Shown here one piece after another: positions 1 to 26,877 of a stretch of 26,877 bases of DNA (within the stretch, counting starts at the first letter, position 1; each line of letters starts with the position of its first letter). The position numbers and the translations under genes were made by a program. The stretch spans positions 1 to 26,877 of the forward strand of contig DAOVET010000033.1 in assembly GCA_030668825.1 (NCBI GenBank). Direction: 5' to 3'. The notes beneath the pieces are model-generated. The model saw only the letters and a list, made by a program, of their open reading frames with translations. It did not search any database and was not told the DNA's origin. The DNA is from Candidatus Heimdallarchaeota archaeon. GTDB taxonomy: Archaea; Asgardarchaeota; Heimdallarchaeia; Heimdallarchaeales; Heimdallarchaeaceae.

Positions 1-344
1 TCTTCTTCATCTTCTAATTCTCCAGGAATTGCGATACCATCAAGTTGTGGGCGTGCTGCAGCATCCACTTTTTCATGAATTAGTTCAACTGTAGCAATTT
101 TTTCCTCTTCAATTGTTTCAACTATTGCACGAACCTTAATTTTCCTTGGTGGTTTTTTAATTCCTCTTTTCCACATGAACTCATTTAATTCCTCGTCTAT
201 TATAACATCATCAGCTTTTGTATGCTTGTAGATGTATTCTTTGAGGAGTCTAATAGCTCTTGGAGTCCTCTTATATGGTGCTGTCTTATTCAATTGAGGA
301 TAAAATGGAATGGTGTAAATGTTCTCTATAGATTCTTGAGACAT
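1..344 (-). CDS. rpl31e: 50S ribosomal protein L31e (3' end runs off the window)
   Basis: Not in the ORF track. Hand translation from ATG at 344 gives MSQESIENIYTIPFYPQLNKTAPYKRTPRAIRLLKEYIYKHTKADDVIIDEELNEFMWKRGIKKPPRKIKVRA..., with the L31e motifs YTIP, R(T/A)PRA and LNE.xW.RG...PP.KI.V. It lies directly downstream of rpl39e. Confidence 0.95.
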   Translation of the reverse strand, partial: MSQESIENIYTIPFYPQLNKTAPYKRTPRAIRLLKEYIYKHTKADDVIIDEELNEFMWKRGIKKPPRKIKVRAIVETIEEEKIATVELIHEKVDAAARPQLDGIAIPGELEDEE

Positions 345-358
345 GATTCTTCTTCTCC

Positions 359-514
359 TTATCTTTTAATACGGGTAGATCTCCATCTTCTACGTTTTGG
401 ATGGGTTCGAAAGCGTCTGTTAGTTCGTATAACACACCAACTTGGAACAGGTTTGTTAGATTTCATTTCTTTTGCATACCTGAGTTTTCTTGGTAGTTGT
501 TTATTTCTTGCCAT
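359..514 (-). CDS. rpl39e: 50S ribosomal protein L39e
   Basis: Not in the ORF track (51 aa). [51 protein letters not shown] carries the L39e N..VP.W...HPKRR.WR motif. Its start overlaps the upstream stop (TAATG). Confidence 0.95.
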   Translation of the reverse strand: MARNKQLPRKLRYAKEMKSNKPVPSWCVIRTNRRFRTHPKRRRWRSTRIKR

Positions 515-849
515 TATAATCGCCTTATATCGATTTTTGATTCTCTTTTTTGACCTTGAATTTGACGAAGAATTTCTTTTAGTTGATCGTCAGTTAATTT
601 ATCATTGATTGCTCCTTGTTGAGTTAATTGTATCAGTCTTACTTCAACAGCTTCTGCGAGTTGAGGACGAACAAGTTTAACGTTAGTAAGACGTTGTCTA
701 GCTTCTTCAGTAAGAATTTGACGAAGGATTACTTGCTTTTGAGCTTCAAGAGTTGCTTGTTGCTCCTCTTGTGCTTGAGCTACTTGTTGCTCTTGTAATT
801 GTGCTCTTTTCCTTTGCCTTATTGCTTCCAATTCGTCTTCATCATACAT
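514..849 (-). CDS. PDCD5/TFAR19-family DNA-binding protein
   Basis: [15 protein letters not shown]...[22 protein letters not shown]...AVE..LIQL is the PDCD5 family pattern, and it sits at the usual position between rps19e and rpl39e. I prefer ATG 849 over the track start at 912. Confidence 0.9.
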
Positions 850-917
850 TTCTTCGCACCCTTGCTTATTGAACTGTTCAAGGTTTAATTTCCGTAACTG
901 AATTCTTCTCAATAATC

Positions 918-1382
918 TTAATATTTTTCTAAAGCGGGGATTTCTCTCTTTAAATCAGCTGATAATTTATCTACAAAAGAATGACCTTTTGGAGTCAAAA
1001 CACGTCCTACAATTACTCGTCCTTTGCTACCATGACCACTCTTCTTCTGGATATATTTTGCTTTTTCTAATTGCTGAAGTATCTTTCTAATTATAGCTCC
1101 ACTACCTCTAGCAAAGTGCTCAGGCTTTACACCCCTTCTATTACGACCACCATAAGCAATTCGTAATCTTGATACACCTATTGGACCATAAAGGTAGATT
1201 TTTCTTAACATAGAGGCAGCTCTAATATACCACCAATCTTCTTGAACCGGAGAACTTTCTTTATGAACTCCAGTTTTGGCATATGCAGCCCATTCTGGTG
1301 GTTTGATTTCTGCTTCCTTTTTCAATTCTTCAGTTATTTTTTCAATAAGTAAATCAGATGGAACATCATAAGCTGTTGGCAT
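918..1382 (-). CDS. rps19e: 30S ribosomal protein S19e
   Basis: [54 protein letters not shown]. The ATG at 1382 (MPTAYDV) is the likely start. Confidence 0.97.
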
Positions 1383-1562
1383 AATTTTCACTCGTCCTCT
1401 TGAGTTTTGAAAGAGAGAACTCTTATGTATTTTTCAGTCTCTGGGGAACAAACCACGTTTAAAAAGATTACTTTGCTAGTTATATGGAAGGAATAAAATT
1501 ATAAACATAAAAGGGAAATTAGGATAGATTTAAACAAGAAATCTAACATAGGAAGTTATTGA

Positions 1563-1748
1563 ATGAGTACAGAAAAATCAGAGAAAACAAAAGATTCGAA
1601 GAACTTTTTCGGAACCATAAACAATTTTCTGAAAAAAAGTTACCATCAATATCTTGGTTCCTTGGACAATTTGTTTATTTTTATAGGTATTATTTTAACT
1701 GTTTTTAGTCTAATTATGAGCTTTATTTATGGTCACGTGATCGCATGA
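1563..1748 (+). CDS. small membrane protein, hypothetical
   Basis: 61-aa ATG ORF with a charged N-terminus and one C-terminal hydrophobic segment. It fills an otherwise empty gap. Confidence 0.5.
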   Translation: MSTEKSEKTKDSKNFFGTINNFLKKSYHQYLGSLDNLFIFIGIILTVFSLIMSFIYGHVIA

Positions 1749-1820
1749 ATCATTCTTGTAGTGTGTGAAGTACTCTTGATAGGAGTCTAAATTTTTAAAC
1801 TTATATGACAAAACTTATTC

Positions 1821-2516
1821 TTAATCCGGTGTAGAGAATCTTTCAATAATATGCTCACTAAGAATTTCAAACGATTTGTCTATGTTCAATCCTGTTTTAG
1901 CTGAGGTTTCTAGAAGAAAATTTTCTATTGAATGCTCTTTTGTTTTCTTATTCAGCTCTTTTACAAACGACTTTATTTCTTCAATTGTTACTTTTTGTTC
2001 ATCGACAAGATCCATTTTATTTGCAAGTATTATGACAGGAACAACTCCTCTACCGCTAAATTGGTATAACTCCTCTATCCAACTACCTAAGTTAAGAAAT
2101 GTTTCTCTTCGAGTTATATCCAACACCGCTAAGGCTCCGAAACATCCTTTGAAAAACCTTGGTCTAACATTTTTGAACATGGGTTGCCCTGCCAAATCCC
2201 AGATTTGATATTTTATCTTATACTCATCTACAGTTCTAGTAGTGGCAGCAAAATCAGCTCCAAGAGTAGCTAAATGCTCTTTCTGAAACCCCTCACCTAG
2301 ATATCTTTTCCTTATGGATGTTTTACCAACGGCAGCATCACCAATTAAAACTAACTTAATCATATATGCACTCGTTGATTTAGGCTGAGGATCTACATCT
2401 GAAAAATGTTCATCATCTATACTTTCCCTATGTTTTTTGATATTTTCTTTAAACATAATGGGACCTTTATCTGATTTTACATCCTTACTCTTGGGAGATT
2501 GCTTCTTATTAGCCAT
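1821..2516 (-). CDS. Rab-like Ras-superfamily small GTPase
   Basis: G1 GDAAVGKT, G2 region ATLGADF, G3 WDLAGQ, G4 NKMD, G5 SAK. Confidence 0.95.
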   Translation of the reverse strand: MANKKQSPKSKDVKSDKGPIMFKENIKKHRESIDDEHFSDVDPQPKSTSAYMIKLVLIGDAAVGKTSIRKRYLGEGFQKEHLATLGADFAATTRTVDEYKIKYQIWDLAGQPMFKNVRPRFFKGCFGALAVLDITRRETFLNLGSWIEELYQFSGRGVVPVIILANKMDLVDEQKVTIEEIKSFVKELNKKTKEHSIENFLLETSAKTGLNIDKSFEILSEHIIERFSTPD

Positions 2517-2606
2517 GTTATCTGTTAAATAGTGAATGTTAACTATATAAAAATATGTGGTAGCATTTTGTGAAATACAGGAAAAAAGGAATAATATGTT
2601 CCAATT

Positions 2607-3329
2607 TCAAGTTTCTCTAGACATAATCTGATGAATAATTTGATAGTTTTTGGCTAATTTCCCGATTTCTTCTGCTTCACTAAGTGTAAGATGAAAAGGT
2701 GTCCTCTTATCTTTATATGTGCCCTCAATTAGAGCATAATCTACGCCTCTTACATATTCCTTTAATTGATCAAAATAACCCGTATCTCCAGTGTAAAGGA
2801 CTTTTTCTGCATTCTTGCATATTATATATCCTACAGAGGGAATATTTGGAAGTTTTTCCCCACCTATTATTGATCCACGATGTTGAACGACAAAAGCAGA
2901 GATGAGCGTATTCTCTAATTCAAATTCCCTTTCTATATTAATTATTTCAAGTTGATATGGTATTGATTCTCCATAACTATCATAAAACGTTTTTACTAAT
3001 CCTTCTAACTCAACAACATCTGGGGGTGCAATCAAAAGAAGTTTTTTACTTCTATTTATCATCCTGAAGAAAGCTAAAAGTGAAAATATACCTCCCACAT
3101 GATCAAAGTGACCATGAGTGATCAGTATGGTATCAATATTTTCGAAATATTTGCTAGGTAAAGAAACCAAATCGCGTAATATTCCATCACCCACATCTAT
3201 CAAAAAATTTGAATCTTTCTCAATGTCATTTACCAGTATTTGAGTTGCTAAACCTGCAGAAGAGAAGAGAACTTTGACTCGTAGATGTTTACCAATCCAA
3301 TCCCATGAAACTTCTTTGGAAACTTCCAT
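2607..3329 (-). CDS. metallo-beta-lactamase fold hydrolase (RNase Z/ElaC-like)
   Basis: LIDVGDG, THGHFDH (HxHxDH), YTGDT, EGTY...H motifs. I prefer ATG 3329 over TTG 3353. Confidence 0.85.
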   Translation of the reverse strand: MEVSKEVSWDWIGKHLRVKVLFSSAGLATQILVNDIEKDSNFLIDVGDGILRDLVSLPSKYFENIDTILITHGHFDHVGGIFSLLAFFRMINRSKKLLLIAPPDVVELEGLVKTFYDSYGESIPYQLEIINIEREFELENTLISAFVVQHRGSIIGGEKLPNIPSVGYIICKNAEKVLYTGDTGYFDQLKEYVRGVDYALIEGTYKDKRTPFHLTLSEAEEIGKLAKNYQIIHQIMSRET

Positions 3330-3412
3330 AGATAGAATAGAGAACAGCTGCAAATATTTCTTTCGTTTCCTTTGCCGATATATTTTTACTTGAAAATGTA
3401 GTAAGATACCTA

Positions 3413-4432
3413 ATGATATTTCTGCGTAGATTCTTTACTCGTCCCTTGACAAAAATGTCAGATAGATGGAAAGGTAAAAAGAAACTACATCTAGCAGCAA
3501 GATCAGCTTATCTTAGCTACAAGATAGGCAAAGAAGATCCTGAGAGATTGCTACAAATTGCAGCTCTAGAAATGAAAGCAGAGAAGTATAGTCTAACCAT
3601 TAGATATCTTGAAGAATATCTAGAACTTAATCTTGATTCGAAAAAAGCCTTACTTCTTCTTGGAATCGCTTATAGGCGCAATAAGGATTATGAAAAAGCT
3701 ATCAAGACACACCTCAAGTGTTTAAAAAAAGGAGAGGAAGAATCAGACATACTTTATACCTTGGGCATTGATTATGAAAGAGCAGGAAAAATTAGAACAA
3801 CTAAAAGATATTATGCAAAATGTATAGAAATAGATAGCTCTTTTGCAAAAGCTTATTTTCGTCTAGCTAGGCTCTATATGCGAGATAAGAAATATGATTT
3901 GGCAGTTAATCTGTATTTGGATGGCTTATCTCTAAGAGAAGGAGCTGCTAAAGATTGGATTAACTTATCCTTTTGTTACATAAATACATCAAATCTCGTT
4001 GCAGCAGAAAAAGCGTTATTAGAGGCTCTAGAAAACTTTCCAGACTCCTCTGAAGTGCTATTTGCGCTTGGAGCTTACTATATTAAGAAACAAAAATATA
4101 ACAAAATTCCAGAGATAATTTCGAAGCTAGATTCTGAAGAAGATTGGTACATAGTTCTATCTCTGCAGTTGAAAGAAGCACTAGATAAGAAAGAATACGA
4201 AGAATTGGAGAAGTTGTTAGAGCAAATCAAAAAAGAAGATAGAAATGCAGAGTATTGGTATATGGAAGCGATAGTTTCTTCAAATAGAAATAAATCAAAG
4301 AAAGCAATTCAATCCTTGAACAAAGCATTAGAGTTAGATCCTGAACTAAGAAAAGAAGCAAAGAAAGATGACAATTTCGCAATGATAAGGAAGCTAGAAG
4401 AATTCAAACACATAATTTATCTAAGAAAGTAG
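3413..4432 (+). CDS. tetratricopeptide-repeat protein
   Basis: Several TPR-consensus helical repeats, e.g. ALLLLGIAYRRNKDYEKAI, AYFRLARLYMRDKKYDLAV, AIQSLNKALELDP. Confidence 0.9.
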   Translation: MIFLRRFFTRPLTKMSDRWKGKKKLHLAARSAYLSYKIGKEDPERLLQIAALEMKAEKYSLTIRYLEEYLELNLDSKKALLLLGIAYRRNKDYEKAIKTHLKCLKKGEEESDILYTLGIDYERAGKIRTTKRYYAKCIEIDSSFAKAYFRLARLYMRDKKYDLAVNLYLDGLSLREGAAKDWINLSFCYINTSNLVAAEKALLEALENFPDSSEVLFALGAYYIKKQKYNKIPEIISKLDSEEDWYIVLSLQLKEALDKKEYEELEKLLEQIKKEDRNAEYWYMEAIVSSNRNKSKKAIQSLNKALELDPELRKEAKKDDNFAMIRKLEEFKHIIYLRK

Positions 4433-4490
4433 TAAGAACTATCTAATCAAAAGTCCAGAATTCTTAAATAATTTGTCGAGAAAGACATAA

Positions 4491-4919
4491 GTGATGCCAG
4501 AAATTAATCGTGATGCAATTATAGAAGCAGTCAAGAAACCAATTAATAGAATCTTTGAAGCATTGGAAAAAATTGACGCCGATACTCTTTTAGAAAACTA
4601 CCACAACCATGCTGAATTTAGATCTGTTGCACTTGTATTTGAGCAAATACTCAACCTAACCTATGAAGAATTTTCTGTAGCTATGAAAGGGGCATATGAG
4701 ACTGTGAAAGAACAAAAAATGATTAGAGAAACAGAATTTTTCAATGTTCTTTCAGAAACAAAAGTCCTGTACAACACAACAGGAACAGGATGCCAAATAC
4801 CAAAAGAAGGAGAAAGAATGGACTTTATAGTAATAGTGACACTGATACTCTCGTTAATAGAAGGAGAATGGAAAGTAATACACGAAACAGAAGCAGTGAT
4901 ACCAAAAAAAGAAGAATAA
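4491..4919 (+). CDS. NTF2/SnoaL-like fold protein
   Basis: ~140 aa with an N-terminal helix (IFEALEKIDADTL) and the C-terminal TLIL...GEWKVIHE motif typical of SnoaL/NTF2 folds. Confidence 0.7.
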   Translation: MMPEINRDAIIEAVKKPINRIFEALEKIDADTLLENYHNHAEFRSVALVFEQILNLTYEEFSVAMKGAYETVKEQKMIRETEFFNVLSETKVLYNTTGTGCQIPKEGERMDFIVIVTLILSLIEGEWKVIHETEAVIPKKEE

Positions 4920-4989
4920 AATGGGTAATAAAGGAATAATCTGTTTATCAATTAAAAACTGATCTAAAGCCTCCGTTTTAGGTGATTTA

Positions 4990-5853
4990 TTGCAAGTCAA
5001 AATAACAATAGTAAGTGAAAAAAGTACGGTTAGGGACAATTTCCATGGTTTAAGAGTAGGACATGGATTGTCTATTCACATCTCCTTGGGAAACGAACAG
5101 ATACTTTTTGATTTAGGCTTAGTAGGAAAAATCCTCATAAGAAATATGCGTAATTTGAATATCAATCCTGATGAAATTAATAAAATTGTAATTTCTCATG
5201 GACATATGGATCATGTAAGAGGTTTTGGAAAATTCATACAGAATCGAAATAGAGAAGATAAGATCACTCTTTATGCCCATCCTTCAATAAGAGAACCTAA
5301 AAGAGCTTGTTTTCGAGGTTTACCCTTATGGAATGCTGGTTTTCCCGAAATGGATGAAGAAGTAATGAATAAAGTAGATTTCATCTATAGCAGAGATCCT
5401 GTTAAGATTGCACCTAAGCTTTTTACAACTGGAGAAATACATTTAGATCAAAGAACAGAGCTTATGAACGTATCAAGATACTTCTGTAACAAAGTTCAAG
5501 GAAAATGGAAACAAGATTTTATTCTAGATGAACAATCACTAATTCTCCAAACTCTTGAAGGACTAGTAATCTTATGTGGTTGTTGTCATCCAGGTATTGT
5601 GAATACTTGTAGGAAAGCACAAGAGCTATTTGATGACGAAATTGTAGCAATAATCGGTGGTGTACACCTAAATCTAGCTAAAAAAGAAAGAGTGGAAGCA
5701 GTAATAGAAAATATGAAACAAAACATAGGTCTACCTAAACTGTACCTAAATCATAGTACAGGGAAGAAGGCGCTTAAAACGTTAAAGGAAAGACTAGGAG
5801 AAGAAATAGTTAAAGAGTGTAAACATGGAACAAAATTGGACTTTAAATGCTGA
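4990..5853 (+). CDS. MBL-fold metallo-hydrolase (dihydropterin/aminobenzene-phosphate synthase-like clade)
   Basis: HGLS, ILFDLG, ISHGHMDH, DEQSL, GCCHPGIVN, GGVH, NHSTG motifs. Confidence 0.85.
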   Translation: MQVKITIVSEKSTVRDNFHGLRVGHGLSIHISLGNEQILFDLGLVGKILIRNMRNLNINPDEINKIVISHGHMDHVRGFGKFIQNRNREDKITLYAHPSIREPKRACFRGLPLWNAGFPEMDEEVMNKVDFIYSRDPVKIAPKLFTTGEIHLDQRTELMNVSRYFCNKVQGKWKQDFILDEQSLILQTLEGLVILCGCCHPGIVNTCRKAQELFDDEIVAIIGGVHLNLAKKERVEAVIENMKQNIGLPKLYLNHSTGKKALKTLKERLGEEIVKECKHGTKLDFKC

Positions 5854-5985
5854 AGAAAGAAGAAAGAAAAGTTCAAGCTAAAAGAAATTAACATCTAAAA
5901 GATAGAAAACTTTTTTATTAAAGGAAAGAAGAAAAAAATAGCTGGAAAAACAAGTAAGAAACAAAACTAGGAACAAGCTAGGTAA

Positions 5986-6059
5986 GCGGAGTTAGCAAAG
6001 CGGCCATGCGGGAGTCTGCAAAACTCTTGACGGGTGTTCAAATCACCCACTCCGCTCCA
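5986..6059 (+). tRNA. tRNA-Cys(GCA), CCA encoded
   Basis: Acceptor GCGGAGT/ACTCCGC; anticodon stem GGAGT/ACTCT with loop CTGCAAA; T arm GGGTG-TTCAAAT-CACCC; U73 discriminator as expected for Cys; CCA at 6057-6059. Confidence 0.95.
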
Positions 6060-6094
6060 ACCTCCTTTCTATGGCAGTTTTAACGATTTTTTAA

Positions 6095-6203
6095 TTAGCA
6101 AAACCGTCATGCATCGCATGTTATGAAGTTTACTAAGTCTCCACTAAGGGCTTAGATTCACTTGATGAGGATTCCCCCATACTCCTCACATGCGGAGAGG
6201 AGT
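6095..6203 (-). ncRNA. putative omegaRNA-like scaffold plus guide overlapping the 3' end of the TnpB-like gene
   Basis: Perfect 7-bp hairpin 6181-6187/6197-6203 whose loop (6188-6194) is complementary to 6115-6121, giving a pseudoknot. There is a second hairpin at 6133-6155. The low-complexity C-terminal protein tail over this region is typical of tnpB/omegaRNA overlap. Boundaries are approximate. Confidence 0.55.
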
Positions 6204-8076
6204 GATCTTGTAATTGCAATAACTTTATTCCAATATCTCTAACATTCTTTGCGGAATTCACATGAGTATCTACAATATTTCCGCACTTTCTACATCTAGC
6301 TCTATCGTATCTCTTTAGCGATCTTTCTAATGTTCCTCTGCATCCATTATGATATCTGCTTGTTCCCCTCGAATCAACTCTCATTAGTTTTATTTCGTAT
6401 CCTAAAATACTTGAAGCAATTAATACAGCTTTTTCGAATATGTATGCTCCTTTTGGCATTGTTCTGATTGCTTTTGCTAGTGCTCCTTTTTTTCCTCTTG
6501 GATCTATTTCTAGATCTTCTTGGAAAAGCACTTTACACTTTGCCTTTACCATAACAGCTGCTAGGAAATGTGGTAGAATGCTCTTTATTTCTTTTAGAAT
6601 TCGGAATTTTCGCTGAGTAACTCTTGAAAGCTCTCCTTTCGTTTTAACGTAACTATAGGAGTCTTTCTTCTTTCCTTTATTTGTTAAACTATAGCTTAAT
6701 TCTGGTATCTTCGTCTTTGATAGTTTATAATATCGTTCTGTTAAAGTCAGAAGTTCTTTTGGTAGTTTAACATCATTTGAAAGTGCTACCATTTGTTTTC
6801 CTATGCGGTTGACATCTACTCCCATATATTCTGATTTAGGAACTTTGATTTTCTTAGCAAATTCTCTTGTAAGTTTTGTACCGATGAAAATTTCTTGCGG
6901 TCCTTCTAGAACAACAGATACTCTTACTTTGTAACTTGGTGCTGAACTATAGCGGATATAGAGGACTCTTATTCTTGCTCCATTAAGCAAATACCCTCTC
7001 ACTTTTTTTGAAAAGACAAGTTTTGCCGTTATCCTTGGATGATTTTTCAACAAGAATCCTATTTCAAATTCTCCATCAGCTCTTGCAAGAAATGTCATGT
7101 GTTCAGAATTTCCTGGTCTCATGACAACAAATCTTTCGTTCATTAACAATATAATTGGTGCTCTTCCTTTCTTCTTTCTTCTATATGGTGGATTGACAAC
7201 TTTTTCTGGATGTGTTTTCTCAAGTATTTTTTTGACAGTCTCTCCTATTTGCGGAAAGAGTGCGAAGACTACTATAGTCCTCAAAGCTGAGAAAAACATT
7301 CTACTTGGTTTTCCCACCACTTCTGCGATTCTTCTGTTTAGTTCTTTCATACTTTTCCAACGAGAAGGATGTTCAACATTATTCCATGAGGTGAGCATTG
7401 GGGCAACAGCTGTAACATTTGCTGTTAATAGTCTTGTATTCTCTAGAAAATCTTTCAAAGATCTACCTTGTTGAGTAGAAGTTAGTTCTTCGCATAGTTT
7501 CTTGTAATAGCGGATAATAGCTCTTTCTATTTCTTTTTGTGTTAATAGGGGGAGTTTAGTGTTGAATTTCAATGAATTAGGGCAATATTTGTCTATCTGT
7601 CTTCTTGTTCTGTTTATCAGATTGATGACATAAAGTCTGCTAACTTCCCACTTCTTGTAGAGATACTTTTCCATTCTTGGACTTCGACCAAAGATTATCC
7701 ATTCAACAGCTTGTTCAGGTCGTTGTAAAAGTTGATTAAAGAAATCCTCGACTTTCTTCTCTCTATCAACCGTTCCTTTAGCTGCAACAAAGAGCCAATA
7801 ATAAGCACTTTGAGTGATGTTTCTAGAATTCCTGGTAATTTTAGAAATAGAGGAAGCACCCATCTTTGCATTCAAATTTGGATCTGTTCTTGCCAAAACC
7901 ATTGCTGCGTTGATAGCTTTCTTGTCGCGGATAATATCTTCTTGTTGAACTTGCAAACCTTTTATTCGTTGGTTAGCTTCTTTTTCGTCTTTCCTACGTT
8001 CCTCTCTAGTACCTTCAAACCTGACACCCATTTGATAAGTGCGAGTGACTAATGTTTGTTTTGCTTGAGAGGACAT
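6133..8076 (-). CDS. large TnpB/Cas12-like RNA-guided RuvC-family protein (RuvC-III D->H)
   Basis: N-terminal TRTYQ strand; RuvC-I YMGVDVN; RuvC-II LFQEDL; VDSRGTSRYHNGC...CRKCG zinc ribbon; RuvC-III-like DTHVNSAKNV; strongly basic; 647 aa. Confidence 0.85.
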   Translation of the reverse strand: MSSQAKQTLVTRTYQMGVRFEGTREERRKDEKEANQRIKGLQVQQEDIIRDKKAINAAMVLARTDPNLNAKMGASSISKITRNSRNITQSAYYWLFVAAKGTVDREKKVEDFFNQLLQRPEQAVEWIIFGRSPRMEKYLYKKWEVSRLYVINLINRTRRQIDKYCPNSLKFNTKLPLLTQKEIERAIIRYYKKLCEELTSTQQGRSLKDFLENTRLLTANVTAVAPMLTSWNNVEHPSRWKSMKELNRRIAEVVGKPSRMFFSALRTIVVFALFPQIGETVKKILEKTHPEKVVNPPYRRKKKGRAPIILLMNERFVVMRPGNSEHMTFLARADGEFEIGFLLKNHPRITAKLVFSKKVRGYLLNGARIRVLYIRYSSAPSYKVRVSVVLEGPQEIFIGTKLTREFAKKIKVPKSEYMGVDVNRIGKQMVALSNDVKLPKELLTLTERYYKLSKTKIPELSYSLTNKGKKKDSYSYVKTKGELSRVTQRKFRILKEIKSILPHFLAAVMVKAKCKVLFQEDLEIDPRGKKGALAKAIRTMPKGAYIFEKAVLIASSILGYEIKLMRVDSRGTSRYHNGCRGTLERSLKRYDRARCRKCGNIVDTHVNSAKNVRDIGIKLLQLQDHSSPHVRSMGESSSSESKPLVET

Positions 8077-8103
8077 AATGTAACTGCTAATATCATATGT
8101 ACT

Positions 8104-8120
8104 TTCATTTATAAACTGAG
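8104..8120 (-). promoter_or_regulatory. 17-bp repeated element containing a TATA box, upstream of the TnpB-like gene
   Basis: Minus strand CTCAGTTTATAAATGAA, with TTTATAAA ending ~32 nt before ATG 8076. Identical copy at 10985-11001. Confidence 0.6.
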
Positions 8121-8265
8121 AAAAAAAAAATGATTCTTTTTGAATTATTTATGTATTATCTAGCCTCTATTTCTTTTGATTTTCTTCTCAAAAACCTTCT
8201 TTTATGATACTTTGGGGACATGAGAGGTTTTAACAGTCCAATTATAGTCCTATTATTTTTCTATT

Positions 8266-10962
8266 TTAATAATACCTCAAAACTGAATTTTCATCTAATT
8301 CTATTTTACATATAGGGCATATTTCTTTCACTTTCATCCATTCAATTAAGTGATTCTTGTGGAAGACATGACCACAGTCTACTATCTGAACTAGCTCATC
8401 ATTTGCAACCATATACTTCATACAAATTTCACATTTTCTAGTTTTCTTCCCACAGTTTAAACAGATAAGAGGACCGCCGTCTTCAACAATCTCAAGTAGA
8501 GCATCACAGAAGTAGCAGAACAACTCTTCATCTAGTTTCTTAATGTTCTTAACAGTGTCTTTTTCTACAATGATTTTTACCTCTTTCCTAGGATTTTCTA
8601 GTAGTTTACTCTGCTTAATTTTTCTGAGGACTACTCCTTGATTTGTGAAAAACTCAGCAAGTGAAGGTTCGCTTTGTTCTTTTCTCTGCTTTCCAAATCT
8701 CATATATCTCATAAACAGCATTAAAAATAATCCCGAAATAATAATTGACCATGGAAATAGCTTTCCTGCATAATTCTTATTCAGATAGATGAATAGAAGC
8801 CATCCAGACAAAAAGAAGCCATATTTTGTAAGCCTAAAAATAGACTTGTTTATACTATGGAGATCCTTGTAAAAGGTATTTGTAGAAGTGTTGAGCACTA
8901 CTGAAAACCAAAAGAAAGTAGAAGCAAAGAGTATTGTTGTAAAAGCATTGAACGAGATTTTACCCAAGATAACAAACTCAAAATCAGTATTATCACTGTT
9001 AGCTATTGAAACTAATCTCTCAAGAACTAGCCAGAATCCCACGTTTTTTAGGATTATGAAAACAACAGTAGCTCCTAACAGAATTTTTCTCAAGTTACCT
9101 AAAATACTGAAATTGAAGAACCGCTCTGTTTTAACATATCCTCCATTGAAATGAAGTTCGTATTCTTCGTCATCAAGTTTTACTTGAGCATTCCTGTTTG
9201 TTCCTTTGTTTTTCTTGTCTAAATGTCTTACTAGAACAATTAATGCTATTGCATCTAGAAGGAAACTAATACTCATCAGAGTTGTTATTGAAGGCTTGAA
9301 AGGTTTTGAGTCACTGTTTAGGTTAGGAAGTTCAAAGGGGTTCGTCGATGTGACAACTTCCTCAGAAGTTGCTGCAAGTATGTAACTAAGCTCCTCTATT
9401 GTAACTACTAAGCCTTCTCCGTAAATTAATAATAGTATTTCTATTTCTTGATAGCCTTGGTTTAATTCTATGATTACTCCATCATTGATTGTTTGTTTAT
9501 CATTAAATAATTGAAAGAAAACCTGATTATTGTCTATCTTAATTCTCAAAATGAATTGATTAACAGGTGAGTAAAACTCATTGTATAGTTTTATGGAGAA
9601 AGAAAGATTGAAAGTGGCTGAATCAGAATCAAGATAGAAACCATCTGTGAATTTAACTGTTAAAGCTCCTATAGTTGGTGTTTCATAATTTTTTGAAGAG
9701 ACTACGGTTTTTTCTAGTGTATCGTTCTCATCAAATGTTGGAATGGGTTCTATCTCAATCTTACAAGTATTGAGTAAGTAGAAAATACCCTCTCTCGTTG
9801 CTGTTCCATAGACACGAAAAGCAATTTCAGAAAAATAATTCACAGTGTAAGTGTCAATGAAAATTCCATTAGGGTAATTAAACAGATCTGTTCCTGAATA
9901 GATGACTTCAGAATCTGATAATAACTCATAATCTAAGGTAGGTAAGATTACTGAGCCCACATAACCATAATATAACGAGACGTGTAAATTCTGCTCATTA
10001 ATGTTAGAAAAGGGTTTTAGTAATGATAAATTAAAGGGGTAATTTACTGAAGGATTATTACAAGAAAACCAATCAAAACAATCTTCTGGGATTTGGTCTT
10101 CGAGAAATTGAAGCTTTCCTGATAGAGCTATATTAGTAAACCATATCTCATCCATGCACATGTTAACACAGAAATAAAAACGAATTATGTTCACCCCCTG
10201 CTCTAATGGGATAGATAAAGAGACAATAATAGATGGATTATCAGAAAAGCTTTCAATGATGATGATCGTGTTGTTAATTTTTACTTCTATATATTGAGAG
10301 AAGGCATAGAAGGAGTTTGCTGTAAAAGAAAGAGTGACATTTAATGTGGTGGTGTCATTAACAGAATAAACAGCTGTTTCAATATAATCGCTTCTGACAC
10401 CTGAAATATATCCATAATAACCTATTTGACCAGGATTACAAGGAAGGGGCGTTGAGTACTTATCAAGAATAGGAATTGGAATTGTGTCAATTGTTGATTT
10501 ACTGAATATTTGAATAGTACCAGAATTAATGGAATAAGATGTTTTACCTTCACATGAAACAGTAATAATCATCGAACCGATGAAGTTTTGAGGATAGGAA
10601 AATGATTTAGAAAGAGAGTGTTCATAAGAATCCTGATAAATACGGTTAATGTTAATTTCTACTTCAGTAGTGTCCAAATACAAAACAATTGTTAATCCAT
10701 TTGAGTCAGTCCTATCACCAGAAAAGAGAAAGAATATAGTTAAACTATTATATTCTAGAAGTTCAAGATTGACTAGTTCAAAAGTAAAATTTTGTTTTAC
10801 AGAAGTTGAGTCATAAGAATACAGTATATTTTCATCTATGATAGTAGTGTCATAAGTAGAAAGGAGGTTAGGAACATTATTTTGATTTCTTGCAATACCT
10901 AAAGAACTGGTAAAACAAAAGAGTGTTAACACCAATAACATGTTTCTAGTTGTGTTTCTCAT
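8266..10962 (-). CDS. secreted multi-pass membrane protein with C-terminal zinc ribbon + RING-H2-like domain (putative E3 ligase)
   Basis: Signal peptide (MLLVLTLFCFTSSLGIA), ~530-aa beta-rich N/S/T-rich ectodomain, about five hydrophobic segments, then CYFC..CLNC and CEIC-x15-CGHVFHKNH-LIEW...CPIC. I prefer ATG 10962 because the track start at 10989 overlaps the TATA box. Confidence 0.85.
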   Translation of the reverse strand: MRNTTRNMLLVLTLFCFTSSLGIARNQNNVPNLLSTYDTTIIDENILYSYDSTSVKQNFTFELVNLELLEYNSLTIFFLFSGDRTDSNGLTIVLYLDTTEVEININRIYQDSYEHSLSKSFSYPQNFIGSMIITVSCEGKTSYSINSGTIQIFSKSTIDTIPIPILDKYSTPLPCNPGQIGYYGYISGVRSDYIETAVYSVNDTTTLNVTLSFTANSFYAFSQYIEVKINNTIIIIESFSDNPSIIVSLSIPLEQGVNIIRFYFCVNMCMDEIWFTNIALSGKLQFLEDQIPEDCFDWFSCNNPSVNYPFNLSLLKPFSNINEQNLHVSLYYGYVGSVILPTLDYELLSDSEVIYSGTDLFNYPNGIFIDTYTVNYFSEIAFRVYGTATREGIFYLLNTCKIEIEPIPTFDENDTLEKTVVSSKNYETPTIGALTVKFTDGFYLDSDSATFNLSFSIKLYNEFYSPVNQFILRIKIDNNQVFFQLFNDKQTINDGVIIELNQGYQEIEILLLIYGEGLVVTIEELSYILAATSEEVVTSTNPFELPNLNSDSKPFKPSITTLMSISFLLDAIALIVLVRHLDKKNKGTNRNAQVKLDDEEYELHFNGGYVKTERFFNFSILGNLRKILLGATVVFIILKNVGFWLVLERLVSIANSDNTDFEFVILGKISFNAFTTILFASTFFWFSVVLNTSTNTFYKDLHSINKSIFRLTKYGFFLSGWLLFIYLNKNYAGKLFPWSIIISGLFLMLFMRYMRFGKQRKEQSEPSLAEFFTNQGVVLRKIKQSKLLENPRKEVKIIVEKDTVKNIKKLDEELFCYFCDALLEIVEDGGPLICLNCGKKTRKCEICMKYMVANDELVQIVDCGHVFHKNHLIEWMKVKEICPICKIELDENSVLRYY

Positions 10963-10984
10963 TATCTGTATTATAATCTGAAAA

Positions 10985-11001
10985 TTCATTTATAAACTGA
11001 G
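10985..11001 (-). promoter_or_regulatory. second copy of the 17-bp TATA-containing element, upstream of the RING gene
   Basis: Identical to 8104-8120. The TATA ends ~27 nt before ATG 10962, which fits a leaderless transcript. Confidence 0.6.
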
Positions 11002-11072
11002 TAAAATCATATCTACAATATCTGAATCTTGTTGGGTTTAAATAAAAACTTTGCATTTCTATATTGAGAAAG

Positions 11073-11243
11073 ATGTTCATAATTGAATTTCTTAAGACTT
11101 TAAGATCAAAGAAAAGAGGAGGCCCCATTCTAGAAGAGATTCTACTTATTGGTATTGCTATCGTTATTTTTGCTATAATCTTTGCACTAATTTTCAGCTT
11201 AATAGATTGGTCTGCAGTCAAATTTGATGATATTTTCGGGTGA
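11073..11243 (+). CDS. Flp-like type IV pilin (class III signal peptide), 56 aa
   Basis: Not in the ORF track. MFIIEFLKTLRSKKRG|GPILEEILLIGIAIVIFAIIFALIFSLIDWSAVKFDDIFG has a basic leader ending KRG, Glu at +5 and a ~20-aa hydrophobic helix. Confidence 0.75.
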   Translation: MFIIEFLKTLRSKKRGGPILEEILLIGIAIVIFAIIFALIFSLIDWSAVKFDDIFG

Positions 11244-11397
11244 AGTCTTTTCTTCTAATTTAAAGAAATTTCAATTTTTAGTGAGTTTATAAGGTGAGTT
11301 ATGATATCTCTTTTGAAGCTAGTTATACACAAGATAACATTTTAGTCGATGAATCTCTTTCTATAGCTAGCTTCCCCATTTTAGAAAAAGGAATGTG

Positions 11398-11426
11398 AGG
11401 AGTTCAAATCTCCGACCCCGCTCCAA
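11398..11426 (+). repeat. tRNA-Cys 3' remnant (att-like direct repeat of 6032-6060)
   Basis: AGGAGTTCAAATCTCCGACCCCGCTCCAA versus GGGTGTTCAAATCACCCACTCCGCTCCAA: 24/29 identical, T-loop and TCCA end preserved, no 5' half immediately upstream. Confidence 0.8.
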
Positions 11427-11536
11427 ACTCTATTTTATTCCAAGAGATTTTTTTATATATTCTTTAGGTATTATAGCGATTTATATGCTTAAAGACGAGA
11501 AAAAAGTAGACAATAGTTGAATAAAATATCTGAAAA

Positions 11537-11839
11537 ATGGTGATTATTATGGTTTATGATGTGATTACTAAAATCTGTCAGGAAGAAAAGATGGAACATG
11601 AGCCATTCTATAAGTCTATCAAAATTAAGGGAGACACAATATTGCTATACAGGGAAAAATTAGTAAAAGAAACTGCATCTAAGAGCTCTATTGCTTATGA
11701 TCACTACAAAGAGTGGAAGAAATCAAAAGATCAAGATAAGCTAGAAGAAATTGATGATGTTATAGAAAAGTTGAGAGAATACTTCAAAGAGCGGTTGATA
11801 GTTTTCTATAAAAGCAATGAAATTGGAATAGAAATTTAG
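11537..11839 (+). CDS. hypothetical protein
   Basis: 100-aa charged ATG ORF with no recognised motif. Confidence 0.55.
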   Translation: MVIIMVYDVITKICQEEKMEHEPFYKSIKIKGDTILLYREKLVKETASKSSIAYDHYKEWKKSKDQDKLEEIDDVIEKLREYFKERLIVFYKSNEIGIEI

Positions 11840-11959
11840 CCTGAACTTCTACATATTCTCGGCACCCCTCATTTGTAAGCTTCTCTGGATAAGTTTCCTC
11901 TATTTACACTTTCGAAACATATATCAACAGTGCATATTTTATTGTTGTAGGTAATTACA

Positions 11960-12850
11960 ATGACATTCATAGTTTTCATTGGAGGCCTATTTGAATATAA
12001 TTCAGGAAAAACTACTTTTGCAAAAGAAATTATCTCTTCTTTTGAAAAAGATCTTTCGATGAAAACAGCACCCTTTAAGCCTTTAAGTGGAAACAACCTG
12101 TTCTTTCACTATGAAGAGATAAAGGAAAATGTCAAGAACCATGGTAATTTGGTTTCTTTAGATATTGTAAAATTAATGGAACCTTCGTCAGTAGAAATTC
12201 CTACGATTTTGGCAAATCCTGTTCACAAACTTAATACTCAAGCGCTACCGTACAATTTCTATAAAGAGGGGGCAATTAAAACACTTTTCTCTCGCTATGC
12301 TAGTAGTGTCTCTTTAATGCAACGTTTTACAATTTGTAAATCAGAATCTGAAATTGAATCTTGCTTTTTAGTGAATGAACCAATCTATAAGAACCAGAAG
12401 TTTTGGAATGATCAAACTCTTACAGATCCAATCCTAGAAGAAGCAAAAGAGATCAAATATTTCAAAAATGATCAAGAGTTCTACTCTTTGAACGATAAGT
12501 TTTATGCAAAAGCTACTAAGACTTCGTTTGATTATGTGAAAGAACATTCAGATATCACTGTAGTTGAAAGCTTTAACAATTCAGCTCACCCTGCATGGTG
12601 TATCCGGGAATCAAATGCTGTAATTATTGTAGGCCCTGGTTCTCTTTTCGTCTATGAACCAGATGCATACTTCAGAGCTATTGACAACTACCGTTCAATC
12701 AATCGTAATAAAGTCACCACAACAGATGACATTCTTAAGCTAGCAACACCAACTGAGGTCTTGCCATTCCCAGTTGATCTTGGTGAAAGGAAGAAAATAA
12801 TTAGTGATTTGACTAACAAACTATCAAAAGAAATTCAGAAAAAGAAGTAA
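11960..12850 (+). CDS. predicted archaeal P-loop ATPase/GTPase (COG4028-like)
   Basis: N-terminal NSGKTTF Walker A, PFKPLSGNN, NPVH and VVESFNN, the motif pattern of this family. Confidence 0.7.
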   Translation: MTFIVFIGGLFEYNSGKTTFAKEIISSFEKDLSMKTAPFKPLSGNNLFFHYEEIKENVKNHGNLVSLDIVKLMEPSSVEIPTILANPVHKLNTQALPYNFYKEGAIKTLFSRYASSVSLMQRFTICKSESEIESCFLVNEPIYKNQKFWNDQTLTDPILEEAKEIKYFKNDQEFYSLNDKFYAKATKTSFDYVKEHSDITVVESFNNSAHPAWCIRESNAVIIVGPGSLFVYEPDAYFRAIDNYRSINRNKVTTTDDILKLATPTEVLPFPVDLGERKKIISDLTNKLSKEIQKKK

Positions 12851-12927
12851 ATGGTATTTGGTTTCCTCTTTTTTTTGTTGCCCTTTTATGTGTGAGTGCA
12901 ATTTTATCAGTAGATCAGTGATAGACT

Positions 12928-13332
12928 TTGTCAATTTATAGTTCACAATATGGAATGGAATCAATCAATGCAGAACTTATGGAATGCATCAATGAATTAC
13001 GTTATAGATCAATAGGGATAGTAGACGTAGCTGTAGTATCTTTGGAGGGACTTCCATTGGTATCTTTAGTTTTGGAGAGAGTAGAAGAAACTAGATTTGC
13101 TGCAATGACTGCGGCTATGCTTTCCTTGGGAGAAAGAGTATCTACAGAACTTAACAAGGGTCTACTAAAGAAAATTTTTGTAGAGGGGGATCATGGTTAC
13201 ATAATTTCCATGCAAGCAGGAGAGAATGCGGTTCTAACAGTAAGTGCAACAACTGATACAAAGATTGGTCTGTTGTTCTTAGATATGGAACGTACCTCAG
13301 CAAAGATATCTAAAATTCTTACATATCGTTAA
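12928..13332 (+). CDS. Roadblock/LC7 (MglB-like) domain protein
   Basis: AVVSLEGLPL, AAMTAAMLSLGER, EGDHGYII, AGENAVLTV, IGLLFLDM. The real start may be ATG 12955. Confidence 0.93.
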   Translation: MSIYSSQYGMESINAELMECINELRYRSIGIVDVAVVSLEGLPLVSLVLERVEETRFAAMTAAMLSLGERVSTELNKGLLKKIFVEGDHGYIISMQAGENAVLTVSATTDTKIGLLFLDMERTSAKISKILTYR

Positions 13333-13520
13333 TTTCTAGAACAATTAATTGACTTCAACTTGATGAACTGGCAATTAGTTCAACTTTTATTAATTCACAT
13401 GCAAGAACCATAGTTGTTTCATCAATTGTACCTTTCTTAAGATAAAGTTCTACAACGTTTCTAATTAAAAAAACCTAACCCTAAGACAAAAAACCATACG
13501 AAAAAGAGAAAAAGGATTAA

Positions 13521-15851
13521 TTGAATGTGAAGATGATTTGTTTGAATTTCGTAAACGAGTATTTTCTACATCAAGTTGAAACAGATATACAAGTGATACA
13601 AGAGAAATTGGACATATCCTTAGCATCCAGCGGTAGAAGAAAGACAGGTAGCTATTATACTCCAGGTTTTATTGCACAATACATGGTTGAAAAAACCATC
13701 TCTCATTCTCTCCTTAGTAAACTAAACAAATTGGTGACTAAAAGACAATTCAAAGATTTTAATGATTTTGAATGTGATCAAGATCCTGCAATATTTTCTA
13801 TTTTGTTTAACCAAGTTTTACCTAATTTTACGATCTGCGATATAGCTATGGGTTGGGGTGTTTTTCTCTTACATAGCTTCGATTATCTTTTTTCATTATA
13901 CAAAACTACTGTTTCAATTCTAGAAGATGAAATTCAAAAAACACCTTTATTAGAAGATTTCACAAAAAGAAATGCTGAGAAATTAATAGTAAATTCAATT
14001 ATTTCTAACAATCTTTATGGGACAGATTTGTCATCAGTTTCAACTGAATTGGCAAAGTTAAAATTCGCTGAAAAAGCTCTTAAGCTTCTAAAAGAGAAAC
14101 AAATTATTCTGTCCACTTTCAATTTCAAAGTAGGAAATAGCTTAATTGGTTTTTCTTTTGAGCAAAATACAGAGATCAGTTCTAGTTTTTTGAATTATAG
14201 AAAGTCAATTCTTAATGGAATGCCCTCTAGTAGCCGGGAAGGAGTAAATACATGGTTGGGAAATGAAACCCCATTAAATTGGAATCACATCTTTCCCGAA
14301 GTATCTAAGATGGGTGGTTTTGATGTAGTAATTGGAAATCCCCCCTATATCAATGTAAAACGTATGAATCTCTCTGGAAGAAAAGCATATTCCAAACTTT
14401 ATGATACATATAATCCCAATGGGGATATATCTAATGTTTTTTGGGAAAGGGGTCTAGATTTATGTAATTCCAAAGGCATAGTTTCCTTCATTACCCCTAG
14501 GTACTGGCTTGAGGGTAATGACAGCAATAGATTGAGGAATCACATATTATTAAATTCTGAAATACTTGAAATTATTGACTTTAGAAGTAATAGAACTCTT
14601 TTTTCATCAGCTGAAAATAAATTGGGAGTAGATACCGCCATTGTTATCCTACGAAAATCTAAACCAAGAAACTTACCATTTGATGTTTATTTTGCTCAAG
14701 ATGAATCTTCCATACAATCTATCAATAAAACCAGATTGAAACACACAAAAGTACGTCAGTCAAACCTTTCAGAAAAAAAATGGGTTTTTGAAATAAATCC
14801 TATTATAACCCAGATTAGTAAAAGAGCTGATTATCACCTAGGAGATGATAAGAAATACGGAGATTTTTCAGGAATTTGTAAAATTGGTAAAGGATGTTCA
14901 ACTGGAAATAATAGGATCTTTAAATTAAAACATATATCAGATTTAACATATGTGGGAGCAAATAATCTAACAGTAAAATTGGAGGAGGAAGAAAAAGACT
15001 GTTTAAGACATCTGATCAAGAATAGTGACATCTCTCCTTATCATTGGAGATTAAGAGATGAATTTTGGATATTTCTAAAAGACAGGGATATAATGGATTA
15101 TCCGAACATTAAGAAGTATCTGCTTAATTTCAAAGGAACTCTTGAAAAAACACAGAAGAAGTATGGTCTGAAGAGTTTCTACGACTATGCTGCATATAGA
15201 TCTTTGAGTTTAATTGAAAACATACCCAAAATTGTTTGCCCATATCAAGCAGATAGTAACAAATTCGCTTTACTTGGCTTAGAATCTCCCCCTACGATTA
15301 ATGAAACCGATGTAATTAGTTTGGTTATTCAAGACACTTTTACTAAAGAAATAGGGTGGTTTTATCTCTTGACAGTTCTAAATTCAGAATTACTTTCCTA
15401 TTATAGTAGAATAATGAACAAAAAAGTATACAACCTGTACGATTTTAGACCAAACCAAATTTCGATTTTTCCTATTATGAAATGTGAAGACAATTCAGTT
15501 TTTCTTGAAATTGGTGCTGGTTTAGTTAATGCATTGAAATTTTCTTTAGATTCTAAACAAACCAAAAGTATGGTCCTTATCATGAGAAATATTCTCGATT
15601 TTCTTGTCTATGAGACATATTTCAGAGAATCTCTTTCAACACAATTGCATGACACTATCAAAGAGAATTTGTTATTATTCCAAGTTAAGGAAGAGACAGA
15701 AGCTAATTTTAAGGATTTAATGCATTGTTGGGAAAAGATGATTACAGAAAAGATGATTTTAGATGAAATCCAGCAAATTGCTGCTTTTAAAGATGTTAAA
15801 CAGATAAGAAAAACTCTAGGGATAGATTCGAACAAATTACCTTTCTTCTAG
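13521..15851 (+). CDS. N6-adenine DNA methyltransferase, Eco57I/TaqI-like gamma class with C-terminal target-recognition domain
   Basis: GSYYTP, motif I DIAMGWGVF, NLYGTD, GNSL, GGFDVVIGNPPY (motif IV), and a C-terminal YLLTVLNS TaqI-C-like motif. Confidence 0.9.
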   Translation: MNVKMICLNFVNEYFLHQVETDIQVIQEKLDISLASSGRRKTGSYYTPGFIAQYMVEKTISHSLLSKLNKLVTKRQFKDFNDFECDQDPAIFSILFNQVLPNFTICDIAMGWGVFLLHSFDYLFSLYKTTVSILEDEIQKTPLLEDFTKRNAEKLIVNSIISNNLYGTDLSSVSTELAKLKFAEKALKLLKEKQIILSTFNFKVGNSLIGFSFEQNTEISSSFLNYRKSILNGMPSSSREGVNTWLGNETPLNWNHIFPEVSKMGGFDVVIGNPPYINVKRMNLSGRKAYSKLYDTYNPNGDISNVFWERGLDLCNSKGIVSFITPRYWLEGNDSNRLRNHILLNSEILEIIDFRSNRTLFSSAENKLGVDTAIVILRKSKPRNLPFDVYFAQDESSIQSINKTRLKHTKVRQSNLSEKKWVFEINPIITQISKRADYHLGDDKKYGDFSGICKIGKGCSTGNNRIFKLKHISDLTYVGANNLTVKLEEEEKDCLRHLIKNSDISPYHWRLRDEFWIFLKDRDIMDYPNIKKYLLNFKGTLEKTQKKYGLKSFYDYAAYRSLSLIENIPKIVCPYQADSNKFALLGLESPPTINETDVISLVIQDTFTKEIGWFYLLTVLNSELLSYYSRIMNKKVYNLYDFRPNQISIFPIMKCEDNSVFLEIGAGLVNALKFSLDSKQTKSMVLIMRNILDFLVYETYFRESLSTQLHDTIKENLLLFQVKEETEANFKDLMHCWEKMITEKMILDEIQQIAAFKDVKQIRKTLGIDSNKLPFF

Positions 15852-16730
15852 CCACTTCTTTGGTGTTGATAGAGTTATTTTTCCAGTTTCTTGTAGTTTA
15901 CTTATAAGATTCTCAAAGATTTGAACATTTTCTTGAATTTCCACTTTCGAAAGATATCTTCCTTGAGAGATATTATATGAAAAATGCCAAGAGTGAAGAT
16001 TAATCGAAATATATGAATCATCATGTTGAGAGTTCTTAACAAGTTGGAGGTAATTATTTATGACATCTTCTTCTTTTCTTTTGCCTTCGAACAAAGCCCA
16101 AAGATAAGTATACATCCCTTCCATTATACTTTGTTTTGGTGTTTTGATAACGGGAAATTCCATAAGGTTTCCATTTATTCTATATGGTTTTATAGCACCC
16201 TCAGCTTCTACATACAAAGAACTATCATACCGAATATTTAGTTCATTTAATATGTCGAATGTATTAACGGTGTTTCTCATATAAGGAGCTCTAAATCCAT
16301 ATACTTTCGTATCTAGAATAGATTCAATTTCCGCTTGTGCCCTCTTGATAATATGTGATTCCTCATCTCTATTAAAACCTATCCCTGTTTCTTTCCCTGT
16401 CAAATCCTCGTGATCAAAACCATGTACTCCATGTTCAAATATTTGCTTTTTAAGAAGAGATACATATTTTGAATTAGTTTCTTTTAATAGTTTCAAGCTT
16501 CTTGCTTCAAAATAAAAGGTTGAAGGAAGGTTGAAACCAGTTAAACAATTGATAAAGGGTTCAAAACAATCAAGTGTTCCCTTAAGAGAAGCTGATAATT
16601 TTGGATCCCTGAGAATTTCATTTGGTTGTTCTTTAAGCGGATAACTAATAGCATGTTTACTGTTTTTGATTGGTAGTGCATAATCCCTATCAAAGTCAAT
16701 ACATACAAAGATATAAACCAAGTAACACAA
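15837..16730 (-). CDS. polysaccharide deacetylase (NodB/CE4) family protein
   Basis: IDFD, HGVHGFDH, GFRAPY, YDSS, LHSW motifs. Confidence 0.85.
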   Translation of the reverse strand: MCYLVYIFVCIDFDRDYALPIKNSKHAISYPLKEQPNEILRDPKLSASLKGTLDCFEPFINCLTGFNLPSTFYFEARSLKLLKETNSKYVSLLKKQIFEHGVHGFDHEDLTGKETGIGFNRDEESHIIKRAQAEIESILDTKVYGFRAPYMRNTVNTFDILNELNIRYDSSLYVEAEGAIKPYRINGNLMEFPVIKTPKQSIMEGMYTYLWALFEGKRKEEDVINNYLQLVKNSQHDDSYISINLHSWHFSYNISQGRYLSKVEIQENVQIFENLISKLQETGKITLSTPKKWLEER

Positions 16731-16740
16731 CTCTCTAGTT

Positions 16741-16995
16741 TCATTCCATGCCTTGCAGAGCTAAAATTATAGTTTTTCCTCGAATTTCCACAATTCTACT
16801 ATTTGTTAATTTAGATATATTTTCTGCTATATCTTTTACAGATTCTGAAGGAACAACCTGTAAGCATTTTATCTTTATTACCTTATCCCTTTTCAGTACA
16901 TTCTCTATTTCGTGAATGATGTTTTCAGTAATACCCTTTTTTCCTATACGCATTTTTGATGGTTCATGACGTATTTTGTTAATGGTGTTGTTCAT
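16741..16995 (-). CDS. yhbY: YhbY/CRM-domain RNA-binding protein
   Basis: RIGKKGITENIIHEI...VIKIK...VEIRGKTIIL. ATG 16995 is preceded by a GGAGG SD and follows rnp4. Confidence 0.9.
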   Translation of the reverse strand: MNNTINKIRHEPSKMRIGKKGITENIIHEIENVLKRDKVIKIKCLQVVPSESVKDIAENISKLTNSRIVEIRGKTIILALQGME

Positions 16996-17368
16996 TCTTA
17001 ACCTCCTTTTTTCTATAGTAGGGTATTCTTGTATACTTGTTGCAGTGGTTACATTTGATGGCAATCACTCTGTTTGTAGATGAAAGTCTAACTCGGCTAT
17101 TAATTCCTGGATAAAGGAATGCTTTACAATGTTTACAGAATCGTTTTTTCCATTCTGGAGGGAATTTTATTCTAGTTTTCATTTGGATTTTACGTGCTTG
17201 TTTAGCAAACTGCTGGGCTTTTTCCATATCCTCTGAAATAATTTTATCTGCTTTTATGAGTAAAGAAACAATTTGTGCTTTGAAATCCTCTTGAGACAAA
17301 ACCTGAAACTTTTTTCTTCGATTCTTTCTCTTCCTTGTACGTGGGTGAGATGTTTTTTCATTAGACAT
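16979..17368 (-). CDS. rnp4: ribonuclease P protein component 4 (Rpp21)
   Basis: KKRFCKHCKAFLYPG.N.RVR...IKCNHC...RIPY zinc ribbon of Rpp21/RPR2. Confidence 0.93.
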   Translation of the reverse strand: MSNEKTSHPRTRKRKNRRKKFQVLSQEDFKAQIVSLLIKADKIISEDMEKAQQFAKQARKIQMKTRIKFPPEWKKRFCKHCKAFLYPGINSRVRLSSTNRVIAIKCNHCNKYTRIPYYRKKEVKNEQHH

Positions 17369-17469
17369 GTTGTTTCTTCCCTATTGGATGAGAAAAAATC
17401 ACCTTATCAACATTTCTTTTCATTTTATTTTTAGAACCAAATGTTAATTTGAAGAAAAAGGATTTATCT

Positions 17470-18603
17470 CTAAGGAGGTGGTGGAGGAATATTCTTGATT
17501 AGTTTTTTCATTTTCCTTTCAGAAACAACTTGACCAAAGGGAAATATTGTACCTTGTTCCTTTGTGTTTTTTTCAGAATCAAGTATAGATTCCCCTTCAT
17601 TCTCCATTTCTTTTTGTTCCATTGCTAGGACAATTGTTGATTCTTTCTTAATTTCTTGATCAGGATTTGTTTTCCTTCTCATAAAGACTGGTAATCTTAC
17701 ACTCTTCAAAAGAGGAAATAATCTATTTCTATTATAATGGGGGATTTCCTTCTTGCGTATGGATTTCATTGGTTTCGTTCTTTTCTTTAAACTTGGCTTT
17801 ATACAAGGTATAAATTTCTCAATTTTGAAATATGAATCCCAAGAAAGCTGCATCTCTGACTTATTAGGTAATCCCAGAAGTAAGAGGATCTTACTGCGTT
17901 TTATTTCATTTAAGGAATGAAATCGTATCGAAAACACCATCTTTTCTTTATATTGTAGAGATATTATTTTCAATTGCTGTAAATAGTCTATACAATTATC
18001 AAATTCTGAAGAACTGTATGTCAATAAAATCCCTTTATTTTGTTTCCCAGCTTTATTCTTTCCTTTCTTAAGAATTCTTGAACTTAGATTTAGATTACAA
18101 TGTTTAAATGCTAACAAATCTTGAAAATATCTTGTAAGCTGATTAGATTCTTCTCCTGAAAAAACTATAGAAGAGAAAACCATGAAATTCTTTCCCATTT
18201 TGATAATTCGGGGTTCTGATGTTTTCCGAATAGGAGAAAAATAGCTTTCTTGTAAGCTTTCAGCAATATTGTGGTGGTTTATTTGTGATATAACCAAAAA
18301 TGGACTTACTGGGGTAATTTTTTGCATTCTATCTAGAAGATTTGATACTTCGCTTATTACTTCACCTGCATTCTGTGCTGAAATGATCAAGTAGAGTTTC
18401 ATTGATGTTTCAGTCATTTGAATAACGTAAGAATAACCAAAAGAATCAAAATAATTTGTTATTCTTTTAGAAAGTTGTGTGAGAACCCCTTCTTCCATCT
18501 TAGTTAATGCAAAACCAATAACTGAAATTGCTTGATTATCAGATTCTAATAAAATAAAATCCTCTGTGTGGTGAATTTGAAATTTTGACATAGTATCTAA
18601 CAA
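17470..18603 (-). CDS. hypothetical protein ending in PPPPP
   Basis: 377-aa ORF co-oriented with and 55 nt downstream of ftsZ. No family recognised. Confidence 0.7.
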   Translation of the reverse strand: MLDTMSKFQIHHTEDFILLESDNQAISVIGFALTKMEEGVLTQLSKRITNYFDSFGYSYVIQMTETSMKLYLIISAQNAGEVISEVSNLLDRMQKITPVSPFLVISQINHHNIAESLQESYFSPIRKTSEPRIIKMGKNFMVFSSIVFSGEESNQLTRYFQDLLAFKHCNLNLSSRILKKGKNKAGKQNKGILLTYSSSEFDNCIDYLQQLKIISLQYKEKMVFSIRFHSLNEIKRSKILLLLGLPNKSEMQLSWDSYFKIEKFIPCIKPSLKKRTKPMKSIRKKEIPHYNRNRLFPLLKSVRLPVFMRRKTNPDQEIKKESTIVLAMEQKEMENEGESILDSEKNTKEQGTIFPFGQVVSERKMKKLIKNIPPPPP

Positions 18604-18658
18604 TATATATAGAAAAGAGCATAAAAACCCAAAAATAATTTGGGGGAGAAGAGTTTAC

Positions 18659-19822
18659 TTAATCTCTCCATAATGCTTCAATAGATATTTCATCAGGTTT
18701 AGTTAAGTACAAGGATTTTACCTCAGCAATTACCACGGTTACTGATAGTTCATCATCTGGAATGACTTCATCAATATTACAACCCCAAACAAATTCTGCT
18801 TTTGGATTGATTTGATCTGTAATCATAGTTGTTATAGTATCGACTTCAGTCATTGATATGTTCTTATTAGCCTTAATGTTAACAAGCGCGCCTGTTGATG
18901 AATTAATATCTATATCAAGTAAGGGATTTGATAATGCATTGGTTATTGCTTGTATAGCTCGATTCTCGCCTTTTCCATGTCCAACACCAATGACTGCAGG
19001 ACCACTACGGCTCAATATCTTCTTGGTATCGGCAAAATCGACATTAACTCTTGCAGGGAGTACTATTAATTCCGTTAGTCCAACGACAGCATTAATTAGA
19101 ACATCATCAGCCAGTTTAAATGCATCCCAGAGTGTAAAATCTGGTGCATACATCAGTAGTTTTTCGTTTGGAACCACAATAACAGTATTAGAGTGTTCAT
19201 TTAATTCATCTAAACCTTGCAAAGCTGCATCCATTTTTGATTGTCCTTCTGATGCAAAAGGTAAAGTACAAACACTTACAACTAAACATCCTTCTTCTTG
19301 TGCAATCTTAGCAACGTAAGGCGCTGCTCCAGTTCCTGTACCTTTTCCTAGACCACAAGCAACAAAAACAAGGTCATTTCCTCTGACCAACTCTCTCATG
19401 TCTTCTTCATTTTCTTCAGCTGCAGCACGACCTATATTGGGATCATTTCCTGCTCCTGTTCCATTTGTTAATTCTCTACCTATGAGTAGTTTTCGTTCTG
19501 CTTGAATACTTAGAAGGTGTCTAGCATCTGTATTAACAGCTACAGTAGTTGCTCCAATAATCCCTCCACGTGTTACAATATTGTTAATGGCATTAGAACC
19601 AGCACCACCTACACCAATAGCTAGGATTCTATTTGTTTTGAGGACCTGTTGAATGTATGAATCGACAGAACTACTTGAAAAGCGATCAGAAGAACCTGAT
19701 TGATTCACCAATAATTTTTCAAGTTCTTTATCCGTATCGTCACTATCGAATGTATTTGGCTCATTACGGTTAGAAACATTATCCTCTTCTTCATCAATAT
19801 TAATAATATAATGTTCATCCAT
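18659..19822 (-). CDS. ftsZ: cell division GTPase FtsZ
   Basis: IGVGGAGSNA, VNTD, GTGAGNDP, GLGKGTGTGAAP, LPFASEG, NEKL, T7 loop VNVDFAD, NPLLD. Confidence 0.95.
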   Translation of the reverse strand: MDEHYIINIDEEEDNVSNRNEPNTFDSDDTDKELEKLLVNQSGSSDRFSSSSVDSYIQQVLKTNRILAIGVGGAGSNAINNIVTRGGIIGATTVAVNTDARHLLSIQAERKLLIGRELTNGTGAGNDPNIGRAAAEENEEDMRELVRGNDLVFVACGLGKGTGTGAAPYVAKIAQEEGCLVVSVCTLPFASEGQSKMDAALQGLDELNEHSNTVIVVPNEKLLMYAPDFTLWDAFKLADDVLINAVVGLTELIVLPARVNVDFADTKKILSRSGPAVIGVGHGKGENRAIQAITNALSNPLLDIDINSSTGALVNIKANKNISMTEVDTITTMITDQINPKAEFVWGCNIDEVIPDDELSVTVVIAEVKSLYLTKPDEISIEALWRD

Positions 19823-19930
19823 ATATTCTCAGAGAAGCTTTCGATAACTAACATAACAACACAAATATGACCGAGAAGACTCGTCAGTATTACATTTTTT
19901 TGTTTATAAGTGTTATAAGAGAAAATTAAA

Positions 19931-20005
19931 TGGTGCACGCGCCGGGATTCGAACCCGGGTTCCAGCCGTGGCAGGGCTGAGTCCTACCAACTAGACTACA
20001 CGAGC
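19931..20005 (-). tRNA. tRNA-Gly(GCC), CCA encoded
   Basis: GCTCGTG-TAGTCTAGTTGGTAGGACT-CAGCC-CTGCCAC-GGCTG-GAAC-CCGGG-TTCGAAT-CCCGG-CGCGTGC-A-CCA. Confidence 0.93.
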
Positions 20006-20097
20006 ACGAGTAAGGTTGTATTTTAGAAGCAATATTTATCTTTTCTGTTTGATGATGATTAAAAACACACATTAAAAAAGAAGTATTAAAAAAGATT

Positions 20098-20171
20098 TGG
20101 TACGCTAACCGGGATTTGAACCCGGGTTCCCGCCTTGGAAGGGCGAAGTCCTGCCACTAGACTATTAGCGT
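20098..20171 (-). tRNA. tRNA-Gly(TCC), CCA encoded
   Basis: ACGCTAA-TAGTCTAGTGGCAGGACT-TCGCC-CTTCCAA-GGCGG-GAAC-CCGGG-TTCAAAT-CCCGG-TTAGCGT-A-CCA. Confidence 0.93.
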
Positions 20172-20396
20172 ATTTTTTCTACTTCCATCTGTTTTACTTA
20201 TATTTTTAATCTTTCTGTTCATGATTTGATTTCTTTGCATCCTTTTGGTAAATCAAAAATTGTTCTAGATTGTCAAAATTTCAATTAGATAATAGCTACA
20301 ATTTCTATGAGGTTTAAAGGTAGTGTGTATATAATTTAAGAGTTTGTAAAAATCACTACCAAAAAATGAGTGCTAAAAATTGAAAAAGAAAGTGGG

Positions 20397-21653
20397 TTAG
20401 TTGCCCCATTTTTCAAGTGCTTTGGCGAGTTCTACATGCTCTTTTGCATATTCTTCCAAGGAAATGCCCTTGAGTGTAGCATCTAGAGCTTGTCTCATTG
20501 CCATTGCTCCCTTTCTTGTACCATCAGGATGTCCATGAATTCCTCCTCCTGCCTGAATTATGATATTATCACCACCATGTTTCACTAAGTTAGGTACTTT
20601 CGCAGGATACAATCCCCCTGATGCAACTGGAAAAGTTGGTTTAAATTCATACATTGGGTTAAGCATAGCATCTTTAATTTGAAGTTCAAGATCTAATTCT
20701 GTGTCCATTTTGCCTTGGCCATACGAGCCTATATGCAATTGATCACCACCGACCATTCGGACTATTTTAGCAATTGGTAACATGGAAATACCATGTTTCT
20801 TATTACGAGTGAAAGCTGCATGCATAGTTCTATGAACATGAATTGGTACCTTTACACTTGGATCAGCTGCCATTTGAGCTAATTCTTGAAATCCAGTAAG
20901 AATAACATCTATCATCAAACATTTAGCCCCATTATCGATAGCTTCCTCTATCCTTCTCCACATGACATCATGTTTTGCAGTTACATTCACTGCGTGGATT
21001 ACAGTTCTTCCTGTTTCTTCTTTCACTTGATCCATCTTTTCTAATACTGCAACGGTTCTATCTGCTATTGGACAGAAAGGTTGGCTACTTAGATTTTCAT
21101 CATCTTTGATAAAATCTACACCACCAATAGCAGCTTCATAAGCTACTTGGGCCCATTCTTTTGCAGTTAATCCCATTTTTGGTTTAACTATTGTTCCTAA
21201 ATGAGGACGATTTGGAAATTCACCTTTGTCAGTACCTAAGATTTTACGTACTCCTTGTACTCCAAATTTTGGTCCTGGAAAGTTTTCTGCAATACTTCTG
21301 GGAAATTCTACATCAACCCATCGTATATTGCGAAGTGCTCCTAAACCAAATAGGTTACCAGCTAACATGGACAAAATACTTGTAATTCCTGCTTCTGTAT
21401 CAAAAGTTTCTGTCTTAAATCCAATTAATACTTCTCCACTCTGATATCCTTCGTGGTCACCAATAACCTTGGTATCCAGAATCTCAGCTCTTAATCTAGG
21501 AATAATGTCTATCTCTGTGTTTTCAATTGTAGTAAGTTTGGTCCATGTACCAACGCTTTCTTCGTCCGCGATATCCTCCCCAGCTTGTTCCACGGACTTT
21601 ACGTGCTCTACATAATAACGAGCAACTAGTAATTCTTTATATTTATCTTTCAT
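20397..21653 (-). CDS. rbcL: form III-type ribulose-1,5-bisphosphate carboxylase large subunit
   Basis: EESVGTW, AGNLFG, GTIVKPKMG, DFIKDDEN, IHVHRTMH, DQLHIG..GKM (loop-6 Lys), VASGGL, QAGGGIHGHP: the catalytic set appears complete. The neighbouring isomerase fits the pentose-bisphosphate pathway. ATG 21653 is supported by the duplicated start. Confidence 0.92.
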   Translation of the reverse strand: MKDKYKELLVARYYVEHVKSVEQAGEDIADEESVGTWTKLTTIENTEIDIIPRLRAEILDTKVIGDHEGYQSGEVLIGFKTETFDTEAGITSILSMLAGNLFGLGALRNIRWVDVEFPRSIAENFPGPKFGVQGVRKILGTDKGEFPNRPHLGTIVKPKMGLTAKEWAQVAYEAAIGGVDFIKDDENLSSQPFCPIADRTVAVLEKMDQVKEETGRTVIHAVNVTAKHDVMWRRIEEAIDNGAKCLMIDVILTGFQELAQMAADPSVKVPIHVHRTMHAAFTRNKKHGISMLPIAKIVRMVGGDQLHIGSYGQGKMDTELDLELQIKDAMLNPMYEFKPTFPVASGGLYPAKVPNLVKHGGDNIIIQAGGGIHGHPDGTRKGAMAMRQALDATLKGISLEEYAKEHVELAKALEKWGN

Positions 21654-21655
21654 AT
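21610..21655. repeat. 46-bp perfect direct repeat, copy 1 (rbcL start)
   Basis: acataataacgagcaactagtaattctttatatttatctttcatat, identical to 26462-26507. Confidence 0.97.
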
Positions 21656-21783
21656 AAAACACTCATTCTGTACCATTTTAAACAATATGATTTGTCTAGT
21701 TTTCGAATAATAAAATGAAAGTAATATCTGGTTTAAAGGTTTAATAAAGAAAAAGGAATGGAAAGCTAAACAAAACACTATTA

Positions 21784-23529
21784 TTAATATTGTCTTTGTA
21801 TTAATTGAGTATTAGTCATATAACTAAGCAATCTTGCTTTTTCAAGGTCTATTATACAGTTTGCGTTTTCATCATTTATTGAATTATCATTTTCTGTAAG
21901 TGAGCTAAGGACTTTTCTTACAGAATTATCAATTGATTGGAAGTAGTATTTACGTTTCTTAGTACCAATATTCATTAATGAACACCGCACTCTAATGACT
22001 GTGTCATAGAATGCAAATTTTACAAGATTAAATTTATTGAAAAGAGATATATTGTATTTTTCTACTTCAGCCCATATGTAGTCATATTGCATTTTAGAAA
22101 CCTTTTGCTCTATTGATAGTTCTTTGTTTTGATTTACCAAAGGCATAGATTCCTTGCTAAAAAAGATGTGCTGGAAACTAGTAAGAATACCGAAAACAGA
22201 AGGATTGGTCTTTTTATTTATTTTATTATAATCCAAATAATTCGATATGGTGTTTATATGCAACTCACTTTCAAGAAAAACATCATGATTAAGGTACCAA
22301 GTTATGAATTTGTTCCATTCTTGTCTAGCTATACTTTGAAAATTAATGGAAATTCTATATATCCAAGGATCGTCTCTTGAGGTATCTTTTTCAGATTTTA
22401 AATGTTCAAAGGAATGAGTATAACGACCATAATTTGTTATACAATCATATAATTTGAATGCGAATAAAGATAACAAAGTAATAATTTGATCATCAATACT
22501 AACTCCTCCGTAATTGTTCAAATTATAAAGTCTAGTGCGTTTGTCTCTCTTTCCTTCATAATTATTAAAATATTCATTAATCAAGCTATGAATATATTTT
22601 ACATTAGCAAAATTGTTAACCTCCGAAGAAGAATCATCGTATTTCTTCCCATTTAATCGTGCGTTCATTAGTACTAGTACTTCCTTCAGTTCAGGATTAC
22701 GAAGAAATAGTTGCTTAACTCCTTTATTTGTAGCTAATTGTTTTCTGCTTGCTCCTAGAATTTCTATTAATCTTACATCAAAATTATCATCAAGAATATA
22801 TGATGAAGTTTCTTTCTTATTCAAGGAATTTGTTAACGTTCTAAACATTCCATCAAGATTGTACTTGGATAATGTAATGTAATTATAATGCTCTTGCTCA
22901 TCAAAACGAATAGATACAGGTAAATATGGAGCTAAGATTTTAGTGCTTTTTAACGGATTAATAACTCCTTTTGATACATTATTTGATACTTTCTTGTGCT
23001 TATTTAACTCAATTACGGAGTTTATTGCATCAATTTTAATACTATCGTATAATTCCTTATTCTGGTATGCTAATAAATCCTGAAGATCAACAAAAATATC
23101 CTTTTTCTCATCATAAATTCCTAGAGCATTTGCTCCAGAAAAGGAATTAATAATTTTATTATTTGTTTTTTGAGTACTAAGAAATTCTACCAAATTACAC
23201 AAATCATACTTGTTGTCTTCTGAATTTAGATTGTGCTGAATCTCTATGTATATTTTTGTTCTTCTGTCCCTATAATTGTAGGACAATGGTAGAACACAGG
23301 GTATTATCTCTTCTTGCGTTGCTTTAGAATAATATACTTTAATAAAGTAAATAAATTGTATTGAGGTATACAAAACTAATCCAGAAGTCTTTAAATTAAC
23401 ATTAGAGTTATACCTGTCTCTGTATTTCTCGTATTCTGATTGCTCAAACAATCCTGCTTTATTTAAGATTTCTGAGTTTCCAATAAACAACTCTAGATTT
23501 CTATCTAGATGACTGTAGTCACATCCCAA
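21784..23529 (-). CDS. hypothetical protein, possibly 5'-truncated
   Basis: 581-aa, very AT-rich ORF. It has only a TTG start, and the frame stays open ~28 codons further upstream without an ATG. Confidence 0.6.
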   Translation of the reverse strand: MGCDYSHLDRNLELFIGNSEILNKAGLFEQSEYEKYRDRYNSNVNLKTSGLVLYTSIQFIYFIKVYYSKATQEEIIPCVLPLSYNYRDRRTKIYIEIQHNLNSEDNKYDLCNLVEFLSTQKTNNKIINSFSGANALGIYDEKKDIFVDLQDLLAYQNKELYDSIKIDAINSVIELNKHKKVSNNVSKGVINPLKSTKILAPYLPVSIRFDEQEHYNYITLSKYNLDGMFRTLTNSLNKKETSSYILDDNFDVRLIEILGASRKQLATNKGVKQLFLRNPELKEVLVLMNARLNGKKYDDSSSEVNNFANVKYIHSLINEYFNNYEGKRDKRTRLYNLNNYGGVSIDDQIITLLSLFAFKLYDCITNYGRYTHSFEHLKSEKDTSRDDPWIYRISINFQSIARQEWNKFITWYLNHDVFLESELHINTISNYLDYNKINKKTNPSVFGILTSFQHIFFSKESMPLVNQNKELSIEQKVSKMQYDYIWAEVEKYNISLFNKFNLVKFAFYDTVIRVRCSLMNIGTKKRKYYFQSIDNSVRKVLSSLTENDNSINDENANCIIDLEKARLLSYMTNTQLIQRQY

Positions 23530-23630
23530 AAATAACAGTTTTTTGTCTTTATTTGAAAAAGTATTAGAAGAGAAAATATCGTCATCTACTTTGTATTTCG
23601 TAGTTTTGGATATTTAGTATTCTGGATATT

Positions 23631-24308
23631 TTACTTAGATACTTCTTTTTGATTATACAGTGATTTTCTCCTTATGTTACTTGCAACCATTAATGAAAAT
23701 AACAAAAAGAATACTATTGGGGTCATGAATGAGGTACTCGTTACTTCAGTAGGATTATAATCAAAATCCATATAAGTTATGTTCAACACACCAGAAGTCA
23801 CAGTGATTATAGTCATTAAAACTTCTGCTTTAGTAGTATTTAACCACTGATAAGCAGTATTGATTGGTCTCCAAAGGGTGTAATTGCCATTTGGAAGTTG
23901 ATCTAAATCCGTTTGATTAATATAGAACACAACATAACTATATTCAACTGTAATACCCGGTTGATAAGTATATTTCATAACTGTTGAGTGTACATATCCT
24001 AATCGTTCAAATTCCAATGATTGGTTCTCAAGTGATGCATTAATGAAAACCTTTGGAATATAATCAGATATTTCAGTGACTGTTTGATTTTCAGCTTCTT
24101 TATTTAAAATTTCTACTGTTACATTTATATCAAACAAAGTGGTATTGGGTTCACTAAAATATGAATTGTGAAGTACAGAAACTTCAGAAATTTCTGAGAT
24201 TCTAGAAGCAATAGTTGATTCTTCCCCTTCTACTACCATCGTATATGGGAGTAAAAGTGTAAGCACTATTAGCGATATAGTCAAGAATTTACCTATTTTT
24301 TTATTCAT
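23631..24308 (-). CDS. secreted, C-terminally membrane-anchored surface (glyco)protein
   Basis: Signal peptide, several NxS/T sequons (NTT, NVT, NQT, NAS, NYT, NIT), and a C-terminal TM followed by RRK. Confidence 0.8.
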   Translation of the reverse strand: MNKKIGKFLTISLIVLTLLLPYTMVVEGEESTIASRISEISEVSVLHNSYFSEPNTTLFDINVTVEILNKEAENQTVTEISDYIPKVFINASLENQSLEFERLGYVHSTVMKYTYQPGITVEYSYVVFYINQTDLDQLPNGNYTLWRPINTAYQWLNTTKAEVLMTIITVTSGVLNITYMDFDYNPTEVTSTSFMTPIVFFLLFSLMVASNIRRKSLYNQKEVSK

Positions 24309-24383
24309 ATTATCCTTCCTCCTTACTCTCTAATTCTAACAACTGATTTTTAATTATACTAGTACAATAACACATAAAACCAT

Positions 24384-24720
24384 TTAGGTTGCTAATCTCC
24401 CCTCCGTATATGCTCTCCCATAAGCTAAGTAAGCATCAACGTATCCATATCCCATTTCTTGGTCAAAAGTACTTCTTGAACTTGCATATTGAAGGATATC
24501 TATTACCTTTTGCACAGTAGGATCTGTATAAGAACCTAACCCATTATGGTATCCAGTTATAATTAATGCAATTATACCCGCTAAGTAGGGTGTACTAATG
24601 CTAGTTCCTGCCATATATACCCAAGTTCCTCTGTAAACGCCAAGGATAATATCTCTATAAGGTTGTGTTAAAACAGGTACTCCATTTCCGGGTGCAAGCC
24701 AATATATCTCAACGAGCAAG
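24384..24720 (-). pseudogene. C-terminal fragment of an S8 (subtilisin-like) serine protease
   Basis: LAPG...YMAGTSISTPYLAGIIALI...MGYGYVDA corresponds to the GTSMATP catalytic-Ser region. The Asp (DTG) and His (HGT) motifs are absent. Confidence 0.75.
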
Positions 24721-25178
24721 CAATTAGTAGAACAAGAAATAGAATTCCTAGCAAAGGTCTTTTTAGAAACAAGGTATGATATTGATACAAATATCCGTGT
24801 AATAATAGGTTCACCAATATATGTCTCTGTTATTTGAACTATCACTTCTATTTCAGAAAGATTGAATTGTGCAATGTCACAGTTCTGTTGTTTCGGAATG
24901 CATAGTATCACTAATAGTAAACTTTTATTCCGTGTGTGCTTAATCTTCTAATTGTGTAACGATGGCTTTGCAAAAAAATCAAAAACATCAAGTTATCATC
25001 TTACCTTTAATAACTCTTCAAATTCTCAATTACATTGTAATAATCTATTCATTTCTTCCTTTTTCCTCTAAGTTTTAGTGGTTTGGTCAAATCACAAATG
25101 TATAATGCTGATAGTTAGATATCAAGCAAGTTTTGAAATAATAGTATAATTTTTAATAATATACTATTCGTTCATTAT

Positions 25179-26399
25179 ATGTATAATTGTAAAGGGTGGG
25201 AATATAGCAACGAGGACTATCTTGGTAGTGGAGGACAAGGAGTAGTTTATTCTGCAAGAAAAGTTTTAGATGATAAAGAGTATGCGATCAAAATAGTTGA
25301 TTTGAGAAAGTATAAAAGAAGAAAAGATAAAGAAAAAGTAAAAAAAAGATTTGAAAAGGAAGAATATCTTTTAGATTTAAAACCTCATAAAAATTTTATT
25401 CAATATGTAGATAAGGGAAAATGTACGGACGAGATTTATTATTTTGTTATGGAAAAAGCTGATACAAATCTATCAAAATATCTAAGTCAAAACAAGCTAT
25501 CTTTTGATGAAAAAATTAATCTCTTTCATCAAATATTGGATGGTGTAGAATCACTACATAATAATAATTCACCGATAATTCATAGAGACCTTAAACCAAC
25601 AAATACCCTCATGAAAGAAGGAATCCCCAAAATTGCAGATTTTGGAATAGTTTTTATTAAGGATGAAACTGCACGTTTTACTACTACCAATGAAAGGGTA
25701 GGCTCAAAAATCTATTCGCATCCAGATACAGAACTTGGTAGGCTTGATGAAGTTTCCTGTAAGTTGGATATTTACTCTTTGGGGAAAATACTATATTTCT
25801 TACTATCAGATGGAACGGATCTTCATAGAGTTTATTATGACAAAGAAGAATACTATCTTCCTTACATTCACCATGATCCTCGCTATACGGTCTTCGACAA
25901 CCTCTTTTTATGGACAATAAATTTGCGAATGAAAGAAATAATTGGTTCTATTGAAGAGGTTAGAATTGCTTTTGATGAAGCATGTGAAAACTTTCATAGT
26001 TTTCCTAATCGTGTAGAGGAAACAATAAAACTAGGTCATGCTCTTTTCAGAAAATGTAAACATAAAGAAGGGACAAAATGTCTTGAAAAAGCTGTTTCTC
26101 TAGAACCCAACAATCCTTATGCTCTCTATCATTATGGTAGATGGTTTGAGATAGAAAAAGTTACAGAAGAAGATACAGAAAAAAGAATTAAATACTATGA
26201 AAAGATTTTGCAGAATGAGAATTTTACAGATTGGTATATTCTCAGTATTATTGGTAAGGAATTTTTACAAAGTAAAGATAAGAATCAGGGACAACAAATT
26301 ATTGAAAAGGCTAAGAAATTAAAAGCAAGAGTTTATCCAGCTATAACTATAGCTACAGAAGAAGAAATTAGGAAATATTATAAAGTGTCATTTAGATAG
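25179..26399 (+). CDS. Hanks-type Ser/Thr protein kinase with C-terminal TPR-like repeats
   Basis: LGSGGQGVVY, YAIK, HRDLKPTN, IADFG, DIYSLG, and C-terminal LEKAVSLEPNNPYALYHYG. Confidence 0.92.
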   Translation: MYNCKGWEYSNEDYLGSGGQGVVYSARKVLDDKEYAIKIVDLRKYKRRKDKEKVKKRFEKEEYLLDLKPHKNFIQYVDKGKCTDEIYYFVMEKADTNLSKYLSQNKLSFDEKINLFHQILDGVESLHNNNSPIIHRDLKPTNTLMKEGIPKIADFGIVFIKDETARFTTTNERVGSKIYSHPDTELGRLDEVSCKLDIYSLGKILYFLLSDGTDLHRVYYDKEEYYLPYIHHDPRYTVFDNLFLWTINLRMKEIIGSIEEVRIAFDEACENFHSFPNRVEETIKLGHALFRKCKHKEGTKCLEKAVSLEPNNPYALYHYGRWFEIEKVTEEDTEKRIKYYEKILQNENFTDWYILSIIGKEFLQSKDKNQGQQIIEKAKKLKARVYPAITIATEEEIRKYYKVSFR

Positions 26400-26418
26400 T
26401 ATCATTGAAGTAGTTTTT

Positions 26419-26505
26419 TCAGTTCTCCTCTGCGGCTACATCAACACTTTTTACATGTTCCACATAATAACGAGCAACTAGTAATTCTTTATATTTATCT
26501 TTCAT
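26419..26505 (-). pseudogene. 28-codon 5' stub of rbcL
   Basis: Translates as MKDKYKELLVARYYVEHVKSVDVAAEEN*. The first 21 aa are identical to RbcL. GGTGA SD at 26511-26515. Confidence 0.9.
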
Positions 26506-26507
26506 AT
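26462..26507. repeat. 46-bp perfect direct repeat, copy 2
   Basis: Identical to 21610-21655. Confidence 0.97.
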
Positions 26508-26534
26508 TTGTCACCAAAATTAATCATAAATGTT

Positions 26535-26877
26535 CTATGTATCCTCACTAATTATCATAAAAGGATACTTTTCTTTAATTATCATATAGACAATTGAAGG
26601 TGAAAAAACTCCTGATTCAGTTATAATTCCATCTATCAGATCATGAGAAACTGTTTCAAAAGCAGGATTCAGAAAATCCAATCCTTCAGGAGGGTTTTTC
26701 CAAATTTCTGTAGGTTCTCTCATCTCTATTTTTGTTAACTTTCCTATACTTGTTTCAGGATCATATTTTAAGAGATTTATTGCTGTATAGAATGGTATAT
26801 CCATTTCTTTAGCTGCAAGAGCTAATAGACGTGTTCCTATTTTATTAATGACTGTGCCTTGACTAGTAATGGCGTCT
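26535..26877 (-). CDS. ribose-1,5-bisphosphate isomerase / eIF2B-family protein (5' end outside the window)
   Basis: The frame is open to the window edge: DAITSQGTVINKIGTRLLALAAKEMDIPFY...IEMREPTEI...NPAFE...DLIDGIITESG. Adjacency to RuBisCO favours R15P isomerase. Confidence 0.85.
   Translation of the reverse strand, partial: DAITSQGTVINKIGTRLLALAAKEMDIPFYTAINLLKYDPETSIGKLTKIEMREPTEIWKNPPEGLDFLNPAFETVSHDLIDGIITESGVFSPSIVYMIIKEKYPFMIISEDT

What the first reader, a model, noticed from the sequence alone, without database searches (positions are those of the whole stretch)
6095..6112. Guide-position 18-mer of the TnpB-like locus matches the adjacent tRNA-Cys D-arm: candidate tRNA-targeting RNA-guided system
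Seen: 6095-6112 TTAGCAAAACCGTCATGC matches tRNA-Cys 5992-6009 TTAGCAAAGCGGCCATGC at 15/18. On the minus strand it reads GCAUGACGGUUUUGCUAA and begins 2 nt after the 3' pseudoknot strand of the predicted scaffold, which is where a TnpB guide sits. It is antisense to the tRNA (16/18 pairs counting one G-U). The 5' flank of the DNA target, the would-be TAM, is ACTCCC. Known: TnpB guides follow the omegaRNA pseudoknot, and type V-K CASTs use nuclease-dead Cas12k with short homing spacers to reach tRNA genes. Inference, three options: (a) an RNA-guided module homes to or guards tRNA-Cys attachment sites, with mismatches protecting the resident allele; (b) a non-cutting binder regulates the tRNA gene or binds the tRNA itself; (c) the element inserted into a second tRNA-Cys copy, whose degenerate 5' part became the guide and whose 3' part lies at 11398-11426.
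Basis: partly seen in the sequence, partly recalled or inferred. Interest (0 to 1): 0.9.

Follow-up and report, generated by a model that had tools for sequence, protein, structure and literature searches.

The report
tRNA-Cys-matching guide of a TnpB island
An Asgard-archaeal relative of the RNA-guided nuclease TnpB sits in a mobile island beside the cell's only cysteine tRNA gene, and the slot where its guide RNA should lie holds a conserved 18-base copy of that tRNA, which suggests an RNA-guided element aimed at a tRNA gene.

Summary
Window 6095-6112 matches tRNA-Cys 5992-6009 at 15/18 and starts 2 nt after a covariation-supported pseudoknot that ends a TnpB-type scaffold. In this genome alone the match is weak: it is locally significant but not genome-wide. 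Comparison with relatives makes the case. Nineteen such units, from 16 genomes of the genus and 2 metagenome contigs, carry an 18-mer resembling tRNA-Cys positions 7-24 at this exact slot. Mean pairwise identity is 0.78, against 0.35 for the next 18 nt. The 647-aa protein has a TnpB/Cas12f fold and belongs to an IS607-type family. It is under purifying selection and carries D421, E520 and an invariant His at the third RuvC site. Empty sites in two congeners show that about 6060-11425 is an inserted island, and that 11398-11425 is a displaced tRNA 3' fragment. No guide equals its own tRNA (0/19). Four of 19 equal alleles found in other genomes. My best reading, which is inferred, is a hard-wired guide aimed at non-self tRNA-Cys alleles, serving homing or exclusion. 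TAM, nuclease activity and expression are untested.

The parts
5986..6059 (+). tRNA-Cys(GCA), the only tRNA-Cys gene found in the assembly; the island lies directly 3' of it
   Evidence: ARAGORN, Rfam (58.7 bits); whole-genome ARAGORN searches list one tRNA-Cys
5992..6009 (+). tRNA positions 7-24 (last acceptor base, positions 8-9, D-arm): the segment that the 18-mer copies, and the candidate target
   Evidence: 15/18 to 6095-6112
6060..6094 (.). AT-rich spacer between the tRNA 3' end and the 18-mer; length and sequence are not conserved among relatives
   Evidence: The first 18 nt after the 18-mer have mean pairwise identity 0.35 over 19 units
6095..6112 (-). Guide-position 18-mer, antisense to tRNA-Cys positions 7-24
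   Evidence: conserved (0.78) at this slot in 19 units; the likeness to the tRNA ends sharply on both sides
6113..6202 (-). omegaRNA-like scaffold overlapping the last ~70 nt of the ORF: hairpin 1 (6182-6202), hairpin 2 (6165-6180), and a pseudoknot between 6188-6194 and 6115-6121
   Evidence: the count of structure pairs on 29 sequences: 91.7% of cells paired, 13 of 19 pairs with changes on both sides, 0/500 shuffles as high
6133..8076 (-). 647-aa TnpB/Cas12f-fold protein of an IS607-type family; D421, E520, H605; HCCC zinc ribbon
   Evidence: dN/dS 0.10-0.17
8266..10989 (-). Island cargo: 907-aa protein with a C-terminal RING finger
   Evidence: Pfam zf-RING_2 at 1.7e-8; lies inside the insert relative to empty sites; homologues accompany the module in other loci
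10946..11221 (-). Small (91-aa) hydrophobic ORF at the far end of the island; it also lies upstream of the TnpB-like gene in L036, L010, L041 and L038
   Evidence: tm91 hit in L056
11398..11425 (+). Displaced tRNA-Cys 3' fragment (T-arm, 3' acceptor strand, U73, CCA), of a different allele from the intact gene; it is followed by the flank that directly follows the tRNA at empty sites
   Evidence: empty sites L053 and L054

Best explanation
What it is (largely shown). This is an IS607-type TnpB-like gene that lacks its TnpA partner, together with an omegaRNA-like scaffold. It is fixed at the tRNA-proximal edge of a variable island of about 5.4 kb (about 6060-11425) inserted at the 3' end of the sole tRNA-Cys gene. 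The 18 nt that follow the scaffold are not arbitrary flank. They are a conserved, hard-wired copy of tRNA-Cys positions 7-24 and would be the guide of the RNA.

How it most likely works (inferred). The protein-RNA complex recognises tRNA-Cys genes whose D-arm matches the guide. The resident allele is spared because it differs at 3 or more D-loop positions. Matching alleles on other chromosomes or incoming DNA would be cut or bound. Repair by homologous recombination, using the tRNA 3' part and the flank as homology, would then copy or retain the island. This would be an RNA-guided version of intronless homing or marker exclusion at a tRNA gene. Variable crossover points and tandem units suggest recombination by homology. 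They do not suggest a dedicated integrase.
For: Protein. The alignment profile hits Cas12f and TnpB structures (best E 5.5e-7). Foldseek on a model with pLDDT 84.9 gives Cas12f, TnpB, Cas12h, Cas12k and Cas12g. PADLOC gives Cas12f at 3.9e-8. Relatives carry a MerR-HTH plus resolvase TnpA directly upstream, which is the IS607 layout.

Scaffold and guide slot. The pseudoknot has 7 pairs, 99% paired, 5 of them compensatory. In the transposon-like clade, copies diverge exactly after it.

Recurrence. 19 units in 18 loci (16 genomes of the genus and 2 metagenome contigs) carry a tRNA-Cys-like 18-mer there. Identity is 0.78, or 0.73 without the first 4 nt, against 0.35 for the next 18 nt. Synonymous divergence of the gene between these loci is 0.4-2.2.

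Insertion. G009:C12 and G016:C84 have the same flanking genes with only the tRNA between them. Another genus (G006) has the tRNA followed by the h296 homologue. L041 holds three tandem units and a 53-nt direct repeat at 94% identity. Far-end fragments start in the anticodon loop or are chimeric across it.

Self versus non-self. 0/19 guides equal their own tRNA. 4/19 equal alleles of other genomes. For the 12 loci with a gene, mean identity to the own tRNA is 13.6/18, against 14.3 under permutation, P=0.005. Three remnants without a gene score 15-17/18 to their own tRNA.

Other cases. A guide matches the adjacent tRNA-Pro in L045 and L084, and L112 and L107 have tRNA-derived guides. dN/dS is 0.10-0.17 over 8 pairs. 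tRNA-Cys is the most variable of the three tRNAs compared across the genus.
Against: In this genome the match is only 15/18 and is not significant genome-wide: two other 15/18 sites exist and 1.7 are expected. The window's guide has no target of 16/18 or better in its own genome, and reaches at most 16/18 against any sampled allele.

No conserved TAM could be found beside the tRNA target or at transposon left ends. The third RuvC position is His, not Asp, throughout the family, so cutting is unproven.

The two closest occupied/empty pairs carry the same tRNA allele, and the guide mismatches both (window against G009; L104 against G016). Present-day homing into the nearest relatives is therefore doubtful.

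The self-avoidance effect is small (0.75 nt), and the genomes are kin, so the P value overstates it. No recombinase lies in the island, and the own assembly holds only TnpA fragments. There is no RNA evidence.
Confidence: 0.5

Rival explanations
1. CAST-like marking. The complex does not cut. It binds the tRNA-Cys gene as a landmark and recruits, or positions, a recombinase supplied in trans (an IS607 TnpA from other copies, or an unknown enzyme) that integrates the island next to the tRNA.
For: The third RuvC residue is His. The islands always lie on the same side of the tRNA with the module at the tRNA-proximal edge. TnpA of the same family exists in congeners. Type V-K CASTs are known to home to tRNA genes (recalled; also listed).
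Against: No Tn7-like or other recombinase gene lies in any island examined. D421 and E520 are invariant. Crossover points vary between the anticodon loop and the 3' end, which does not fit a site-specific enzyme. The guide matches its own attachment tRNA poorly, although that is the site it would have had to mark.
Confidence: 0.15
2. Fossil flank. An ancestral IS607-type element once inserted antisense into a tRNA-Cys copy between the D-arm and the anticodon arm. The 18-mer is the leftover right-end flank, inherited vertically, with no present guide function.
For: In canonical TnpB elements the guide is simply the flank. The transposon-like clade behaves this way, and other family members have flanks made of tRNA pieces (L107, L112). 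Identity of the TnpB-like gene tracks identity of the host flanking genes, which is compatible with vertical descent.
Against: The 18-mer keeps 0.78 identity while the adjoining 18 nt are at 0.35 and synonymous sites at dS 0.4-2.2. The likeness ends at exactly 18 nt in all 19 units. Four guides equal derived alleles of other genomes. The gene is under purifying selection. Presence or absence differs among close relatives.
Confidence: 0.15
3. Domesticated regulator (TldR-like). The complex binds the resident tRNA-Cys gene or its surroundings and modulates transcription of the tRNA or of island genes, tolerating D-loop mismatches.
For: There is long-term retention at one locus under purifying selection, a His at the third RuvC site, and a guide conserved across species, as in the exapted TnpB repressors described in the review passages read.
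Against: The resident allele is the worse match, and its mismatches lie in the part of the guide nearest the scaffold. Two catalytic residues and the full C-terminal zinc ribbon are retained. The locus is gained and lost among close relatives and forms tandem arrays, which is unlike a fixed host regulator.
Confidence: 0.12
4. RNA targeting. The guide pairs with tRNA-Cys transcripts, either the cell's own or those of invading elements, and the RuvC domain acts on RNA, as some Cas12 subtypes do.
For: In every clear case the guide is complementary to the tRNA transcript itself (Cys, Pro, L112, L107). No TAM was found. tRNA-directed Cas12 activities are in print (title and abstract of 10.64898/2026.01.16.699850 seen in the listing).
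Against: The antisense orientation follows from the convergent layout. The D-arm is buried in folded tRNA. Nothing in the protein was shown to favour RNA. The mismatch with the own tRNA applies here too.
Confidence: 0.05

Closest known systems
IS607-family TnpB with omegaRNA (OMEGA systems)
   Same: RuvC/zinc-ribbon fold. The scaffold overlaps the 3' end of the gene and ends in a pseudoknot, with the guide directly after it. Relatives carry the MerR-HTH plus resolvase TnpA upstream.
   Different: The protein is about 650 aa, with a helical N-terminal lobe of about 400 aa. The third RuvC residue is His. In the window's clade there is no TnpA, and the guide is a conserved copy of a tRNA segment, not whatever flank the copy landed in. 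The module sits at the edge of a cargo-carrying island beside an intact tRNA.
Type V-K CRISPR-associated transposons (Cas12k) with homing spacers to tRNA genes
   Same: A TnpB/Cas12-fold protein and a fixed guide directed at a tRNA gene next to which the element sits; Cas12k is among the fold hits.
   Different: There are no TnsB, TnsC or TniQ genes and no CRISPR array. D421 and E520 are kept. The element lies on the scaffold-proximal (TAM) side of the target, about 85 nt away, and not downstream of the target's far end. The guide mismatches its own attachment tRNA.
Free-standing homing endonucleases and intronless homing (for example phage T4 SegB at a tRNA gene region)
   Same: A nuclease gene beside its target gene, with a resident allele that does not match and alleles elsewhere that do. 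This is the logic described in the review passages read.
   Different: Recognition here would be by RNA guide and not by protein, the host is an archaeon, and cutting has not been shown.
TldR (TnpB-like nuclease-dead repressors)
   Same: A TnpB relative kept at a conserved locus with a conserved guide (passage).
   Different: There is no C-terminal truncation, two catalytic residues are retained, the own target is poorly matched, and the locus is mobile among relatives.
Cas12r-CRISPR of Thermus Lalka phages (bioRxiv 10.64898/2026.04.20.719267; abstract and outline read)
   Same: A type V effector carried by a mobile element that uses tRNA attachment sites, proposed to act in conflicts between elements competing for those sites.
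   Different: That system has a CRISPR array whose spacers target other elements. Here there is a single guide that copies the tRNA itself.

Membership tests
TnpB / OMEGA (IS607 type) | RuvC-fold nuclease domain split in three parts, with a zinc-ribbon (TNB) insert | tested here: met
   Profile against PDB: Cas12f and TnpB, best E 5.5e-7. Foldseek probability 1.00 to Cas12f, ISFba1 TnpB and ISDra2 TnpB. Pfam TNB domain at 1.3e-4, below its cut-off. HCCC residues invariant.
TnpB / OMEGA (IS607 type) | Catalytic D-E-D triad | tested here: not met
   D421 and E520 are invariant, but the position aligned with the Asp of DxNAAxNI in CnCas12f1 is an invariant His (H605) in 20/20 sequences. An Asp two residues earlier (D603) is present in 5/20 only. 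Activity is unknown.
TnpB / OMEGA (IS607 type) | Structured RNA overlapping the 3' end of the gene, followed directly by the guide | tested here: met
   Hairpins and pseudoknot with covariation on 29 sequences. Copies of the transposon-like clade diverge right after it.
TnpB / OMEGA (IS607 type) | Serine-recombinase TnpA (MerR HTH plus resolvase) adjacent | tested here: not met
   Present in relatives L023 and L027. Absent from the window's island. Only two fragments in the own assembly, which is 90.6% complete.
TnpB / OMEGA (IS607 type) | Target-adjacent motif (TAM) 5' of the target | tested here: inconclusive
   The flanks of tRNA-Cys targets vary in the 5-6 nt next to the target. Left-end flanks of 11 TnpA-bearing copies gave no clear motif.
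Type V-K CAST | Tn7-like transposition genes (TnsB, TnsC, TniQ) and a CRISPR array | tested here: not met
   Pfam scans of the window's neighbours and of cargo in related islands show none.
Type V-K CAST | Guide directed at the tRNA gene beside the element | tested here: met
   18-mer against the adjacent tRNA-Cys in 19 units, but never an exact match to the own tRNA.
tRNA-integrating genomic island | Intact tRNA at one end and a direct repeat of its 3' part at the other; empty sites in relatives | tested here: met
   Window 6031-6059 against 11398-11425. L041 has a 53-nt repeat at 94%. Empty sites in G009 and G016.
tRNA-integrating genomic island | Island-encoded integrase | tested here: not met
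   No recombinase domain in the window's island or in 10 cargo proteins of related islands; PADLOC scan.
TldR | Loss of RuvC catalytic residues, usually with C-terminal truncation | tested here: not met
   D421, E520 and the full zinc ribbon are retained; only the third site is changed.
Intronless homing (free-standing homing nuclease) | Resident allele not recognised, sensitive alleles present in the population, and co-inheritance of the nuclease gene with the flank | tested here: inconclusive
   0/19 guides equal their own tRNA and 4/19 equal alleles of other genomes, three of whose sites lack the gene. Cleavage and co-conversion were not testable.

The most novel reading that the evidence does not exclude
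These islands are RNA-guided gene-drive or exclusion elements of Asgard archaea. A TnpB-type complex with a fixed guide attacks the common tRNA-Cys allele on other chromosomes or incoming DNA, and the island is copied in by repair. Hosts and elements are then locked in an arms race that drives the unusual diversity of the tRNA-Cys D-loop and of the guides within one genus. The same principle would be used at other tRNAs (Pro, Asn). A TnpB would thus have become a self-contained homing system for cargo islands without any transposase or integrase.
Probability: 0.3. Interest if true: 0.9.

Novelty: new variant of a known kind. Interest (0 to 1): 0.8.

Why it matters
TnpB guides are understood to be whatever DNA flanks the transposon, and fixed homing guides to tRNA genes are known from CRISPR-associated transposons. 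This family, in the archaeal lineage closest to eukaryotes, appears to show a step between the two. It is a transposon nuclease whose guide slot has become a conserved copy of an essential tRNA segment, at the edge of an island that carries changing, partly defence-like cargo.

If the complex is active, it would be a natural RNA-guided homing or exclusion system that needs no transposase. It would also be a new way for islands to use tRNA genes, a possible cause of fast tRNA evolution, and a compact effector with an unusual D-E-H active site.

It is directly testable: one protein, one RNA of about 180 nt, and a set of natural target alleles.

My literature searches and the passages of a 2026 OMEGA review showed no description of such a system. 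I could not see supplementary tables of TnpB surveys, which may list tRNA-adjacent cases.

Tried and rejected
Expression. The look-up of sequencing runs listed no holder on record as RNA. Two runs labelled RNA-Seq (X19, X20) are flagged 'probably DNA' by the tool. They are contigs and cannot show RNA ends. I draw no evidence on expression from them.

TAM. I tried to derive a TAM from the flanks of tRNA targets and from left ends of TnpA-bearing copies. No clear motif emerged.

Left end of the C133 copies. I first took C133:4852 as the left end. Searches showed that the conserved sequence upstream is the C-terminal relic of a TnpA gene, so I withdrew that boundary.

A 15-nt tRNA-like match upstream of the gene in L036 and L038 turned out to be one arm of a local inverted repeat shared by that subclade. 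I rejected it as a tRNA relic.

Integrase search. Pfam on the window's neighbours and on 10 cargo proteins and PADLOC found no recombinase.

Known RNA families. The Rfam gathering scan of the window found only the three tRNAs.

Option (c), a resident second tRNA-Cys copy, is rejected for the reasons given above. A circular form of this island was not shown. The one backward joint in run X9 carries 32 other letters and fits a related strain's spacer type.

The Asn clade (C105, L040, L042) could not be read unambiguously as a sense or an antisense tRNA piece.

Full report
1. THE OBSERVATION. The window carries tRNA-Cys(GCA) at 5986-6059 on the plus strand. A 647-aa ORF lies at 6133-8076 on the minus strand. 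Window 6095-6112 matches tRNA positions 7-24 (5992-6009) at 15/18. Read on the minus strand it is antisense to the tRNA. Of 2000 mononucleotide shuffles of the 73-nt flank, 3 reach 15/18 or better against either strand of the tRNA. Genome-wide the match is unremarkable by itself. The 2.76-Mb assembly has two further 15/18 sites, 1.7 are expected, and none is better. The fragment near 11398 is a real tRNA-Cys T-arm, 3' acceptor strand, U73 and CCA. Its T-stem differs from the intact gene by a compensatory pair, so it comes from another functional allele.

2. THE PROTEIN. Pfam gives only a sub-threshold Cas12f1-like TNB hit, and NCBIfam gives a weak IS607_TnpB hit. A 20-sequence profile hits Cas12f and TnpB structures over RuvC-II, the zinc ribbon and RuvC-III, with best E 5.5e-7. 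An AlphaFold model (pLDDT 84.9) finds Cas12f, ISFba1 and ISDra2 TnpB, Cas12h, Cas12k, Cas12g, Cas12m and Fanzor2 at probability 1.00, with modest TM-scores of 0.2-0.45. PADLOC's Cas12f model hits at 3.9e-8.

D421 (in GVDVNR) and E520 (in EDL) are invariant. The position aligned with the Asp of the DxNAAxNI motif of CnCas12f1 is an invariant His in 20/20 sequences. That this Asp is the third catalytic residue is recalled knowledge. An Asp two residues earlier occurs in 5/20, including the window's protein. Nuclease activity is therefore open. It is not excluded, because the same His is present in the clade that behaves like an active transposon.

3. THE FAMILY. The homologue search returned 32 proteins, and those with names come from Heimdallarchaeota or Thorarchaeota MAGs. 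The own genome has four full-length paralogues at 42-49% identity. In the class, 36 of 83 genomes have the family. In the window's genus it is in 24 of 24 other genomes, with up to 14 matches each and many at contig ends.

One clade, which includes the two copies on contig C133, is a conventional IS607-type element. A MerR-HTH plus resolvase TnpA lies directly upstream in L023, L027 and others. The copies lose similarity immediately after the scaffold, and their following sequences all differ. The own assembly holds only two TnpA fragments.

4. THE RNA. All clades share a hairpin whose loop pairs with a stretch about 70 nt downstream. On 29 sequences the pseudoknot has 7 pairs, 99% of cells paired, and 5 pairs with changes on both sides. 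The whole structure exceeds all 500 shuffles and all slid controls. In the window the pseudoknot's 3' strand is 6115-6121. Two bases follow, and then the 18-mer. This is where a TnpB guide lies.

5. RECURRENCE. In the clade nearest the window's protein the layout repeats. The order is gene, scaffold, an 18-mer resembling antisense tRNA-Cys positions 7-24, 25-75 nt of unalignable AT-rich spacer (about 620 nt in one case), and then a complete antisense tRNA-Cys. I found 19 such units in 18 loci, from 16 genomes of the genus and 2 metagenome contigs. A further unit in L041 was seen only by the repeat finder.

Mean pairwise identity is 0.78 for the 18-mer, or 0.73 without its first four bases. It is 0.35 for the next 18 nt. 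The gene's synonymous divergence between these loci is 0.4-2.2, and dN/dS is 0.10-0.17 for 8 pairs. The likeness to the tRNA never continues into the acceptor stem. The 18-mer is therefore maintained as a unit of guide length.

Further cases exist. A member 50% identical to the window's protein has a post-scaffold sequence that matches the adjacent intron-bearing tRNA-Pro, from the intron site back into the D-stem (13 nt exact, then a 1-nt gap). L112 and L107 have post-scaffold sequences antisense to a tRNA 5' part and a T-arm. The C105 paralogue and its orthologues sit 80 nt downstream of tRNA-Asn and are followed by a rearranged tRNA-Asn piece.

6. AN INSERTED ISLAND. Genes to the left of the tRNA are syntenic in five loci, and those to the right match L038. 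In G009:C12 and G016:C84 the same flanking genes (86-95% amino-acid identity for the right-flank genes) enclose only the tRNA. It is followed directly by the sequence that in the window follows 11425. In another genus (G006) the tRNA is likewise followed by the h296 homologue. The window's insert is thus about 6060-11425. It contains the spacer, 18-mer, scaffold, TnpB-like gene, a 907-aa RING-finger protein, a 91-aa hydrophobic ORF and the displaced tRNA 3' fragment.

Island content varies elsewhere. L038 has the TnpB-like gene almost alone. L043 has SIR2-TPR, RING, PLD-like and LRR proteins over 10.3 kb. L041 has three tandem units, each beginning with a tRNA 3' part, spacer, 18-mer and scaffold end. 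No recombinase domain was found.

Far-end fragments begin in the anticodon loop (L058, L059, L060) or are chimeric across it (L061, L078, L071). In the window only the T-arm and acceptor remain. Crossovers are therefore not at one fixed point, which points to recombination through homology.

A metagenome contig 94% identical in protein (L104) lies beside a tRNA identical to the G016 allele, whose site is empty in G016. Presence or absence thus differs between very close genomes.

7. SELF AND NON-SELF. None of the 19 guides equals the adjacent tRNA. The best own matches are 17/18 and 16/18, both in remnants that have lost the gene. Four guides equal alleles of other genomes at 18/18. One of them, from G021, equals the allele shared by the window, G009, G020 and G027.

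For the 12 loci with a gene, mean identity to the own allele is 13.6/18, against 14.3 when alleles are permuted among those genomes (P=0.005 from 20,000 permutations). The genomes are related, so this overstates the evidence, and the effect is small.

The window's genome has a single tRNA-Cys gene, so perfect self-targeting would be costly.

Across the genus, tRNA-Cys is 71-100% identical to the window's allele, with 14 of 21 full-length matches at or below 78%. tRNA-Gly(GCC) is 97-100% in 22 genomes and tRNA-Gly(TCC) is 82-100% in 22 genomes. These are only two controls.

8. READING. What the element is seems well supported. How it works is inferred. The pattern is a conserved guide that tracks real tRNA-Cys alleles, avoids the resident one, and sits in an island that comes and goes beside that tRNA. 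It fits an RNA-guided form of intronless homing or marker exclusion best.

Several points count against this reading. The window's own guide matches no sampled allele better than 16/18. The nearest empty-site relatives carry the same, mismatched, allele. No TAM was found. The third catalytic residue is His. No RNA data exist. The rivals are CAST-like marking for a trans recombinase, a fossil flank, a TldR-like regulator, and RNA targeting. None is excluded.

9. READS. In one DNA run (X9) a minority contig (depth 6.8 against about 23-30) joins 11428 to 6096 through 32 other letters. That spacer resembles the one in G019:C558. It therefore more likely shows a related strain, or a tandem unit in which a tRNA 3' part is followed by that spacer and the guide, than a circle of this island. 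The only contig of run X20 on the 6.5-kb stretch covers 6077-6257, but the tool rates that run as probably DNA.

10. LITERATURE. Five searches returned no paper whose title or abstract describes a TnpB with a tRNA-copying guide. Passages of a 2026 review of OMEGA systems (PMC13565253) mention tRNA genes only for Dada transposons and T4 SegB. I read the abstract and outline of a 2026 preprint on Cas12r of Thermus phages. It describes a conflict between elements that share tRNA attachment sites. The knowledge about CAST homing spacers, TldR details and catalytic residues is partly recalled.

Noticed in passing
window 8266-10989 (-) and 10946-11221 (-): The island cargo is a 907-aa protein with a C-terminal RING-H2 finger (Pfam 1.7e-8, no PADLOC hit) and a 91-aa hydrophobic ORF. 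Homologues of both, together with a SIR2-TPR protein, accompany a TnpB-like gene at a non-tRNA site in G009:C12 (L048), so the cargo appears to move with the module.
   Followed up: partly
G000:C105:42559-44720 (L002); L040, L042: A paralogue (49% identity) lies 80 nt downstream of tRNA-Asn on the same strand. Its post-scaffold sequence is a rearranged tRNA-Asn T-arm and acceptor piece. The layout is conserved in two other genomes.
   Followed up: partly
L045 (G030:C136) and L084: The post-scaffold sequence matches the adjacent intron-containing tRNA-Pro(UGG), starting exactly at the intron site, with a 1-nt gap after 13 matching bases.
   Followed up: partly
L112 and L107 (metagenome contigs): Post-scaffold sequences are antisense to a tRNA 5' acceptor plus D-arm (L112) and to a variable-loop plus T-arm (L107, a member of the transposon-like clade). 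tRNA genes seem to be frequent landing sites for this family.
   Followed up: no
G000:C133:4852-6945 and 8787-10880; C127:11487-11585; C45:4-262: Two IS607-type copies, 79% identical and in opposite orientation, lie 1.9 kb apart. One has a 45-codon relic of TnpA. Solo scaffold remnants lie on two other contigs.
   Followed up: partly
window 4491-5853: The 287-aa metallo-beta-lactamase-fold gene between the TPR gene and the tRNA has no counterpart at the G009 and G016 loci. The 5' side of the tRNA therefore also varies.
   Followed up: no
tRNA-Cys genes of the genus: tRNA-Cys alleles within one genus differ by up to 29%, including D-loop length (18-20 nt) and whole stems with compensatory changes. 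This is more than the two tRNA-Gly genes of the same window.
   Followed up: partly
window 11428 -> 6096 (run X9): A minority contig joins the end of the far tRNA fragment to the start of the 18-mer through 32 other letters. This shows a unit of fragment, spacer and guide in a related strain or a tandem array.
   Followed up: partly
window 6077-6257 (run X20): The only contig of a run labelled RNA-Seq on the 6.5-kb stretch covers just the spacer end, 18-mer, scaffold and last 125 nt of the ORF. The tool rates the run as probably DNA, so this is only a pointer for a proper small-RNA experiment.
   Followed up: no
L043 2351-4807 and 8421-9188; L041 17405-18913: Related islands carry defence-like cargo: a SIR2 domain of the kind associated with pAgo systems fused to TPR repeats (PADLOC 1e-37), a PLD/DrmC-like nuclease, and a DUF4145 protein.
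   Followed up: partly

What the first reader, a model, noticed from the sequence alone, without database searches (positions are those of the whole stretch)
21610..26507. RuBisCO gene used as an integration site: island splits the R15P isomerase-rbcL operon and regenerates the rbcL start
Seen: a perfect 46-bp direct repeat (21610-21655 and 26462-26507) covers the first 14+ codons of rbcL. The upstream copy sits 29 nt after the isomerase stop, has a GGTGA SD and dies after 28 codons. The downstream copy starts the intact gene. Recombination between the repeats would remove 4852 bp and restore isomerase-SD-rbcL. Known: integrative elements duplicate the part of the target gene they disrupt, most often tRNA 3' ends. 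R15P isomerase and form III RuBisCO act consecutively in the archaeal AMP/nucleoside pathway. Inference: a carbon-metabolism gene 5' end serves as an att site or cassette hotspot. I do not know of this being described, and excision could act as a switch on rbcL expression.
Basis: partly seen in the sequence, partly recalled or inferred. Interest (0 to 1): 0.8.

Follow-up and report, generated by a model that had tools for sequence, protein, structure and literature searches.

The report
Decayed island splitting archaeal RuBisCO operon
In this Heimdall-group (Asgard) archaeon a 4.8-kb patchwork of foreign and broken genes sits between the RuBisCO gene and its partner isomerase gene, flanked by a duplicated RuBisCO gene start. 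Related species carry related inserts, so this looks like a recombination hotspot and not a working mobile element.

Summary
A perfect 46-nt direct repeat (21610-21655 / 26462-26507) carries the rbcL start. The upstream copy lies 29 nt after the isomerase stop, has a GGTGA, and stops after 28 codons.

- **Ancestral state:** isomerase-rbcL adjacency is seen in 17 of 21 readable genus genomes and in 6 of 6 further relatives.
- **Inserts elsewhere:** four other species also carry an insert here. All share the rbcL-proximal arm: a TATA-like box 22-24 nt (75 nt in G002) before the rbcL ATG, and in three of them also the 3' end of a giant orphan gene. The rest of the cargo differs. G020 also has a stub, cut at the same codon.
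- **No sign of activity:** no recombinase is present. Two of the four island genes here are fragments. The flanks are allele mosaics drawn from different species.

My best reading is one old insertion that carried an rbcL 5' copy and its own promoter. It was later passed between species and reshuffled by homologous recombination. It uncouples rbcL from the isomerase operon.

Active excision, or a switch on rbcL, is not shown. The k=31 contigs I could lay cannot resolve a 46-nt repeat.

Integration into a gene's 5' end is already known (SXT/R391 in prfC). The isomerase-side junction lies in the last 370 nt of a strain-mixed MAG contig, and no read data confirm it.

The parts
26535..26876 (-). 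3' part (113 codons) of the ribose-1,5-bisphosphate isomerase-like gene, cut by the contig end. 26571-26877 is a diverged allele, about 86% identical to the nearest species. 26508-26570 is identical to the native allele of G009.
   Evidence: Pfam IF-2B 4.6e-22; nucleotide identities; mismatch map
26506..26534 (-). 29-nt spacer with GGTGA (26511-26515), the operon's Shine-Dalgarno for rbcL. It is identical to the spacer of empty-site relatives G018, G012, G009 and G013.
26419..26505 (-). rbcL stub: ATG, 28 codons, TGA
   Evidence: (tblastn aa 1-27, 85%)
26462..26507 (.). Repeat copy 2 (46 nt, perfect), inside the stub
   Evidence: it appears as a separate 46-nt unitig at roughly double depth in runs X5 and X6
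26426..26461 (-). Distal 36 nt of the stub, of a foreign allele type. It matches G001 rbcL at 34/36 and the G020 stub at 33/36, against 22/35 for this contig's own rbcL.
25179..26399 (+). Cargo: Ser/Thr protein kinase with TPR repeats, convergent with the stub. It resembles kinases of anti-phage systems.
   Evidence: Pfam Pkinase 3.1e-32; PADLOC PD-T4-6 1.7e-36; no paralogue in the bin
24384..24911 (-). Cargo: C-terminal fragment of an S8 (subtilase) peptidase. Only residues 93-156 match the last 60 positions of the Pfam model.
   Evidence: intact 389-398-aa homologues in G013 and G020
23631..24308 (-). Cargo: 225-aa predicted membrane protein with no family, paralogues on contigs C20 and C1
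23568..24703 (.). 1136-nt patch, 92.9% identical to G001 contig C1. rbcL, ftsZ and the isomerase gene of that species are only 75-78% identical to this contig. This is a recently imported segment of an S8 / membrane-protein / giant-gene cluster.
21784..23598 (-). Cargo: last ~600 codons of a giant orphan gene (homologues of at least 2283 aa), truncated at its 5' side
   Evidence: no Pfam, PHROG, PADLOC or Atlas match
21656..21783 (-). rbcL-proximal arm: intergenic stretch with a TATA-like TTTAAAA (21676-21682) that ends 22 nt before the rbcL ATG, and no Shine-Dalgarno. Inferred to be a promoter for a leaderless rbcL mRNA.
21610..21655 (.). Repeat copy 1 (46 nt, perfect), at the start of the intact rbcL
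20397..21653 (-). Intact form III RuBisCO large-subunit gene (418 codons)
19931..20171 (-). Two tRNA-Gly genes (GCC, UCC) between rbcL and ftsZ. They give context for the right flank.

Best explanation
This is a degenerate variable island without an integrase, lying between the R15P isomerase gene and form III rbcL of a Heimdall-group archaeon.

Inferred origin: one old single-crossover (Campbell-type) insertion of DNA that carried the first ~28 codons of rbcL behind its own TATA promoter. The crossover left a 28-codon stub behind the operon's ribosome-binding site. It put the intact gene behind the island's promoter.

Inferred later history: the stub-island-promoter arrangement has passed between species of the genus by homologous recombination in the flanking isomerase and rbcL genes. 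The cargo has been eroded and swapped, partly by recombination with multi-copy S8-peptidase / membrane-protein / giant-gene clusters. The perfect 46 nt is the end of one such recombination tract: a 109-nt patch of native sequence (isomerase tail, SD, repeat) abutting foreign stub sequence.

Inferred consequence: rbcL is no longer co-expressed with the isomerase. It is transcribed as a leaderless mRNA from the island end. Deletion between the repeats would restore the operon, but nothing shows this is regulated.
For: Shown:
- The repeat and stub exist as described.
- Isomerase-rbcL adjacency (about 29-40 nt) is seen in 17 of 21 readable genomes of the genus. In 6 of 6 further relatives the isomerase gene also lies directly upstream (36-196 nt).
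- The site is occupied in G000, G002, G008, G011 and G020, each with different cargo.
- G020 repeats the architecture isomerase-SD-stub-cargo-rbcL. Its stub breaks at codon 27. Its two contigs overlap by exactly 55 nt.
- The arm next to rbcL is shared. The last codons of the giant gene (..TNTQLIQRQY*) are present in C4, G002, G011 and G020. A TTTAAAW box ends 22-24 nt before the ATG in C4, G020, G008 and G011. No such box occurs in native isomerase-SD-rbcL junctions.
- No tyrosine recombinase lies on any island contig, and no recombinase family is found in island proteins.
- Cargo is decayed.
- Ancestry is mosaic. Stub distal part: 34/36 to G001 and 33/36 to the G020 stub, against 22/35 to its own rbcL. 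Isomerase 3' end: 86% to the nearest species, where ftsZ, orf377 and the rbcL 5' end are 94-96%. A 109-nt patch is identical to G009. A 1136-nt patch is 93% identical to G001. rbcL codons 17-33 (EQAGEDIADEE) are shared only with G013 and G002, which also carry pieces of the same giant-gene subfamily beside rbcL.
- Island-bearing genomes are scattered on the rbcL tree.
- The island interior is one 4866-nt contig with a single differing letter in runs from two studies. The stretch, or more than half of it, is held by 15 runs (20 rows holding any part come from 11 studies).
Against: - No read-level proof of the isomerase-side junction of this contig. It lies in the last 370 nt of a contig from a strain-mixed bin.
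- The founding event is inferred only. A site-specific recombinase acting in trans, or one since lost, would leave the same picture.
- The 5' boundary of identity sits 2 nt before the ATG and the stubs of G000 and G020 share a truncation point. A defined attP would also produce this.
- G008 and G011 have no stub, and their left boundary lies about 16 nt after the isomerase stop. So either there was more than one event or later deletions must be assumed.
- The promoter and the leaderless transcript are inferred from a motif and its spacing. No RNA data were available.
Confidence: 0.55

Rival explanations
1. Active site-specific cassette or integrative element. On this reading the first ~46-82 nt of rbcL are a true attachment site. 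The element carries an rbcL-mimicking attP with its own promoter and is moved by a recombinase encoded elsewhere, or by an unrecognised one such as the giant orphan protein. Excision then switches rbcL between operon and stand-alone expression.
For: - A perfect core is followed by an abrupt drop to 22/36 identity.
- The stubs of G000 and G020 share a truncation codon, and the stub arm is near-identical in these two distant species.
- The promoter arm is conserved in five genomes with different cargo.
- Island-bearing genomes have a patchy distribution on the tree.
- G013 looks like the excision product.
- The k=31 contig graph fits a circle plus an empty site as well as it fits the integrated form.
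Against: - There is no recombinase in any of the five islands, and no PF00589 match anywhere in G000.
- Two of the four genes are truncated fragments.
- In G020 the two copies are imperfect in the region that is perfect here.
- G008 and G011 lack the stub.
- No free element with the rbcL 5' core was found in IMG/VR.
- The giant gene family is absent from G008's island and truncated here.
Confidence: 0.12
2. Decayed tandem duplication. An ancestor had two full rbcL copies with the giant-gene cluster between them. The upstream copy was later deleted down to 28 codons. The 46-nt identity comes from gene conversion or an allele-exchange tract.
For: - The giant-gene cluster is tied to rbcL pieces at more than one place. 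G013 has an N-terminal giant-gene fragment 2.4 kb downstream of rbcL. G008 contig C24 has a 193-nt internal rbcL fragment (aa 324-388, 85% nucleotide identity, one stop) about 170 nt upstream of a giant gene.
- The stub differs from the intact gene mostly at synonymous sites, as expected for an old paralogue or allele.
Against: - No other rbcL or isomerase remnant lies inside this island by sensitive blastn and tblastn.
- No genome among the 47 of the order has two long rbcL copies. Only G000 and G020 have an extra 5' core.
- The stub's distal part matches another species' allele at 34/36. That fits import better than in-place decay.
Confidence: 0.15
3. Assembly artefact. The last 370 nt of the contig (SD plus isomerase) would belong to a co-occurring relative with an empty site, and were joined to the island through the shared repeat.
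For: - The bin is a strain mixture. At least 15 contig pairs overlap at their ends by 300-725 nt at 92-98% identity.
- A second, empty-site version of the locus (C59) is in the same bin.
- The isomerase piece on C4 is of foreign allele type, and the 109 nt next to it are identical to native empty-site alleles.
Against: - The contig set shows a 141-nt exact end overlap (C4/C124). That implies a k-mer far longer than the 46-nt repeat, or even the 109-nt shared patch.
- G020, assembled elsewhere, has isomerase-SD-stub-cargo on one contig.
- The stub itself (repeat plus foreign distal part) lies inside the island contig in 4 of 4 laid runs, so a second rbcL start is real whatever precedes it.
Confidence: 0.1

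Closest known systems
SXT/R391 integrative conjugative elements in the 5' end of prfC
   Same: An insertion at the 5' end of a conserved protein-coding gene, flanked by near-identical element and chromosome sequences (passages read in PMC2791158). My recollection, not checked here, is that the element also supplies a new promoter and first codons for prfC.
   Different: SXT encodes its own tyrosine integrase and Xis, excises as a circle and transfers by conjugation. Here there is no recombinase, no transfer genes, a 4.8-kb decayed cargo, and an archaeal host.
Variable islands or hotspots flanked by core genes and exchanged by homologous recombination (general bacterial concept, recalled; no paper read here)
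   Same: The flanking core genes stay the same while cargo differs between genomes. Defence-like and secreted-protein genes are present. Flanking alleles are mosaic. No self-mobility genes are present.
   Different: The insert lies inside an operon junction and is bounded by a duplicated gene start. The island's end carries a replacement promoter for the downstream gene.
Aloposons of Ca. Heimdallarchaeum (Wu et al. 2022, PMC8813620; passages read)
   Same: The host group is the same. A giant orphan gene has the insertion boundary just downstream of it.
   Different: Aloposons carry tandem genes of 3000-6000 aa, four conserved upstream genes including a ParA/MinD ATPase, and sit at tRNA genes. 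Here there is one truncated giant gene (homologues of at least 2283 aa), none of the other genes were seen, and the boundary is the rbcL start.
Archaeal integrated elements with tyrosine integrases, such as Yucahu-i of Atabeyarchaeia (PMC11529989; passages read)
   Same: An integrated element in an Asgard genome, bounded by a short repeated motif.
   Different: Those elements encode an integrase, coexist as circles shown by reads, and have an 11-bp motif. None of this is shown here.

Membership tests
Site-specific integrative element (tyrosine-recombinase type) | Element-encoded integrase or recombinase | tested here: not met
   No recombinase family in island proteins of G000, G002, G008 or G020. 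A six-frame PF00589 and PF16795 search of G000, G002, G008, G011 and G020 gave no match on any island contig, and none at all in G000.
Site-specific integrative element (tyrosine-recombinase type) | Identical core repeated at both ends (attL/attR) | tested here: met
   A 46-nt perfect direct repeat. In G020 the corresponding copies are imperfect.
Site-specific integrative element (tyrosine-recombinase type) | Empty target site in relatives | tested here: met
   17 of 21 readable genus genomes, 6 of 6 further relatives, and contig C59 of the same bin.
Site-specific integrative element (tyrosine-recombinase type) | Excised circular form and restored junction | tested here: inconclusive
   Only k=31 contigs could be laid. 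The 46-nt repeat is longer than k, so integrated and excised forms give the same graph. The one joint seen (run X1, depth 7.35) comes from a different, C59-like allele.
Core-gene-flanked variable island exchanged by homologous recombination | Same flanks, different cargo in different genomes | tested here: met
   Five genomes carry five different cargoes. Only the isomerase gene, the rbcL 5' end, the promoter arm and (G000/G002) the giant gene are shared.
Core-gene-flanked variable island exchanged by homologous recombination | Flanking and internal segments with conflicting ancestry | tested here: met
   No formal breakpoint test was run.
Aloposon (Wu et al. 2022) | Tandem giant genes of 3000-6000 aa | tested here: not met
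   There is one giant-gene remnant of ~600 codons here. The longest close homologue is 2283 aa.
Aloposon (Wu et al. 2022) | Integration at a tRNA gene downstream of the giant genes | tested here: not met
   The boundary downstream of the giant gene is the rbcL start. The nearest tRNA genes lie beyond rbcL.
Aloposon (Wu et al. 2022) | Sequence homology of the giant proteins to Otus/Ephialtes, and the four conserved upstream genes | not tested
   The aloposon proteins were not fetched. Only weak N-terminal-domain matches to the two complete Heimdallarchaeum genomes were seen.
Form III RuBisCO with R15P isomerase (archaeal AMP/nucleoside pathway) | Best family matches and conserved gene pairing | tested here: met
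   Best NCBIfam hits are type III RuBisCO and ribose 1,5-bisphosphate isomerase, both below the equivalog cut-offs. Pfam domains were found. The gene pairing is conserved across the family. Enzyme activity cannot be tested here.

The most novel reading that the evidence does not exclude
The start of rbcL is a true attachment site for a family of Heimdallarchaeal cassettes that carry no integrase of their own. These cassettes carry an rbcL-mimicking arm and a leaderless promoter. They are moved by a host or trans-acting recombinase, or by the giant-gene cluster itself, in the way aloposons sit downstream of giant genes. They flip rbcL between operon-coupled and stand-alone expression within populations. 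The occupied (C4) and empty (C59) versions in one bin would be the two states.
Probability: 0.12. Interest if true: 0.7.

Novelty: new variant of a known kind. Interest (0 to 1): 0.4.

Why it matters
Heimdall-group archaea are the closest known relatives of eukaryotes, and how their genomes gain and shuffle genes is an active question. This locus gives a concrete, repeatedly sampled example. A conserved two-gene metabolic operon (R15P isomerase and form III RuBisCO) is split in five species by related islands. These islands bring a replacement promoter and a changing load of defence-like, secreted and giant orphan genes.

If the homologous-recombination reading is right, it shows how such islands spread between species without any mobility genes, leaving mosaic core genes behind. 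If the active-cassette reading is right, it would be a new kind of attachment site and a population-level switch on nucleoside-salvage carbon metabolism.

Either way, it is a caution for metabolic reconstructions that assume isomerase and rbcL are co-expressed.

Tried and rejected
- **Read support for the isomerase-side junction.** Positions 26492-26877 had no cover in runs X5, X6 and X10. In X1 there was only a depth-3 contig (26753-26877, 1 differing letter) and a 90%-alike contig of another allele (26449-26601). Long contigs carrying a native isomerase allele (~86% alike) would fail the 90% filter that I set. I draw no conclusion from this.
- **Precise excision.** It cannot be seen in k=31 contigs because the repeat is 46 nt.
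- **JGI metagenome contigs.** An exact 38-nt stub/island junction pattern found nothing. A search with the kinase protein found no relative.
- **IMG/VR.** The exact 46-nt repeat and a degenerate rbcL 5' core motif found nothing.
- **Function of the giant protein.** No Pfam, PHROG, PADLOC or ESM-Atlas match. The big protein search returned only itself and one 2283-aa JGI protein. I made no structure prediction, because a two-sequence alignment would not give a usable model.
- **Further rbcL or isomerase remnants inside the island.** Nothing significant by word-7 blastn or word-2 tblastn.
- **Continuation of the C59 version.** No second rbcL 3' part and no alpha/beta hydrolase or DinB-like gene (the genes next to rbcL in the nearest species) in the bin. 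Whether C59 and C4 are two haplotypes of one population, two loci or two organisms stays open. I favour haplotypes from the contig-end geometry.
- **Literature.** One full-text search combining RuBisCO, integration site, integrase, archaea and bisphosphate isomerase returned 10 papers. None is about this by title or abstract.
- **Sigma-70 promoter and terminator scan.** Not run, because archaeal promoters are not covered.
Full report
**1. The observation**

The repeat is real. One search reports a direct repeat 21574-21655 / 26426-26507 (82 nt, 83%). Its last 46 nt (21610-21655 / 26462-26507) are identical, 4852 nt apart. Given the window's base composition, about 1e-17 such repeats are expected by chance.

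All genes concerned lie on the minus strand. The order is:
- the 3' 113 codons of an IF-2B-family isomerase (26876-26535), cut by the contig end;
- a 29-nt spacer with GGTGA;
- an ATG at 26505 followed by 28 codons and a TGA (the stub);
- 4.8 kb of other genes;
- the same 46 nt again, opening an intact 418-codon rbcL (21653-20397).

The rbcL product and the full isomerase from contig C59 have type III RuBisCO and ribose 1,5-bisphosphate isomerase as their best NCBIfam matches. Both score below the equivalog cut-offs (Pfam).

Beyond the 46 nt, homology continues for 36 nt at 22/36. Of codons 15-28, 12 differ, 7 of them synonymously. The stub is therefore a piece of another rbcL allele and not a fresh copy of this one.

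**2. What the island holds**

Between the repeats lie four genes:
- a Ser/Thr kinase with TPR repeats (25179-26399, +). It matches kinase models of anti-phage systems, for example PD-T4-6 at 1.7e-36;
- the C-terminal fragment of an S8 peptidase (24384-24911, -);
- a 225-aa membrane protein with no family (23631-24308, -);
- a 581-codon ORF (21784-23529, -) with no family match.

The 581-codon ORF is the last ~600 codons of a giant orphan gene. It matches residues 822-1425 of a partial gene of at least 1448 codons in G002, and residues 1690-2283 of a 2283-aa JGI protein.

The N-terminal ~900 residues of that giant protein form a large multi-copy family in these genomes. S8 peptidase, membrane protein and giant gene form a recurring cluster elsewhere, in G001, G005 and G010.

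A 1136-nt patch (23568-24703) is 92.9% identical to such a cluster in G001. G001's rbcL, ftsZ and isomerase gene are only 75-78% identical to this contig.

No recombinase is present in the island proteins. A six-frame search for PF00589 and PF16795 in G000, G002, G008, G011 and G020 found none on any island contig. The island is 29.8% G+C, against 33.4% for the rest of the contig.

**3. Assembly context**

The window is the whole contig C4 of a 138-contig MAG (90.6% complete, 4.67% contaminated). Records of same-genus relatives are titled Candidatus Heimdallarchaeota.

The same bin holds contig C59, which reads flavodoxin-like gene, full isomerase, SD, then rbcL codons 1-166 up to the contig end. 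This is an empty site. It is 86-87% identical at nucleotide level to the two C4 flanks, with no long identical run at the contig ends.

At least 15 other contig pairs in the bin overlap at their ends by 300-725 nt at 92-98% identity. This is the pattern of a strain mixture. The geometry is that C59's start overlaps C4's rbcL 5' end, and C4's end overlaps C59's isomerase 3' end. That fits two alternative versions of one locus, one occupied and one empty. This is an inference.

C4:1-141 is identical to the end of C124. That points to an assembler word far longer than the repeat.

The stretch 21400-26877, or more than half of it, is held by 15 public runs; the 20 of 24 listed rows that hold any part of it come from 11 studies of marine sediment and cold seeps.

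In 4 of 4 runs laid (k=31 contigs), the island from 21626 to 26491 is covered by one contig (X1 and X5: 4866 nt, one differing letter) or two (X6, X10). The 46-nt repeat appears as a separate unitig at roughly double depth:
- X5: 77.8, against 36.8 and 50.1 for its neighbours;
- X6: 80.6, against 32 and 36.1.

The only joint found comes from a different, C59-like allele at depth 7.35 (32 of 33 inserted letters match C59, by eye).

These contigs confirm the island, the stub's foreign part and two copies of the repeat. They cannot tell an integrated island from a circle plus an empty site. They also say nothing usable about the isomerase-side junction (see Tried and rejected).

**4. Relatives**

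The genus holds 24 other species genomes.
- The junction could be read in 21 of them. In 17, the isomerase gene ends about 29-40 nt before rbcL.
- G006 and G007 have neither gene.
- G024 has only the last 17 rbcL codons, at a contig edge.
- Six further relatives, including the two complete Heimdallarchaeum genomes, also have the isomerase gene directly upstream, at 36-196 nt.

Four species are uncoupled:
- **G020:** isomerase-SD-stub (27 codons), two membrane proteins, an intact S8 peptidase, then rbcL. The distance is 3776 nt, across two contigs that overlap by exactly 55 nt.
- **G008:** a 2.2-kb insert with a 137-aa and a 419-aa ORF, and no stub.
- **G011:** isomerase and rbcL lie at contig ends. 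The flanks are 90-93% identical to those of G008.
- **G002:** the giant gene lies directly upstream of rbcL. No isomerase orthologue was found in an 89%-complete assembly.

An extra copy of the rbcL 5' core exists only in G000 and G020, out of 47 genomes of the order. Island-bearing genomes are scattered on an rbcL tree.

**5. Shared ends, variable middle**

The arm next to rbcL is homologous across the islands.
- The last codons of the giant gene (..TNTQLIQRQY*) survive in C4, G002, G011 and, as a relic behind stop codons, G020.
- A TTTAAAW box ends 22 nt (C4, G020) or 24 nt (G008, G011) before the ATG, with no Shine-Dalgarno.
- The two Heimdallarchaeum genomes have a 190-nt isomerase-rbcL spacer and show the same 22-nt spacing.
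- Native isomerase-SD-rbcL junctions have no such box. G002 has the box 75 nt upstream, plus an SD.

This spacing is what an archaeal TATA box in front of a leaderless mRNA would give. That follows from established knowledge of archaeal promoters and was not tested here.

On the other side, the stubs of G000 and G020 lose rbcL homology at the same place, codons 27-28. The 36 nt after the repeat in C4 match the G020 stub at 33/36 and G001's rbcL at 34/36. They match C4's own rbcL at only 22/35. G001 and G020 are sisters on the rbcL tree.

**6. Mosaic ancestry**

Against the nearest species (G018, G012, G009, G013), nucleotide identities are as follows:

| Segment | Identity to nearest species |
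|---|---|
| C4 ftsZ, orf377, rbcL 5' end | 94-96% |
| C59 isomerase and flavodoxin-like gene | 95-99% |
| C4 isomerase 3' end | 86% (best match G019, 89.9%) |
| C59 rbcL 5' end | 84-89% (best match G010, 91.6%) |

The C4 left junction is three-part:
- a foreign isomerase allele;
- then 109 nt identical to G009 (isomerase tail, SD and the 46-nt repeat);
- then the G001/G020-type stub end.

rbcL codons 17-33 of C4 (EQAGEDIADEE) are shared only with G013 and G002. Both carry pieces of the same giant-gene subfamily beside rbcL. G013 has no island, and its junction equals the product predicted for recombination between the C4 repeats, with 3 mismatches in 100 nt.

**7. Mechanism**

The founding event is not observable. 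Topologically, a single crossover fits the data: a circular DNA carrying promoter arm, rbcL codons 1-28 and cargo recombines with the chromosomal rbcL start. That gives exactly SD-stub-cargo-promoter-rbcL.

Several observations point to one old event followed by spread and erosion through homologous recombination:
- the islands share arms;
- the cargo is decayed and exchanged;
- the flanks are mosaic;
- island-bearing genomes are patchily distributed on the tree;
- no recombinase is present.

On this reading the perfect 46 nt marks a tract end (confidence 0.55). The rivals are:
- an active cassette with a trans-acting recombinase (0.12);
- a decayed tandem rbcL duplication (0.15). A 193-nt rbcL fragment next to a giant gene in G008:C24 shows that rbcL pieces do travel with these clusters;
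- a chimeric contig end (0.10).

**8. Comparison with known systems**

Use of a gene's 5' end as an insertion site with near-identical flanking sequences is known for SXT/R391 elements in prfC (PMC2791158, passages). Those elements encode their own integrase.

Asgard integrated elements described so far carry integrases and sit at short motifs or tRNA genes (PMC11529989 and PMC8813620, passages). Aloposons share only the giant-gene flavour.

One full-text search found no paper on rbcL or the R15P isomerase operon as an insertion site. I file this as a new variant of a known kind, namely an island bounded by a partial duplication of the target gene. It has no integrase and lies in an Asgard carbon-metabolism operon.

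**9. Limits**

- No raw reads, long reads or RNA data could be used.
- The isomerase-side junction of this contig is unverified.
- Recombination was inferred from identity patterns, not from a formal test.
- Supplementary files of the papers were closed.

Noticed in passing
window 8266-10989 (-): A 907-aa protein. Its first ~780 residues belong to the multi-copy N-terminal family of the giant proteins (32% identity to P0002). Its C-terminus is a RING finger (zf-RING_2, 1.7e-08), a eukaryote-like domain in an Asgard genome.
   Followed up: partly
window 19931-20171 and the rbcL-ftsZ spacer: Two tRNA-Gly genes (GCC, UCC) lie right after rbcL. The alpha/beta hydrolase and DinB-like genes that separate rbcL from these tRNAs in the nearest species are missing here, and from the whole bin. 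So the downstream side of rbcL is also variable.
   Followed up: partly
G013 contig C12 (L142 3429-7234): In this empty-site relative, a membrane-protein gene, an intact S8 peptidase gene and an N-terminal fragment of the same giant-gene subfamily (with one stop) are inserted downstream of rbcL, partly inverted.
   Followed up: partly
G008 contig C24 (L137 2387-2581): A 193-nt internal rbcL fragment (aa 324-388, 85% nucleotide identity to G008's own rbcL, one in-frame stop). It lies between a SIR2-like gene (SIR2_2, 1.8e-27) and the start of a giant gene, far from the rbcL locus.
   Followed up: partly
whole bin G000: At least 15 contig pairs overlap at their ends by 300-725 nt at 92-98% identity, so the MAG is a composite of closely related strains. 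C4:1-141 is identical to the end of C124.
   Followed up: partly
whole bin G000: No Phage_integrase (PF00589) match anywhere in the bin, although all 14 control genomes give one. The bin may be incomplete, or its Xer-type recombinase may be divergent.
   Followed up: no
window 25179-26399 (+): The island's kinase-TPR protein has no paralogue in the bin. It scores best against anti-phage kinase models (PD-T4-6, MADS6), so it is a possible defence gene.
   Followed up: no
G008 island (L044 7009-7422): A 137-aa ORF with a YIDGFAG motif. By recollection only, this resembles methyltransferase-like partner proteins of mobile or defence loci. It has no Pfam, PHROG or PADLOC match.
   Followed up: no
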